DNA of 64,000 bases from a virus (IMGVR_UViG_3300042691_015471:3498-67497); one strand, 5' to 3'. Shown: positions 1 through 64,000, counted from the stretch's first letter. A program made the numbers and translations. Notes: generated from the letters alone by a model not told the origin.

Positions 1-3000
1 GACTACGAGTACAGCACATTTTCTCCGCTGTCAGAACTTGCCAACTACAACACACTAAACGAAACGACTAAAAAATATATTGAGGTAATAATACCTTCTG
101 GTCAGAAGATTGAGCAGGATGTTATCAAGATAGAGATAGCTGTTAGGTTTGTTGTGGGTGGTGCATATAGTATTGTCAAAACTTTCGACAACAAAACCGA
201 TTTTGAAATCCACAACTCAGGGGCAACAACTCCTTTGAAGTTTGATTTCTACAATGATGCTGTAGGTCTTGCAGTTTCTAACGACCAATCCTTCAAGCCG
301 TTTGAGGCTATACCGTTGAAATCTGAAACGCTAGAGATTGCAAGGAACAGACTGTTCTTGGCAAACAATACTGATGGGTACGAAGCGCCTAAAACAACGT
401 CCCTAGACAAAGCTATAGTTGAAGGAGGAGGAGCAACCTACTATGCACTTTGGACAGTCATAAATTATATTACTTTCCTGGATCAGCCTGGGGACAGTTT
501 GATATTGTACATAGGTAACATTGGCGCAGCTAGTGGTTACTACTATGCAACAGTGTACAATGAAATGCAGAACCCGCCATCTACGGTGGACTTCACTATA
601 ATGACCAAGGTTGGTGATACTATCCAGGATATTCAGGCTTCTGGCGAAATACCTATTAAAGAGTTTATAAATGCAGTGACAATACCTGGTGCTGTAACGG
701 TTCAGAATGCACCTGCTAGTCCTAGTATTGCTAATGATACTGCATACAAAAGCGATTCATCTTACAGGCTTGGTGTTGTATTCTATGATGACCTTGGTAG
801 GAATAGTGGTGTTGTCACAAGGGATGACCTAAAGGTTGTTACGCCAGACAGGACTTATTCTGCTGTGTCATACTATACAGGGATCAGCTGGACATTGAGC
901 AATGTGAGTGCAGAGTCAGAGATTCCTGCATGGGCAAAGTACTACTCAATAGTGATGACCAAGAATCTTAGGACATCATTCTTTTTGCAGTCCAGGGTGA
1001 CCACATTAAAGTGGGTAACTAAGAATACCAATGGTGAGTATGTAATACAAAATAGCTACGATCCAACACACTTTGGTTTAGCTGTTGACATATCGGCTTT
1101 GGTTGGTATTGGATATGGTTATAAGTACCAAGAGGGCGATCTGATCAAGATATACCCACAGACCGGAAACCCTGTGACATTGTCTGTCAAGGATGAGTTT
1201 GGTAGCAATATAATCTGTGACAACAGTAGTGTATCTGGTACTGCTCTTTATGAAATATTTACTCCTTATATTCAAAATATCAATGAGCCGTATTTTGAGC
1301 GTGCTCAGGTTTACCCTGTACTTAATCCTGGTAAATCCAACAGGGCGTACACAGCTATAGCTGGTCAGATTAAGGGGGACATAACAATAATGCAACGGAC
1401 TGCCGGAGTATCTACTTACAGTACCGAGGCAATGTCTCCATCAGATCTTAACTGGAGGAACTGGAACACCAATGCAGGTAGGAGCAATATCGTAATAGAC
1501 GCTAGAACTGCAAATAAAAGGACAAGCGTATCTTTTTCAAATGTCATTGTACTTGGTTCTCAGACCAATGGTTTGTCAACATTTGAAGTTTTTGATCAGA
1601 CGCAATTACCATACGAGCTAAGCTCAATTCAGAAGCTTCAGTTAGTTAGTAAGATAGAGGCAGAGGGAACAATCATGCTTGCCATTGGCGAGCAAGAAAC
1701 CGCATCTATGTACTTAGGAGAGTCTCAGGTGTTTGACAATACCGGATCTTCCTTCCTTGCGAAAAGCTCGGGGGTTATAGGTAATGTCAACGTATTGAGA
1801 GGATCATACGGAACCATCAACCCGGAGAGTGTTGTCAGGTATCAGGGTAATGTGTATTGGTTTGACGCAAACAAGGGAGCTGTTGTAAGCTACTCACAGA
1901 ACGGACTGTTTCCAATCTCATCAAACAAGATGTTTAAATACTTCCGTAAGGTTGGCCAAGACATCTTGACTAAGAATCTGAAGTTTTTTGGAGGGATAGA
2001 TCCATACCATAATGAGGTGTTGATGTACGCTCCAAGGAAATCAGCCATCCCTGAGGGAGCAAGGTTATTGGATATGGAGATTGCTTCTAGCTCATACTCA
2101 TTTACTACAATCAATCCTACCTCAACTATAGTGGTACAGGGAAGCGCTTCTTATACGTTTACAGGTAGCGCTATTGGTCCTAACCAATCTGTTGTGACAG
2201 GTTCTACTGGTGCTGTAACATACTCTTATTCCGGCACCGGTGCTACCACGTATGGTCCAACCGCAACTAGGCCAACTCAAGCTGGGACTTACCAGGTGGT
2301 TGCCACAGTTGCTAGTGACGGTATTTATAATGCAGCTACATCGGCTCCATTCCCATTCTCTGTTCAAGTGGCGCTTCTTCCATCTACAATTGCAGTAGTT
2401 GGTGTGTCCTCTTACACTTTCACTAGTGGTCAGTTAGGACCTAACCAGTCCGTGGTTACCGGATCTACCGGTGCTGTTACGTATTCGTATGTGGGTGTTA
2501 GTGGAACAACTTACGGACCAAGTACTACTAGGCCTACTCAGGTTGGTAGCTATAGTGTTACAGCCACTGTCGCCAAGGACGCAACATACGACACAGCAAC
2601 GTCTGCTCCTTTCCCATTTGCAATTGCTGAAGCATTCGTATTCGATGCCGACTACATGTTGTTGACTTATCAGTTTACTGATGGATTAGACCTCGATACA
2701 AGAACTCGTATTGTAGTTCCTGATATTGGACAGGATGCTCAGACTAAGTATGTTGGATGGGGAGTGAGTTCTGTATGGCCTGCCACAGGAACGCCAATAT
2801 TGGATTGGGGTGGCGATAACACGGGCACCGGCTTTGAATCTGTATTGATCAATGTGGCACAACTGAAAGCTCAGTATCCATCTGCAACAAATATGATAGC
2901 TGATCTTAGGGCGTTCTGGTTCAATACACAAGGATTCAACCCGGTGAATGTAGCAGCAACTTTGTGGAAGGGTGGCACTCCTGTCAAACAAGGGGGAGGT

Positions 3001-3198
3001 GGCAGTCCTGCATACAGCTTTACCAACCCGACAGCACAGTCAACATTGAACATTAGTTCTGTTGGTAAGGTTATCACGTCATTAGGATTGCCAAACAAGT
3101 CCCAGAGTTCGGGTGACCGTGTGGCAACATTGACATATAACCTCCAGACAAATACTGGTTCATTTAGTACAACAGACACAACAACACCTAGTGTATGA
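1..3198 (+). CDS. Tail stabilisation/nozzle-like virion protein, N-terminal part (starts before the window), with two MBG-like Ig repeats and an extra C-terminal domain
   Basis: Frame is open from base 1. Motifs YRLGVVFYDDLGRNS, YGTINPES, YWFDANKGAV and GGIDPYHNE resemble Bacteroidota podophage stabiliser proteins. An ~85-aa repeat occurs twice at ~2122-2630. Confidence 0.65.
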   Translation, partial: DYEYSTFSPLSELANYNTLNETTKKYIEVIIPSGQKIEQDVIKIEIAVRFVVGGAYSIVKTFDNKTDFEIHNSGATTPLKFDFYNDAVGLAVSNDQSFKPFEAIPLKSETLEIARNRLFLANNTDGYEAPKTTSLDKAIVEGGGATYYALWTVINYITFLDQPGDSLILYIGNIGAASGYYYATVYNEMQNPPSTVDFTIMTKVGDTIQDIQASGEIPIKEFINAVTIPGAVTVQNAPASPSIANDTAYKSDSSYRLGVVFYDDLGRNSGVVTRDDLKVVTPDRTYSAVSYYTGISWTLSNVSAESEIPAWAKYYSIVMTKNLRTSFFLQSRVTTLKWVTKNTNGEYVIQNSYDPTHFGLAVDISALVGIGYGYKYQEGDLIKIYPQTGNPVTLSVKDEFGSNIICDNSSVSGTALYEIFTPYIQNINEPYFERAQVYPVLNPGKSNRAYTAIAGQIKGDITIMQRTAGVSTYSTEAMSPSDLNWRNWNTNAGRSNIVIDARTANKRTSVSFSNVIVLGSQTNGLSTFEVFDQTQLPYELSSIQKLQLVSKIEAEGTIMLAIGEQETASMYLGESQVFDNTGSSFLAKSSGVIGNVNVLRGSYGTINPESVVRYQGNVYWFDANKGAVVSYSQNGLFPISSNKMFKYFRKVGQDILTKNLKFFGGIDPYHNEVLMYAPRKSAIPEGARLLDMEIASSSYSFTTINPTSTIVVQGSASYTFTGSAIGPNQSVVTGSTGAVTYSYSGTGATTYGPTATRPTQAGTYQVVATVASDGIYNAATSAPFPFSVQVALLPSTIAVVGVSSYTFTSGQLGPNQSVVTGSTGAVTYSYVGVSGTTYGPSTTRPTQVGSYSVTATVAKDATYDTATSAPFPFAIAEAFVFDADYMLLTYQFTDGLDLDTRTRIVVPDIGQDAQTKYVGWGVSSVWPATGTPILDWGGDNTGTGFESVLINVAQLKAQYPSATNMIADLRAFWFNTQGFNPVNVAATLWKGGTPVKQGGGGSPAYSFTNPTAQSTLNISSVGKVITSLGLPNKSQSSGDRVATLTYNLQTNTGSFSTTDTTTPSV
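2122..2630 (+). repeat. Tandem duplication of an ~85-aa MBG/Ig-like domain
   Basis: STIxVxG...GPNQSVVTGSTGAVTYSY...TYGP..TRPTQ.G.Y.V.ATVA.D..Y..ATSAPFPF occurs twice. Confidence 0.8.
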
Positions 3199-3386
3199 CA
3201 ATAAAAGAAGCAATGGCTTTCGTGTACAGCACTCTTGGAGATGTTGTGCTGGTAGAGCGAGACGAAGACAGAAACATATTCAGCTCGGGAGCTGGGCACA
3301 TGGTTGTCATCATGGATGGTGATAACGGTTTGTACAGTCCTGTATTTCAAACCCTAGAAGAAGCACAAGCATGGTTGCCTCAATAA
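3195..3386 (+). CDS. Small hypothetical protein
   Basis: 63-aa ORF; ATGA overlap with the upstream gene. Confidence 0.55.
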   Translation: MTIKEAMAFVYSTLGDVVLVERDEDRNIFSSGAGHMVVIMDGDNGLYSPVFQTLEEAQAWLPQ

Positions 3387-4132
3387 ACATATCAGTAACA
3401 GAAGGTAAGGAGTACAAGGTGACAGCACCTGCTGGGATTACTGTCAAGTATAATGGCGAGACGGTGACCTCCACATTTATTGCTGTCGCTAGCGTGAACC
3501 AGATCCTATTGGTTTCAGAGTTTGTACAGAGTGGACAGATTCAGGTTATTGAAATAGTTCGGGGGTATTACGATGCTTATGATGCGCAAGGCGGGGTATG
3601 GGCATATCAACCAAGCCTAGACAAATGGACTAGCCAATACAGCTTCAGACCTGAGTGGATGACACTGGTAGGGAATCGGTTGGTTTCTTTCAGAGATGGC
3701 AGACCTTATATACATGACAACGCTACCAGGAATACCTTCTATGGGCAGGCATATGATTCAGTGGTGGCCTTCAACCACAATGAGGCTGGTAATGTAACCA
3801 AGGCATATTTGACTGTATCGGTAGAGGGATCTAAGCCGGACATAGTTCACTCCCGAACTGAGGTGCCGTTCGTTCAGAGCTCAGACATAAGGCTTGATGA
3901 GTTCCAGGTAACAGAAGGTGTTAACTATGCCGGTATTCTAAGGGATAGGTTAAGCCCCAACGTATCTGGATCCTATGAGCAGAAGTTACTTAAGGGGGAC
4001 AGGATGCGTGGCGAGATTGGTAAGTTCCAGGTAAACTACACACTACCCACAACAGAGAAGAATCTTAAGCTTTTCAACATAGGTTTCAACATTAGCCGGG
4101 GTCACAATACCATACCCCAAAATGGAGAATAA
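3371..4132 (+). CDS. C-terminal part of the tail stabiliser/nozzle-like protein
   Basis: KWTSQYSFRPEWM...RNTFYG...VSVEG...RMRG matches the usual C-terminal end of this protein family, as recalled. Confidence 0.6.
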   Translation: MVASINISVTEGKEYKVTAPAGITVKYNGETVTSTFIAVASVNQILLVSEFVQSGQIQVIEIVRGYYDAYDAQGGVWAYQPSLDKWTSQYSFRPEWMTLVGNRLVSFRDGRPYIHDNATRNTFYGQAYDSVVAFNHNEAGNVTKAYLTVSVEGSKPDIVHSRTEVPFVQSSDIRLDEFQVTEGVNYAGILRDRLSPNVSGSYEQKLLKGDRMRGEIGKFQVNYTLPTTEKNLKLFNIGFNISRGHNTIPQNGE

Positions 4133-4148
4133 CTCACTATAATAGAGA

Positions 4149-4156
4149 TAACTTTG
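4149..4156 (+). promoter_or_regulatory. Bacteroidota-type -7 promoter element TAACTTTG
   Basis: Exact TAnnTTTG just upstream of ATG 4162. Confidence 0.5.
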
Positions 4157-4161
4157 TAAAT

Positions 4162-4782
4162 ATGAACCCACTATCAGCAATAGGAGGAGCCGCTCAGATA
4201 GGCACAAGCATATTCAACATTTTCCAAGGAGCGAAGATGATGAAGGATGCCAAGAAGATTAAGCCGGACTATTTCGGTATTGATGATTCTAGGCTTAAGG
4301 GCATGGAGAGTCAGTACGCCAAGGATATGCTTGGTCGTGCTCAAAGTCAGCTTAATGCAAGAATGCCTGGTGCTGCAGCTCGGGAGAGACAAATCCAGGG
4401 CGCAAGAGCAGGTACTCAAGCTGCCATAGCTAGGGGAGCAGTTGACCCAACCATGGCCATGCAGGCAATGCTTGCTTCTCAGGCGCAAGGTGACGATCAG
4501 ATCAACAATCAGTTCATGATGGAGAATCAGTTCCAACAGCAGAGGGAAGCTAACCTGATGAACGCCCAGGGTGTAATGATTTCAGAAAGGGATAAGGCGC
4601 TGCAGGAAAAGAATATGAAGTACCAAATGGACATGTCTCAGAAGAATGCGCTTCGCAGTGCAGGACAGCAGACTATTTCAAGCGCAGGTAGTTCGTTGGC
4701 TGGTTCGTTTATGGGCCTAGGTGCGCAGAAAGACGCTAACAATAGAGCTGCTATGAATTATTTCGCATCCATGATGGGATAG
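4162..4782 (+). CDS. Internal virion/ejection protein (Gly/Ala/Gln/Met-rich)
   Basis: Composition, hydrophobic GA-rich N-terminus, first of three ORFs of increasing size after the tail genes. Confidence 0.6.
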   Translation: MNPLSAIGGAAQIGTSIFNIFQGAKMMKDAKKIKPDYFGIDDSRLKGMESQYAKDMLGRAQSQLNARMPGAAARERQIQGARAGTQAAIARGAVDPTMAMQAMLASQAQGDDQINNQFMMENQFQQQREANLMNAQGVMISERDKALQEKNMKYQMDMSQKNALRSAGQQTISSAGSSLAGSFMGLGAQKDANNRAAMNYFASMMG

Positions 4783-4796
4783 TAAAACTTGTATAA

Positions 4797-6605
4797 ATGT
4801 TTGAATTACCTAAAGCAATAGAAACCGATACGACACCTGTCAAGCTTCTCTATCAAGCTGCAGAAAATGCTCGTGCAGAACAGCAGCAGATGATGCAGTT
4901 GGCTATGAAGAATGAGCAGACCAGGCGTGAAGCGTTTGGTGGTGCACAGAAACAGCTATTCGATATTGCTAGTGCTCAGAATGTTCCTGCCGAGGTACAG
5001 CGCCAAATCCTTACACAGGGTCTCAACGAACTCACAAACCTTTACAAGAACAGGAAGGATGTAAAGAGTGGCGATTTTAGTATGATGGCAATGAATACCC
5101 TGGTCAAGGCAAAGGGTGACTCAACAGCATTCCAACAGTATCTAGGTGGCGGAGAAAAGTTTATTGCAGACCTGAAAGAGAAAGGATATGATGAGGTAAA
5201 TCTTAAGACAGCTTTATCTAATAGTATGTTTGACGAGCAGATGGTTAATACTCCTGCAGGTCAGCAAGTCGTTCGTGTACCTAAGGATCCTACAAAGCTT
5301 GGAGATCCGCTTCAGTTTTTAGCTAAGGAAGTTGATGACAATAACAAAAAGTATTTAGATCGTACGAAGTCAAGCAAGCAGTTGCAGACAACAGTCAGTG
5401 ATTACAAGCCTGCAGAGTATAAGTTTACTGATAGCCAAGACTTGACAGGCAACAAGACTGTAAAGGTTTCATATACTGAGAAGTCATATCCATGGACAAG
5501 AACTCAAGAGATTAATCAGAGTGGTCAGAAGGTAAAGATAAATGTGCTTGATACGGAGACTGAGGATATTGGAGGACAGAAAGTGCCAATCCTTTCCAAG
5601 AAGGCATACGAGTTTTTTTCAAGGAATCCCAACATCACTGTTGCTAAAGAGGTAGATGCTATGGGTACTGACTATATTGATGATCACAACAGAAAGCTTG
5701 GTATCAATCCTCAGCAGATAACAGCTGAAAATTTCAGCCAAATAGCTGAGCAGTTCCCTGGTGCTATCAATCCTTTTGATAACGGGAACAGGATGATCTT
5801 CAGCAGGCTGGCATTAACCAAGATGCTTGACCCGCAGTTTGGAAAGTTTGGCGATCCTAATGTTACAATCGATAGGGCTAAGCCTAACGTAACCAATGTA
5901 TACAGCAATAATGAACTGTATACTAGGACAGGTACCTTAAGACCTGAAGCGAAGTTCCCTACTACATGGGCGCAGATTGTCAACCAAGATAGGGAAATCA
6001 TGACCATCGCTGATGACGTTTCGTTTCAGTTCGGGGGCAAAACTCTTACAGGTAAAAAGACAGGTGACAGGGCTCAAGGTCAAATCATCAAGGATAACGG
6101 TAAGAGGGCGACAGTGCTGTCAAGACCTGAAGAACCGGGTGTGATATATGTGGCAGAGATTGAGGATAACGAGATTACAGATAACGTGATAAAGTTGTCA
6201 GGGAAGGAAGCTATTGACTACGGAGCAAAGATATCAGGAGCAAATGGATCAGACGTTAAGACCTTCAATAAATTATACTCTAGCTCTACCAAGACTGTTG
6301 TCCCAATGAGTGACGCTGACAAGGCGAATGTTTCAGTCAATCTGAATCTTCAAGCAGAGAAAGAAGAAGGTAAGGCATTGCTTGGCTCTGCTAGTCAGAT
6401 TAGAGCATTGGGTGCAGGAGAGACAAAGAACATCAACAACGCTAGGGTAAAGTTGAATGGTAAGGAAGTAGTGATTAAAGCTATCCAAAGGATAGATGGG
6501 ACTCTATGGAAATCTCCAGTTGAGGTTACACTACAGGATGGAAGTAAGATGACATTTGATAGTAGAGACGAGTTTATAAATACCCTAATACAATCAAACA
6601 AATAA
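4797..6605 (+). CDS. Probable internal virion/ejection protein
   Basis: 602 aa, helical N-terminus, position between the small and giant ejection-type proteins. Confidence 0.5.
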   Translation: MFELPKAIETDTTPVKLLYQAAENARAEQQQMMQLAMKNEQTRREAFGGAQKQLFDIASAQNVPAEVQRQILTQGLNELTNLYKNRKDVKSGDFSMMAMNTLVKAKGDSTAFQQYLGGGEKFIADLKEKGYDEVNLKTALSNSMFDEQMVNTPAGQQVVRVPKDPTKLGDPLQFLAKEVDDNNKKYLDRTKSSKQLQTTVSDYKPAEYKFTDSQDLTGNKTVKVSYTEKSYPWTRTQEINQSGQKVKINVLDTETEDIGGQKVPILSKKAYEFFSRNPNITVAKEVDAMGTDYIDDHNRKLGINPQQITAENFSQIAEQFPGAINPFDNGNRMIFSRLALTKMLDPQFGKFGDPNVTIDRAKPNVTNVYSNNELYTRTGTLRPEAKFPTTWAQIVNQDREIMTIADDVSFQFGGKTLTGKKTGDRAQGQIIKDNGKRATVLSRPEEPGVIYVAEIEDNEITDNVIKLSGKEAIDYGAKISGANGSDVKTFNKLYSSSTKTVVPMSDADKANVSVNLNLQAEKEEGKALLGSASQIRALGAGETKNINNARVKLNGKEVVIKAIQRIDGTLWKSPVEVTLQDGSKMTFDSRDEFINTLIQSNK

Positions 6606-6608
6606 TTC

Positions 6609-9600
6609 ATGCCGGATCCTATTTTAGATTTGATTCTTAGACGCAAGGCTGCTAAGGGTAAGTTGAATAATCAGAGCTCACAGACTGTGACAATGATGTC
6701 TCCAGCAATTTCTGATGACGAATCATCGCAGACTAAGCTTGACTTGTTTGATATTGACAGAAAGATATCTATGCTAGGGTATAACCCTAACGATGCAGAA
6801 CAAAAGCTTGGAGACCTTCCCGACAATACTCCTGATTTCTTAGTTCATGATTTGTTGAATATAGAGAATCCTGTTGATTTAATTAGGAAGAAGGCTGCTA
6901 TAAAATGGCAAGCACCTTTAGTCAAAAGTGTTGAAAGCATACTAGACCCTGCCCTTAGGAGTAAGGCAATGGAAGAGTTCGACTATATCTACAAGGGCAT
7001 TACTGGTGCTAAGGGTGAGAAATCAAACTACTATCAAAACGCCATCTCAAGTACTAAGGCAGCTGTTGACATTATAAACAAATATAATGGCAGTGGTGAC
7101 AAGGATGAAATGCTTGAAAACCTTAGAATTAATTCAGAGTATGGATTGGCTCAATCATTGATGCAAGATCCATCTGCACAACAACGCTGGGCAGACATAG
7201 GTCTTAATCCAATTCAAGGGATTGCCTTAGATATAAAAGAACTGTTCAGCCCGGAAGGAAAAGGTTACAAGGAACAGGTTGTAAAAAAAGCTGTTTTGCC
7301 TGAGGCAATAAGCGAGCAGAATTTCAAGAAGGCTCAGCTTGAGCGTGAGGGCATCAGCATCCTTGGAAAAGAGATAGACTATCTTCTTGAAAGCAAGTCA
7401 GGTGCCGTAAAGAAGGCAGACGAATTCTATAAGCAGAACGAGGGTAAGCTTGCTGAGCTGGGTGAACTTATCAAGAAAGATTCAAAGCTTTCTGAGGAGA
7501 TGAAGCAAAATCTTACTGGATTTCATACAGAATATAAGCAGGCGATTGAAGGCAAGGATGGAGATGTATTTATCAGTCCGTACAACTTTGATGTGCTCAA
7601 GGCAAAGGTCGAAGACAAAACTGCAAATGCATCTGAGGTTCGTGAGTATAACAATCGTGTAGGCAAACTTAATCAAATAGTCTCCAAATACAAAGGAGAC
7701 TTTGATGCTGCCAAAGAAAACAATGTTGAGCAAAACTCGGCTGTTCGTGAGTACAACAAGATTGTAAATAAAATCCAAGAATCCTATCAATCAGTAAAGG
7801 ACACGGGTAAGCTTTCTGCATGGGCAGAATACCTAGCCAAACAAAAGGGTACACTTGGTGAAAGGTATCCTGAGTACAAGCAACAGGAGTTAGAAGGACT
7901 AGTTAAAGATATTGCAGGTGATAATGTTGGTCTTGGCAAAAAGACTGTATTCCGTTATGCAAATTCTATAGGTGCAGAAACTGTTGATGCAATCCGTAAG
8001 GTATGGAACAACCTGACAATATGGGATGGCGATAAGCTGAGAGATGTAGAGATGGGTGATGCATATCGTAGGCGTATTGAGGATGTGATTATGGGATACG
8101 AGACAGGAACTCAAATGGTGAAAGATGAGCGTACTGTAATACCTGTAGTGCAGAAGGATATCCAAGACGAGCTGAATAAGATTAAGAACAGCAATCTGTC
8201 TGAAGAAGAAAAGTATCAGCAGAACTATAAGATAGTCTCAAAAGCATTTGACGATAAGAAGGTACAGTATGTAGCCAATCCAAAGTATGGCAAATACAAT
8301 ATAACAGCGGATTCCGTCTTGAACACCGTGTCTAGTATGTCAGCACAATTTGTTGGTCAGATGGTGCAAACATATTTGGGAGGTGGATTTGGAAACGTAT
8401 CAAAAGCCAGGAGGTTGCTCACAAGGGGCAGCACTGTCTTCGGTCAGGTATTTGGCAGAGAGTATGACTTAGCTGTACAGCGTGGTGATTCAAACCCATT
8501 TGAACAAGCCTCGACAAAAGCTGGTATTGAGATGCTGAGTGAGTTTGTTTTTGATGACGTTGAGTTTGTCAAGAAAATGTCTCCTGCATTCGCAAGGATT
8601 GCAGGTGATATGAGTCAAGCTGAATGGAAGATGCTCACGTCTGGCAAAATAAAAAGCAACATAGGTAGGGAAATTGCTAGTTCTTTAGAAGCTCTTTTTA
8701 AAGAAGGTACTGTTGAAGAGGGTCTAGCGCAGCTCGGGGGGAACTTTGCAGACAAGTATATGTTCGGTAAAGACAATGATATCACAGAGGGTCTTGACGT
8801 AGCAGTGCTTGCAGGTACTATAGGTTTTGCACCAATGGCACTCATAGGCCTTCCATTAAAATACAGATCAGCCAACATGAGTGACAAGCTCATGATGTAC
8901 CAAGCAGGGTACAAAGCTGACCAGGTTATCGAAGAGCTGAATCGCCAGGTTGGTTATGGCGCTATAACTGCCGAAGAGGCGAAGCAAAGGATAGAGGCTG
9001 TAAAGACCATGAAGGAAGTTGTTGGCGGTATGAGTATGTACGATGCCAATGGCAAACCACTTACAGACAATCAGAAGGCACAGTATGCCTGGAACGAATA
9101 CACCAAGATCAAGGCCAAGAATATTGAGAACTTACCTGAGCAGCAAAGACAAGAGGTTGAGCAGGTAGCTGCAGAAGCAGATCAAAGTAGTAGTAACATC
9201 TTAAACGGTACAGACAATGCCACTTATGAAAGCACAAGGCCCATGCAAGGAATGCCTGCAGAAGGCGGTAGCGTACAACCTCAAGCAACTGTCGAAGGAC
9301 AACAAGAAGAAGGACAAGCCACGCAGCCGACAGCAAATGTTGGCTATAGCGATGGCAGCGGCCAAGAGGTAGACATTGCGGAAGTTCCGCAAGGATTGAC
9401 AGCTATTGCTACCAAGGTGATAGGCGATGCAATCAACACTGCCAAGTCCCTGGTCAAGACCGGGATTAAGGTAAGGGTATTCCAAAACCAAGAGGACTTT
9501 GAAAGAGAATCTGCTAAGCTCGGGCAACAAGCTCGGGGGCAGGGTGTTTTCATGTCCGATGGTAAGCAGGTCCTGATCAACCTGTCAAAGATTAACGAGG

Positions 9601-12600
9601 TTAAAGACTGGGGTATTGTATGGCATGAAGGTGCTCACCCGGTTATGAATATATTACGCAACACCAATACACCGTTGTACGATAAGATGGCAAAAGGCTT
9701 TACTGCTTTGGCCAAACAGGGTGGTGTGTTTGCTCAGGTTGCGAAGTGGGCAAAGGGAGATTACAATGGTGCAGCATCTGATGTACAAACAGATGAGGCC
9801 ATGGTTGAGACCATTTCATTGCTTGGCGATGGTAGGATTAAGTTGGCAGATATCCCAACAAGTTTCCGTCAGCAGGTTATTGATTTTGTCAACCAGGTGG
9901 CAGACTTCCTTGGTCTTGGTCAGATGTCAGACACTAGTGAAAGGGTGTTCATTCAGAAGGCTTCTCAGATTGCAGGAGCTCTCCGCTCGGGGGAAAGCAT
10001 TGAGTCTGTGGTAGGTGCTGAGAACGTAGGCATGACTCAGAATCCGTTTGCTCAGAAAAGAGACCAGATTACATCACAGCTACGTGACAGGTCGAGTTTT
10101 GATTTCTTGCAAGGGGATGCATTAAGTGTACAATCTGAGAATCCAAACAATATATACAATGCTATCAAGTTTGCCGATGAGTCAGGCTTTGATAAAAACA
10201 TAGACTTCAAGCTTGCTCTTCAAGAAAGGTTTAATACCCACTTGAAAGAACTTAAGAAAGCTTATGGTAAGGATTTTGAGCCCCTGCAATACAATGAGGC
10301 TGTGAAGAAATTCTACGTAGATGCCATTAGGGAGGAAGCTAAGAAGGGTATTCAAGATCACCCTGAGGCTATAGGTTGGTATGACGAAAAGACAAGGAAT
10401 GCTTTGTCGATCATATCTCTGATACATCCTGAGATTGCTACAAACATAGATGACCGTGCTGCATTTATTCTTCCATTAGCTATCACTTCAAATGGCAACC
10501 TTGTTGACAAGAACTTTGAATACGCTCTTGATCAGTATGAATACTTCAAAGCAAATAAAAGGTACAATGCAAAAGGTGAGTTTGGGGCACAGCAATCCGG
10601 TATCATTGCTTCATTAAATCTAATGAATGCAATCCTTGATGCTGGAATAAGTATGGAGGATTTGACAGATTACTTCACCACTATGCACAAGGCTGGTAAT
10701 CTTAAGTTCAAGATCAAGTCCGGAGGCAAGTCAAAAGACGTAGATCTTTCTGGAGGGGAGCTAGTAGATGAGGATGTGTTTGGTGCTTCAATCTTAGGTC
10801 CTAAGATAGGTAATGGATTCTACATGAACTTGTGGGGTGAGTTTAATCAGCTTACTATGGACAGGTGGTTTATGAGAACCTGGGGTAGGCTTGGTGGAAC
10901 ACTGATTGACTATGACAAGGGTCTAGTAAACGAGAATAAGAAAAGGCTTAGTGATGCATTGTCTGCAATTAAATCAGACCCTGAGTCGAAGAAGATACTG
11001 AAGGATGTGGTCGGATCCACTTCTGGCATGTCTGTTACTGACTTAGCGAATACCATCAAAAAGATATCTGCAGACAAGGTATCTCGGAGTAAGCTGACGA
11101 ACAATCCGCTTACAAACGAATTAAGGAAAGCTTCAAATACGCTTGTTGGAAACATGCTTGGAGAGGTGGAGCTGCCACGTCATGGAACAGAAAGAAAGTT
11201 CATAAGGGAAGTGTTCCGTGATGTTCAAAAAAAGCTTAAATTAGAGGACAATATAGATATCACTATTGCTGATCTTCAAGCGGTGTTGTGGTATCCCGAA
11301 AAGATATTATACGACTCATTCCAGAAAAACAAAACATTTGAACAAAATGCAGCAAGATATCAAGAAGGATCAGCCCCAGACTATCAAAATGCAGCAGCAG
11401 ATCTCGCAAGAGGAAGAGGATACACAGATGTCCAAATACAGGATAGTATCCGAAGAGGACAATCCGTTAGATTCTCTGACACCAGAGGAGATGCAGGAAT
11501 TAGCCAAGCAGATCGCACTCAGAATAAAGAAAGAATCTTCGGGGTCGTAAAGGACTTCAAATCTAAAAATGAAGTATCTCAAGAACGCAACTCATCTGTA
11601 TTTGCAGCACCGTTCTACGACCTGTCCCTGCGGGATCAGCCTGGTAATTTTACCACCAAAGCGGACGAAGCTCGGGGGACAGAAGCATATCAGCAGTACG
11701 AGAATGATATCAAGGAAGTTGCTCAGCTTCTTGGTATAAACCTAGAAGATGTTGAGAATCTTATTGGCGGTTTTGAAAACGAGCAGGGCAAGAAGATAGT
11801 TGAAGTTGCAGCCAAGAGTAATATTGAGGTTGATGATTTCAATAAGGCGATTCAGTTCGCTGCTATCCTTGGAGCGATTGCACCAGAGACTCAGGAGTCT
11901 ACCATTGCAGCAAGGTATGTAGAAGATGATACGCCTGACCATAACGCAGACGAGTATGTCATCCAGGTTAGTGATCCGGATCTTGCGATACAAGCGCTTA
12001 CAGACATTGGGGTGTACAACTTCAGTGTTAACGAAAAGACAAATGAGGTAACCCTACTCAATATTTTTGCCTACCCAACCGAGAATATTAAAGGTATAGT
12101 CAATAACTTTGCGTCTAAACTTAATGAATATGGAGTTGAATACACCCCTGCAACCAAGTCAGCCATCCAGTCCGAGTACATCGACTACAACAGAAGGCAA
12201 GACATTATTTCAAATATTTCAGGAGATGCCGTATACGGACAAGCGGGGCAAAGGCTTCGTGATGTCATCGCCAATGCAAGGCAAAGGAATGAACAGTTCA
12301 TCAAACAAAAGCAAGGACAACAAAGAAGATCAGCCGCTGTAACAGCTGAGATGGATTCTATAGTAGCTGATGCCAAAGCTAACGGCACCTACTTAAAAGC
12401 CCCTAACGGTAACGATACAAAGCTTACCCCCGATCAGTGGGCAACTACACGTACACAGAATTTCAAGAATTGGTTTGGCGATTGGGAGAATGATCCTGCC
12501 AACTCATCCAAGGTTGTGGACGAGAACGGTGAGCCGTTGGTTGTGTTTCATGGCACTGATAATACCTTTGATACTTTTGTCCCATCTACTGCACAGGGAT

Positions 12601-15600
12601 GGGGTAATGGCATTTACTTCACTGACAACAGGGAGCAGACTTCTGAGTTTGGGAAGAACACCGTTGAAGGATATCTCAGCATAAAGAATCCTATCACTAG
12701 TTCAAACTATTACAATACAAAGGAGGCTGTAAAAGGTACGAAAGCTTGGAGCAGTGCCACAGCTAGTCAGAGGAAAAGGTGGAATGACGAAGAGCTTGAG
12801 CTTGATTTTGATGATGCATTCCAGGAAGATATAAATCTATTGAATGCTGCTTGGAAGGAGCTCGGTTTTGATGGAATCATATTTGAAGGTAGCAATAGTA
12901 TTGACGGTATTGAATATGTTGCTTTCAATGCAAACCAAATCAAGTCTTCTACAGATAACTCTGGTGCATTCAGCACTACAGATAATAGAATACAAGAGAG
13001 AAGGTCTGCACCCAACGGTAAACCATCCAACCTTAATCCTAAACAATACGAGCAGGTAAGGACATCTGAGTTCAAGAACTGGTTTGGAGACTGGGAGAAT
13101 GATCCTAAAAATGCATCAAAGGTTGTTGATGAGAATGGAGAACCGTTGGTGGTGTATCATAACTCCCTCTTCAACAATATTGAAGAGTTTAAAGGATACG
13201 TTACATACTTTACTGATAACAAAGAATACGCAAAGACATTTAAGGGGATTGAGTTTCCAAATGAGACACAGTATGAAGCGTACCTAAATATTCGTAACCC
13301 GTACAACTCAACTAAACCAATTGCCGATGTACCTGAAGAGGTATTCAGAGAAGGTAAAATTGTAGCGCCAAGACTAGTAAAGAAATTTTTTGGTTCTGCT
13401 ATTGATGGGTTGATAGGTGTTGATGCTGGTCAAACAAAAGGGAAAACATATGTATCATTCAACCCCAACCAAATCAAATCCGCAACAGGTAACTCTGGCG
13501 CATTCAGCACTACAGATAACAGGATACAAGAAAGGAATTCAGCAGGAGTGACTGTATATCATGGTGGAGAAATTAGGAGTGCCAAAGATATAGATAACAG
13601 CATTCCGTTTTTTGTAACGGAGGATAAAACAGAGGCAGGGTACTATGCGAAAGGTAATAGAGGTGAGGTATCTGCATTTAAGATATCTGAGGATACGATA
13701 GCTGATGAAGACTTGGTTTACGATATCCTAAGAAAGTTAGGTTTTTCAGAAAACAAATTGTCTTATAATGTACATGAATTGGTTGACCCAAGGTTTGAAG
13801 AGTCATATATAGGCAAGGGAAATGTAGATAAACTTTTCAGTGAAATTAAGGATGCTGGGTTTAATGCCGTAAGATTTACTGACGCAGGGTTGGGAGCAAA
13901 AAAGTATGTTGAAAATATTGTTTTAGTTGACCCGAAGAATACGATAGCCCAGTTCAAAAACAGTTCAGTAGACCTTCTCAATGAAGGCATCCAGAACAGG
14001 ATGTCTGCAGCACGCATTACAAGTAAGGCTGTAAAGAATATCACAGATGCCATCACCAACCTGGGATATGGTCACCTCCCTGAGGATGTTCGGGAGAAGC
14101 TGAAGAAGAAGCAGCGCCTAATCGATGCAGATCTCAATGAGATGAATGTATTGTCACAGCGTTTGGCTAATGCTGTTAAGGAGGCTTATGGTAAGGACTA
14201 CAAGAAGCTTGACCAGGACACGCTCACTCTACTAGATAGTGCACTCAGAAACTTTGAGGGAATGAACATGAGGGAGAAGGCTGCACAGGCTAGTAAAATT
14301 CCTGATCCGATACTCTCTATATTAGAGCAAATGCGTGCGCAAGTAGATGCTATGTCTCTAAAGCTTATAGACATTGGCGTACTTGATGACAGCCTGGAAC
14401 CTGCGTTCGATGGCGATAAAGGATTAGGTGTTTACCTGACTAGGACATACAGGAAGTATGACGATCCGGAGTGGGTAAACAAAATCCCTGAGCCAGTCCG
14501 TCAGCGTGCCATACAGTACCTGAAGGCAAACAACTTCGTTAGGCAGTTCGATGCTCAAGGGAATGAGATTGATGAGAGGGAGTTAACCGATGCAGAGGTT
14601 GAAGGTTTGGTGAACTACATCGCCACCAACATGCAGCCGGTGATGGAAGGATTGTCTAGTGCGAATATGGGCAAGACCAAGGTGGACATCCTGAAAGGAA
14701 GGAAAGAGATCCCAGAAGAGATTAGGGACTTGATGGGTGAGTACAAAGATCCGATGGTAAACTTTGCCAAGTCAATGGCCAAGATGTCTAGCCTGGTGCA
14801 GACACATCAAACACTTAAGGCGATTGCCGAAGAGAATATGGGAACGCTCTTCTTCGAGCGACCAACCGGAACTCACTATGCTCCTGTGGCAGGTGAGAAC
14901 AAGAACTACCTGCAACCGTTGTCCGGATTATATACCACACCTGAGATTGCAGAAGCATTTGGGAAGGTTCAGTCAAGCATGCAAGGTGACGATGTCAACC
15001 AAAGATTCCTTAGGTTTTTAGCCGGGGTAAACGGTATTGCCAAGGTAGGTAAGACAGCATTGTCCCCTGCATCTTGGGTACGTAACGTAATTGGTGGTCA
15101 CGTCATGATGCTGAAGGACGGCCACATATTTGGCAATGGATATGCGGAAGGATGGAAGAGCGCAATTGGGTACTTCGCCAACAAGAGCAAAGACGATCCT
15201 GCCTTCCAGGCTAAGATCCGTGAGTACATCGAGCAGGGTATCCTGGGAGATGGTGTACAGGGTGGAGAGTTCAAGGCCATCATTAAAGCCGCACAGAAGC
15301 ACGAGAGTCCAGTCGAATGGTTGCAGAGTGATAGCATGCTTGGCAAGGCTGTCAGTGGCGTAAAAGGCTTCTATTCAGCTCAGGATGACATCTTCCGTGT
15401 GTATACATACGAGAATGAAAAGTCTAGGTTGGCTAAGCGCAAACCTAACATGACTGAAGAGCAGCTGCAAGCGGAGGCTTCAAGGAAAGCCAGGGCTACA
15501 TATCCTACCTATTCAGAGCTCCCTGAGATTATCCGTCAGTTGGCCAAGTTTATTCCAATCTCATCTTTCCCCGCATTTTCTGCGGAGCTTATAAGGACTA

Positions 15601-16544
15601 CCAAGAACTCTATTAAGATAGCATTTGAGGAGATCGCAGACCCTGACATGAGGGATGTAGGTTTCAAGCGTTTGGCAGGAGTGATCAGTGCCATTGGTTT
15701 TGGTAGCACCCTGGCCGGACTGAGTGCCATGCTTGTGGGTGTAGGAGATGAGGAAGAGAAGTCTATCAGAAGATACTTCCCAACCTGGAGCAAGAACAGT
15801 CCTGTAGTTTGGTTGGGTCGTGACGATAATGGCATGCCCAAGTATGTTGACCTTGGATTCTCAGATCCATTCTCATACTTCAAGAAGCCTGTGGTTGCAA
15901 TGACTGAGGATGCGCCAATGGGTGACAGAATTAAGAATGCTGTAGGCGAGGTTGCTGCTCCATTCGTATCTCCGGAAATCTTCTTCTCCGCTCTAGCCAA
16001 AGGTACCAAGAAGCTCAAAGAATCGGATGACTTGGATGAGGTGATGGGTAAGTATGCAGGACCGGTGTATGAGGCGCTTGAGCCTGGATTGGTGGCAAGC
16101 ATGAGGAGAATTGGTAAGGGATTGATGGGAGATGTGGACAGGTACGGACAGCAGTACGATCCTAGTCTTGAGCTCCTGGCATTCTTCTCAGGACAGCGTA
16201 TCAAAAAGATGGATGTACCTGTAGGCTTCAGCTTCAAGTCAAGGGATTTTGCCAACACAAAGCGTGACATCATGAGCGGTTACTATACAGAAAAAGCTAA
16301 GACTGTTGGTGATCCTGAGAAGCAAGCTGAGGAATTGGCAGATGCAAATGAGAAGCTAGAAAGATACTTCAACGAGTACAAAAAAGACTACGATGCTGCC
16401 ATGGTTTTGATGACCAGAAATATGACAGCTCGGGAGGCAAAGAAGATTCTGAAGAATACCATGAAGGATAGAAACATCCCTAGTGATTTCATAAAAGCTA
16501 TAGAGAAAGGAACCCAGTACCCTACGATTGAAGATGATAAATGA
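6609..16544 (+). CDS. Giant polyvalent virion protein (zincin HExxH peptidase, HhH-glycosylase-like domain, three ADP-ribosyltransferase-like modules, helical C-terminus)
   Basis: VWHEGAHP at ~9618. GWYD...GPKIG...TMDRWFMR...DLQAVLW at ~10370-11295. Twice FKNWFGDWENDP.N.SKVVDENGEPLVV(F/Y)H...NQIKS, plus a third VYHGG module. Confidence 0.75.
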   Translation: MPDPILDLILRRKAAKGKLNNQSSQTVTMMSPAISDDESSQTKLDLFDIDRKISMLGYNPNDAEQKLGDLPDNTPDFLVHDLLNIENPVDLIRKKAAIKWQAPLVKSVESILDPALRSKAMEEFDYIYKGITGAKGEKSNYYQNAISSTKAAVDIINKYNGSGDKDEMLENLRINSEYGLAQSLMQDPSAQQRWADIGLNPIQGIALDIKELFSPEGKGYKEQVVKKAVLPEAISEQNFKKAQLEREGISILGKEIDYLLESKSGAVKKADEFYKQNEGKLAELGELIKKDSKLSEEMKQNLTGFHTEYKQAIEGKDGDVFISPYNFDVLKAKVEDKTANASEVREYNNRVGKLNQIVSKYKGDFDAAKENNVEQNSAVREYNKIVNKIQESYQSVKDTGKLSAWAEYLAKQKGTLGERYPEYKQQELEGLVKDIAGDNVGLGKKTVFRYANSIGAETVDAIRKVWNNLTIWDGDKLRDVEMGDAYRRRIEDVIMGYETGTQMVKDERTVIPVVQKDIQDELNKIKNSNLSEEEKYQQNYKIVSKAFDDKKVQYVANPKYGKYNITADSVLNTVSSMSAQFVGQMVQTYLGGGFGNVSKARRLLTRGSTVFGQVFGREYDLAVQRGDSNPFEQASTKAGIEMLSEFVFDDVEFVKKMSPAFARIAGDMSQAEWKMLTSGKIKSNIGREIASSLEALFKEGTVEEGLAQLGGNFADKYMFGKDNDITEGLDVAVLAGTIGFAPMALIGLPLKYRSANMSDKLMMYQAGYKADQVIEELNRQVGYGAITAEEAKQRIEAVKTMKEVVGGMSMYDANGKPLTDNQKAQYAWNEYTKIKAKNIENLPEQQRQEVEQVAAEADQSSSNILNGTDNATYESTRPMQGMPAEGGSVQPQATVEGQQEEGQATQPTANVGYSDGSGQEVDIAEVPQGLTAIATKVIGDAINTAKSLVKTGIKVRVFQNQEDFERESAKLGQQARGQGVFMSDGKQVLINLSKINEVKDWGIVWHEGAHPVMNILRNTNTPLYDKMAKGFTALAKQGGVFAQVAKWAKGDYNGAASDVQTDEAMVETISLLGDGRIKLADIPTSFRQQVIDFVNQVADFLGLGQMSDTSERVFIQKASQIAGALRSGESIESVVGAENVGMTQNPFAQKRDQITSQLRDRSSFDFLQGDALSVQSENPNNIYNAIKFADESGFDKNIDFKLALQERFNTHLKELKKAYGKDFEPLQYNEAVKKFYVDAIREEAKKGIQDHPEAIGWYDEKTRNALSIISLIHPEIATNIDDRAAFILPLAITSNGNLVDKNFEYALDQYEYFKANKRYNAKGEFGAQQSGIIASLNLMNAILDAGISMEDLTDYFTTMHKAGNLKFKIKSGGKSKDVDLSGGELVDEDVFGASILGPKIGNGFYMNLWGEFNQLTMDRWFMRTWGRLGGTLIDYDKGLVNENKKRLSDALSAIKSDPESKKILKDVVGSTSGMSVTDLANTIKKISADKVSRSKLTNNPLTNELRKASNTLVGNMLGEVELPRHGTERKFIREVFRDVQKKLKLEDNIDITIADLQAVLWYPEKILYDSFQKNKTFEQNAARYQEGSAPDYQNAAADLARGRGYTDVQIQDSIRRGQSVRFSDTRGDAGISQADRTQNKERIFGVVKDFKSKNEVSQERNSSVFAAPFYDLSLRDQPGNFTTKADEARGTEAYQQYENDIKEVAQLLGINLEDVENLIGGFENEQGKKIVEVAAKSNIEVDDFNKAIQFAAILGAIAPETQESTIAARYVEDDTPDHNADEYVIQVSDPDLAIQALTDIGVYNFSVNEKTNEVTLLNIFAYPTENIKGIVNNFASKLNEYGVEYTPATKSAIQSEYIDYNRRQDIISNISGDAVYGQAGQRLRDVIANARQRNEQFIKQKQGQQRRSAAVTAEMDSIVADAKANGTYLKAPNGNDTKLTPDQWATTRTQNFKNWFGDWENDPANSSKVVDENGEPLVVFHGTDNTFDTFVPSTAQGWGNGIYFTDNREQTSEFGKNTVEGYLSIKNPITSSNYYNTKEAVKGTKAWSSATASQRKRWNDEELELDFDDAFQEDINLLNAAWKELGFDGIIFEGSNSIDGIEYVAFNANQIKSSTDNSGAFSTTDNRIQERRSAPNGKPSNLNPKQYEQVRTSEFKNWFGDWENDPKNASKVVDENGEPLVVYHNSLFNNIEEFKGYVTYFTDNKEYAKTFKGIEFPNETQYEAYLNIRNPYNSTKPIADVPEEVFREGKIVAPRLVKKFFGSAIDGLIGVDAGQTKGKTYVSFNPNQIKSATGNSGAFSTTDNRIQERNSAGVTVYHGGEIRSAKDIDNSIPFFVTEDKTEAGYYAKGNRGEVSAFKISEDTIADEDLVYDILRKLGFSENKLSYNVHELVDPRFEESYIGKGNVDKLFSEIKDAGFNAVRFTDAGLGAKKYVENIVLVDPKNTIAQFKNSSVDLLNEGIQNRMSAARITSKAVKNITDAITNLGYGHLPEDVREKLKKKQRLIDADLNEMNVLSQRLANAVKEAYGKDYKKLDQDTLTLLDSALRNFEGMNMREKAAQASKIPDPILSILEQMRAQVDAMSLKLIDIGVLDDSLEPAFDGDKGLGVYLTRTYRKYDDPEWVNKIPEPVRQRAIQYLKANNFVRQFDAQGNEIDERELTDAEVEGLVNYIATNMQPVMEGLSSANMGKTKVDILKGRKEIPEEIRDLMGEYKDPMVNFAKSMAKMSSLVQTHQTLKAIAEENMGTLFFERPTGTHYAPVAGENKNYLQPLSGLYTTPEIAEAFGKVQSSMQGDDVNQRFLRFLAGVNGIAKVGKTALSPASWVRNVIGGHVMMLKDGHIFGNGYAEGWKSAIGYFANKSKDDPAFQAKIREYIEQGILGDGVQGGEFKAIIKAAQKHESPVEWLQSDSMLGKAVSGVKGFYSAQDDIFRVYTYENEKSRLAKRKPNMTEEQLQAEASRKARATYPTYSELPEIIRQLAKFIPISSFPAFSAELIRTTKNSIKIAFEEIADPDMRDVGFKRLAGVISAIGFGSTLAGLSAMLVGVGDEEEKSIRRYFPTWSKNSPVVWLGRDDNGMPKYVDLGFSDPFSYFKKPVVAMTEDAPMGDRIKNAVGEVAAPFVSPEIFFSALAKGTKKLKESDDLDEVMGKYAGPVYEALEPGLVASMRRIGKGLMGDVDRYGQQYDPSLELLAFFSGQRIKKMDVPVGFSFKSRDFANTKRDIMSGYYTEKAKTVGDPEKQAEELADANEKLERYFNEYKKDYDAAMVLMTRNMTAREAKKILKNTMKDRNIPSDFIKAIEKGTQYPTIEDDK

Positions 16545-16974
16545 CGCAGGCAAAGAGCTGATTAAATCCTATGAAGGCCTCCGGTTGAAGAGTTATAAAT
16601 GCTCAGCCGGAAAGGACAGCATAGGCTTTGGCAATACCTTCTACGAGGATGGCAGGCCGGTTAAACCTGGCGACACCATCACCTTAGAGCGTGCCCACAA
16701 GCTGTTTGACTTCATCATTGCAAAGTTCTCCAACAAGGTTTCCAATCTAGTCAAGACAGAGATAACAGATAACCAAAAATCTGCACTTGTAAGCTTTGCC
16801 TACAACTGTGGTATAACGAACCTTATGAACTCCACCCTACTGAAGAAGGTGAATGCTGATCCATCAGACCCATCCATTGCGGATGAGTTTAAGAAGTGGA
16901 CTAAGGCAGGAGGTAAGTCGTTGCCGGGTTTGGTAAAGAGAAGAGAGGCAGAAGCTAAACTATACTTCACATGA
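16534..16974 (+). CDS. Glycoside hydrolase family 24 lysozyme
   Basis: YEGLRLKSYKCSAG...IGFGNT, ALVSFAYNCG, GLVKRREAEAKLY. Confidence 0.9.
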   Translation: MINDAGKELIKSYEGLRLKSYKCSAGKDSIGFGNTFYEDGRPVKPGDTITLERAHKLFDFIIAKFSNKVSNLVKTEITDNQKSALVSFAYNCGITNLMNSTLLKKVNADPSDPSIADEFKKWTKAGGKSLPGLVKRREAEAKLYFT

Positions 16975-18212
16975 GTTTTTACCAATTGTTTTCAGACGAG
17001 CCTAAGGATAAGGTCAGTGTACTGAATAAGCAAAAGCAGATGACCATCGACTCCCAGAACATGTCATTTGAGGAGTGGAGTAAGAAGTGGGGTGGAATGG
17101 ACGAGGAAGATACTAGGGCATTCATGCCGGGTCGTGTGTACGAGGGCAAGGAAACGTATAAGATATTCCAAAGCAATGACCCTAAGGTATTCGATCAGCG
17201 TATTGGCGTTGAGCAGAAGCGCATTGAGAGGGTAAAGAAAGAGGATGAAATGCTGACCACAGATGCAGCACAGAAGGCAGGCTTCCTGAAAACGTATATG
17301 CAGAACAAGTCAACCCTCGACAGGCTCAACACAGAGATACCTACCAAGTATAATTACACACCTGGCGAAGACCTCAATCCTGTGTCCTATATAAGGGCAG
17401 GTATGATTAAGGAGGCAGAGGAGCGCATCAAGAACAAGCAGGGTATAGGATTGACAGGTGACGAGAAGAATGAGAATGTATGTATCAGGGGTGTGTGTAC
17501 GCTCGCTGCCAACCAGGGTGTAGACTTTAAAAAAGGTTTTGGGCAGTACAAAGATGGAATGGGTATAGACATTGATGAGACGGGTCGTGTGATACCACAG
17601 TTCAATCAGTACTGGTCAAAGGATTACGCAAATGCAGGTTTTGAAAAGTTGCCCAAAGGTGAGAGGCCTAAGCCTGGAGACTTCGCACAGTACTATAACA
17701 AGGAAGGTATTGCCAAGCACATGGAGATGGTGTTAGCTGATAAGGGTAACAACCTTGAGACATTCAATAACTATGAGTTGTACAATACCTATGGTCCTGT
17801 TCAGAGATATGAGCCGGTAAAAAATACAGGAAGAAGTGTGAGGGCTGTAGGTAATACTATCAATTCAATGATGAGTAATAATTGGGGAACAACGGTTGAC
17901 GATACTGAATACTACAGACTGAGTGCTGATGCAGCAGCTGCAGCTTTAGCTAAGAATCAAGGCTACCAAACCAAGGTAAAAGGCAAGCAGGCGTTTGAAT
18001 CCTCTGAGGATTTCAAGCTCCTTGAGAATACCAGCAAGTTTATGCAGCAGAACAAGGATGTCAATATCCTTGGCGATGACCAAGGACTGGTGCAGGACAT
18101 AATCAAAGGAGTCAGTTCGGGGGGAAAGTATGAGGATGTACTAAAGAGTGTAGTACCCAAGGCTAAGAATGCCAAGCTTGTAGAAAGAGTAATCAAAAAT
18201 CTATACCAATGA
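16971..18212 (+). CDS. Hypothetical protein with probable NlpC/P60-CHAP-like Cys-His domain
   Basis: NVCIRGVC...PKPGD...AKHMEMV spacing resembles CHAP/NlpC catalytic motifs. Confidence 0.5.
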   Translation: MSFYQLFSDEPKDKVSVLNKQKQMTIDSQNMSFEEWSKKWGGMDEEDTRAFMPGRVYEGKETYKIFQSNDPKVFDQRIGVEQKRIERVKKEDEMLTTDAAQKAGFLKTYMQNKSTLDRLNTEIPTKYNYTPGEDLNPVSYIRAGMIKEAEERIKNKQGIGLTGDEKNENVCIRGVCTLAANQGVDFKKGFGQYKDGMGIDIDETGRVIPQFNQYWSKDYANAGFEKLPKGERPKPGDFAQYYNKEGIAKHMEMVLADKGNNLETFNNYELYNTYGPVQRYEPVKNTGRSVRAVGNTINSMMSNNWGTTVDDTEYYRLSADAAAAALAKNQGYQTKVKGKQAFESSEDFKLLENTSKFMQQNKDVNILGDDQGLVQDIIKGVSSGGKYEDVLKSVVPKAKNAKLVERVIKNLYQ

Positions 18213-18469
18213 AAAAGTTCTTAGCGAATTTATTTAACGACACAAACAGCATCAACGAGAAGACGGTGATAGGGATAGCAGCATTCCTAGTAATGCTTGT
18301 GTATTCTATCGTAGACGTAGTCACAGGTGCCATAGGTAAAGACCTTGTCATCAACGAGAGAGTCTACACATCATTTGAGACAATTGTATTGGGTTCATTC
18401 CTAATATCAGCAGGAGAAAAAATAACTAAAATAATCAGAAACAATGGCGAAGAATCAGGAGTCGAGTAA
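18209..18469 (+). CDS. Holin-like membrane protein
   Basis: Two hydrophobic segments; lies in the lysis cassette. Confidence 0.55.
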   Translation: MKKFLANLFNDTNSINEKTVIGIAAFLVMLVYSIVDVVTGAIGKDLVINERVYTSFETIVLGSFLISAGEKITKIIRNNGEESGVE

Positions 18470-18559
18470 GATTTCGTTTGGCAAGAGAAGAAGAGGAAAG
18501 GGTCAGAAGAGAAGAGGACCCAAGGATAAAAAGATTTCTAACTATAAAGGACAAGGACG

Positions 18560-18745
18560 ATGAAAAATGTAATCAGCTTTATTGGGTCTCTATTGGTGAT
18601 GGCAATTGCACTTGCCATATTTATCATGCTTATGGAAAGAGAAATGCCACAGTCAAACAGGGAACTGTTGATTGCATTTGTGTCTGTATTGTTTGGTGCC
18701 ATGGCTTCTTCAATAAAGAAAATTACAGGAGAAGATGAAAGGTAG
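18560..18745 (+). CDS. Small two-TM membrane protein (holin-like)
   Basis: Two hydrophobic helices with a charged tail. Confidence 0.55.
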   Translation: MKNVISFIGSLLVMAIALAIFIMLMEREMPQSNRELLIAFVSVLFGAMASSIKKITGEDER

Positions 18746-18968
18746 AGAGATGGCAACCATACTCAGCGGTGTTGTTGCCTTACTTCTGTTTGCAATGTGG
18801 ATGTTCCATCACCAGTCAGAAGTGGACAGGATCAACCTGATCAGACAGGACATTGTCAACGATTCAATCATTATGAGCGATCATGCTAACATGATGAAAG
18901 CTGACAGCGCCCTGAATAAAAAACTTAAGAATCACGAATACCGTATCAAAAAACTTGAAAACAAATGA
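18735..18968 (+). CDS. Single-TM coiled-coil protein (lysis accessory)
   Basis: N-terminal TM segment; C-terminal HEYRIKKLE coiled coil. Confidence 0.45.
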   Translation: MKGREMATILSGVVALLLFAMWMFHHQSEVDRINLIRQDIVNDSIIMSDHANMMKADSALNKKLKNHEYRIKKLENK

Positions 18969-19435
18969 AACTATCAGAACACCTAGACCTGTCAGAAGTA
19001 GTACGTAGTGAATCTGCAAAGCGCAGAGGTATCAGAAACATGCCCACAGCAGAACATATTGCCAACTTCAAACTGTTGGCAGAAAAAGTATTTGAACCTA
19101 TACGTAATCATTTCAGATGCCCAATACATATCTCATCCGGTTACAGGAGCAAAGAGTTAAACGCAGCAATCGGAGGATCCGCAACAAGTCAGCACTGCTC
19201 GGGGGAAGCCATCGACATAGACATGGACGGATCTCCAAACGGTGTGACCAACGCTGACGTATTCAACTTCATAAAAGACAACCTAGTCTTTGATCAGATG
19301 ATCTGGGAATTTGGTGATAGTAAGAACCCTGATTGGGTACATGTATCATACGAATCCACAGGTAAGCAGCGCAAGCAGATCCTAAGGGCAAGTCGTGTGA
19401 ACGGTAAAACAGTGTACACTCCTTATGGAAAATAA
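18965..19435 (+). CDS. Peptidase M15A endolysin
   Basis: SSGYRS..LN..IGGS.TSQHC.GEAIDID...WVHVS zinc-binding motifs. Confidence 0.9.
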   Translation: MKLSEHLDLSEVVRSESAKRRGIRNMPTAEHIANFKLLAEKVFEPIRNHFRCPIHISSGYRSKELNAAIGGSATSQHCSGEAIDIDMDGSPNGVTNADVFNFIKDNLVFDQMIWEFGDSKNPDWVHVSYESTGKQRKQILRASRVNGKTVYTPYGK

Positions 19436-19691
19436 ATTCTCCATCTCAGAGAACTGGTCGCTGATTGCTGGCGTACTGACGGTTTCGTTTGTAGCCGGGG
19501 GAGTGGTGTCTGAGTTCAGACTGATGAGAGCTGAGATAGAGGAGCTGAAGAAGGAAACTGCAATAAAGATTCAGCAGATCCAGGACAAGGATGACAGGAA
19601 GAAGCTATGGCTGGAGGAGCAAGAGCAGAGGATTGATGACCTGGAAGAGTGGAAGAGTTTTGTGGAAGGGTCAAAGATTCTCGACAAGTAG
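19425..19691 (+). CDS. Single-TM coiled-coil protein
   Basis: TM segment followed by a charged heptad region. Confidence 0.5.
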   Translation: MENKFSISENWSLIAGVLTVSFVAGGVVSEFRLMRAEIEELKKETAIKIQQIQDKDDRKKLWLEEQEQRIDDLEEWKSFVEGSKILDK

Positions 19692-19931
19692 CTTTATCTG
19701 CAACAGCAGGTCTACTACTTTGGTAGCACCATCAGTCAGACCATACACAACGTGTTCGCCATCTGACTTCCTGATCAGTCCATCCCTTTCTAATTCCTTT
19801 AGGCTTTTGGTAAGCATGTTTCCGCTGACACCTGGAAGAAGCTGCTTGATTTTGTTGAATCTAGCAGGCTTATCCCTTAGTATCATAAGGATAACAGGCT
19901 TCCACTTTCCACCAATTTTCTTTCTGTACAA
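19671..19931 (-). CDS. HxlR-family winged-helix regulator (start uncertain)
   Basis: IGGKWKPVIL...RFNKIK..LPGVSGNMLTKSLKELE.DGLI...YGLT. Confidence 0.85.
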   Translation of the reverse strand: MYRKKIGGKWKPVILMILRDKPARFNKIKQLLPGVSGNMLTKSLKELERDGLIRKSDGEHVVYGLTDGATKVVDLLLQIKLLVENL

Positions 19932-20095
19932 TCCTAGTATGTTTGAGTCAATCTTTCTGATGCCAAAAATTAGATAAACCTTTTACTTTATTGCGTAAGG
20001 TTGTGAGAAACAGGTTAGTTTTTTCTAACCTAAACTATGTCCATAGCTGTTCGTGTGTCTCTCTATAATAGATATTTGATCCACAAACAAAATCT

Positions 20096-20410
20096 ATGGC
20101 AATTAAGAAAACAGTAACCAAACTTCCCGTAGGAAGGTCCGTACGTGTTGAGTCGGGCGATGTATTCATTATTCAGAAAGACATACCTCTGTCAGGGTTT
20201 AGGTCTATAGGCGCAAGTCTTAGGTATCCGTTCTCTGCTATGGCAGCAGGAGAATCATTTGAGATGAAGTCTCCTAAGGCTGAGGTAAAGAAAGCGGTAT
20301 CCAGAGCAAGCGCTGCATGCGTAAGCTATGTAAAGAAAAACAACAAGTCCGCCAAGTTTACCGTCAGGAGGACGGGACCGGACACGATAAGGGTCTGGAG
20401 AATCAAGTAG
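20096..20410 (+). CDS. Small basic, probable DNA-binding phage protein
   Basis: YPFSAMAAGESF...FTVR...IRVWRI pattern; Lys/Arg-rich. Confidence 0.55.
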   Translation: MAIKKTVTKLPVGRSVRVESGDVFIIQKDIPLSGFRSIGASLRYPFSAMAAGESFEMKSPKAEVKKAVSRASAACVSYVKKNNKSAKFTVRRTGPDTIRVWRIK

Positions 20411-20416
20411 CAAATG

Positions 20417-20437
20417 CCCCCGAGCTCGGGGGTTTTT
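20417..20437 (+). terminator. Perfect palindrome CCCCCGAGCTCGGGGG followed by a T-tract, between convergent genes
   Basis: 16-bp palindrome plus TTTTT, 6 nt after the stop at 20410. Confidence 0.7.
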
Positions 20438-20720
20438 AGTTTATGTACTCATCCACTACCACGCTGTGCTCCTCTAGGATTTCGTGTATCCTATCGAAGA
20501 CAAGTTCAACCACCTCCCAGTCCTCCAGCTTCTTGCCTTCCATCTGTTTCCCCTCCAGTCCGTACAGGATTCCCTTCTTGGTGTTATGTACAATCTCCCA
20601 CAGCGCCATAGCTATGTCTAGGGATTTGGTGCACCTGAGGTGTGCCATCCTATCATCGAAATCATCCAGGTTAAATTCAAGTATTGCTTTCATATGTATT
20701 TTTATAATATGTTTCTGCAT
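20436..20720 (-). CDS. Hypothetical phage protein
   Basis: MKAILEFNL...; likely start ~20693. Confidence 0.55.
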   Translation of the reverse strand: MQKHIIKIHMKAILEFNLDDFDDRMAHLRCTKSLDIAMALWEIVHNTKKGILYGLEGKQMEGKKLEDWEVVELVFDRIHEILEEHSVVVDEYIN

Positions 20721-20949
20721 CAGTATTCTTGCAGATGCCTGACTTAATTCTTTTGATAGCGTCTACGGGACCGGGCATTGGTATCCTTTCGTTTATGATC
20801 ATGATGACATTCTCCTTTCCATCTAAATGGGCATCCATGATCTGATACTTGTACATTTGGTTTGCCTTTTCTATGGTCTCAGCTACGTGTTCAAATTCCA
20901 TTAGTGCATCCAGGTTCAGTGCTTTTACTAAGTATTGTACTGCTGTCAT
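20677..20949 (-). CDS. Hypothetical phage protein (TAV..L...YY..TY type)
   Basis: Shares a pattern with 30339-30650. Confidence 0.55.
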   Translation of the reverse strand: MTAVQYLVKALNLDALMEFEHVAETIEKANQMYKYQIMDAHLDGKENVIMIINERIPMPGPVDAIKRIKSGICKNTDAETYYKNTYESNT

Positions 20950-21233
20950 TGGTTTTCAATTATGTCAATCACCATATCTACTATGGCTCTTGGGTGAACG
21001 TTGTCTGTCTTTATCTTTTCCATACACTTCATGTATACCTCTTCCCGGTTAACAGTATTGCCCAACCATTCAAGGCTGGTAATCCTGAAGCCTTTTATAT
21101 CCGAGATGAGTACAGGGTAGTTTTTCAATCCCTTACTGTACAGATATTCCTGGGCGAAGTTTAGTGAGTCATTGATGTGGTTGCACTTGGCATCCTCATA
21201 TCCCTGATTGTAAGAGTCTATTATAATCTTCAT
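20946..21233 (-). CDS. Hypothetical protein
   Basis: Tightly packed in the minus-strand operon. Confidence 0.5.
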   Translation of the reverse strand: MKIIIDSYNQGYEDAKCNHINDSLNFAQEYLYSKGLKNYPVLISDIKGFRITSLEWLGNTVNREEVYMKCMEKIKTDNVHPRAIVDMVIDIIENQ

Positions 21234-21234
21234 A

Positions 21235-21921
21235 TTATTTTATATCTAAAACGTTTCCAAATGATGTAAGTCCTTGGTCAAACTTGCCATCATGAACACA
21301 TGTGGCGTTTGAGAAGATGGTAGGGCACTTGCTGTAGCGTGATATACCCTGGTTGTGTATGCCATCCATGTCGTGTATGTGACCAAACAGATGCGCCTTA
21401 GGTCTGAACGAAGCTATCCACTTCATGAGTGACAGGTCACCACACTGCTTGAGTTCTCCATCCCTCTCTTCTGTCAGATCCCTCACGCCCTTTGGAGGAC
21501 CGTGGGTTATTAGTATGTCAATTTTAGTTGGCATTACCGACCATAGATCATGCATCTTGCCCCTTGCCTTCATGAATGACCACTCTCCATAGGTTGGTGT
21601 GTAAGGAGATCCGAAAATCTTGAGGTCGCCAATTGCGACCAGTTCATGTTCAAGGTAGGTGATCCCCCGATCTGCAAAGTTTTCCCTAGTGATTAGCCTT
21701 CTCTCGATACTGGTGTCGTGATTGCCTGCGACATAGATCTTGTGCTCTACTGGCACAGTCATGTACCACTCAAGAAAGTCAAACACTTCGTGTGAGTTGC
21801 GTGCAGGATCTCTCCAGTTGGAGCAGTCACCTGAGTGGATGACCATCTCGATGTCCTTAAAGATGTAGTCCGGTAAGTCTCTGTGGAATCCGTGGGTGTC
21901 GCTAAGGTGTAGTATTGTCAT
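21235..21921 (-). CDS. Calcineurin-like metallophosphoesterase
   Basis: SDTHG, HSGD, AGNHD, THGPP, FGHIH. Confidence 0.92.
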   Translation of the reverse strand: MTILHLSDTHGFHRDLPDYIFKDIEMVIHSGDCSNWRDPARNSHEVFDFLEWYMTVPVEHKIYVAGNHDTSIERRLITRENFADRGITYLEHELVAIGDLKIFGSPYTPTYGEWSFMKARGKMHDLWSVMPTKIDILITHGPPKGVRDLTEERDGELKQCGDLSLMKWIASFRPKAHLFGHIHDMDGIHNQGISRYSKCPTIFSNATCVHDGKFDQGLTSFGNVLDIK

Positions 21922-22223
21922 AGTTTGTTAATGAAGTCCTCTAGCTTCTTTTTGGTTTTGTCATCCATGTGGGTTGCACACCTGAGCAGCTCGTCATAGA
22001 ACAGGTGGTCTTTTGCCTTGGCAATACCTCTATTCTCTGCAGGTATCTTCAGTTCAATGGCTGTCTTCAGCCATCTGAGTTTTGTGATAACCGGTGGCAT
22101 GGTTTCTCTGAATGCAACATGCCTAGTACTGAGCAGATCCTCTGCATACGTAAGCGCATTGCATATGTTGGCGTGCAATAATTCAAACGACTCTGTTTGC
22201 GATTGTGTTAGTTTGATCCCCAT
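21918..22223 (-). CDS. Hypothetical protein
   Basis: Overlaps both neighbours in the operon. Confidence 0.55.
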   Translation of the reverse strand: MGIKLTQSQTESFELLHANICNALTYAEDLLSTRHVAFRETMPPVITKLRWLKTAIELKIPAENRGIAKAKDHLFYDELLRCATHMDDKTKKKLEDFINKL

Positions 22224-22867
22224 TGTTCTGCCATTGCTTTTGCTATCCCCTCAAATGTTTTACTCCTCAATGTTTGTCTTTCAGCTTTACTCTTTGCTTT
22301 AGCTAAAGCTTCAGCATACCATTTAGGATGACTTTTCCCAGATGCAAACACTGTTCTCTCACCCTTACCCACAACATTTGTATGCTCTAGCTGTGGTAAT
22401 CCTTTAAGCCACAAGCATGTTGTTTTTGTAGCCTCGTGACCAAAATGGTAAGGCTGAATAATTTGATCAGGTTTTCTCCATCTGCTGCTGAGTAGTCCTA
22501 CAGGATTCTCGATAGCTATCTTTGATATGTTTGAATCGTAAAGAGCTTTCACAAATTCAACGCTCTCAAGCATGTCTGTTCTTCTAGTGGGATACTTTGG
22601 GTGTGGTCTTCGTTCGTCAAATGGTAGCGCTTTATCTTCAGGATGAGACAACCATTGAACGCTGCTGCCTGCCAAAAAAGTACATGGAGGATGTGCTATC
22701 ATCAAGTCCCATCCTTGGTTTATAACTTCAAATACGTCTTGTTGAAAATGCCATTCAGGATGTCCTCCACTTGATGGCAATAGATCACAACTGAATGCTT
22801 CATGACCAAGGTTTCTGAATGCTTTGCAAACAGCTTGGCTTTCTTCGCAAGCGACTAATACTTTCAT
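22208..22867 (-). CDS. Phage DNA cytosine-C5 methyltransferase-like protein (compact)
   Basis: VLVACEES, SCD, IAHPPCT (motif IV PC), IENP (motif VI), K.TCLW. Confidence 0.75.
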   Translation of the reverse strand: MKVLVACEESQAVCKAFRNLGHEAFSCDLLPSSGGHPEWHFQQDVFEVINQGWDLMIAHPPCTFLAGSSVQWLSHPEDKALPFDERRPHPKYPTRRTDMLESVEFVKALYDSNISKIAIENPVGLLSSRWRKPDQIIQPYHFGHEATKTTCLWLKGLPQLEHTNVVGKGERTVFASGKSHPKWYAEALAKAKSKAERQTLRSKTFEGIAKAMAEQWGSN

Positions 22868-23008
22868 GATAATATAGATTTTAAATAACTATTTTAGAGA
22901 GTGTCATTGATAAGGATTTCTAGCCTTGATAAGATCTGTCCGATTACAATTCCAAGGCGCAGGTCATCGCCTTCCTCCACAGCTCGGGAGAGAGATATGT
23001 ACAGCTGC

Positions 23009-23248
23009 TTAAGTTCTTCCTTCATAGAATATTGATTTTAGTTTTTCGTAAGAGTAAGGACATACGAAAGACATCCCGTTACAGTGCACTAGCGAACACT
23101 CTACATCTTCATCTTTGTAGTGACCAATGGCATTGATAGTAAAAAACAGCATCTGCTTTGTCTCAGTGTCGTATAGGGGTGTAGCAATACCAAGCTTGTC
23201 AAGTTCTTTAGACTGATCATCGTGATGGTATATAGGTAGTTCTATCAT
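23009..23248 (-). CDS. Hypothetical protein
   Basis: ATG at 23248 (MIELPIY...). Confidence 0.5.
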   Translation of the reverse strand: MIELPIYHHDDQSKELDKLGIATPLYDTETKQMLFFTINAIGHYKDEDVECSLVHCNGMSFVCPYSYEKLKSIFYEGRT

Positions 23249-23759
23249 AAAGGAATGCTTGTACGCTTTTAGTGAGGAAGTCAATGTCTTTGCTGTTGTG
23301 CATGATGAAGTCAAAGTCCCAGTTGTCTAGAGCTGTCTCAGATGGGTGGGTGTTAACAGGTTCCCCCCGAACGATCCGGATCACCTTGCCTCCGTAATCT
23401 CTGACCATCTGTGCTTCGTTAGGAAAGCGACAGTCCACAATCAACCAATTGTCTCCCTCCTTGTAATCGCAGAACATAGCATTCACCCATGCATCTTTGT
23501 GCAGTCCATCCCGGACAGCATCCGTGCCTAGCTTCTGCAGGAATGTTCTGACATCCATGCCCCATCCTGGGAGCTCTAGCTTTTTGAAATCTTGACTTTC
23601 AAACATCCCACTTGGGATTCCGGTGAGTAGTGATGCCACCTGTTTGAGCTTGTGAGCAAAGCCTTTGATTTGCCAGTTCTTTTCTGGCTGCATAGACTTT
23701 ATCAATTCTGCCACAGTATTCTTACCTGACAGTGCGTATCCTGAAATGCCTACAATCAT
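23217..23759 (-). CDS. Deoxynucleoside monophosphate kinase
   Basis: GISGYALSGKNT P-loop, FAHKLK, RTFLQKLGTD, DCRFPNE, HPSE. Confidence 0.9.
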   Translation of the reverse strand: MIVGISGYALSGKNTVAELIKSMQPEKNWQIKGFAHKLKQVASLLTGIPSGMFESQDFKKLELPGWGMDVRTFLQKLGTDAVRDGLHKDAWVNAMFCDYKEGDNWLIVDCRFPNEAQMVRDYGGKVIRIVRGEPVNTHPSETALDNWDFDFIMHNSKDIDFLTKSVQAFLYDRTTYIPSR

Positions 23760-23798
23760 TTGTTGAGTTTTAAGAGAGGGAGCAAATGCTCCCCCTGA

Positions 23799-24038
23799 TT
23801 AGAATGGTAGGTCTTCCTGCCCTGCAAACTTTGGTGCAGCAGCAGTAGGTTTCCAAGTGTCAATCTCCAGGTACTGTGTACCCTTTTGGGAGTTCTTCAG
23901 GTTAAGGTTAACCCATCCCTTTTCGCTAAGGTGTTCAGACAGTTTCTGCAGATCGTCCTTTGTTAGTCCAATCTTTGTCATGGTTCCAAACTTGGTCTCT
24001 TTGGCTTCGACCTTGCCGACAAAAAGCTTTTCGCTCAT
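23799..24038 (-). CDS. Small ssDNA-binding-like protein
   Basis: OB-like size, acidic EDLPF C-terminal tail, replication context. Confidence 0.55.
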   Translation of the reverse strand: MSEKLFVGKVEAKETKFGTMTKIGLTKDDLQKLSEHLSEKGWVNLNLKNSQKGTQYLEIDTWKPTAAAPKFAGQEDLPF

Positions 24039-24177
24039 CGTTTTCCAGTTTTAATTGTTATTGAATATTTAAGAAAGTAGAATCCTATCTCAAGTTGATT
24101 GGGACCAGGATCAAATACGATTGCTAGCGTGGGTAGGATTATCCATACCTCCATCGGTTGTGCGTTGATTTCTATGT

Positions 24178-24519
24178 TCATGGTTTGATAATTTGATTTT
24201 GAATAAGCATTTCTAGTAACTCCTTGAAATCTTCCAGAGTCATGGCGACTATCGTTCCCTTTCTGTTTCTCTTGTGGAAGACCAGGTTGTAGTTGTTATC
24301 CTGTGGCATGCGTGCTAGGATATCGTGGATACTCCCGAGCTTCTCCACTGCCTTGGCTTGGATTGAGAATGGTTCTGTGTAGCACAGATCAATCCCCTGA
24401 TCGTCCTTGTTCTTGGACTCAGACCGGGAGCTGACTGCCTTGGTCCAGCCTAGATCCCTAAACCAGTCTCTGATGGTAAGCTCATAGCTGTGTCCTTTCT
24501 TTCTTGGATTAATCGCCAT
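24178..24519 (-). CDS. Holliday junction resolvase (Hjc-like PD-(D/E)XK)
   Basis: RKKGHSYE...GIDL...SIQAK. Confidence 0.75.
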   Translation of the reverse strand: MAINPRKKGHSYELTIRDWFRDLGWTKAVSSRSESKNKDDQGIDLCYTEPFSIQAKAVEKLGSIHDILARMPQDNNYNLVFHKRNRKGTIVAMTLEDFKELLEMLIQNQIIKP

Positions 24520-24738
24520 ATCCTGCCTGTTTTGTGTAGTTCCTCAATAGAAAACCATGACACGCTCGGGTGGAAAACAGTCGGATGAAACTCATTCTTC
24601 CTGTTCACCTGTTGCATGTAGTATGGTTGTCCCGGTTTTATATCCTCTAGCTTTACTTGTTCTAATAATCCTTCCCCCGACACGTCCTCCACATATTCCA
24701 ACCACGCTCCTCCATTGTTATACTTCCTCCAGTTCTCC

Positions 24739-26484
24739 TTAAACAGAATCTGCAAGTGAGGCGAAGCTTTCGATGTCGTTCTTGGTGATCGGCTGACCGA
24801 TGAACTTTGTTTTGTCCGTGCCATCGTTTATCTTTTCTGCAGATACATACCTGCTGTTACCAATATTGAATGTGAAGAAGCTTGCACCAACCTGTCCAGT
24901 GTACTTGAACCTCACCTTCCATCTGTGTATCTCAGTCTGCTTTGTTTCCATGTTCCTATACACAGTGAGGCCGTTGTCAGGAAGGTTGTAGAAGTGGGAG
25001 CTGTCACCAACATCGTATCCATTTGGGACCTTGTACACATTGCTCTTGAGCTCTGACATCTTCTTTGGATGTGCCACTAAGAACACATGCACTCCACAGT
25101 TCCTGGCAAACCTGCTCACGTCAGTCATCATGACCTTGATCTGGTGGTGACGTGTGTCAGTCTGGTTGCTCATGCTCTTCTCAACTGTGCTCATGTTATC
25201 AATCACCAGGATGTTAATACCAAACCTCTTGACCATACCTTTAGCCTTTTCGATGATGCCGTCAATGCTCAGGTCGTTATCGTACAACCGGTAGTACTTG
25301 AAGTGATCGTTCATGAATGGCATCCACTTCTCTAGCTCTTCCTTGGTCAGCCTCTCAGTGTACTGGGATTTGAAAAAGCTTTTGCCGGTGGCGATTTGGT
25401 ACATGTCTGACAGGGCAAATGCTGTGTTAGCCTCCTCAGCTGAGTAAATAAAAGACTTGAGTCCGTGCATCGCAGCAAGACGGAAGATGATATTCTTGAG
25501 GAAGGTTGACTTGCCATGGCCGGGGATGCCGGTGACTAGGGTAACCTGGCCGGGATGCCATATGAACTCGTTGTCCATCTCATACCCAACAGTGAAACCT
25601 TTAGGTGTGCCATCATCAAACAGCTGGTACAGCTCCTCCTTGACACTCAGCGCATCGTCAATCCCTTCCACAGGAAACGGTGCTGCTGCGTTGTAGCATC
25701 TTACTAAGGCTTCCTTACCATCCTTGAGCAGGGTTTCATTGGCATCCTTGTATGGGAGCTCAATGATATAGCAGTTGTCCTTGCCTAGCCTCCTTGCAAG
25801 CTCGTTTCTGAGAGCGATGCCTGCCTCGTCCATATCAGTGGCCAGGTAGATCTTCCTGCCGTCAAAGACCTCAATGAAATCATCTAGCCATTCAAGCCTT
25901 TGAGACCCCTTACTAGCTCCGTTAGGTACTGAGACAGCCGTCTTGATTCCTGCTTCATAAAATGACATTGCATCAATCTCTCCCTCTGTGATAACAAGCT
26001 CACTGGAAGAATTATCACGTACAACGTCAATGCCAAAAGGACCAAGCATAGCGCCACTGACCAGCTTAAAATTTTTATTCCGATCCCGATACTTAATGTT
26101 ATAAACCTCTCCATTGTAGATGTAGTTAAAATGAATTGTGTTTACCTCTGATCCTACCTGAGGCATGTAGTCTATTCCTTCTGATACCTTATATCTGAGA
26201 AGGGTTTGATTGGATATCCCCCGAGCTGCAAACCATGCAATCACATTTGGTGACAGGTTCTTCAGCTCTGCCGGAGGCTTGACGTATTCTTTCTTCTTGT
26301 ATACCTTGGCGGTTCCTGCCCATCCACAGTTGTGGCAATTGTAGATACCCTCCTCAATCAACACGCTCAGGCACGGGTCGCTCTTATGCTTCCTAGTGTG
26401 GGAGCACTGAGGACATGGGACCTTCACGTTGCCGTGCTGTCCTGCCCTTACACTAATCCCCAAGGATTGCAGTTGCTGAATCAT
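24739..26484 (-). CDS. Primase-helicase (T7 gp4/Twinkle type)
   Basis: CPQC/CHNC zinc finger, TEGEIDAMS and ATDMD TOPRIM motifs, KDANE, Walker A GIPGHGKS, LVAHPKK. Confidence 0.93.
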   Translation of the reverse strand: MIQQLQSLGISVRAGQHGNVKVPCPQCSHTRKHKSDPCLSVLIEEGIYNCHNCGWAGTAKVYKKKEYVKPPAELKNLSPNVIAWFAARGISNQTLLRYKVSEGIDYMPQVGSEVNTIHFNYIYNGEVYNIKYRDRNKNFKLVSGAMLGPFGIDVVRDNSSSELVITEGEIDAMSFYEAGIKTAVSVPNGASKGSQRLEWLDDFIEVFDGRKIYLATDMDEAGIALRNELARRLGKDNCYIIELPYKDANETLLKDGKEALVRCYNAAAPFPVEGIDDALSVKEELYQLFDDGTPKGFTVGYEMDNEFIWHPGQVTLVTGIPGHGKSTFLKNIIFRLAAMHGLKSFIYSAEEANTAFALSDMYQIATGKSFFKSQYTERLTKEELEKWMPFMNDHFKYYRLYDNDLSIDGIIEKAKGMVKRFGINILVIDNMSTVEKSMSNQTDTRHHQIKVMMTDVSRFARNCGVHVFLVAHPKKMSELKSNVYKVPNGYDVGDSSHFYNLPDNGLTVYRNMETKQTEIHRWKVRFKYTGQVGASFFTFNIGNSRYVSAEKINDGTDKTKFIGQPITKNDIESFASLADSV

Positions 26485-27043
26485 GTTTTTGTTTGTTTAA
26501 CCAATAGTGGTTGGCATCGTCCAGGTAGCGGGGAAACTTTGAAGAGAAGATGGTAGCAGGTCTGTTGTATTCCTTCATCTTCTCATCGACTCCCCAGGTA
26601 TCTTTCTTATGTACAATTACACTTTTGAAGTGAGTAATGGTGAGCTTTGGATGTGCCTTCAGGAGTCGTTTAACTAGCTCAATGTTTGTAGGAAGCTGGT
26701 ACTTGGTGCCATTGACTTCATTGAAGAATGTCACCACCTCCTTGGCTAGGTCTGTATCCTTTGTGCTCACTGTTGCAGGATCCTCGAAGAACGCCATGTA
26801 CCAATGCTTGGTAGGGTAGACGCTTCCATTCTCTGCTATCTCTAGCAGGGGAGGATTGAAGGTTCGCATGTCATCGATAGCTACTGATACTGCCCTGGTG
26901 CTAAGACCGAGGGTTCCCGCCAACGAATTAATCGAAGTCGGGAGCCACACGTTCTTATGCTGTGCACATGCATCAGCTATCATATAGTGTACGGATGAAA
27001 TGCCAAGCTTGTTGCGGACGCTGTGATCAATTGCTGTAATCAT
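26453..27043 (-). CDS. Replication initiator-like protein with conserved phage C-terminal domain
   Basis: N-terminal wHTH-like segment; FFNEVNG...W..DEKMKEYNRPATIF..KF..YL; adjacent to the helicase. Confidence 0.7.
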   Translation of the reverse strand: MITAIDHSVRNKLGISSVHYMIADACAQHKNVWLPTSINSLAGTLGLSTRAVSVAIDDMRTFNPPLLEIAENGSVYPTKHWYMAFFEDPATVSTKDTDLAKEVVTFFNEVNGTKYQLPTNIELVKRLLKAHPKLTITHFKSVIVHKKDTWGVDEKMKEYNRPATIFSSKFPRYLDDANHYWLNKQKHDSATAILGD

Positions 27044-27429
27044 ATGTTGATGTAGTCTTCCATTTTGAGATACGGGCTTCTCTTGGTAGCTGTTTTGATG
27101 GCGTTGAGGCACATGCCTACCTTGATGTAGAACTTCCTGACATTGTCATCTGAGTCGTACAGGGTGCCATCAGTCTTTCTTCTGTGGCCTTCACGGTAGT
27201 ACTCCCTGAACTGCATCAACTTGTGCCGGTATGAGTCGTATCCCATGTCTATGTGCGCCATGACATCACTGCCATCAAACCCATACATATCAGCAAGGCC
27301 TACGAATATGGTCCTGGCTAGCTCCTTGTTGCCTTCATACTCCTCATCAACCTGCATATACTTTTGTCCTTTCTTATCCCACACGAACTGTGGTTTCATG
27401 ATTTGTTCTATCTCGATGAGTTTGATCAT
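27040..27429 (-). CDS. Hypothetical protein
   Basis: ATG at 27429 with ATGA overlap. Confidence 0.55.
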   Translation of the reverse strand: MIKLIEIEQIMKPQFVWDKKGQKYMQVDEEYEGNKELARTIFVGLADMYGFDGSDVMAHIDMGYDSYRHKLMQFREYYREGHRRKTDGTLYDSDDNVRKFYIKVGMCLNAIKTATKRSPYLKMEDYINI

Positions 27430-27659
27430 AGCTTTTCGATTTCGTTTTTTACTTGTTCCCAATACTGAAACCTTTTCTTTTCCCACTCGTAACCTCCACC
27501 TCCCATCCATGCATACATCTCGTCTATCCTTTCATCCACAGATATCAATGCACACTTTTGTGCAGTTTCAATGTCTCCTATGTACATGATTGGGTTTCTA
27601 GATGGCAATAGCTCTAAGTACTTATCTACTATTTGTTCTGCTTTTTCTTTCGGTGTCAT
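27426..27659 (-). CDS. Hypothetical phage protein (MTPKEKA..CAL..VDE type)
   Basis: Recognisable small phage protein pattern. Confidence 0.55.
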   Translation of the reverse strand: MTPKEKAEQIVDKYLELLPSRNPIMYIGDIETAQKCALISVDERIDEMYAWMGGGGYEWEKKRFQYWEQVKNEIEKL

Positions 27660-28642
27660 TGTAGTTTACAGTTAAACTGTTTACGCCATGTTATCTTACC
27701 ATTTGGTAATACCATAGTTGTTGCACCTTCTTTCTCCATGACTTGCTTGAGCTTGTTCTGGTAGAGCTGCTTGTCGTTCTCAAGAGTCTTGATCTCTACA
27801 CCAAGTGAGTTGTAGGTGTATGCCCACTGCTCATGTTCGTCTGTTCCATTAATGGTGATCTCTTCCTCCCGAGCTTTGTGCTTTTCAGATATGAATGCAT
27901 TGAAGGCTTGTGAATGATCAGCATCCGGTTCATACTGTGATGCTACTTGCATTGCCTGCTCAGGATTAAGCCCTTCGGTCTCCTGCCTAGCGGTAAGCAC
28001 TCGCTGTTGGAACTCATTTGCTTCGTGCAGGATCCTGTCTTGGAGCTCTTTGTCTTTTTCAAACGTCACACACCCAAGCTGTCTTCCATCCTTCAAGTAG
28101 CAGATGTCTGCATAATCCAATCCCATGACAAGCATGTAGTGCTGCACCTGGATCAGGTAGCTAGGTGGAATCCCTGCCTCGTAGGAATCAGCGGAGTACC
28201 CGGAGATCGTTTTGATCTCCAGGATGCCTCGCTTTTTCCCGTAGATTGGATGTTTGGTGATTATGCCGTCTATGTTAGCAAACAGCACCGGGTATTTTGG
28301 ATTGATAACAATTGCTCTGAGCCTTCTGTACCTCTTGATCTTGTTGTCGGTGATGGTGTTGTTGACCCATCCCTCATCGGTTCCGTCATAGTACTGCCAG
28401 CACTTGGCTACGTAGTCCTCAAGCTGTTTGCCATGAAGCATTGCTGCATTCATGATGTTCGGGGGATTGCCCACACCTACAGCTTGGTAATACATGTTGA
28501 TCGGACTCTTGTACTGATTGATGCCAAGAAGGGTTCCGGCATCTGACCCACCAACCATACCCTGGCGTACTAAGGACAAACGCAGGCTCTGCCAATCGGC
28601 CTCGCTGAGCTTAGCCGTTGGAATCATTTGAAGTTTCTTCAT
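27656..28642 (-). CDS. YqaJ/lambda-exonuclease family recombination nuclease
   Basis: GGSDAGTLLG, HGKQLE, ANIDG, LEIKT, YLIQVQHYM. Confidence 0.92.
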   Translation of the reverse strand: MKKLQMIPTAKLSEADWQSLRLSLVRQGMVGGSDAGTLLGINQYKSPINMYYQAVGVGNPPNIMNAAMLHGKQLEDYVAKCWQYYDGTDEGWVNNTITDNKIKRYRRLRAIVINPKYPVLFANIDGIITKHPIYGKKRGILEIKTISGYSADSYEAGIPPSYLIQVQHYMLVMGLDYADICYLKDGRQLGCVTFEKDKELQDRILHEANEFQQRVLTARQETEGLNPEQAMQVASQYEPDADHSQAFNAFISEKHKAREEEITINGTDEHEQWAYTYNSLGVEIKTLENDKQLYQNKLKQVMEKEGATTMVLPNGKITWRKQFNCKLQ

Positions 28643-29379
28643 TTCTTTGCTGCTTTGGTTACGGCCTCTGCTTTGGCCTGGTTGATTAATGCTGTGAGGA
28701 GCCTTTTCTGTGAGTCGTTCAGCTTGTACTTCTTGAGAGCTGACTCAACCTCCTTGAGCTTACCATCGTTGATGAACTTGACCATGGCATCGTACTTCTC
28801 CTGGTCAAGGGCAGGGAGTTCAGAAGTGCTCGGGGGCTTGGCTGTGGTTACTGTGGTATTACCAGATCCTGAAATGGCCGTAGATATAGAGCCCGTTGTT
28901 TGAAACCTTGTTGTTCCGTTAATGACTGAACCGTTAATGTGAGATGTAAGATCCCAGACTCGATTACCATTCTTGTCAACCACATTCCCGTACTGATCGC
29001 AGGGAAGGGTAACCATGGACAGGTCATAAAGGAACCTACCGATACCCCACATCACAGCAGCCCTTTTAAAGGCATCTGAGGCTGCGGACTTTCCGGCCTG
29101 GTCATACATCTGATCTTGTGGGTTATCCTCTACACGGGCCCCGCAATCCCATCTCCATAGGGTATTGCCGTCCATGTTGATACCAATGCCACAAAAGATG
29201 AATCCTCCGATCTCCTTGTACTGCACTTCCCATTGGCAGTGCTCGTCAAGGACTTTCATGACATCTCTGGCATCGATGTAGGCTGAGCACATAGCCTTTG
29301 TCTTGTCTTTGTTTCTAGATTGAACTCGCCACTGGTAAGGAATCGGTTGGCGGAGTTTTTCTGTCAGGGTTTGAATCAT
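28639..29379 (-). CDS. Rad52/Sak-family ssDNA annealing protein
   Basis: QWRVQ, AYIDARDVM..LD, KSAASDAFKRAAVMWGIGRFLY. Confidence 0.9.
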   Translation of the reverse strand: MIQTLTEKLRQPIPYQWRVQSRNKDKTKAMCSAYIDARDVMKVLDEHCQWEVQYKEIGGFIFCGIGINMDGNTLWRWDCGARVEDNPQDQMYDQAGKSAASDAFKRAAVMWGIGRFLYDLSMVTLPCDQYGNVVDKNGNRVWDLTSHINGSVINGTTRFQTTGSISTAISGSGNTTVTTAKPPSTSELPALDQEKYDAMVKFINDGKLKEVESALKKYKLNDSQKRLLTALINQAKAEAVTKAAKK

Positions 29380-29660
29380 TTATGTAAATTTTGGTGAACT
29401 CGTATTGTTCGGCAACGAAGTAGATATGCTGCCAGTCGTATGTAAACTTCATCCTGTCCCCAACCCTGATTGACTTGATAAAATGACCATTACACAGCTG
29501 CTCATGATTGGCGAGCAGCCATTTTCTAAAGGGCGACAGGGCGTAATCCTCGCCACTAATTGTCATTAAATCTTCAGAAAAGTTGTATTTTATCACTAAA
29601 TAAAGGTATAACACAATATTTTAGAGAGTATAGAGTTATCAACATAGTTATCCGAAATGC

Positions 29661-29668
29661 TATATTTG
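29661..29668 (+). promoter_or_regulatory. -7 promoter element TATATTTG upstream of the repressor
   Basis: Exact TAnnTTTG followed by an AC-rich leader and ATG 29690. Confidence 0.6.
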
Positions 29669-29689
29669 CACTTAAACACACCCACAGAC

Positions 29690-30010
29690 ATGAGAATCAA
29701 GAAAACACAGACTAAAGAACAAATCGCTAAAAGATTGAGAGATATTCGTATTGACAATAGACTTACTCAAAAAGAGATGGGTGAATTAATCAACATGACA
29801 TCTGGATCAGTAGGCGCTCTAGAGAATGGGTTGTACACCCCAAATTTTGACGTGCTGCGTATACTTAAAAAAAGACTGAATGTTACTTATGACTTCATGC
29901 TAGACGGTGAAGTGGGACCAGATTCAAATAAACTGAAAGATGAAAATACTAAACTCAAGGAAGAGGTGGAGAGGCTTAGAAAAATGGTAGACAAACTATT
30001 GAAATCCTAA
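29690..30010 (+). CDS. XRE-family HTH repressor (cI-like)
   Basis: RLRDIR...LTQKEMG...VGALENG..P; divergent from the recombination operon. Confidence 0.85.
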   Translation: MRIKKTQTKEQIAKRLRDIRIDNRLTQKEMGELINMTSGSVGALENGLYTPNFDVLRILKKRLNVTYDFMLDGEVGPDSNKLKDENTKLKEEVERLRKMVDKLLKS

Positions 30011-30162
30011 ACGCCATACAGATCAGCATACTGATCTTTTTTCCTGTGCTTATAAATCTTTTCGCACTGCTTACAGTAGGTGGATAGTCGATCAAGCCTT
30101 GTCTTGCTTTTGAAGAACTCAGACTTCGGTTTCTCTTGTTTGCATCGTGGACACTTCTTCAT
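30007..30162 (-). CDS. Small zinc-finger protein
   Basis: MKKCPRC..EKPKSEF...YCKQC. Confidence 0.65.
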   Translation of the reverse strand: MKKCPRCKQEKPKSEFFKSKTRLDRLSTYCKQCEKIYKHRKKDQYADLYGV

Positions 30163-30329
30163 TTCATGATCTCTTTTAGTTGTTCGTAAATTGATTGCTG
30201 TGCAGCACCCCAGTACATGATACACTGACCATCTTTGAAGGGCGGTTCAGCAAAATATGGAGGCTCGGGGGAATAGCGTTGGCAGGTATCCTTGAGAGGA
30301 CAGTCAGTGCCTTTACAGTTTATATCCAT
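30159..30329 (-). CDS. Small Cys-rich protein (56 aa, not in the ORF track)
   Basis: Hand translation MDINCKGTDCPLKDTCQRY...CIMYW; ATGA overlap with the next gene. Confidence 0.55.
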   Translation of the reverse strand: MDINCKGTDCPLKDTCQRYSPEPPYFAEPPFKDGQCIMYWGAAQQSIYEQLKEIMK

Positions 30330-30338
30330 ATTGTCAGG

Positions 30339-30650
30339 TTAATCCTTACGTGATTGATATGTTTCGTTGTAGTAATTTTCTCCTTCATTATTTGTACCAT
30401 CAAAATAATCAGCACTGAATAAATCACCACTAATGAAGGCAGACATTATCTGCTCTTTCTCCATTGCTTTTGCCTTTTTAAGAATAGCATACCAATTGAG
30501 TTTATCCTTTGGGGTTTCCCATAGTTGTTCAAACAAGAACTCTACTGCAGTTTGTTGTTTATACAGTCCATCCTTGGCATCAGCTTCCATGATTTCGGTT
30601 AGTAGTTTCTTCCTCCACTTGCTTTTCTGTTTGAATGTTTTGTCTTCCAT
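30339..30650 (-). CDS. Hypothetical phage protein
   Basis: QQTAVEFL...AKAMEKEQI...YYNETY. Confidence 0.6.
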   Translation of the reverse strand: MEDKTFKQKSKWRKKLLTEIMEADAKDGLYKQQTAVEFLFEQLWETPKDKLNWYAILKKAKAMEKEQIMSAFISGDLFSADYFDGTNNEGENYYNETYQSRKD

Positions 30651-30653
30651 AGT

Positions 30654-30893
30654 TTATTTTTTTATTACTTTAGAGATCCTGTCAATCAGTTCCTGTAGTT
30701 CAGACACATCTTCAAATGCCCACTGCTCTGTGTCGATAACATAGAAACACCCTCCATCGTTGTCAATACCCAGACTGCTCTCGCATCTGATGGTAAGCGT
30801 CTCATGACCTCCATCTACACAGTTACCTTCTTGATTGAACTCGAATGTTGCTGAACTTAATATTGGTTTGTCCATGTTTGTTATTTTAGACAT
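30654..30893 (-). CDS. Hypothetical protein
   Basis: First gene after the 30.9-31.4 kb non-coding tract. Confidence 0.55.
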   Translation of the reverse strand: MSKITNMDKPILSSATFEFNQEGNCVDGGHETLTIRCESSLGIDNDGGCFYVIDTEQWAFEDVSELQELIDRISKVIKK

Positions 30894-31248
30894 TATTGAT
30901 AAATCTGATTGAAGTAACGGACATAGGAAGGTCTATATCCTTGAAAGATAGTCCCCTGCTTTATCTACAGCTTACAGGATCAGAGCCGAACCATGCATCC
31001 CCATATCCAAGGGGTCGTGTAGCTATTACTAGCTTTCAAGTCTCCAGTTGTCACCTTCAAGACATTGCTGGAACATTCGTTACACGACTATCATCTCCTG
31101 CCTGGCGAAACCAACTCATTCTCCCCACTAACCTACAGCACCTGAGTTGTCAAACTCCTAGCAGTTAAGCATGAACAACAGTAAACTTTCATTTAGGACA
31201 TCGCTGGATAACCTCTGGGATGAAACCGTTTTAAAACCAGACGAGGAT

Positions 31249-31311
31249 AAAAAACCCCCGATCTATCAGACCGAGGGCATTAAAAAACCCCCAAGGCGCA
31301 ATCAAGGGGGT
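31249..31311 (-). terminator. Two tandem intrinsic terminators
   Basis: Minus strand: ACCCCC..GGGGGT-TTTTT (31282-31311) and CCCTCGGTC-TGATA-GATCGGGGG-TTTTTT (31249-31277). Confidence 0.75.
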
Positions 31312-31422
31312 CTACGTTGGGCTGACCAACATCAAACCCGACTTCGTATTGCGCACGTAGTCGAATAGATGGTGCAAAGGTCAACACTGCACTTGGAATA
31401 GTGCTGAAAAACAGGGGGTGGT

Positions 31423-32727
31423 TTATTCGCCCAGGAAGTCTTTGTAGTAGTTCTTGACCTCGCTGTTGAAATGCTTCTCCACAAAGGCTACATAGCGCTC
31501 AAAGGACATGCTCCTGTCGCTGTGGCCGGAGCAGAACTTGATGTGCCTTTCGGAAACCTTGTGGAAGATCATGGTCGTGATGGCGGTCTTCCTCAGCATG
31601 TGCGGGTGGATGTGCTTGTACATCTCCGCTACTTCTGTGGTCTCTTCACCATATACCCCGAACTTCTTTACCGTGGCGATCTGCTGCATTTCAGGATAAA
31701 GGGAAAATACTGTCTTGATATCCCTGTACAGATTGGAATAGTAGGCATTCTTCTGTGTGAAGATCCTACCATACCTGGTCAGGTTCTCTCGATATATTTT
31801 CTCCAAAAACTTGGGAATGGGCACGTTTGTGTACTCCCTGGTCTTGCCATTCATCTTAGACAGGAACATGGCATCCTTGGTGATGTGCAGGTCATTTACA
31901 GACATGTTCATTGCGTCTTTGATCCTCATGGTGGTGATCAGGATGGTGGCTGATATCTCCCAAGCATACCTCATGCTATCGTCCAGGCTATTGTAGGTCT
32001 TTTCCTCGGTTAGGAAATGCTTGACAAAAGTTGGTTCTAGAACAACCACCGGATTGGGGTCAGCCTTGTAGCTGATGATCTTAGGGAGCTGCAGGTACAG
32101 GTGGTCCTTCCAGTAGTTCACCATGATGGCGATATTGTGCAGGTAGACGGTTCGGGTGCTCATGAACATCCCCTCGTCAATCATGTAGTCATCAAATCCC
32201 CTAAAGTAGTTATTCCACTTGTCGGTGATCTCCCGCTTCCTAGATGCCTCGTCCCGGGGATTGATTGCCATTTCCATAAGATCTAGGCTCCCGGCTATCT
32301 CACTGAATGTAGCAAGCCTTTTTAAAGCAGATGCGTAAAGCATCAAGGTTTTTTCAGAGTAACCCCTGTTCCCCTTCGCTTTAATTTCCCCTCGAACGGC
32401 CATCTGAACATACCTCTTCAGCATATCCACTAAATCATAGGAATCAGTGTTGACTGGTTCTTCCTCCCGGTACTCTGGGGCATATAGCTCCTTGATCTTG
32501 GCAGTGTTCCCTCGGTATACCATGTAGAGGTCGGTGAGCTTAACTTTTTGGCGGTCTATCTCATTGTTGAGACTATCCACAAGCGGGTCTTTACCTACAA
32601 ACCTACCTTTATGAAACTTGAGGTAACCTGGGACCTTAATGCCTGTAGATAGTCTCAATGAGACATCTGTTCCATGAGTAATCCTGGCTTGGATTTTGCT
32701 GCCTCTCTGGCTGAAAGAAACTGTCAT
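31423..32727 (-). CDS. int: Tyrosine recombinase/integrase
   Basis: Catalytic set TMRIKD, GKT, HMLRKT, SGH, ERYV; N-terminal arm-binding-like RLSTGIKV. Start placed at ATG 32727 behind an AC-rich leader. Confidence 0.88.
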   Translation of the reverse strand: MTVSFSQRGSKIQARITHGTDVSLRLSTGIKVPGYLKFHKGRFVGKDPLVDSLNNEIDRQKVKLTDLYMVYRGNTAKIKELYAPEYREEEPVNTDSYDLVDMLKRYVQMAVRGEIKAKGNRGYSEKTLMLYASALKRLATFSEIAGSLDLMEMAINPRDEASRKREITDKWNNYFRGFDDYMIDEGMFMSTRTVYLHNIAIMVNYWKDHLYLQLPKIISYKADPNPVVVLEPTFVKHFLTEEKTYNSLDDSMRYAWEISATILITTMRIKDAMNMSVNDLHITKDAMFLSKMNGKTREYTNVPIPKFLEKIYRENLTRYGRIFTQKNAYYSNLYRDIKTVFSLYPEMQQIATVKKFGVYGEETTEVAEMYKHIHPHMLRKTAITTMIFHKVSERHIKFCSGHSDRSMSFERYVAFVEKHFNSEVKNYYKDFLGE

Positions 32728-32759
32728 ATGTGTTGATTTAAGTATGGTGAACAATAGTT

Positions 32760-33075
32760 AACTCTCTATAATATTGTCACAAATCTAGGAATAATTTATC
32801 ATTGTGACAGTGCAAATGATGCGTTCGTAATCAATTCTTTATGAAAATAAATTGAAGACTTAACATTGATTTGACACACCTTTTTTGTCATTTTTACTCG
32901 TAAAACAATGATTGACAAATGATTGCATCATGAAGGGTTAAAATTAATTCCTCCATGTCTATGGGGGAATTTTAATTTACACCATTGTAAAACACTCATT
33001 ATCAATGAGTAGCAAATATACGAAAAAAAGCTATCCGAAAAGTTTTTAACAATTTGTCACACCTTGTCACACTTT
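32760..33075. other. Probable attP/integrase control region
   Basis: AT-rich; TGTCACA repeats at 32775, 32803 (inverted), 33055 and 33065; inverted repeats at ~32942-32978 and 32995-33010; minus-strand TATATTTG at 33013-33020. Confidence 0.5.
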
Positions 33076-33076
33076 T

Positions 33077-33451
33077 TTACACAGCCAAACAAGCCCGTAA
33101 TTTGCTAACAACGTCTTCAACATCAATGATGGAATCTTCTGCCCTGGAGGTGAACTTGCTTAGCTCGTCATAGGTCTCAGCATACTCTTCTTCGTTTAGG
33201 TACCTGTCACTGTGCTTCTGCAGATGGTAGATCACCGTTGAATGGTGAAAGCCTACCAAGCTGCCAATCAGCGTGGTGGTGTATCCATAGTACCTAGACA
33301 TGATGTTGCAAATGCAGGCCTTGACTAGGACAATCTCAAACCTTCTGCTTCTAGCAAAAGTGATGTCTAAATCTGTCAGCTGTTTAGCCTTCTCCACTAA
33401 TTTCTGATATTCTTTTTCTGCTTTCATTGAGTTGGATTTTGATTCTTTCAT
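33077..33451 (-). CDS. DnaA C-terminal-like HTH protein
   Basis: SRRFEIV...TTTLIG...HHSTVIY resembles DnaA domain IV. Confidence 0.75.
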   Translation of the reverse strand: MKESKSNSMKAEKEYQKLVEKAKQLTDLDITFARSRRFEIVLVKACICNIMSRYYGYTTTLIGSLVGFHHSTVIYHLQKHSDRYLNEEEYAETYDELSKFTSRAEDSIIDVEDVVSKLRACLAV

Positions 33452-33611
33452 AAGATCTCAGTAGGTCGACCACATGGTCGCACATTTCTTCGTTAATTGT
33501 TTTCAGAGACTGTACTACTCTTACGGCTTCTGGGCCTGGTGAGGTTTCTATCTTGATCAATCCATCGTTGATCACCCGGAAAACGTGCCGTACTTCTGAT
33601 GCTTTGCTCAT
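33384..33611 (-). CDS. Hypothetical coiled-coil protein
   Basis: Operon-packed ORF. Confidence 0.45.
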   Translation of the reverse strand: MSKASEVRHVFRVINDGLIKIETSPGPEAVRVVQSLKTINEEMCDHVVDLLRSYERIKIQLNESRKRISEISGEG

Positions 33612-33877
33612 ACTGGTTTAATATTTCTTTAGGGTAATTTAATTCTCTGCGGATGTGCAGCATCCACTCGTTGAAGGATAATTGCTCCATGTTACTCGAT
33701 TTTGGTTTCAAAAGGTTCCAGCTCGGGGATAAGGTATTTCACCCAGTTCCCTTGTGCAACCATGTTTTCTGCTATACGTCTGGCATCCTCAATGGGCGCT
33801 TTAATGCATGGGCAGTTTGCCCGTACAATGGCCGGATCAAGGCTTACATCGTTGTAGTAGACTGTTACGTACATAAG

Positions 33878-34591
33878 CTAGAATCTTAGGTTTATCTTTT
33901 CCCTGCGCCTGTAGTTGAAGATGTCCTCCAGGAGCTCACGGTACTTTTCTGTGCTGATGCAGTCAACAAGGGCTGTAGGCTGTAGTTTGATCTTTGCCAT
34001 CAGTTCGTCCATGCTGAAGCCTTTCTTGTCGATTACAGAGATGATGGCGTACACAAATGAGCGCCTGCGGTAGCCGGTGTAATAGGCTTTGATCTGCATG
34101 AGGTAGTTTGCGATCCTTTCGGCTTTTCTGAGGTTGACAATTTTGAACTTGCCGTTGTTGAACTCTTCGTATCCCCTGCTCTTGTCATTGTTGCTCAGGA
34201 GGATCAGGTTCACTTGGTGATCAAAGCCATACTTTTCTTGGAAAGCTTTGTAGGCGATGTAATCTGTGTAGCCGTTTTTAACGTAGCTGTCCAGGTAGTC
34301 TTTCGGTCCCCAGTTCTTGCTGTAGGCGTTCATTACCTGCACCTCCCGGATGCCATACCCTTCCACTGTGATGTACCGAACCGGAAGGTTGAGCTGTTTG
34401 CATGCTTCGAGTCTGTGCTGGCCATCAATCACCTCAAGCTTTTCATTGACGATGATGGGATTGAACAGGTAGACCTCCTGCATGGACTCCTTGAGCTTGC
34501 CCAGGTGGGTTTGGTTCAGATCTCTGTTGTCATCAAGGCTGCGGAACTGGTTGTAGTTCCTGGTCGTTAGAACTTTTGTCATGGTGGACAT
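33878..34591 (-). CDS. ParB/Srx-like N-terminal domain protein
   Basis: NR.LN..H, PIIVNE...IDGQHRLEAC. Confidence 0.85.
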   Translation of the reverse strand: MSTMTKVLTTRNYNQFRSLDDNRDLNQTHLGKLKESMQEVYLFNPIIVNEKLEVIDGQHRLEACKQLNLPVRYITVEGYGIREVQVMNAYSKNWGPKDYLDSYVKNGYTDYIAYKAFQEKYGFDHQVNLILLSNNDKSRGYEEFNNGKFKIVNLRKAERIANYLMQIKAYYTGYRRRSFVYAIISVIDKKGFSMDELMAKIKLQPTALVDCISTEKYRELLEDIFNYRRREKINLRF

Positions 34592-34814
34592 GTTCGGATA
34601 CCCCGTCCCCGGCTTTGGTTTCAAAATAAAGGCTGCGTACATGAGCGCCCAGATCCATATCGTTGGGCGTATTGTAGATGAGATCTACTGGCACTGCGAT
34701 AAAGTCCATTGTATGGCACGAATACGTGCGTTTTTGAGAGTTATAAGACACAATAAAAAAGCCCCCACCATAAAAATGGCGAGGGGATAAACCTGCCTGC
34801 GAAAGCTGGGTTAG

Positions 34815-34943
34815 TAGTCAGGACAGGATTCGAACCTGCAAGAGAGTCTGATTGGTGAGCATGCGATACCTTTACTCCTCTCTAAGTGGACGCCCTCAGT
34901 ATTTGGGTTTTCCTTTAGCGTTTACCAATTTCGCCACCTGACT
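34815..34943 (-). tRNA. tRNA-like RNA (pseudo-tRNA) with an expanded, non-canonical anticodon/variable region
   Basis: Acceptor AGTCAGG/CCTGACT, D-arm TGGCGAAATTGGTAAACGC, T-arm GCAGG-TTCGAAT-CCTGT; ~75 nt between the arms with no 7-nt anticodon loop. Confidence 0.75.
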
Positions 34944-34988
34944 AAAAAACCCCAAGCCTAGAAAAGCTCGGGGATAAAAAAACACACA

Positions 34989-35213
34989 CTAAAACAATTT
35001 CTTCACGGCCTCTTTTCTCCAATCTTCATTGATGTGTGGCTCAATGTCTTCCCATAGGAAAGTCTTGAGGAGGGACCTAATTTTTTGCTCCTGCCTATAT
35101 CCTTCGTCCCACTTACGCTGCTCGTCAATCATGGACCAGTAGTAGTCGTGGTTGTGGATCAGGTTGATCAGTTCATTCATTTCATTCATGGCGCTTAGTT
35201 TTCGTATGCCCAT
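34989..35213 (-). CDS. Hypothetical early protein
   Basis: HDYYWSMIDE...W..G pattern; start probably ~35189. Confidence 0.55.
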   Translation of the reverse strand: MGIRKLSAMNEMNELINLIHNHDYYWSMIDEQRKWDEGYRQEQKIRSLLKTFLWEDIEPHINEDWRKEAVKKLF

Positions 35214-35389
35214 TTTTTAACGATGAGCTCTTCGGTTGAATAATCGATGTAGACTACCTTGTCCCCAATGTGGATGTACATAGCATGCGGGCTGCGGATG
35301 CTGATGTGGGTATCCCAATTTTCCGGATCAATGTTGATGTCTACAAACCCGTTTTTCTGTTCTGTCACGTTGATGTCAATTGATTTCAT
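35195..35389 (-). CDS. Hypothetical early protein (64 aa)
   Basis: ATG 35389 preceded by AAAACCACACACC. Confidence 0.6.
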   Translation of the reverse strand: MKSIDINVTEQKNGFVDINIDPENWDTHISIRSPHAMYIHIGDKVVYIDYSTEELIVKKWAYEN

Positions 35390-35405
35390 GGTGTGTGGTT
35401 TTGAT

Positions 35406-35454
35406 TGGGAGCTGGCCCTGGTAGCGAACCAGGTGCGGTCATTCCTGCCAGCTC
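35406..35454 (-). ncRNA. tRNA-like acceptor/T-arm minihelix, copy A
   Basis: GAGCTGGC..CCTGG-TTCGCTA-CCAGG-GCCAGCTC-CCA. Confidence 0.7.
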
Positions 35455-35460
35455 GGGGGG

Positions 35461-36171
35461 TTATACAAGGGAGTGACGTATCTCTTCTAGGGTAGTACCC
35501 ATCTCTTCTGCCAACCACTCTGTGAAGGCTTCAAGCTTAGACTCCCGGATGATAACATCTGAGGAGGTAGAGAAGACATTGGAGGTTAGGCCGAAAGAAA
35601 AGATCAGTTCAAAGGGGCATTCAACTTCGCCATCGGCAATGGAGTCGACAAAGTCGTTGAACTTGTGCTTCCAGGTTACATCTGACCAACGGCCTGTGGA
35701 CCATCCGCTTGCCAAGGTGGTGTATCCATCTTCAACAACGGTATCCCAATATCCTCTCCAGCCATCTGTGCGCACGTAGTTGAAACCTTCAACGCCATTG
35801 GGTGAAGCCTCTTCCCACCATTCAGTATCCCTGAAGCCGAACTCCTGGCACCAGATGTACTTTTTGTTTTCGCCATTCTGGCAAACGATCACCGTGTTGG
35901 CATATTTCCAGGCTTCGCTCTCGCAGCTCTCGCAGTACACCTCGCCACTCTTGGTGAAGTAGACAGGATCACGGTCTTCATTGATCTCTTTTTTACAGCA
36001 GGAGCACAGCGTGTAAAAGTCTGTGATGATGCCGTCCAGGCCATACTCAAACGTGTAGCCATGCTCTTCAACTTGTTTCTTGAGCTCTTCGAGCTTGTCG
36101 TATCCTGTTTCATCTCCGAAATTTTCAATCAGGATCTGTACTTCGCTAGGCAGGTTTTCAAAATTGTTCAT
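35461..36171 (-). CDS. Acidic early protein with CxxC/CxxC zinc ribbon
   Basis: CSCC...YCESC; very Glu/Asp-rich. Confidence 0.65.
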   Translation of the reverse strand: MNNFENLPSEVQILIENFGDETGYDKLEELKKQVEEHGYTFEYGLDGIITDFYTLCSCCKKEINEDRDPVYFTKSGEVYCESCESEAWKYANTVIVCQNGENKKYIWCQEFGFRDTEWWEEASPNGVEGFNYVRTDGWRGYWDTVVEDGYTTLASGWSTGRWSDVTWKHKFNDFVDSIADGEVECPFELIFSFGLTSNVFSTSSDVIIRESKLEAFTEWLAEEMGTTLEEIRHSLV

Positions 36172-36184
36172 GTTAGTGTGTGTT

Positions 36185-36235
36185 TGGTGAGAACCTGTTG
36201 CGGGAATCGAACCCGCATGATGACCATCACAGGTT
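36185..36235 (-). ncRNA. tRNA-like acceptor/T-arm minihelix, copy B
   Basis: AACCTGT..TGCGGG-TTCGATT-CCCGCA-ACAGGTT-CTCACCA. Confidence 0.72.
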
Positions 36236-36240
36236 GGTGG

Positions 36241-36519
36241 CTACTGGCAGCAAAGCTCCCAGGGCTGGAGGCCTTCAAGGCTTGACTCGTCCAGGCCCAT
36301 GGACTGCAGGATGAAGGCTGCAAGCTTCCTGCGTACCGGTGTACTGCTGAGGTCATTGGATCCGATGGCATCGGCTACATCTGAGCCTCTCATGCCTAGC
36401 GTCCTAGCGCAGAACTTAGAGTCTTGGCCTAGGTGGAAGGATCCATACTTGGTTACCAGGGTCCAATCGTGGCCGTAGTAGGTTTCTGAGGTCTCAATGA
36501 TGGGTTTTGAAATTTTCAT
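36241..36519 (-). CDS. Hypothetical early protein
   Basis: 92 aa, AC-rich leader. Confidence 0.6.
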   Translation of the reverse strand: MKISKPIIETSETYYGHDWTLVTKYGSFHLGQDSKFCARTLGMRGSDVADAIGSNDLSSTPVRRKLAAFILQSMGLDESSLEGLQPWELCCQ

Positions 36520-36530
36520 GGTGTGTTGTT

Positions 36531-36586
36531 TGGTGAGGACTGCCTCCGGGAGCGAGCCGGAATCACTTCCAAAAGTGGGGCAGTTC
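36531..36586 (-). ncRNA. tRNA-like acceptor/T-arm minihelix, copy C
   Basis: GAACTGCC..TCCGG-CTCGCTC-CCGGA-GGCAGTCC-TCACCA (one mismatch in the outer stem). Confidence 0.65.
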
Positions 36587-36611
36587 GGGGGTTAAACTCT
36601 ATAGTAGAGAG

Positions 36612-36769
36612 CTACTGACAAAAAGGATCCTGTAGAGCGCCAATAATAGCAGCACCAAGAACAAGAGCAATTGCAAGGCGTATAATCTGTTTCATTGTTT
36701 CCGTTTTAGACTAGCGTAAAAAATAATGTTTGCGAATAGAAAGCCAAAGAGGGTGGTGAAGAGGATCAT
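36612..36769 (-). CDS. Two tiny hydrophobic ORFs (36692-36769, 25 aa; 36612-36695, 27 aa)
   Basis: MILFTTLFGFLFANIIFYASLKRKQ and MKQIIRLAIALVLGAAIIGALQDPFCQ, chained by ATGA overlaps. Confidence 0.5.
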
Positions 36770-36993
36770 GGCTCATATTTTTCAAAGTGATCATTAAGCT
36801 TGTCAACCTCTACAGGGCACTTGCCATTGAGAACCTCGTTTAGGGTTACAGCCGCAAAAAGATTAAGCTGATAGACAACGTGGCTTCTTTTTAGCTCACT
36901 TGTGAGAGCTTCAACAGTGATGGGGTAATGCTTGGCGTAATTGTCCATGGCCATGATGGCCTGAGGCTTGAGCCTCTGATACAAATTTTTCAT
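36766..36993 (-). CDS. Hypothetical early protein
   Basis: MKNLYQRLKP...; AC-rich leader. Confidence 0.6.
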   Translation of the reverse strand: MKNLYQRLKPQAIMAMDNYAKHYPITVEALTSELKRSHVVYQLNLFAAVTLNEVLNGKCPVEVDKLNDHFEKYEP

Positions 36994-37005
36994 ATGTGTG
37001 TGATT

Positions 37006-37058
37006 TGATGAGGAACTGGAGGCAGTATCGCTCTGCCTTCGCTCATTGCTTCCAGTTC
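37006..37058 (-). ncRNA. tRNA-like acceptor/T-arm minihelix, copy D
   Basis: GAACTGGA..GGCAG-AGCGATA-CTGCC-TCCAGTTC-CTCATCA. Confidence 0.65.
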
Positions 37059-37065
37059 GGGGGGA

Positions 37066-37383
37066 TTATCTGAGATTAACCTCAGCCGTCATACGTGCAA
37101 CCTCTTCAGGTGACTCATCACCATAGGGTAAGTAGCAGTCATATGCTAGAACATCGTAGAAGACCTTGAGGGCAACAACATAGTTTCTAGGCGAAATAGT
37201 TTTGTAGAAGCTCAGCACCCTTGTAGATAATTCGTTGTAGTAGTAGCCATCAAACAGGCCGTACATTTGATTTATCATTTCTTTTGGGGCGTTATCTAGC
37301 ATCATCTCACTGATCAGGTAATTAACCCGGCTCAATGTCTCTGCTGTCATGTTTGCGTGGCGGTCAAATGTTCTGTAGTTCAT
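37066..37383 (-). CDS. Hypothetical early protein
   Basis: 105 aa, AC-rich leader, directly after the hammerhead. Confidence 0.65.
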   Translation of the reverse strand: MNYRTFDRHANMTAETLSRVNYLISEMMLDNAPKEMINQMYGLFDGYYYNELSTRVLSFYKTISPRNYVVALKVFYDVLAYDCYLPYGDESPEEVARMTAEVNLR

Positions 37384-37396
37384 GTTCGTGTGTTTT

Positions 37397-37448
37397 AGTG
37401 TTTCGTCCTTCCGGGACTCATCGGTACGGGGAAAAACCCGTAGACACT
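37397..37448 (-). ncRNA. Type III hammerhead ribozyme (U4C core variant)
   Basis: Minus strand AGTGTC^TACGGG-TTTTTC-CCCGTA-CCGATGA-GTCC-CGGAA-GGAC-GAAA-CACT; stems I, II and III all Watson-Crick paired; GUC cleavage triplet. Confidence 0.88.
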
Positions 37449-37864
37449 CACCTTGGCTGCCTTTAGCCTCAGGACTACACTCAACACAAACGATAGATCA
37501 GGATGTGGTGGTGAAGGCAGCTAGGTGTTGTGTTACTCATTAAGTGGCGGTTAGGACTCGCTCCTCATAAAGAGGCTTTGTGGGTTGCTTTCGCAGTGCC
37601 GTTATTGGGGCCATGTGGCCGAGCGTGACGTGGCTTCTCTCCGCTTAATTTTCACTACCGTATTTTCAAAGACCTGCAAAACCAATGACTAAAACAATGA
37701 TTTCGAGAGTAAAATTGAGTAGAAAATATTTTTCCGCAAAATGTGGATTAAAATATGACAGTAAAAAACGCTAGACAAATCCTCTACAAGTCAATAGAAT
37801 CAACAACGAAAACGTTTTCGTACTTTTTCGTAAAAATGTTTTTTGATAGTTAATGTGCAAAACT

Positions 37865-38070
37865 CTAAAATAGAGATTTAAGGTATTTATTCGCTATTGA
37901 ATCGTTTATGTAAAACATACGACACAGCGCAACAAGACCTGGATCTTCTTCACACTTGTAGTTGTTTACATGGTTGTTGAATTCAGCTTCATTTTTTGAT
38001 TCAATCTCAACGATTAATTCTTTTAAGTCTTTTACGATTTCTTGCTTAGATAATTCGAAGTAGCTATTCA
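37865..38070 (-). CDS. Hypothetical protein (AT-rich; start uncertain)
   Basis: MNSYFELSKQE... within ORF 37865-38098. Confidence 0.4.
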
Positions 38071-38241
38071 TTTGGTTAGATTTTTGGGACTTAGACACTT
38101 ACAGGCAGTAAATATGGCAAATACTAATTGAGCTGCATTGGTTAATACACGTTTATGGTTGGTGTTTTTCCCACTACTCAATTGATAGTGGTTTTTGTGT
38201 AGCCGTAAAAACACATCTGACATATTAATAATTTTATACAT

Positions 38242-38532
38242 ATGAAAACAGTGGTTTTTGAGGCTCAAGTCGTACATAAATTAGTCGGTAAAAAATGGGT
38301 TCATGAGATACTTGTAATGCTGCTGCCAGCATCTCGCAGATACAACAAATTAGCACAACTGATACCAGAGATTAAACCATCAGCACTATCAAACACACTG
38401 AAAAAAATGATAGCATCAGGCTTGGTCTATCAGGTTGGTTCGCTGTACCACCTGACTGATTATGGAAGAACAGTGGCTGAAATCGTATTTTGCTATATCA
38501 AAAGCGTTTATAAGCAGCTCGGGGGTCTATAA
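38242..38532 (+). CDS. Second HxlR-like winged-helix regulator
   Basis: LVGKKWV.EIL...RRYNKL...IPEIKPSALSNTLKKM...YHLTDYG. Confidence 0.75.
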   Translation: MKTVVFEAQVVHKLVGKKWVHEILVMLLPASRRYNKLAQLIPEIKPSALSNTLKKMIASGLVYQVGSLYHLTDYGRTVAEIVFCYIKSVYKQLGGL

Positions 38533-38850
38533 CCTCTTGTGTAACAGATAGCGCCTTACACTATAGAGAAAGTCTCTACCTGCAGGAGCAAGGGAGTAGA
38601 TCATGCTTTCCCTGGTAACAAAGCCAGAATTGATTAGGTGTTTCAGGCTGTGCTTGACATAGGTATATGATATCTGATGATGGCACTGAGCAGCATGTGC
38701 AACGATGGTGGCAATGCGGGGTGTATTGAGATGTTTGATGGAATAGAGGCAGAAGAGCTCAGCAAAGTTGAGAGCTCGGGGGGATCCATATTTGCGGGAG
38801 TATAGATCATTAGCTTTCTGGTAATGGAATATGTACTTCTCAATCTTCAT
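38527..38850 (-). CDS. Winged-helix (MarR-like) protein
   Basis: LKHLINSGFV...YSLAPAGRDFL. Confidence 0.6.
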   Translation of the reverse strand: MKIEKYIFHYQKANDLYSRKYGSPRALNFAELFCLYSIKHLNTPRIATIVAHAAQCHHQISYTYVKHSLKHLINSGFVTRESMIYSLAPAGRDFLYSVRRYLLHKRL

Positions 38851-38865
38851 TGGGTATGTGTTTAG

Positions 38866-39040
38866 TGTAGGGGATCAGGGATGTATAGGTAAGGGTTAAG
38901 GGTTTATATTGTCAAGGGGATCAATGTTGGGGATCATGGGTTAAGGGGCTATGAGGTCAGTGATAGGTTAAAGGGGGTTAGGCATGGGTTAGGTTAAAGG
39001 TTGGGTTGTGTTGGGAGGAAGGGAGGAAGGGGGGTTGTTG
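38866..39040 (+). repeat. G-tract-rich low-complexity non-coding segment
   Basis: Recurrent GGG(G) runs with TTAAGGG, GGGGATC and GGGTT units; very few C on +. Confidence 0.7.
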
Positions 39041-39652
39041 TGGTCTTGCGTATACATGCAGGAACCCCGGCCTCCTCCTCAGCTTTCCCCTGGTTCATAG
39101 GCTTCCTTTTCCCTTCTTTTGTCACAGCGTCCGGCTTCCTCTTCCGGGTCAGGAAGGATAAAGTGAATACAGTATTGGCTTTCAGCGTTTCCGACCATTT
39201 ATGCTACATAAATTTTGTGTGACAATTATCGATTTTGGAATGCCCAAATTGACCCCCACCCGGTCGAATTTCAGCGTTTCACTTCGGTCATCGGCCCAGG
39301 CGTTTTTAATATATTACCCCCACTTCTCGTCCACACACAACCCATATAAAAACTCACGGCTTTATGAATAGTGCTGTGGATTCATTACAGGCGATTCTAG
39401 GACCTCAATTCTTCTACACTATGTGCAACCCTGTTCCCCAGTGGGGTTGCTTTACACCGCTAGCTAACGATCTAGAGGAGGGGTGCGCTTCGTAATCCTA
39501 GTCGATACTATCTCAAGGCAATTAGAGAGGCGTTCCTGAGTTTTCGATCCACCGGCCTAGTGGCTTGTACAGCAAATGTAAACGGCCAACTCTCTAAAAT
39601 ATTTTGTTATCATCAATTGTTCATAAGTTTCAAAACATAATAGAGTGCATTT

Positions 39653-39660
39653 TATCTTTG
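39653..39660 (+). promoter_or_regulatory. -7 element TATCTTTG, divergent from minus-strand TACATTTG at 39573-39580
   Basis: Two exact TAnnTTTG boxes back to back around an AT-rich spacer. Confidence 0.55.
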
Positions 39661-39878
39661 CCATCTTGGTTCCACCTGCTAGGGTAGGGGTCCAATCAAA
39701 ACCCCAAGCTATGTTTATTCCGAGGACGGAAATGTTTAAGCTGATAGCAGGAGCGACAGAGATCCTTCTCTGCCAGGTAACTGGAGCTGCGTGACGTACG
39801 ATGGGGTTGACGGTGCAGTTTTCTTCGCAAAGGGAATACCTTTTAAGCGAAGCTTTGTTCAGTACTCAAAGATTTCTG

Positions 39879-40376
39879 GTGCAGTTTAATCCTAGAAGAT
39901 TTAGTAGAGAATCACATCAGGATTCAGACCTTAGATGCAGGCTTGAGACCATACGTCTGTTTTCATTTCACCCCACCTACAAAGCTGTACTTGCAGAAGA
40001 CTACTACCATGATGACCCGGAGGTGATGTACAAAGTTGACATGCTGTTGATCAACCGTCACACAGGTGAGCACGAACAGAACCTAGAGGTGGAGATGAAG
40101 CGATCCTGGATAGACGAGTTTCCCTTTAGGGACATTCAGTTCCTGCCCAGGAAGAAAGAAAAGTGGGATGACCCCCGGTTCACGTATGGTAAGCCGACTC
40201 ACTGGGTTTTATACAACCGGGATGTTACGCAGCACCTTGTAATTTTTGACCACGTTATTCGGAATATTTCCGATAAACGCATGGTTAATTGTCAGGTTCG
40301 GGGGTTGGAGGAGCTGTACACCATCGACAAATCGTACGCATATTTTGACTATCTAAAATACAATTATGAAAACTAA
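39879..40376 (+). CDS. PD-(D/E)XK nuclease-like protein
   Basis: YKVDML...EVEMKRSW; GTG 39879 preferred as start because 39660-39870 looks structured. Confidence 0.6.
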   Translation: MQFNPRRFSRESHQDSDLRCRLETIRLFSFHPTYKAVLAEDYYHDDPEVMYKVDMLLINRHTGEHEQNLEVEMKRSWIDEFPFRDIQFLPRKKEKWDDPRFTYGKPTHWVLYNRDVTQHLVIFDHVIRNISDKRMVNCQVRGLEELYTIDKSYAYFDYLKYNYEN

Positions 40377-40506
40377 CAAACTTGGCGTAAAAAATAGCCT
40401 GGTCAACAACATCAACGCAAAGAAGAAACAAGGCACCTCCAAACCAAAGAGCAAGTCTACCGTTAGTAAGGAAGACTATGCCAAGTTGAAGAAAGGCTGG
40501 AAGTGA
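40366..40506 (+). CDS. Small basic protein (46 aa, not in the ORF track)
   Basis: MKTNKLGVKNSLVNNINAKKKQGTSKPKSKSTVSKEDYAKLKKGWK. Confidence 0.6.
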   Translation: MKTNKLGVKNSLVNNINAKKKQGTSKPKSKSTVSKEDYAKLKKGWK

Positions 40507-40751
40507 AGAAGCATACAAAAATTTACCTTGAATACTTTGACTACTCTCTTGAGTGTTTTGTCCCGTGTGAAGTCTGCGGTAACCGTGCCGTTGACATTCA
40601 TCATATTGATTGCCGTGGTATGGGTGGCGGCAAAACTAAAGACACGATCGAAAATCTGATGGCGCTGTGCAGATCATGTCATCTTGAGTATGGCGACAAG
40701 AAGCAGCACCTTGATTTTCTGCGGGAGAAACACACATTAACATTGCGTTAG
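40503..40751 (+). CDS. HNH endonuclease
   Basis: CEVCG..AVDIHHI...ENLMALCRSCH. Confidence 0.88.
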   Translation: MKKHTKIYLEYFDYSLECFVPCEVCGNRAVDIHHIDCRGMGGGKTKDTIENLMALCRSCHLEYGDKKQHLDFLREKHTLTLR

Positions 40752-40775
40752 ATTATAACTCTCTAATTTAGCGTC

Positions 40776-41435
40776 ATGATATTACTCCTCATCTCGCTAT
40801 TCACCATCCAATCCATACCAACCCCTGCAGGATACACGAGAGTCCCAGCAGTAGGATTTGGACAGTACCTCAGGAATTTAGCTTTGAAATCTGACAAGAC
40901 AGTGTACCTGTACAATGGTCAGAAGAAACAAAACCAAGATGCGCAGTATGCGGTCGTGGACATATCTGTTGGAGACGAAGATCTGCAGCAGTGCGCTGAC
41001 GCTGTGATGAGGTTGCGTGCCGAGTGGCTCTTCAAGACCAAGCAGTACGACAAGATTGTCTTCAAGAGTGTTCAAGGCAAGTCAATGTACTTTGGCGTTC
41101 CACATGATTACGACCACCTGATGAAGCATTTAGAGGTTGTCTTCAAGACCTGCAACAGCTGGAGTCTTGAACGAGACATGAAACCTAAACGCATTCAAGA
41201 TGTCGAGATTGGGGACGTGCTAATCAAGGGAGGCTTCCCCGGACATGTGGTCATCGTGGTGGATGTTGCCATCAATAAGAGGGGAGAACGGGTGTTTATG
41301 TTGGCACAATCCTACATGCCTGCACAAGATGTTCATATCCTTAATGGCGAAGATGGACCATGGTACCACGCCCGTGAAGGTGTTATCGATACACCCGAGT
41401 ACACCTTCTACAGCAATCAATTGAAGACCTGGTGA
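40776..41435 (+). CDS. DUF4846-like secreted protein
   Basis: Signal-like N-terminus; DLQQCADAVMRLRAE, GGFPGHVVIVVD, LAQSYMPAQ. Confidence 0.75.
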   Translation: MILLLISLFTIQSIPTPAGYTRVPAVGFGQYLRNLALKSDKTVYLYNGQKKQNQDAQYAVVDISVGDEDLQQCADAVMRLRAEWLFKTKQYDKIVFKSVQGKSMYFGVPHDYDHLMKHLEVVFKTCNSWSLERDMKPKRIQDVEIGDVLIKGGFPGHVVIVVDVAINKRGERVFMLAQSYMPAQDVHILNGEDGPWYHAREGVIDTPEYTFYSNQLKTW

Positions 41436-41498
41436 ATTGTTGATAGCTCTGTGCATATCTACGAATCAAGTCGTAGATGATGTTTAATTTTATGGGGT

Positions 41499-42056
41499 AT
41501 GCAATCCCCTACCCGAATAATCGTATCTGTTGAGAAGCGATTCAATGATGAGACCAAGTCAGGTTTCTATGTTGACACTAGCTTTAAGCCGGAGCACCAT
41601 GTGGTTATATCCGGCCAGGTTATCGCAACCGCCAAGAGGTTGCCAAAGGAATTCACGGCATCCGGATTCTACGACACTGTTGAAGTGGGAGACAAGTTGT
41701 ACTTCCACTACTTGGTGGTCTTGGATCCGGATTGTCATTTAGGTGAAGACCGTTACATAGTAGATTACTTCCAGGCTTTGGCCACGGTAAGGAACGACAA
41801 AGTATATGCCGTTGGCGAACACATCCTCATAGAGCCGATGGAAGAAGAGGTGACCCACAGCACCTTGATCATCCCAGAAATGTCCAAGAAGAAGGAGCTG
41901 AACTGCGGAAGGGTATTCGCCTCCAACGACCCCGCCATCCCGGAGGGATCCATCGTTGAGTTTGATGAGCATGGAAAGTTTGAGAATGAGATTGAGGGCA
42001 AAAGGCTATTCGTCATGTATAACTCAAACATCATGTATATCCATGAAAAAAAATAA
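41499..42056 (+). CDS. GroES-like co-chaperonin (tandem domains)
   Basis: VEVGDKLYFHY and ILIEP...STLIIPE...GRV; precedes the packaging genes. Confidence 0.7.
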   Translation: MQSPTRIIVSVEKRFNDETKSGFYVDTSFKPEHHVVISGQVIATAKRLPKEFTASGFYDTVEVGDKLYFHYLVVLDPDCHLGEDRYIVDYFQALATVRNDKVYAVGEHILIEPMEEEVTHSTLIIPEMSKKKELNCGRVFASNDPAIPEGSIVEFDEHGKFENEIEGKRLFVMYNSNIMYIHEKK

Positions 42057-42405
42057 GTACATCAAGCAAATCGCCAATAACCTCCCTGTGGTGGTAGACC
42101 AGACTGTGTCCGGTTATTACCTGGAAGATGGAAAGCCGGTGCCTAATATTGTCAGCCATCCGCTGAACCACGAAAGAAGGTTGAGGAAGGCGTATGAGCA
42201 ATTAGGGATGGAAGGTGTGAAACAATACCTGTATTCAATTTATAATCTACAATTAAAGCACAATGAGAATCTACACAGATTGGACAACATTCAAGACGAA
42301 AAATTACATGTGGGAGATAATGACCAAGAACCTGGAGATCAACCTGTTCCTGATCAGCATCACCCTGTCGCTCCCGTTAAGCGTAAAAAAAGAGTCAATA
42401 GTTGA
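42043..42405 (+). CDS. Hypothetical protein
   Basis: MKKNKYIKQIANNLP...NHERRLRKAY. Confidence 0.55.
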   Translation: MKKNKYIKQIANNLPVVVDQTVSGYYLEDGKPVPNIVSHPLNHERRLRKAYEQLGMEGVKQYLYSIYNLQLKHNENLHRLDNIQDEKLHVGDNDQEPGDQPVPDQHHPVAPVKRKKRVNS

Positions 42406-42533
42406 TTTCAAAGAGCGTTGGATGAAGATTGACCTGGCGTTCAATAAAGCTTTCGCAGAGTTGGAGAAGAAGAAGAAGGCTGTGAAGAAAGATTCGAAGA
42501 ACGCAGCACCGAAGAAGGTCGTTAAAAAGAAGA

Positions 42534-42899
42534 ATGCCAATTAATGGTTCTGCGATAGAATCCTTATTTGATTTTATGGCGATGTCCAAAGGCTTTGTGG
42601 TCTCCGCCCCCCGATCAGACGCATCACAGTACGACAGAATAGTAGACACCTCCAATGGCCTGTACAGGGTTCAGATAAAGGGCAGGAGGGGAAGGGGAGA
42701 GAGATCGATTATGATTAGGGTTCACAGGGCAAATAACAAATTTTACACCAAGGATGAAATTGACGTTATCGCCCTGTACATAGAAGACAACAACTCATGG
42801 TACTTTATCCCGGTTACAGAATGTAAGTATGTGTTCCGGGTTAACATCCAAAAAGATAAGATTGATCAATTCAAGAACAACTGGTCTATATTCAAATGA
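42534..42899 (+). CDS. PD-(D/E)XK endonuclease (homing-type family)
   Basis: YDRIVD...RVQIKG...Y.KDEIDVIALY...WYFIP. Confidence 0.8.
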   Translation: MPINGSAIESLFDFMAMSKGFVVSAPRSDASQYDRIVDTSNGLYRVQIKGRRGRGERSIMIRVHRANNKFYTKDEIDVIALYIEDNNSWYFIPVTECKYVFRVNIQKDKIDQFKNNWSIFK

Positions 42900-43165
42900 A
42901 AAGATTCAAGGTAATATACAAGAACCTGAAGAAGGCTTGGGGTTATGCTGACCTTGAAACTAATGAGGTGCACATGGATCAGAAGGCCAAGGGGAAGAAG
43001 CACATGGAGATAATCATCCACGAATGCCTCCACCTGCTGTGGCCGGAAGAGTCGGAGGCTGACATTGTGAGAAAATCTATAATGATAACCAACACCCTAT
43101 GGCACGAGAAGTACCGCAGGGTTGACGATAGAAATGATTTACCACTTCAAGACGGAACCAAATGA
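42896..43165 (+). CDS. Small HExxH zincin-like protein
   Basis: IIIHECLHLLWP...E. Confidence 0.6.
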   Translation: MKRFKVIYKNLKKAWGYADLETNEVHMDQKAKGKKHMEIIIHECLHLLWPEESEADIVRKSIMITNTLWHEKYRRVDDRNDLPLQDGTK

Positions 43166-43395
43166 CTGAAAGATTTATCAACCTCCCGGCATTTATTTAT
43201 GATGATGGACTTATATGGTTCCATGATCTATACATCAACCCGTTTCAGATTGAGTCTGTTACTGAGGTTGACATGTCCTACACAACCCCCGAAGGGCAGA
43301 CAATTGAAACCAAGGGTAGCAACATTGTTACCAAGTCCGGTGCTGAGCATGACATCAACATGCCTCCCAATGATCTTCTCATGATCATCGGATAA
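43162..43395 (+). CDS. Hypothetical protein
   Basis: Operon-packed ORF. Confidence 0.5.
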   Translation: MTERFINLPAFIYDDGLIWFHDLYINPFQIESVTEVDMSYTTPEGQTIETKGSNIVTKSGAEHDINMPPNDLLMIIG

Positions 43396-43459
43396 TTCAC
43401 CCCCTGTTTTACAGGTACTCTAACGCATGCACAGGTAACTTTGTGACAACCCGTACCAA

Positions 43460-44065
43460 ATGATTCCAGATAAAGACTTCTCTATAATGGAGTTTAACCC
43501 TCTAATAAAGGGTAAGGTCCTAGAGAAATACCCAAAACTGAAAGGGATACTTGGTGACGCTGAGGACAAGGTTATTCGATACATCCTTCTGATGTACGAT
43601 CAGCACAGTCCACTGCGACATCACTACCCCGACCTGACCAAGCGCAAGCAGTTTGCTGCAGACCTGGCCGGATTTGATTTGGACAAGGATGATGTGATAG
43701 GCCTGTACGAGTTCAAGGTTACTAACGATGAGGGCTTTGAGCCGTATGAGGAGTTGATTCGGCTCACCATGAAGTACCTGAAGTATCAGAACAACATGGT
43801 GTGGCAGATGATCGTGAGCAATGAGCAGGCGTTCTTTGAATACAACAAGCGGGTGATGATGCCCGTGGACGGAAGCAGGGACAAGGACATCCTGCAGGCT
43901 GTGGAGATCAAGACCAAGATTATGCAATCTATGGATGATATCTACCAGAGACTGCAGAAATACAACAGGGATTTAACCGGTGGTGATGACATGCTAGAGG
44001 AAGTACTAACCAAAAAGAAAAGGCTGAGGCCTGAGGAGATAGCAAATGTTCGCCCCGGTAGATAA
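43460..44065 (+). CDS. Probable terminase small subunit
   Basis: Immediately upstream of and overlapping TerL; TAACTTTG box at 43436. Confidence 0.55.
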   Translation: MIPDKDFSIMEFNPLIKGKVLEKYPKLKGILGDAEDKVIRYILLMYDQHSPLRHHYPDLTKRKQFAADLAGFDLDKDDVIGLYEFKVTNDEGFEPYEELIRLTMKYLKYQNNMVWQMIVSNEQAFFEYNKRVMMPVDGSRDKDILQAVEIKTKIMQSMDDIYQRLQKYNRDLTGGDDMLEEVLTKKKRLRPEEIANVRPGR

Positions 44066-46046
44066 TGGAACTGTTGAAGTCATACAAGGGCTGACCTGCC
44101 ACCTGCCTCCTGTAGGTTGGGTGTACAATGTAATGACTGGTGAGATTGAGAAACGTGGCGTTTATTCCAGGTCACCCAAGAAATCAGAACAGTATTGGGA
44201 GGCTACCAAGCTTCCCAAGGATTATGATAAACTCAGTGAGAGGGAGCAGAAGCGACAGGAAGAGGATAAAGAGTTCTTTGACCCAGTGCTTGAACAGTTC
44301 AGGCAGCAGGAGTGGGACCGTAGGTTAAATGGGTTTTGGTTCCGATCAAACGGAAACGATGTCTACATAACCGGACTGCACTACTTCTACCTATGCTATT
44401 GGACCCTGGATACCGGACTACCTAAGTACCGTGATACCGACCGTAAGTATTTCTACTTCTTGCAGTATTGTATAGAAGATCCGGAGTGTTTCGGAATGGT
44501 GGAGATTACAAAGCGTAGGCAGGGTAAGACGTTTAGGGGTGGCGTGTTTCTTTATGAATACACCTCCCGAAGCAAGAATGCCCAGGCAGGTATTCAGTCC
44601 AAGACAGGTTCAGATGCGAAGACAGTTTTTCGTAAGGCGGTTATACAGCCTTTCAAAAAGTTACCTGACTTCTTCGTTCCTGTGTTTGATGCTAGTAAAG
44701 GACTTACACCTACATCGGAACTACGATTCTACAATACCGTAGTAAAAGGTAAGAACGCCAACAGGATCCGGGCAGAGGATGAGCTGGAGAGTATGATTGA
44801 CTGGAAGACATCGGAGGCGATCTCTTATGACGGACAGAAGCTCCATCGATACCTGGGAGATGAGGTTGGTAAGACTACCGAGGTTAATGTATGGGAGCGA
44901 TACCTAGTAACAAGGTACTGCCACCTAGATGACGAGGGAAGGATTATTGGTAAGTCGCTCCTGACCACAACTGTGGAAGACATGGAGCAGGGAGGTGAAC
45001 CATTCAAGAAGATATGGGTAAACTCTGACCAGAACAATAAACCCGGGAAGAGGACAGCATCAGGATTATACCGCTACTTCTGTCCTGCTGACGAGACACG
45101 TTACTATGACGAGTTTGGTTATGCAGATAAGGAGAAAGCGCTGAATGAGATACTAGAGGAGCGGAAGCTCTTGACAAATGACCCCCGAGCTCTCAGCTCT
45201 GTAATCCGCAAGGAACCGCTGAGTTGGGAAGAGGCCTTTAGGATAGACGGATCAAAATGTTTGTACAACGCAATGAAGTTGAACGAACGTCTTGACCGGC
45301 TGAGCTGGAAGGATAACCTGACAACCAGGGGAAACTTTGTTTGGGAGGGTGGCGTAAAAGACACCAAGGTGATATGGGAGCCATCACAGAATGGCAGGTG
45401 GGAAGTGGTGAAGTTATTTGACAAGGAAGAAGAAAGCAACAGGATTGTGAAACGAGGTGAATCGTTCACCCCCAACAACCATGGTTTTGTCATGGGCGTT
45501 GACCCGGTGGATCACAATCAAACGCAGGACGGAAGGCGTTCAAATGGAGCAGGATTGGTATTGCAGAAATTCAATGCTGCCCAGGAACACGACCCGTATA
45601 ACTACGCATTCGTGTGTAAGTATATATATCGCCCCGAGTCTGTTCAGATCTTCTATGAGGACATGCTGAAGACAGCAGTCTACTACGGTTGCAGGATCCT
45701 GTTTGAGAATCAGAAAGTGGGGGTCATGCACTACTTCAACGATAGGGGGTACGGAGACTTCCTTATGTGGCTACCTGAAAGAACACAACCAGGTATAGCT
45801 GCATCTCCGAAGACACACCAACACATAGCCGAGCTCACCGAGGCTTACATCAACGACTACTGCGAACGTGTCTTTTTCAAAGACATAGTCAAAGAGTGGT
45901 TGGAGTTCGATATATCAAACACTACCGCATACGATGGCGCAATGGCTGCGGGTTATGCATTGATTGCAGACCAAGCCAAGACAGTAAAACAAGATTTGTC
46001 AGCAGTACGAGATGTCTCTGACTTTTTTAAAGCACATAAAATATGA
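44046..46046 (+). CDS. terL: Terminase large subunit
   Basis: KRRQGKT Walker A, YLGDEVGK Walker B, GVDPVD and YDGAMA nuclease motifs. Confidence 0.92.
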   Translation: MFAPVDNGTVEVIQGLTCHLPPVGWVYNVMTGEIEKRGVYSRSPKKSEQYWEATKLPKDYDKLSEREQKRQEEDKEFFDPVLEQFRQQEWDRRLNGFWFRSNGNDVYITGLHYFYLCYWTLDTGLPKYRDTDRKYFYFLQYCIEDPECFGMVEITKRRQGKTFRGGVFLYEYTSRSKNAQAGIQSKTGSDAKTVFRKAVIQPFKKLPDFFVPVFDASKGLTPTSELRFYNTVVKGKNANRIRAEDELESMIDWKTSEAISYDGQKLHRYLGDEVGKTTEVNVWERYLVTRYCHLDDEGRIIGKSLLTTTVEDMEQGGEPFKKIWVNSDQNNKPGKRTASGLYRYFCPADETRYYDEFGYADKEKALNEILEERKLLTNDPRALSSVIRKEPLSWEEAFRIDGSKCLYNAMKLNERLDRLSWKDNLTTRGNFVWEGGVKDTKVIWEPSQNGRWEVVKLFDKEEESNRIVKRGESFTPNNHGFVMGVDPVDHNQTQDGRRSNGAGLVLQKFNAAQEHDPYNYAFVCKYIYRPESVQIFYEDMLKTAVYYGCRILFENQKVGVMHYFNDRGYGDFLMWLPERTQPGIAASPKTHQHIAELTEAYINDYCERVFFKDIVKEWLEFDISNTTAYDGAMAAGYALIADQAKTVKQDLSAVRDVSDFFKAHKI

Positions 46047-48415
46047 ATGCTGGTTTTCCTTCACACCTGATTAGTCCATCCGAAAAGGGTAGAGATTGGG
46101 TATTACAATTCTGCAAAGCAGCCTGGTCAAGTTTTGAAAATGACAATCCCAGGGAGATGTTCTACCACGCCCGATATCGCTACGAAGTCATTAAGTCGTA
46201 TGCGATGGGAAACCAAAGTATAAACAAGTACCGACCGTTGTTGGGTGTAGCAGAGGAGTCTAAAGAAGATTGGCTAGCAATCGACTGGAGTATCATTCCT
46301 ATCGTTCCAAAGTTCAGAAGGATTGCAATTGGTAAACTTAACAAGATTGGCTATAACATAGATGCCACGCCAATAGATGCGCTGGCAAATGACGAGGTTG
46401 AGGATTTCTTTGCGAAATCAAAAGCCAAGTTGTTGATGAGGGAGCAGGCTATGAAAGTAGATCCTGCCTTGCTAGAAGATCCTGTACTGCAGCTAGAGCC
46501 AAACGAGGCCAAGGACATGGAGGAGTTGGAGATTCAAATGAACTACACGTTCAAGCATCAGATGGCAATCGAAGCTGAGCAGGGGATTAAGTTGGTCCTC
46601 GAGCAGAATGAAGCTGAGAAGCTGCGTGAGAGGATTAAAGAAGATTTGTTTGATTACGGTGTTGCAGGGTACAAGGAGTATATCGATTCCAATGGCGCTA
46701 TCAAGATTAGAAATATCAATCCAAGGAACATCCTGATCAATCACTGCAAGAAGAACGATTTTTCAGATGCATCATACGTTGGTGAGATTATCGAAATGAC
46801 CATTGCCGATTTGAAGCAGATGGCAGGTAATCAGTTCACTCCCGAGCAGTATGAGGATATTGCCAAGAATGTTATTGGTAAGTATGGCAATCCTAAGGAG
46901 TGGCCTTCTTCGTTATCAATCTACAACAAAGGATATGACAAATTCAGGATTCGCTTACTCGACCTTGAGTTATTCTCCGTCAATGAGATGGTGTACGAAC
47001 AAAGAGTGGATAGGCGTGGAAATAAAATATACGCTCGTTCCAAGTACGAAGACCGGAACAAGCGAAAAGAAAAATATGATAGAGTTGCTTACAAGGTAGT
47101 ATACAAAGGCAAGTGGATTATTGATACACAGTACTTGTTTGACTACGGCTTGTGCACAGACATGAAGCGTGCCAAGTCAAGCCTTATGGATACTAAGCTG
47201 TCGTACCATATCTGCGCTCCTGAGTTCTGGGACATGCGTGCATATGGTATGATGGAGCAGCTAATCCCTATAGCTGATGCCATTCAGATTGCATGGTACA
47301 GGATGCAGAACGCCATCAACCAGGCAAGGCCTAAAGGTATCGTGATTGAGATGGGAGCACTTGAGGATATTCCGCTTGGTGCCGGAGGTAAGAAGCTTTC
47401 ACCTATGAAAGTACTTGACCTATATAATAAGACAGGTACCCTGGTGTACAGGAAAGCTGATGCACAAGGACGCATGACCAACTATAAACCAATTGAAGAA
47501 TTGGAGAATGGACTAGGTCGTGACGTAATGAACTACTACCAAATCATACAGAACCACATCCAAATGTTGCGTGATATCACCGGCATGAACGAGATGACTG
47601 ACGGTTCTACTCCTGATCCGAGGACGCTGACTACAGTTGCTAAGCTTGCATACGAGGGTACCAATAACTCTCTTGCCCACATTATTAGTGGCGAAAAGAA
47701 ACTGTTGGAGTCTTTGGCAAATGCCATCATCCTAAGATTACAGGACGTTGCTGCTGTGGGTGGGGTTAAGGGTTACGTAAGATCTCTTGGCGCAAACACC
47801 ATGAGGTTCTTCCAGGTATCACCTAACCTAGCGCTTCACGAGTTCGGGATATTTATAGAAGACAAACCAACAGATGAGCAGAGGGGCATGCTGATGCAAC
47901 AAGTCCAAGCAGGACAGGCAAATGGAATGCTAGATATAGAGGATGCTATCATCATACAGAATACCGACAACCTAAAGGTTGCTCAGCAACTATTGGCGTA
48001 TAAGATTAAGAAACGCAGAGAGCAAGCACAGCAAGAGGCTATGCAGCAACAGCAGCAGAACGCTGAAGTTCAGATGCAGTCGGCTCAAGCTGCAGAGCAA
48101 GCCAAGCAGCAAACCTTGCAGGTGGAAGCACAGGTTAAGTCACAGCTGATCCAGGTAGAAAAAGAGCTTGAAGGGAAGCTTCTTGAAATGAAGTATCAAT
48201 ACGAGCTTATGCTTGAGGAGATGCGCCAAACAGGAAAGCTGAAATCAAAGAAGATGGAGAACCGTGGTAAAAAGTCTGTTCAGAAACTGAAGAACGGAGA
48301 TGTGGATGATGAGATAGAGGATGATGAGATGCCACAGATGATGCAACCAATGCAGCAGCCAATGCAACAACAAATGCCGGAACAAGAAATAGAACAGGAA
48401 GGGGAGATGTCATAA
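46043..48415 (+). CDS. Portal protein
   Basis: 790 aa after TerL; IDWSIIPIVPKF, RDITGMNE..DGS; Gln-rich helical tail. Confidence 0.88.
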   Translation: MNAGFPSHLISPSEKGRDWVLQFCKAAWSSFENDNPREMFYHARYRYEVIKSYAMGNQSINKYRPLLGVAEESKEDWLAIDWSIIPIVPKFRRIAIGKLNKIGYNIDATPIDALANDEVEDFFAKSKAKLLMREQAMKVDPALLEDPVLQLEPNEAKDMEELEIQMNYTFKHQMAIEAEQGIKLVLEQNEAEKLRERIKEDLFDYGVAGYKEYIDSNGAIKIRNINPRNILINHCKKNDFSDASYVGEIIEMTIADLKQMAGNQFTPEQYEDIAKNVIGKYGNPKEWPSSLSIYNKGYDKFRIRLLDLELFSVNEMVYEQRVDRRGNKIYARSKYEDRNKRKEKYDRVAYKVVYKGKWIIDTQYLFDYGLCTDMKRAKSSLMDTKLSYHICAPEFWDMRAYGMMEQLIPIADAIQIAWYRMQNAINQARPKGIVIEMGALEDIPLGAGGKKLSPMKVLDLYNKTGTLVYRKADAQGRMTNYKPIEELENGLGRDVMNYYQIIQNHIQMLRDITGMNEMTDGSTPDPRTLTTVAKLAYEGTNNSLAHIISGEKKLLESLANAIILRLQDVAAVGGVKGYVRSLGANTMRFFQVSPNLALHEFGIFIEDKPTDEQRGMLMQQVQAGQANGMLDIEDAIIIQNTDNLKVAQQLLAYKIKKRREQAQQEAMQQQQQNAEVQMQSAQAAEQAKQQTLQVEAQVKSQLIQVEKELEGKLLEMKYQYELMLEEMRQTGKLKSKKMENRGKKSVQKLKNGDVDDEIEDDEMPQMMQPMQQPMQQQMPEQEIEQEGEMS

Positions 48416-48484
48416 CTATCACCCCCTAAATTCCATTGTTTATCCACATTATAGAAAAACCTTTGCGTAATCAAACTAGACCCT

Positions 48485-49426
48485 ATGAACGAGTTCGACT
48501 TTTCAAGCGCAACCCCTGATGATTTTAAGACAGCAGGAGCGCCAGCATCTGAATCAGTAGCAGATTCAGTATCAAAACCTGCAGAAAATGCAAGTTTTGA
48601 TAATACTGCAGCAGAGACTGCAGCACAAAAAACTCCTGAGCCTGCGGCAAAGGTAGATGCTGACTATAAGTTCAAAGACGATTTCATTAAAGGAGTCGTT
48701 GAGTTCTATGAAAAAACTGGTGACATCACACCGTATCTGCAAGCCAAGTCAATGGACTTCACAAAGATGACTGACGAGGAAATCATGAGACGTGATCTTC
48801 GTGAGCAGTATTCTGAGCTTTCTGATAAAGCCTTCGACAAGCTTTTCAAGCAGGAAGTCCTAGACAAGTACAAATTAGATGCCGATGAATGGGGCGAAGA
48901 TGAGGCCGAACTGGGCAGAGAATTGCTCAAGGTGCAAGCATCCAAGTCTCGTGATAAGTATCTTGAATGGCAAAAAAACTTCCAGGCCCCGGAACCTGGC
49001 AGTGACAACACCCAAGAACTGTTGCAACAGTTTGAGGAGTCTGTTAGAAACAACGAAGCAACTCGTCAGCTCCTTAGTGCTAAAAAATTTAGTATTAAGA
49101 GTGGCGAAGATGAGTTCCAATTCGAGGTGCCAAACGCAGATGCGATGGTTGATATGACCATTGATAATGATAAGTTTTTTAGACAGTTCTCACAGGAAGA
49201 GGGCCAGCTAGACTATAACAAATGGTATAAGACCGTTGCTTATAGTCAGAATCCAGAAGTGTTCGAGAAAGCCTTGATCAATTTTGGTAAAACCCTTGGA
49301 CGGTCAGAGGTGACTAAAGAGATCAAAAACCCAAGTACTTCCCTTGGAGATTTGCCTACAGAGAGTTCGGGGGACTTTACTTCCGGATTGCTGAACGCAT
49401 TTTTATCCAGGGGCATCTCAAAATAA
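48485..49426 (+). CDS. Capsid scaffolding protein
   Basis: Acidic helical protein between portal and capsid. Confidence 0.65.
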   Translation: MNEFDFSSATPDDFKTAGAPASESVADSVSKPAENASFDNTAAETAAQKTPEPAAKVDADYKFKDDFIKGVVEFYEKTGDITPYLQAKSMDFTKMTDEEIMRRDLREQYSELSDKAFDKLFKQEVLDKYKLDADEWGEDEAELGRELLKVQASKSRDKYLEWQKNFQAPEPGSDNTQELLQQFEESVRNNEATRQLLSAKKFSIKSGEDEFQFEVPNADAMVDMTIDNDKFFRQFSQEEGQLDYNKWYKTVAYSQNPEVFEKALINFGKTLGRSEVTKEIKNPSTSLGDLPTESSGDFTSGLLNAFLSRGISK

Positions 49427-49442
49427 TTTAAACTTTTAACAA

Positions 49443-50768
49443 ATGCCTGGAACAATTGGCGGGATTCAAAAATCCTACGTTTCTTCAGTGAACTTCCTTG
49501 ATCAAAGGGAAATCCTGAATAAGATTCTCGACATCACAAACGAAGAATCTTCTTTCTTAGATATTATGGAACTGACAGGTCGCTCTGAAGTTAGCTCTGT
49601 CCCTGAGTACCATCATTTCGTAAACGATGAGCTGTATGTATTGGCAACTGTTACCTCTGGTGGTGCTGTTGCTGGTGATACCCTGACTCTCGTAATCGAT
49701 GCTGACGCTTTTGCTTATGTGAACGTTGGTGAGCAAGTTCTCTTCCCAAGCGGTAAGGTTGGTATCGTAACTGCTAAGAACAGTGGTACTAGCGCAATAA
49801 CCGTAAAGAATGTTGACGCTGCAGATGGCGACTTGAGTGTTGCTAACGGTGGTAAGATTTCTTTCTTCTCTAACGCTGCCGGTGAAGGTTCTCTTTCTCC
49901 TGATGCTAAGAGGTGGAGCCCTACCAAGTATGCTAACCAAGTTCAGATCTTCAAAGGTAAGTTCTCTATCACTGATATCGAGAAGGCCTCTAAGGTTGAG
50001 ACTGAGTTCAATGGTAAGCCTTTCTACATGTATAAAGGTCAGCACGAAAGCTTGATGAAGTTCCGTAACGACATCTCTGCTGCTATGATCTTTGGACGTA
50101 AGAGCTCTAGCAAGTTCTCTGACTCTTCTCCTTACTTGGCTGATGCTGAAGGTAAAGCTATCCAAACCACAATGGGTATGGATCAGTATGTAACTTCTAT
50201 GGGTAAAGACTTGAGCACTGATGTAACTGGTGTTCTTGACCTTGACGATTGGGGTAAGCTGACTCAGAACCTGAATAAGGATCGTGCTCCTTTGACTTAC
50301 TTCCTCTTCTTGGGAACCTCTTCCAACATCCTGTTCGACAACCTGTTCAACAACCTGGGTAACTCTCAGCTGTTGTCTCAAGGTGCTCGTTTCCAGATTG
50401 CTGGTAAAGAGTTGGATCTCGGTATTGACACCGTGAAGATCTACGGACGTACCTTCTACAAGAAGTACTTGCCTATCCTTGATCACAAGAACATCGTAAA
50501 CTTTACTGGCGGTTATAACGCTAAGGACAGTATCTACGGTGTACCTGCTGATAAGATCAAGACTCAAGACGGTCAGATGGTTGATCGTATGAGGGTTCGT
50601 TATATGGCTGGTGACGGAACCGATTTGAAGTATCGTGAGATCCTTCTCGGTGGTCTGGCTCCTGTTCCGACAAACGAGCGTTCTGTACTTGAGATTCACT
50701 ACGAATCCGTACAGGGTCTTGAGATCCTCGGAGCTCAGCAAACCTTCAAGTTGAAGACTGTATTCTAA
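49443..50768 (+). CDS. Major capsid protein
   Basis: 441 aa, strong codon bias, followed by a terminator; position after the scaffold gene. Confidence 0.85.
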   Translation: MPGTIGGIQKSYVSSVNFLDQREILNKILDITNEESSFLDIMELTGRSEVSSVPEYHHFVNDELYVLATVTSGGAVAGDTLTLVIDADAFAYVNVGEQVLFPSGKVGIVTAKNSGTSAITVKNVDAADGDLSVANGGKISFFSNAAGEGSLSPDAKRWSPTKYANQVQIFKGKFSITDIEKASKVETEFNGKPFYMYKGQHESLMKFRNDISAAMIFGRKSSSKFSDSSPYLADAEGKAIQTTMGMDQYVTSMGKDLSTDVTGVLDLDDWGKLTQNLNKDRAPLTYFLFLGTSSNILFDNLFNNLGNSQLLSQGARFQIAGKELDLGIDTVKIYGRTFYKKYLPILDHKNIVNFTGGYNAKDSIYGVPADKIKTQDGQMVDRMRVRYMAGDGTDLKYREILLGGLAPVPTNERSVLEIHYESVQGLEILGAQQTFKLKTVF

Positions 50769-50774
50769 TCTAAC

Positions 50775-50808
50775 AGGGGGTGGGGTAATACCTGCCCCCT
50801 TCTTTTTT
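50775..50808 (+). terminator. Intrinsic terminator after the capsid gene
   Basis: AGGGGGTGGGG-TAATA-CCTGCCCCCT then TCTTTTTT. Confidence 0.75.
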
Positions 50809-50825
50809 AAACCAAACCATAACAA

Positions 50826-51659
50826 ATGAAGAAGACAAAATTGTTCAACAATCTGTCCCCTGAACTCATTGAATCTACCAAGATCAAGAAAGGGGAAAAA
50901 GTTGTTTATAGGATTCATAATATCCAAAGGAATCCAATGGACCCCACAAAGTGGGCATTGCCATCTGTAAGATCCATTCCTCCTGTTGATCAAATCTATG
51001 ATGAGAAGAAGCAGGAGTTCGTTGACATTGCTGCTGTAAGGGCGGTTACTGCTGACGGAGACCATAGTTTCCATGATCTATATTTCTACGGAAGCCAAGG
51101 CGGAATGCTGGTGCTTATGGGTGGAACAGCTGCTCACCAGGAGATGCACAGCTACCTCAGCTTGTGTAATTACAATGCATCAAATCCAAACAGAGATACC
51201 ACTAAAGATGCCTTATTTGAGCTCGTTGACGAAAGCGTAAGGAGTGAGAAGGAGCGTAAGAACCGTAACCTGAAAAGGGAGGCTCTTAATGTTGCTTACG
51301 ATCTCACTGCTGACGATGTTAAGAACTACATAGCAGCACTTGGCCAGGATGATACCAGGCCTATGGAGGTTATGAGAAATGAGCTCGAGACAATGGCTGA
51401 TACAGATCCAAAGGGATTCCTTGATTTGGTTGCCAATAAGCAAGCCTCTATGAAGGCTGTGATTAACAGGGCGCTGAGCAAAGGTGTACTAATATTTGAC
51501 AGCGAAAGCTCTCGTTATACCTGGCCAAATGGAGAAGCAATTCTTACTGTTGCCAGGACTACTGGTTCAGAGCCGGTAGAGGAATTGGTCAGCTTCTGTG
51601 TAAGTAGCGCTAAAGGTGAAAAGGTTTTTCAAACCATCCAGTCTAAGGCGAAAAAATAG
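50826..51659 (+). CDS. Post-capsid structural/assembly protein
   Basis: 277 aa directly after the capsid gene. Confidence 0.55.
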   Translation: MKKTKLFNNLSPELIESTKIKKGEKVVYRIHNIQRNPMDPTKWALPSVRSIPPVDQIYDEKKQEFVDIAAVRAVTADGDHSFHDLYFYGSQGGMLVLMGGTAAHQEMHSYLSLCNYNASNPNRDTTKDALFELVDESVRSEKERKNRNLKREALNVAYDLTADDVKNYIAALGQDDTRPMEVMRNELETMADTDPKGFLDLVANKQASMKAVINRALSKGVLIFDSESSRYTWPNGEAILTVARTTGSEPVEELVSFCVSSAKGEKVFQTIQSKAKK

Positions 51660-51689
51660 TCTCTCGTTTGGTTTTTGTTTGGTGGACCC

Positions 51690-51718
51690 GCCCTGAGTTT
51701 TCTAGCTCGGGGCTTTTT
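51690..51718 (+). terminator. Intrinsic terminator
   Basis: GCCCTGAG..CTCGGGGC then TTTTT. Confidence 0.65.
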
Positions 51719-51771
51719 CATAGTGCGTTTTTTAAGGATGTGGAGAATAAGTTTTGGAAATTTGCAATACT

Positions 51772-54700
51772 ATGCCGACCGTACCCAGTATATCCTTCAA
51801 CGTCAGATACGATCTGACTGGTGCCCCCACACTTGTACTGACAGATGCGACTACATTCCCTGTCGGTGCAGTAGGTATTTTTACAATTACACAGCCGGAC
51901 GGCTACGTAAGGACTGGTAACTTTGCTACTCCTGATATTACCAGTTCGGGGGGCACTCTTTCTACAGGACTTAGACTCAGTTCAACTGGCGGTGTCCAGT
52001 GCGGAACATACAACATAAAGTACGAGATCAGGACCACTGACCTTGTGATCAGTACGTTCACTAGGAACTTCGTATTCCAATACGAACCTGTTGGATTGGT
52101 GATGAAAGAGAACTTTGATGTGTTCACCCCGAACCTGTCGTATTCGGATAGTACTATCTACACCGTTCCCAACTACAGCAACACTGCTCCTACCAGACTG
52201 TGGACAGCTGTGAGCATCCCTACGGGGACCAAGACAAGTACAACTGCAGCGATCAACCTGCAGCATAACGGAAGCTATTACGATGCAGTGTACACGATTA
52301 CACTTGCATCTACACTCACATACTCTCACCAGACATATGCATGGTTAAGTATACAGGAGACAATCAGTAAAACGGTTACAGCTGAGGCGTGTACCCCCGA
52401 GCCGATTGAAGACCTGATCCCCATGATCGAGGTGTTGAGACAGAAGTCCATTGAATGTAATGGCGACTTCCCTGACTTTGAGAAAGCTCAGACACTGTTC
52501 AGTCATTTGACTGACATGCTGAGAGTCTTGCTGATCGGGGGTGCTACTCAAGAAGGAATCTATGACGTGTACGAGGACCTCATGGCGATCCTGCGCAATC
52601 ACGTTCCATGTGTTCACACTAATCTACCAATACCTCCATACGACTTAGGAGACTATGCAGTCTCTCAGTTTCCTATTGATGCAGCGTTCTGTCAGAATGT
52701 TGGCGATGGAGTTAATACGGTTTACAGTATTTCACACAACCTAAACGATGACTGTGTTCTCGTTCAGGTGTACGAGGTTACGAGCGGTGCTCAGGTCCTA
52801 ACGGACGTGACTATCACTAGTAACAACTCGGTGAATGTATCCTTTGCCACTGCTCCTGCCACTGACGCTTACAAGGTTGTAGTGCATTCTGGTAATGGAG
52901 GAATGGTTGGACCGGGTGTCGCTGCAGGTGGAACCACTGGTCAGTATCTTAGGAAGACTAGTGCTACTGATTACGATACGTATTGGGACACTCTCAATGC
53001 TGCAGACATTCCAGATCTAAGCGCCACGTACATGACCAAGGCTGTGTATGACACAGACAATGACGGCATTGTTGATGACGCTGAGAAGATCGCAATCATT
53101 GCACGTAACAGCACAGGATCTACAATACACAAGGGCAAGATTGTTTACCTGCAGGGTTCCACGGGAAACAGACCTAACATTCTACTTGCACAGGCAAACT
53201 CAGAGGCTTCTTCTAGCAAGACCTTTGGTGTGGTTGTTGAGGATATCGCACACAATGCAGACGGTCAGGTAGCTGCTATAGGTACTCTTCACGACTTGGA
53301 TACAAGGAGTAATGCTCCTCATCCGTTCACTACTGATACACTGCTTGATGGAGACAAGGTGTGGCTGTCTGCTACAGACGCAGGATACATAACAAGGACT
53401 CCTCCTGTTCAGCCTAACCATACGGTGTTTATAGGATTTGTTGCTAGGACTACTCCCAGCTTTGGTAGGATTATCTATAACATACAGAACGGTTTTGAAC
53501 TTGATGAGCTGCATAACGTCCTCATCACATCTGCAGCTGACAAGGATATTCTATACTACGATTTGGCTACGGGTCTTTGGAAGAACACAGCCAAATCTGG
53601 GTGGCTCGGGGGAACTGCTTCACAGTTTGTGAAGGGTGACGGTACGCTTGACAGCAGCACATATCTGACAACAGGAACTGCAGCGTCTACGTATGTGGCG
53701 CTCGGTGGAAGCTATTCTAATCCATCATGGATTACAGCCTTGGCATGGTCTAAGATAACAGGAGCACCTGCATTCTTGACAACAGAAACCGATCCTATAT
53801 TCACAGCACATCCTGCTTTTGGAATCACAGGAACCAAGATATCTAACTGGGACAGTGCTTATGGATTCACATCTGCCTTCCCATCTCAGTCCGGCAACTC
53901 AGGTAAGTTCCTTACTACTAACGGTAGTGCTCTGTCATGGGCGGATGTTGTCAGTGGTGTGTCTTCGTTTAACACACGAACTGGCGCAGTTACACTGACA
54001 TCTGGTGACGTTACAGGAGCATTGGGATATACACCAATAAGTACTAATATCTATACTGATAATGGTACGTTGACTGGGGATAGGACTATTACAATGGGAG
54101 CATTCACGCTTTCATTTGAGAAAGATATTTTTGTTAATAATAATAGAGTCGGAAGGGGTAATGGTAATGATTTTAGAACTGTTGTTCTTGGACAATTAGC
54201 TGGAAGCTCTACAACAACTGGTAACCAAAATGTATTTGTAGGATTCAGTGCTGGTAATTTAGCTACCACCGCTAATTCAAATGTACTACTAGGTGCATTT
54301 GCAGGTAGAATTATTGACACTGGATCTGGCAATACAATTGTTGGACACGTATCAGGATACTCTTTGACCAGTGGCACTTTCAATACTTTTATTGGTCGTC
54401 AATCTGGGTTTGGAATAACCACTGGAATCCATAATACAATAATTTCTACTATATCAAGTGGGTCTATTGGTATAACAACTGGTTCATATAATACGGTAAT
54501 AGGGTCACAGGTATCTGGTCTTACTGCAACTCTATCCAATAACATCATTCTCGCAGACGGTCAAGGCAATATTAGAATACGTGCATGGGATACTGGTAAC
54601 GTAGGTATCGGAACCACCACCGATGCAGGGTATAAGTTGGATGTGAATGGAACGGCTAGGGTGAGTGGGGATGTTACATTTGATAATGCGGTTTACTTTA

Positions 54701-57700
54701 GAAGCACAAATGGTAATAATAAGTTTACAATTGCAGCAAACACAGGATGGATTACTCAAATAAGTACAGGAAGCTGGGGTTCTGCTGCAGTAAAGTTTGG
54801 AGATGGGCAATTCGCAAACATTTTAATAGGTCAGAGCGGAGACAGTCCAACAGGTGTTGCGTCTTTAGATTTAAGGTCAAATGTATTAGGACTCTACTTA
54901 AATAGAGGTACAATTGCCACGATGCCAAATCTATCAGCTTGGCAAGGCGTTACACTATCTATTATTGGTGGAACGGGGTATACTAATGGAACATATAGTG
55001 GAGTAGTTGCAACAGGTAATTTTACTGGAAGTGTAAACGTAAGTGTTACGGTATCAGGAGGTATAGTTACAGGAGTATTTATATTCGGAGGAGAAACAAA
55101 AATTCAATTAGGTGAAACATTTACTGTTCCTGCTGCATCTATTGGTGGAACAGGAAGTGGAATGTCATTTACTATTACTGCTATAAATAACTCAAACCCT
55201 GCATTTACATTCTACAATACCTCAACAAATCTTTTGACGTATTGGGATGGGCGGAACTATGCAAGTCCTATAGTGTCAAAGTTAGACAGAGTTCTTATTG
55301 GTGGCATTGGATTAGCAAACGCAACGTCTATACTTGAACTATCTTCAACCACTCAAGGCTTCCTTCCTCCCCGTATGACCACCACACAGCGTGACGCTAT
55401 TGCATCACCTGCCACTGGTCTTGTCATCTACAACACCACTACACTTGCTGCCAATGTTTACAATGGAACTAGTTGGGTAGGAATGGGTGGAGATAACATT
55501 TACACTGCTGATGGTACACTCAGTTCAACTACTCGTGTATTATCATATAGCGTATCTGGAGCTAATGAGAATAAATTAATCTTCAGGAATACAGGGGTTA
55601 CTGGTGGTCCTAATGATGACTTTATTTTCCAAGCTTCTACCAATACTGCACCTGTATTACAGATATGGAATCCTAACTATGGAGGGGTACTAAACTTGGG
55701 TGCTGGTTCTGTAAGCTTTGGTGGCGGTAGGTTAAACTTAGCTACAAGCGGTCATGATATAAGAATGCAGCCGGGTGGTGTTGAGACTGCACGTTTCTTC
55801 ACCTCTACAGGGAATGTTTTAATCCAAACAGGTGGCACATTTACAGACGCAGGTTATAAGCTTGATGTGCAGGGGACAGCGAGGGTGAGTGGGGCATTAT
55901 ATACAGGTACTACATCAAATGTAGGTATATGGATGCTTACAGAGACTGCAATAAGAGGTACTGCTACAACAGGGGGCAATTTGTATATTGACGCAAACTC
56001 ATCACTTGATGGCACAGGAACAATTCATTTAAGGGGTCTTGTTAATTCAGGTAGATTAACTGTTAGTGGCAATTTAACTGTTACTGGCGCTCAGATATTT
56101 GTTCCTTTCAATGGAGGATTAAGAGTGAATCAGGCATCTAATGGTAATCTGTTTTTAGATGCAAGTTTAGATTTTACTGGAAATGTATTTGCAAGAGCAA
56201 CATCGTTTGTAGTTGAATTAGCTGGAGGTGTTCCGACTACATTTGCAAGTGCAATAGTAGCATTTAATTCCACAACCAAAGGCTTCCTTCCCCCTCGCCT
56301 CACAACCACAGAACGTAACGCCATCACCTCTCCTGCAACAGGACTACAGGTGTACAACTCAACCACCAATACCAATGACTTCTATAATGGAACTGCTTGG
56401 GTGAGTAATGCTGCTGGGAATATTTACACTACTGATGGGACGTTGACAGGGAATAGGACTGTTACAATGGGCAGCAATACGCTTTCGTTTGAGAAGGATG
56501 TGTATATAAATTCACAAAGAATAGGCAAAGGTGCTGGCAATCAAACTTCAAATTTTGCTGCTGGTTCACAAACATTAAATGCAAATACTACTGGAAATTT
56601 TAATACTGCGGTAGGTAACACTGCATTACGAGATAATACAACAGGTAGTTTAAATACTGCGGTAGGAGTTTCAGCATTGTTAAGTAATACCGATGCATTT
56701 GTTAATACTGCAGTTGGTGCATCAACATTTATGAACTTAAATTCAGGTAGTGGTAACACTGCAGTTGGTGATGATGCTGGAAGATATTTTACTGGGTCTG
56801 CTTCTTTAACTACTGCAAATAATTCAATATTTATTGGTAGAAGAAGTGCTGCGTTAGGCAATAATCAAACAAACCAAATTGTAATTGGAAACGATGCAAC
56901 AGGTCTTGGTTCTAACACTACAGTAATAGGTAACAGCTCAACAGTAACCTCTGCAATCTATGGAAGGCTACTTTTGGGAACTACTACCGACAGTGGTTTG
57001 TATCAGCTCGATGTCAACGGCACTGCGAGGGTGAGTGGGATGCTAACGGTTAATAATTTAGATGGTACTTTTTCTGTCAATAGAACAGGGTCCAATGGCA
57101 GTAATTCTTTGACAATATCTCCTTCAAATGGAACTCCTGCAACTGCAAGTGCTCAAAATTCAATCGCAATAGGTGCATCATCACAAGCAACAGTTGTTGG
57201 TTGTATAAGTATTGGTAATGGTGCTACGGCAACTGGTGAGGCAGCAACTGCTTTAGGTTCAGTTGCAGGTGCTTCGGGTGTTGCTGCAATAGCAATAGGT
57301 TATCAATCGGTTGCTGCTGCAAATGAATTTGTTGCAGCAAATTATTTCTATACTATTCAAAATGTATATTTTGGTAGTGGTAAGATTAGGAATAGTCAAG
57401 CAGGTGCAGGAACTGCATATACAATCAACGGAAGCGGTGCAAATGGTACGAACTTTGCAGGAGGTAACATAACCATCGCAGGCGGTAAAGGCACAGGCAC
57501 AGGAACAGCTGGTGATATTATATTCTCAACTGCTACATCCACAGCATCCGGAACTACACTACAAACATTAACAGATAGGGTCTGGATAAAGGGCGAGAAC
57601 GGTAACGTAGGTATTGGTGCTAGTCCGAATGCTGCTTATAAATTAGATGTCAACGGCACTGCGAGGTTTACAGACCATATATACATTGCAGATACCAAGT

Positions 57701-58341
57701 CATTGTATGGAGTAGGAACAACCTATAACATAAACATATCTTCAACAAATGGCATTTACTTTAGAGATGCTACTGCTGATAGGGCAGGATTGAAAGCTGA
57801 TGTATTTAGATTTGAGAATAGTGTTTATACCAACATTGGTACAAGAGGCTTGCTTATTGGTTCATTTGCAGGTGCTACTAATGCATCAGCACTTCTAGAA
57901 GTAACTTCTACAACCAAGGGTTTCCTTCCGCCTCGGATGACAACAACTGAGAAGAATGCAATCGGTACACCTGCTGCTGGATTGGTGGTGTATGACAATA
58001 CGTTAACAGCGTTGAATGTTTACAACGGAACATCTTGGGTGACATTGGGTGCTTCTAGCGCATACAGCGTAGCATCTGTCACTACCACATACTCAGAGAC
58101 AGCAACATCAGGAACTAAAATCATTAAAGCAGATACAACAAGTGGAGCATTCACGATTAATTTACCTACTGCTGTGGGTAATACAGCAACAATCATCATC
58201 AAAAAAGTAGCTGGTTCGGGGGCGTTGACAATAGACGGAAACGGAACAGAAACAATTGATGGTGGTACAACAGCAACAATAAACAAGGTGTATGAATCTA
58301 TTACACTTATATCTGATAACTCAAACTGGCAAATAGTATAA
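51772..58341 (+). CDS. Large modular tail fibre/adhesin
   Basis: Gly/Thr-rich; repeated NIYT.DGTL, YKLDV.GTARV and GFLPPR.TTT modules; YadA-like NTAVG repeats. Confidence 0.75.
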   Translation: MPTVPSISFNVRYDLTGAPTLVLTDATTFPVGAVGIFTITQPDGYVRTGNFATPDITSSGGTLSTGLRLSSTGGVQCGTYNIKYEIRTTDLVISTFTRNFVFQYEPVGLVMKENFDVFTPNLSYSDSTIYTVPNYSNTAPTRLWTAVSIPTGTKTSTTAAINLQHNGSYYDAVYTITLASTLTYSHQTYAWLSIQETISKTVTAEACTPEPIEDLIPMIEVLRQKSIECNGDFPDFEKAQTLFSHLTDMLRVLLIGGATQEGIYDVYEDLMAILRNHVPCVHTNLPIPPYDLGDYAVSQFPIDAAFCQNVGDGVNTVYSISHNLNDDCVLVQVYEVTSGAQVLTDVTITSNNSVNVSFATAPATDAYKVVVHSGNGGMVGPGVAAGGTTGQYLRKTSATDYDTYWDTLNAADIPDLSATYMTKAVYDTDNDGIVDDAEKIAIIARNSTGSTIHKGKIVYLQGSTGNRPNILLAQANSEASSSKTFGVVVEDIAHNADGQVAAIGTLHDLDTRSNAPHPFTTDTLLDGDKVWLSATDAGYITRTPPVQPNHTVFIGFVARTTPSFGRIIYNIQNGFELDELHNVLITSAADKDILYYDLATGLWKNTAKSGWLGGTASQFVKGDGTLDSSTYLTTGTAASTYVALGGSYSNPSWITALAWSKITGAPAFLTTETDPIFTAHPAFGITGTKISNWDSAYGFTSAFPSQSGNSGKFLTTNGSALSWADVVSGVSSFNTRTGAVTLTSGDVTGALGYTPISTNIYTDNGTLTGDRTITMGAFTLSFEKDIFVNNNRVGRGNGNDFRTVVLGQLAGSSTTTGNQNVFVGFSAGNLATTANSNVLLGAFAGRIIDTGSGNTIVGHVSGYSLTSGTFNTFIGRQSGFGITTGIHNTIISTISSGSIGITTGSYNTVIGSQVSGLTATLSNNIILADGQGNIRIRAWDTGNVGIGTTTDAGYKLDVNGTARVSGDVTFDNAVYFRSTNGNNKFTIAANTGWITQISTGSWGSAAVKFGDGQFANILIGQSGDSPTGVASLDLRSNVLGLYLNRGTIATMPNLSAWQGVTLSIIGGTGYTNGTYSGVVATGNFTGSVNVSVTVSGGIVTGVFIFGGETKIQLGETFTVPAASIGGTGSGMSFTITAINNSNPAFTFYNTSTNLLTYWDGRNYASPIVSKLDRVLIGGIGLANATSILELSSTTQGFLPPRMTTTQRDAIASPATGLVIYNTTTLAANVYNGTSWVGMGGDNIYTADGTLSSTTRVLSYSVSGANENKLIFRNTGVTGGPNDDFIFQASTNTAPVLQIWNPNYGGVLNLGAGSVSFGGGRLNLATSGHDIRMQPGGVETARFFTSTGNVLIQTGGTFTDAGYKLDVQGTARVSGALYTGTTSNVGIWMLTETAIRGTATTGGNLYIDANSSLDGTGTIHLRGLVNSGRLTVSGNLTVTGAQIFVPFNGGLRVNQASNGNLFLDASLDFTGNVFARATSFVVELAGGVPTTFASAIVAFNSTTKGFLPPRLTTTERNAITSPATGLQVYNSTTNTNDFYNGTAWVSNAAGNIYTTDGTLTGNRTVTMGSNTLSFEKDVYINSQRIGKGAGNQTSNFAAGSQTLNANTTGNFNTAVGNTALRDNTTGSLNTAVGVSALLSNTDAFVNTAVGASTFMNLNSGSGNTAVGDDAGRYFTGSASLTTANNSIFIGRRSAALGNNQTNQIVIGNDATGLGSNTTVIGNSSTVTSAIYGRLLLGTTTDSGLYQLDVNGTARVSGMLTVNNLDGTFSVNRTGSNGSNSLTISPSNGTPATASAQNSIAIGASSQATVVGCISIGNGATATGEAATALGSVAGASGVAAIAIGYQSVAAANEFVAANYFYTIQNVYFGSGKIRNSQAGAGTAYTINGSGANGTNFAGGNITIAGGKGTGTGTAGDIIFSTATSTASGTTLQTLTDRVWIKGENGNVGIGASPNAAYKLDVNGTARFTDHIYIADTKSLYGVGTTYNINISSTNGIYFRDATADRAGLKADVFRFENSVYTNIGTRGLLIGSFAGATNASALLEVTSTTKGFLPPRMTTTEKNAIGTPAAGLVVYDNTLTALNVYNGTSWVTLGASSAYSVASVTTTYSETATSGTKIIKADTTSGAFTINLPTAVGNTATIIIKKVAGSGALTIDGNGTETIDGGTTATINKVYESITLISDNSNWQIV

Positions 58342-58342
58342 C

Positions 58343-59683
58343 ATGTCATATAACCCGAGTAACCCGAACGGACAAGCAACGAGTGCGAATAGTGCGCCAG
58401 TAGTAATAGCATCTGATCAGTCAGCAGTGCCTATCTCTGACAACGGGTCAAGCCTGACTGTGGATGGTAGTGTCACCGTGAGTGGTACTGTTACCGCCAA
58501 CGCAGGTACTGGTACTCAGAACGTATCTGTCCAGAACGCATCCATCCCTGTCACTGACAATGGTGGGAGTCTGACTGTGGATGGTTCTGTGTCCGTATCC
58601 AACTTCCCTGCGACTCAGCCAGTGAGTGGAACTGTAGAGATAGGATCAACTTCTCTTGCTGCACTTGAAACAATCAGTGTGGCAAACTTCCCTGCGACTC
58701 AGCCTGTCTCCGGAACTGTTACAATCCAAGACGGTGGCAACACCATCACGGTTGACGGAACGGTTGACACTGAACTCCCAGCAGCTGTTGCTCTTGGAGA
58801 TGCTACAGCTAACCCTACTGCTCCTCACATTGGATCTTGTATAGAAGGTTTTAACGGGACAACTTGGGACAGATTGAAGACTGACACTGCCCTTGCTGGT
58901 AATGGCGCTAACGATACCGCTGTCGGTATACTCGCTGCAGGAACTGGTCCGGGATTCTCAATAAGGGTCAACCCTGCTAACCTAGGTACAGCTGCCAACT
59001 CTGCTTCAACATTTAACGTTGACGGAGCCAACTCGATTACAGTCGCAATAGCAACCACAACCACTGGTACGTTTATAATTGAAGGTACTGCCGACAATAC
59101 CAACTGGGTTACCCTTGAGGTGTTTGAAGGAAGTCAAGATATATGGGTGAGCGGTCAGAACATCACCCCCACTGCAGGAAGGGTTTATCAACTTCTCACA
59201 CAGGGATACAGGCAGGTCAGGTTGAGGACTGTCACCACCTTGGGTGCAACTGTTTCTCATTTCGTGACTCTCAGTTCTGCTCAGCAGTTCCTTGGAGGAA
59301 TAGACACAGGACCTGCCCCACATAACTTTGGATACACGATCATACACAGAGATGGTGAATACGCCACTCAGCAGACGGGTGTTGCCCTTTGGACTCCTGC
59401 TGCAGGAAGAAGGTTTGCTGTGAGCAGCCTGACCATAACTACTGGCGGTACCACTGCTGGTATTGTGACTGTATGGCAAGGAGCATCGGGGGATACTACC
59501 TACAGTGCAGGTACAGACCCTGCCATATTCAGAGGTGAGTTTGCTCCTTCTGCCAACTCCAAGCCGGGTGTAGTAAAAAGCTTTACAGTTCCATTTGTAT
59601 CGACAACTGCAGATCATGTGCTCAGGGTTACGACCTCTGCTGCTATGACTGTGTACGTTCAGGTAGATGGATATGAAATATAA
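58343..59683 (+). CDS. Virion fibre/decoration protein
   Basis: Repeats DNG.SLTVDGSV and NFPATQPVSGTV. Confidence 0.6.
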   Translation: MSYNPSNPNGQATSANSAPVVIASDQSAVPISDNGSSLTVDGSVTVSGTVTANAGTGTQNVSVQNASIPVTDNGGSLTVDGSVSVSNFPATQPVSGTVEIGSTSLAALETISVANFPATQPVSGTVTIQDGGNTITVDGTVDTELPAAVALGDATANPTAPHIGSCIEGFNGTTWDRLKTDTALAGNGANDTAVGILAAGTGPGFSIRVNPANLGTAANSASTFNVDGANSITVAIATTTTGTFIIEGTADNTNWVTLEVFEGSQDIWVSGQNITPTAGRVYQLLTQGYRQVRLRTVTTLGATVSHFVTLSSAQQFLGGIDTGPAPHNFGYTIIHRDGEYATQQTGVALWTPAAGRRFAVSSLTITTGGTTAGIVTVWQGASGDTTYSAGTDPAIFRGEFAPSANSKPGVVKSFTVPFVSTTADHVLRVTTSAAMTVYVQVDGYEI

Positions 59684-59688
59684 ATAAC

Positions 59689-59886
59689 ATGACAAGAATT
59701 ATTGAACTCTTTGAAAAGGTGGTGATCGGTGACGAGGTTCACCTGATTGCTGAATGCAATGACTGGGAAGGGGGATACATTGTTAACCATCTGTCACGGT
59801 CACCGTTTGTCTATCCGGCAACGATGATTGATGACGATATTAAAAACGATATTCAGAACGGAGCGTACTCAATCTACTTCTACTAA
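59689..59886 (+). CDS. Small hypothetical protein
   Basis: Tightly packed ORF. Confidence 0.5.
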   Translation: MTRIIELFEKVVIGDEVHLIAECNDWEGGYIVNHLSRSPFVYPATMIDDDIKNDIQNGAYSIYFY

Positions 59887-60608
59887 TGGCAACATTCTTT
59901 GGTGTAACCGCTGTCCCTGTTGATGGTGCTTCTGCGGTTAACGCAACAACCACCATAACAATCACTCCCCCGGCTTCGATGCTGGAAGGGGACTTGGTGG
60001 TGGTGTACACTCAACAGAGGGGTAATGTCGCATGGACGAACAGTACCACTGGAGGACAGACTTGGAATAACGTGGGTAACTCTACCGTTACCTCTAACGT
60101 CTCCATGAATACGTTCTGGGCGAGGTTCAATGGGACATGGGCGGCTAACCCTGTGTTCACTAATACTGGCGGTACATGTACGAGTGCTGTGATGATTGTA
60201 TTCAGACCTGACAACTCAACCAACGACTGGTTCACTGAACAGATCTCAACCACCACTGCAGCAGCTGCTGCTACGATTACGGTTACTGGTGTCACTCCTG
60301 CTAACGGGAACAACGTGACCATCGCCTCTTGGATGACAGCTGACGATAACACATGGGGTACGCTGTCAGGGACTAACTGGACTAAAGGTACTCTGTCTGC
60401 TCAGTACAGGAACACATCCGGTACTGACCAGTCTATGACATTCGCCTATCAGCTGCAGGGTACTGCTGCTCCTACGAACAACGTATCTCAGACTCAGTTG
60501 ACACTGGGTAACGATGCGACTAACTGGAGGAGGATTACGTTCTATGAAGCTGAACCTGTACTGGGAGGGTTTGACCCGATGGGGACAATGGGATTCTTTG
60601 GATTATAA
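59886..60608 (+). CDS. Thr-rich beta-sandwich virion protein
   Basis: ITITPP..EGDLVVV pattern; structural-gene context. Confidence 0.55.
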   Translation: MATFFGVTAVPVDGASAVNATTTITITPPASMLEGDLVVVYTQQRGNVAWTNSTTGGQTWNNVGNSTVTSNVSMNTFWARFNGTWAANPVFTNTGGTCTSAVMIVFRPDNSTNDWFTEQISTTTAAAAATITVTGVTPANGNNVTIASWMTADDNTWGTLSGTNWTKGTLSAQYRNTSGTDQSMTFAYQLQGTAAPTNNVSQTQLTLGNDATNWRRITFYEAEPVLGGFDPMGTMGFFGL

Positions 60609-60617
60609 AAAACTAAT

Positions 60618-62768
60618 ATGAAGGTACTATCGGATATACTACACAAGGCTGGGATACTTAAGGAAGGTGCTGAGGCTTACAGCTCGGGGGGATACTCAGT
60701 TGTTGTAAGAAATGCAACAACTCAAAGGTTTGAGACGGTAGCTTCAACTGCGTTTGCGAATATCTATACTTCAAACGGAACCCTTACAGGGAATCGTACG
60801 GTAACCCTGTCTGGTAGTTATCTTGATATTGCTGGAACAACAACCACTAGGTTCTTCTCAACTGGCAACGTAACGGTCGGTGGTACTGTAGATGCCGGAT
60901 TCAAGCTTGATGTTAATGGCGAGATCCGTGGTGTGAGTAGAGTTTCTGCTTCGCTTGGTGGTCTTACAAACAACTGCCTATACACATACATATCAAACCA
61001 CTGCGGTAGTGCTGGTTATATTGGATTCGGGTTTGTAAACACTACCAATCCAGCGCTAGCTGATTCGGTGTTTGACATCTATCAGGGTCCTGTAGCTGCA
61101 CCGATTGCCAACCTTTTTAACATCAAGCATTCTCTTCTGAATGCAAGCTATGTTCAGCCTCAGGCAATCCTAGGCATCACTACCACTATAAATCAGTCTG
61201 CTACTGCTACTGGCGATATCAGGGGGATCTACTATAACCCAACGGTGACAAGTGTGATAGGTAATCACTATGCATGGGAGTCTACCTCAGGTAAGATCAA
61301 GGTATCAGACCTGTCCGGTACCGGATCAAGGATGGTAGTTGCTGACAGCTCGGGGGTATTATCCACATCCGCTCTACCTACATCTACTAATATATACAAC
61401 AGTGATGGTACACTGACAGGGAATAGGACGGTTGCCTTAGGTGGTTATAAGTTATCTGTAGGGGTTCCTACGACAAGCTTCGCTTCTGGCTCATTTGAAT
61501 TGGGCATTAATGCTGCTTCTGCGTTTAGCCAAGTAATTCACAACACTAATGGAGGAGGTGCAGGTGCAATTGTATTTGGCGCTAATAATAGGTACATGCA
61601 TATTGGTATGGCTGGAACTTCTCTAGCTTGGCCTGTGAATGGTGCGGCCTTTATACATAACACATACGCAGATTTATATTTCACTGGGGGTAGTTCTGGA
61701 CAACCGGGAACAGGAGATGTTATCATGACAATGTTCCGCTCCACTAAGAACGTCACCGTTGGAGGAATTACAGACTCCGGCTACAAGCTTGATGTGCAGG
61801 GGACAGCGAGGGTGACAGGAGCTGTGCGAGTAGATACGAATGGTTTTAACAGAACTGGAAGTGCAGGCTCAGGTTCAATATCTATTGGAAATGTAAGTGG
61901 TTTATCGACTGCAACTGCTGATGGTAGTATTTCTATTGGGTCAACTTCAAGTGCCACCGGGTTAGATTCTACTGCATTAGGTACTGAAGCAACTGCGTCA
62001 TCTCAATCATCTATTGCGATAGGGAGAGGTGCAATTTCAAATGGTGTTGGAGGAATTGCAATCGGAGTTGGAGCAAGAGCAAGTGGAACAGAATTAGTAA
62101 TCGGTAATCGTTGGCAACCTATTAATGAAGTATTCTTTGGGACTGGTAGCAATAGGTGGTCAGGTAATACACAGTTTGCTGGAGATGGCGCATCCTGTGC
62201 AATCAACGGTAGCGGTGCATTTGGTACAGACTTCGCTGGTGGTAACATTACCATCGCAGGTGGTAAAGGAACAGGCGCAGGTACTCCCGGTGACGTTATA
62301 ATCTCTACAGCAACAGCAACAGCTTCGGGAACAACCCTTCAATCTCTCACACAGAGGGTATGGATTAAGGGCGAGAATGGGAATGTAGGGATTGGTGCTA
62401 GTCCGAATGCTTCTTATAAACTAGACGTAGCAGGAACAGGCCGCTTCACCAACATGCTGTCCGTAATCACCACAGGAACAACCAACGAGGTTGCCCTGTT
62501 CAAGTCCACAGAACCATACATAACAGTCGAGGCAGCAGGTGGTTCTAACTCTGCATCCATCTTCCTCAAGCCTTCAACATCTAGTCAGAACGCAACCATC
62601 CAGAACAGGACGGGTGGTGGACTGGAGTTCTATGTGAACGCAGACTACACCAACGCCAAGATGACCATCAAGGGGACAACGGTTAATATCAGAAGTCTTC
62701 CAACCTCGGCAACGGGACTCAGCTCGGGGGATATATGGAATGACGGAGGAACACTTAAGGTAGCTTAA
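60618..62768 (+). CDS. Second modular tail fibre
   Basis: Shares modules with 51772-58341; C-terminal LPTSATGLSSGDIWNDGGTLKV. Confidence 0.75.
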   Translation: MKVLSDILHKAGILKEGAEAYSSGGYSVVVRNATTQRFETVASTAFANIYTSNGTLTGNRTVTLSGSYLDIAGTTTTRFFSTGNVTVGGTVDAGFKLDVNGEIRGVSRVSASLGGLTNNCLYTYISNHCGSAGYIGFGFVNTTNPALADSVFDIYQGPVAAPIANLFNIKHSLLNASYVQPQAILGITTTINQSATATGDIRGIYYNPTVTSVIGNHYAWESTSGKIKVSDLSGTGSRMVVADSSGVLSTSALPTSTNIYNSDGTLTGNRTVALGGYKLSVGVPTTSFASGSFELGINAASAFSQVIHNTNGGGAGAIVFGANNRYMHIGMAGTSLAWPVNGAAFIHNTYADLYFTGGSSGQPGTGDVIMTMFRSTKNVTVGGITDSGYKLDVQGTARVTGAVRVDTNGFNRTGSAGSGSISIGNVSGLSTATADGSISIGSTSSATGLDSTALGTEATASSQSSIAIGRGAISNGVGGIAIGVGARASGTELVIGNRWQPINEVFFGTGSNRWSGNTQFAGDGASCAINGSGAFGTDFAGGNITIAGGKGTGAGTPGDVIISTATATASGTTLQSLTQRVWIKGENGNVGIGASPNASYKLDVAGTGRFTNMLSVITTGTTNEVALFKSTEPYITVEAAGGSNSASIFLKPSTSSQNATIQNRTGGGLEFYVNADYTNAKMTIKGTTVNIRSLPTSATGLSSGDIWNDGGTLKVA

Positions 62769-62786
62769 CAATTAAACACAAATACA

Positions 62787-63083
62787 ATGGCAAAGCAAAT
62801 TCAACCCGTGTCCATCTGGACAGCATCAGGAGTAAAATCAGCAGAGCAAATCTCTGCAATCATCATCAACGACAACCTGTCAAGTTCCGCCACCTTCTAC
62901 TATGAATTGAAGGCAGCTGACGTGACCACCCAGGATGGGGAAGGTAATGACGTGGTAACCCCCGGAGCATCCCTGCAGAACGGAAACTGTTCTATGGGCG
63001 GTGCAGACTACGAGAACTGGGACGACTCTAACGATGCAGCCTATGCGTTCATCGCAGACGCTATCGGAGTCACCATAATCTAG
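62787..63083 (+). CDS. Tail fibre-associated small protein
   Basis: KQIQPVSIW...TFYYEL...GN..M.G.DY..W pattern; follows the fibre gene. Confidence 0.55.
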   Translation: MAKQIQPVSIWTASGVKSAEQISAIIINDNLSSSATFYYELKAADVTTQDGEGNDVVTPGASLQNGNCSMGGADYENWDDSNDAAYAFIADAIGVTII

Positions 63084-63141
63084 GGGGTTTTTTTGGTATG
63101 TATTGCTAAAGTCCTTAGTAACTTTGGCTAAATATTTTACC

Positions 63142-63420
63142 ATGTTAGATTTTACCAAACAATTAGTAGGATTAGATGGCATCGCTGTTAAGGACATTGA
63201 CGACAAAGAGGTAACCCTCGGCAAGCTTTTGTCCGGTCAGCTGGTATCAGCCAACAAAGGAGACGCATTAAAGCTTTTCACATGGGCGCAGAAGTGCTTC
63301 AATGGAGAGAAGCTGGAACTGGACCCAAGCGATACCGCAACTCTGAAGGAGTTCATCAAGAGCAACGAGCAGTTGACGGTACTTGCTAAGGCTCAATTAC
63401 TTAGCGTTTTCAAAGATTAA
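63142..63420 (+). CDS. Hypothetical protein
   Basis: MLDFTKQL...; TAACTTTG upstream at 63119. Confidence 0.55.
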   Translation: MLDFTKQLVGLDGIAVKDIDDKEVTLGKLLSGQLVSANKGDALKLFTWAQKCFNGEKLELDPSDTATLKEFIKSNEQLTVLAKAQLLSVFKD

Positions 63421-63422
63421 TT

Positions 63423-63689
63423 ATGGCGAATACAGTCGTTGAGAATAAGATTAGAGCATACTTAACCCCCGGTCTGATAACATGTTTCGGAGTAGTCTCT
63501 TGGACATTGATCGATGAGATACGCACTGACGTGAAGTCGCTACTAGCGGCAAATGCTGAGGTGCAGGTAAAGATCCAGAATCTTGAGAAGAGGATGGATG
63601 GGTTAGAGAATGTGGTCTACTATTCTCAACGGCTGTTCGCTATTAAACCTGAAGAAATTGAAGTACCTAAGCGTAATAATTCTCGTTAG
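63423..63689 (+). CDS. Single-TM coiled-coil protein
   Basis: TM segment then heptad repeats. Confidence 0.5.
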   Translation: MANTVVENKIRAYLTPGLITCFGVVSWTLIDEIRTDVKSLLAANAEVQVKIQNLEKRMDGLENVVYYSQRLFAIKPEEIEVPKRNNSR

Positions 63690-64000
63690 TGCCATCTCCT
63701 GCAACCCTGTAAGGCAGGTGTTGAAGGACCAAGTCAAGTTTGATCAGGTTGCCGAAGAGGTTATTCGCAGGGGTTACTGTGCAAACGATACTACTGTTAT
63801 TACAGAACTTAAAGATACTGTCATCTACAAGGACAGCCTGGTTACGGTGATTGACTCCGTACCGTGCAAGGATTTTGACAGCACCATAAGAGGTGCCAGG
63901 ATTTCGGTCCGCTCGGGGGTACTAACCTATACAGCAAAGGACTCGATAGTATACCAAACCAAGACCATCACAAACTCAATACGGGACAAAGCTCTTGAGA
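63658..64000 (+). CDS. Lipoprotein, spanin-like (runs off the window end)
   Basis: TTG start; KYLSVIILVSAIS-C lipobox; frame open to 64000. Confidence 0.55.
   Translation, partial: MKYLSVIILVSAISCNPVRQVLKDQVKFDQVAEEVIRRGYCANDTTVITELKDTVIYKDSLVTVIDSVPCKDFDSTIRGARISVRSGVLTYTAKDSIVYQTKTITNSIRDKALE

Follow-up and report, generated by a model that had tools for sequence, protein, structure and literature searches.

Hundreds of hammerhead ribozymes have been found in bacterial genomes near the integrase genes of prophages (Perreault et al. 2011, PMC3088659). According to the accessible part of that report, clustered prophage hammerheads cleave both in vitro and in vivo, and in one case the ardA gene lies behind a hammerhead. 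The same part describes a hammerhead with a variant core in the haloviruses HF1 and HF2, which is located 13 nt before an early helicase gene, the first gene of a polycistronic transcript; the mapped 5' end of this transcript falls within 3 nt of the cleavage site (PMC3088659). Clustered prophage hammerheads and a hammerhead placed 13 nt before an early gene are therein already published. The role of phage and prophage hammerheads is called 'largely elusive' in the accessible part of a 2019 review, where the processing of polycistronic transcripts is mentioned (PMC6765202).

The window analysed here, i.e. the whole stretch of DNA of 64,000 nt, is part of a viral record that is 67,497 bases long and has direct terminal repeats, and contains one hammerhead ribozyme on the minus strand, between a long conserved leader and a small open reading frame (Table 1). 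RiboJ-type insulators are engineered type III hammerheads inserted between a promoter or leader and a ribosome binding site, where they cut off the variable upstream RNA and leave a 5'-OH message with 5' hairpins. RiboJ is an engineered part, and its likeness to the phage element suggests a function for the latter but is no evidence for it.

The locus resembles the prophage clusters in several respects, as far as these are described in the accessible part of PMC3088659 (variable genes; positions near integrase, marR, and ardA). In both cases, the source is a temperate phage, the ribozymes are on the integrase side and immediately precede small genes of inconstant identity, and arrays are present, here in relatives of the window. 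The window itself differs in having a single hammerhead, which follows a conserved long leader instead of a gene, and the hosts appear to be different, those considered here being poor in Shine-Dalgarno (SD) motifs, with Bacteroidota-like promoters in the relatives. The HF1/HF2 element shares with the window a variant core and the 13-nt distance to the start codon (PMC3088659, in the part accessible); it differs in its insertions near C3, its very high Mg2+ requirement, and its archaeal virus background, the window carrying a single U4C substitution. The same substitution occurs in a viroid hammerhead that is likewise a natural type III element and retains its function in vivo (Ambros and Flores 1998, as cited in the accessible part of PMC3088659), but that element belongs to a plant RNA replicon and serves the processing of rolling-circle multimers, whereas the present one lies in the mRNA leader of a DNA phage. 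In the searchable literature, U4C hammerheads were met only in PMC3088659. Relative to the searchable texts, three features seem to be new: the recurrence of U4C in complete phage hammerheads, the coupling of a ribozyme to a conserved long leader, and the position of a ribozyme at the boundary of an exchangeable gene slot.

Table 1. Features of the ribozyme locus and its surroundings (window coordinates)
Feature	Position	Strand	Basis or remark
Complete type III hammerhead, stem III open, stems I and II capped	37397..37448	minus	sequence, Rfam RF00008, R1 model (72 bits), MFE
Stem III, AGUGU/ACACU	37448-37444 with 37401-37397	minus	sequence
Cleavage triplet	G37445, U37444, C37443	minus	sequence
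C17 of GUC; predicted scissile bond 37443/37442	37443	minus	Rfam alignment position
Stem I, UACGGG/CCCGUA	37442-37437 with 37430-37425	minus	sequence; element 37425..37442
Loop I, UUUUUC	37436-37431	minus	sequence
Core CCGAUGA, C37423 replacing consensus U4	37424-37418	minus	sequence and Rfam alignment
Stem II, GUCC/GGAC	37417-37414 with 37408-37405	minus	sequence; element 37405..37417
Loop II, CGGAA	37413-37409	minus	sequence
GAA after stem II (GAAA when read with the next base)	37404-37402	minus	sequence
Spacer, 13 nt, A/C-rich, without Shine-Dalgarno motif	37384..37396	minus	sequence
ORF P0001, 105 aa, directly behind the ribozyme, variable cassette slot	37066..37383	minus	
Conserved 92-aa ORF, downstream of the variable slot	36241..36519	minus	alignment A1
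Conserved non-coding leader, about 250-290 nt	37449..37700	minus	colinearity with relatives
Perfect 16-bp palindrome ACGAAAACGTTTTCGT, operator-like	37806..37821		upstream of leader
First ORF of the leftward block, 107 aa	38527..38850	minus	weakly winged-helix-like
Integrase	31423-32754	minus	

The source is, judging from its encoded proteins, a temperate tailed phage, because an integrase and a ParB-like protein are encoded together with a primase-helicase, a YqaJ-type recombinase, and a P22-like portal protein. A 3311-aa ORF on the plus strand (6609-16544) carries an ART-PolyVal domain at residues 1971-2121 (Pfam), and its product is a polyvalent protein of a kind known from mobile elements and phages; an N4-like phage, an idea raised by the length of this ORF, is ruled out by that domain, the integrase, and ParB. 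Genes on the minus strand run from 38850 down to about 21200 and plus-strand genes are present from 39801 on, so the interval 38850-39800 was taken as a divergent control region. SD-like motifs precede only 5 of the 35 long ORFs of the window, and these SD-poor leaders, together with the TTTG/TAnnTTTG promoter motifs found in relatives, indicate that the host is probably a member of the Bacteroidota. A host search in genome contigs returned one match, a 1.8-kb contig of an uncultured bacterium that constitutes no host evidence, and a blastn search of the phage record collection with positions 36700-38200 gave no match.

A first-pass annotation of this DNA had described a minus-strand type III hammerhead with a U4-to-C change, and every part that it named was read from the sequence exactly as claimed; the identification was strengthened by the conservation and covariation described below. 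The core residues C3, G5, A6, U7, G8, A9, G12, A13, and A14 and the A15.1-U16.1 pair (A37401-U37444) are all present, and position 17 is a C (C37443), which fits the non-G requirement. The one departure from the type III consensus is at U4 of CUGANGA, a position of high but not absolute conservation, which is C37423 in the window. The ATG at 37383, placed by the annotation 14 nt downstream, is separated from the ribozyme by 13 nt (37396-37384) and begins at the 14th base.

The Rfam search that had been proposed as a check gave a divided result. The RF00008 model (Hammerhead_3) aligns in full length (37450-37395, all 54 model positions), and the element shares with this family the junction open at stem III, the GUC triplet, and capped stems I and II of typical size; it differs in having C4, and its score of 38.6 bits falls below the curated gathering score of 48.5 bits. 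The E-values are 3.5e-7 for a 261-nt stretch and 8.6e-5 for both strands of the whole window. When RF00008 was applied at the gathering level to 10 related loci, no hammerhead was called in them despite their canonical cores; since U4 relatives also miss 48.5 bits, the low score of the window says little about C4. The MFE and centroid structures of a 77-nt stretch are the hammerhead three-way junction, with a folding energy no better than that of shuffled sequences (z 0.17). In a 331-nt context, the MFE structure retains only stem I of the ribozyme, a result of little weight because the ensemble frequency of that structure is close to 0. No second hammerhead was detected in the window either by Rfam at E<=1 or by a stem-and-core script. 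Two other ideas were rejected: an upstream AGUGU copy, considered as a stem III decoy, is not conserved in the related loci L137 and L138, and a suspected second core in GTAGTCCTGAGGC is without G8 and A9.

Relatives of the locus were collected in several ways. A pattern scan with the C4 core and stem II gave 15 viral loci; in one of these (L003), synteny with the window extends to either side of the ribozyme, and two loci from a scan with the canonical core (L073 and L101) are syntenic as well. The conserved 92-aa ORF served as an anchor that is independent of the ribozyme. As a single-protein query it found nothing, and an alignment of four homologues (A1) was needed, which retrieved 14 viral loci; a type III hammerhead is present upstream on the same strand in 7 of them, as identified by script and by R1, a covariance model built from the family. 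R1 scores 54-74 bits in related loci (E <= 5e-15). A second sample was obtained by scanning metagenome contigs for a pattern of the leader only (GATYTATC...GTRGTCYTGAGGC), which yielded 24 loci. R1 finds a ribozyme right beside the leader motif in 18 of these; among the remaining six, one is cut by the contig end and five have no other likeness and look like chance matches to the pattern.

In eight family members, 98.3% of the cells are paired, a percentage inflated by the choice of these sequences with a script that requires the stems, and 12 of the 15 pairs have changed on both sides. None of 500 shuffles reaches the observed values, and partners that were slid along the sequence pair at only 25-49%. 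Compensatory changes affect all six pairs of stem I and three of the four pairs of stem II in the eight relatives; this pattern and the synteny do not depend on the stem-requiring script. Because of this comparative evidence, i.e. synteny, conservation, and covariation, the element is, at the level of sequence comparison, an evolutionarily maintained type III hammerhead. In one pair of relatives (L157 and L168), the leaders are 99% identical and the ribozymes 83% identical, one with C4 and the other with U4, and the loops differ. This contrast suggests either that the ribozyme module has been exchanged by recombination or that it evolves faster, or under relaxed constraint.

The annotation had also proposed that UUC of loop I pairs with GAA of loop II. 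The complementarity exists, but it is not conserved and is within chance: shuffling of the two loops at constant composition yields three Watson-Crick pairs in 38% of cases, random 6x5 loops do so in 15%, at most two bases are complementary in seven relatives, and the strain difference at 37435 alters loop I. According to the accessible part of PMC9901934, type III hammerheads are known to make their loop contacts through networks of non-canonical pairs, and deep mutagenesis revealed little effect of mutations in the loops. The Watson-Crick UUC/GAA pairing is thus unsupported, and some other tertiary contact is possible.

C4 was found in the window, in contigs of four other runs that represent near-identical strains, and in one diverged lineage (L003/L137 and L157/L171, the latter two with the same ribozyme sequence as the former); all other relatives carry U4. 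Counted as distinct ribozyme sequences among the window and the relatives that share its leader, 2 of 12 have C4 and the rest have U4. The contigs of the four other runs have an unchanged ribozyme, including C4, except for one base inside loop I (37435), the only strain difference within the ribozyme, and C4 is kept in a contig (X4) that differs from the window at 35 of 513 positions. The ribozymes of the two C4 lineages are 83% identical and their leaders 66% identical. Between the window and L137, compensatory pairs are present at 1.1/2.1 and 1.6/2.6 in stem I (U-A versus C-G and G-C versus A-U) and at 16.5/15.5 in stem III (A-U versus G-C), with no mismatch, and neither lineage has any other core change.

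For a count of core variants, one core base at a time was altered while stem II was kept as GUCC/GGAC, and a collection of 2.9 million viral contigs was searched. The canonical U4 core was found at no fewer than 120 loci and U4C at 15, whereas no locus was found for U4A or U4G, for G5A, or for A6G. G5A is the classic dead variant of the hammerhead core. Fourteen of the 15 U4C loci close into complete hammerheads (six of type III and eight of type I), a proportion similar to that of the canonical set, in which 130 of 134 are complete among the matches listed. As judged from these counts, U4C is specifically tolerated among the tested core substitutions and is the only one of the five examined that recurs in complete phage hammerheads. 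Decaying relics should include other transitions as well; since these are absent, the C4 class does not appear to consist of relics.

A hydrogen bond from N3-H of U4 is part of the textbook U-turn, and C4 would be expected to lose it. Low activity was recorded for all single mutants of the CUGA turn in the mutagenesis of a type III hammerhead (PMC9901934, accessible part), and U4C 'considerably decreases activity in vitro', while a viroid carrying U4C stays infectious (PMC3088659, accessible part). C4 is best regarded as probably a functional allele, with cleavage that would be slower than in U4 relatives but not absent. Motif searches restricted to CUGANGA, as well as the Rfam gathering score, will miss such elements.

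Downstream of the ribozyme, an ATG-initiated ORF of at least 50 aa begins 8-14 nt past the element in six of the eight family members, compared with 3.5% of 13,580 control positions. Among viral type III elements with U4, the next ORF lies within 46 nt in 24 of 32 cases, with a value of 39% for random positions; because of this high background, only the 8-14-nt interval was counted as evidence. Seven of the downstream ORFs were compared and are not homologous to each other. In three loci (L160, L165, and L169), identical ribozymes are followed by three different sequences, which diverge from within the spacer on. Contig X4 departs from the window at 37388, and its ribozyme then leads into the ORF that starts at 36993 in the window; P0001 is absent there with the ribozyme kept, and P0001 therefore represents a cassette that was inserted or deleted. 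Beside the ribozyme of the other C4 lineage (L137/L157), there is no long ORF, and an ATG ORF of 40 aa or more is first encountered at a distance of 49 nt. The sequence comparisons clearly indicate that an exchangeable gene slot is bounded by the ribozyme.

For P0001 and its small neighbours, PHROGs, Pfam, and the ESM Atlas gave no lead, and a single-protein search of viral contigs found no relatives of P0001. Its sole detectable relative is a weak tblastn match (L103:5582-5749, 36% identity over 56 aa) on an unrelated viral contig, located behind an apparent 3' half of a type I hammerhead. This half contains the stem III hairpin, GUC, and a stem I strand, and its 5' counterpart is replaced by coding sequence.

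Arrays of three to five hammerheads, in which a type III element is followed by two to four of type I, are present in seven relatives, i.e. L173 (6116-7321), L152 (835-2266), L163 (1201-2390), L160 (4063-4756), L175 (2709-3859), L159, and L158. Most type I copies in the arrays are located 11-16 nt, usually 13 nt, before a small ORF; for a few, the next 190 nt or so contain no ATG ORF of 40 aa or more. The constant distance between ribozyme and start codon in both topologies points to a role in the expression of the following gene. At the positions where relatives have type I hammerheads, the window contains two intercistronic elements on the minus strand (37062-36994 and 36590-36520), which have no Rfam match and share a common design consisting of CCCCCGAACUG, a long imperfect hairpin, CAGU(U)CCUCAYCAAAY.ACACAC, and the next ATG.

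Upstream of the ribozyme, 414 nt separate it from the preceding ORF (37865-38098), and this interval contains no minus-strand ORF of more than 30 aa. The leader is colinear with those of L003/L137, L138, and 16 distinct metagenome relatives. Invariant blocks such as GCAACCCAC, GATYTATC, and GTRGTCYTGAGGC hold across 17 aligned leader sequences, the conserved blocks run from about 37700 to the ribozyme, and X4 differs from the window at 8 positions in 37388-37700 versus at least 24 in 37701-37900. A search of Rfam gave no match for the leader, and RNAalifold gave covariation terms of +0.45 kcal/mol for 3 sequences and -3.26 kcal/mol for 13, with few compensatory pairs.

In each of the 15 leader-sharing relatives tested, the motif TTTG-N21-TAnnTTTG, which we take to be the Bacteroidota promoter consensus, is present upstream of the ribozyme and ends at a distance of 258-397 nt from it. 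An exact copy of the motif is missing upstream of the ribozyme in the window, and a scan for sigma-70 promoters and terminators gave results at chance level. Of the earlier designation '5' leader of an early gene', the conserved leader and the promoter-like motif of the relatives speak for the first half, with the exact promoter match missing in the window; by homology with these relatives, '5' leader' is a reasonable designation, and the transcript may also arise by read-through from genes further upstream. We infer 'early' from position alone, the gene belonging to the integrase-side operon beside the divergent control region.

The palindrome ACGAAAACGTTTTCGT is also present upstream in L157, L168, and L170, and in a 14-bp version in L175; in X4 it is unchanged, with differences in its flanks at 37804 and at 37823/37824. 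It is likely an operator, possibly for the product of the first ORF of the leftward block. This ORF has homologues in the same place in L003 and L073, and its Pfam matches, DUF4364 (5.5e-5) and HTH_45 (0.0057), are both below cut-off; its product may be a regulator of the control region.

The observations can be arranged into the following scheme. The minus strand would be transcribed as part of the leftward, integrase-side operon, and the nascent RNA would fold into the three-way junction and cleave itself after C37443. The leader would be severed with a 2',3'-cyclic phosphate end, and the message would keep a 5'-OH; its first part would be the stem I hairpin together with the remainder of the ribozyme, and the unstructured, A/C-rich 13-nt spacer would come next as a ribosome landing site. 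Expression of the slot gene would thereby be uncoupled from the upstream RNA, as in the RiboJ insulator. For an active ribozyme, a 5'-OH RNA that starts with this hairpin is what hammerhead chemistry and the type III topology predict. We infer transcription, cleavage and its rate, and any effect on stability or translation from sequence comparisons; none of the runs listed with this DNA is on record as RNA. An active, self-cleaving hammerhead is likely. For the full statement, i.e. a U4C hammerhead that is maintained, transcribed, and cleaving, with a selected effect on the downstream gene, we lean slightly towards acceptance.

A chance resemblance in an intergenic region would be consistent with the score below the Rfam cut-off and the unremarkable folding energy, but an E-value of 8.6e-5 for the window and the synteny and covariation in relatives effectively refute it, and we consider it exceedingly improbable. 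A different matter is whether U4C has inactivated the ribozyme or made it negligibly slow, the element being then a recent relic or a purely structural three-way junction that would work without cleavage, e.g. as a 5' stabiliser or as a binding site for a protein. The low activity of U-turn mutants in vitro (PMC9901934 and PMC3088659, accessible parts), the minority status of C4 among the distinct ribozyme sequences (2 of 12), and the loss of the adjacent ORF start in the L137/L157 lineage all fit such an inactive element. Against this, the other core bases and the 15 pairs are intact in both C4 lineages despite a leader divergence of 34%, three pairs have changed in a compensatory way between these lineages, and C4 is unchanged in four further assemblies. 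Furthermore, 14 other viral hammerheads with C4 are complete, G5A, A6G, and U4A/G were never seen in the fixed-stem search, and the viroid with U4C remains infectious (PMC3088659, accessible part). Inactivity is, on this evidence, an unlikely explanation.

An active ribozyme could also have been retained for another product of the cleavage, namely the released leader, an ncRNA of about 250-290 nt with a 2',3'-cyclic phosphate end that could be, e.g., regulatory or polymerase-modifying, with any downstream effect being secondary. In L157/L168, the leader is indeed more conserved than the ribozyme (99% vs 83%), and in X4 it has changed less than the adjoining upstream DNA (8 vs at least 24 differences); it has invariant blocks in 17 aligned sequences and starts just downstream of the promoter-like motif in 15 of 15 relatives tested, and a type III ribozyme always abuts its 3' end. 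However, RNAalifold revealed no convincing conserved secondary structure in the leader and Rfam has no family for it; four distant loci (L140, L141, L145, and L149) have the ribozyme without the leader-associated promoter motif; and the leaderless type I hammerheads of the same operons keep the spacing of about 13 nt to the start codon, which argues for a role connected with the downstream ORF. We therefore regard selection for leader release as improbable in its own right, and prefer the reading in which the selected effect of cleavage would be on the downstream gene.

A broader interpretation, which we offer tentatively and whose joint validity is rather doubtful, is that the ribozyme would head a modular expression system of SD-poor (Bacteroidota-like) temperate phages. 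In such a system, the type III hammerhead would release a promoter-proximal leader RNA of about 250-290 nt, with exchangeable cassettes behind it, in each of which a small gene would follow a hammerhead after a spacer of about 13 nt. Natural insulation and the making of the 5' end would be the tasks of the hammerhead, and the 50 nt conserved in it would provide the recombination joint at which cassettes are swapped. The hypervariable small early genes, including P0001, would have accessory or counter-defence functions (cf. ardA), and U4C would be a tuned slow allele, possibly pH-sensitive via protonation of C4.

The locus and its relatives provide a comparative system in which a ribozyme is fixed about 13 nt from start codons, where a leader of strong conservation meets a slot whose genes are freely exchanged, and in which natural U4 and C4 alleles occur in otherwise similar backgrounds. 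Insulation versus translation activation by cleavage in SD-independent hosts, U4C as a functional slow allele, and a role of the ribozymes as cassette boundaries are thereby made testable.

Two further observations were made in the window. The 10-mer CCCCGARCTG (with up to one mismatch) occurs in 37 copies, compared with 4.2 expected, and none of 100 shuffles reaches 37. The copies are spread genome-wide, including the antisense strand of plus-strand genes, and the minus strand carries 28 of the 37 copies and all but one of the 13 exact ones (e.g. 38515-38524, 37053-37062, 36581-36590, 35449-35458, and 33719-33728). The motif is strongly oriented and belongs to the DNA level; it is perhaps a Chi-like site or a recognition site for a protein. 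A tRNA match was obtained on the minus strand at 34815-34943, with the ParB-like gene close by and the integrase gene at a distance of about 2 kb; it scores 36.3 bits in Rfam, above the gathering score, and ARAGORN reports nothing there. The acceptor, D, and T arms are intact, the anticodon region contains a 64-nt insertion, and a terminator-like hairpin with a U-tract is located directly upstream. This segment could be an intron-bearing tRNA or a tRNA-like element.
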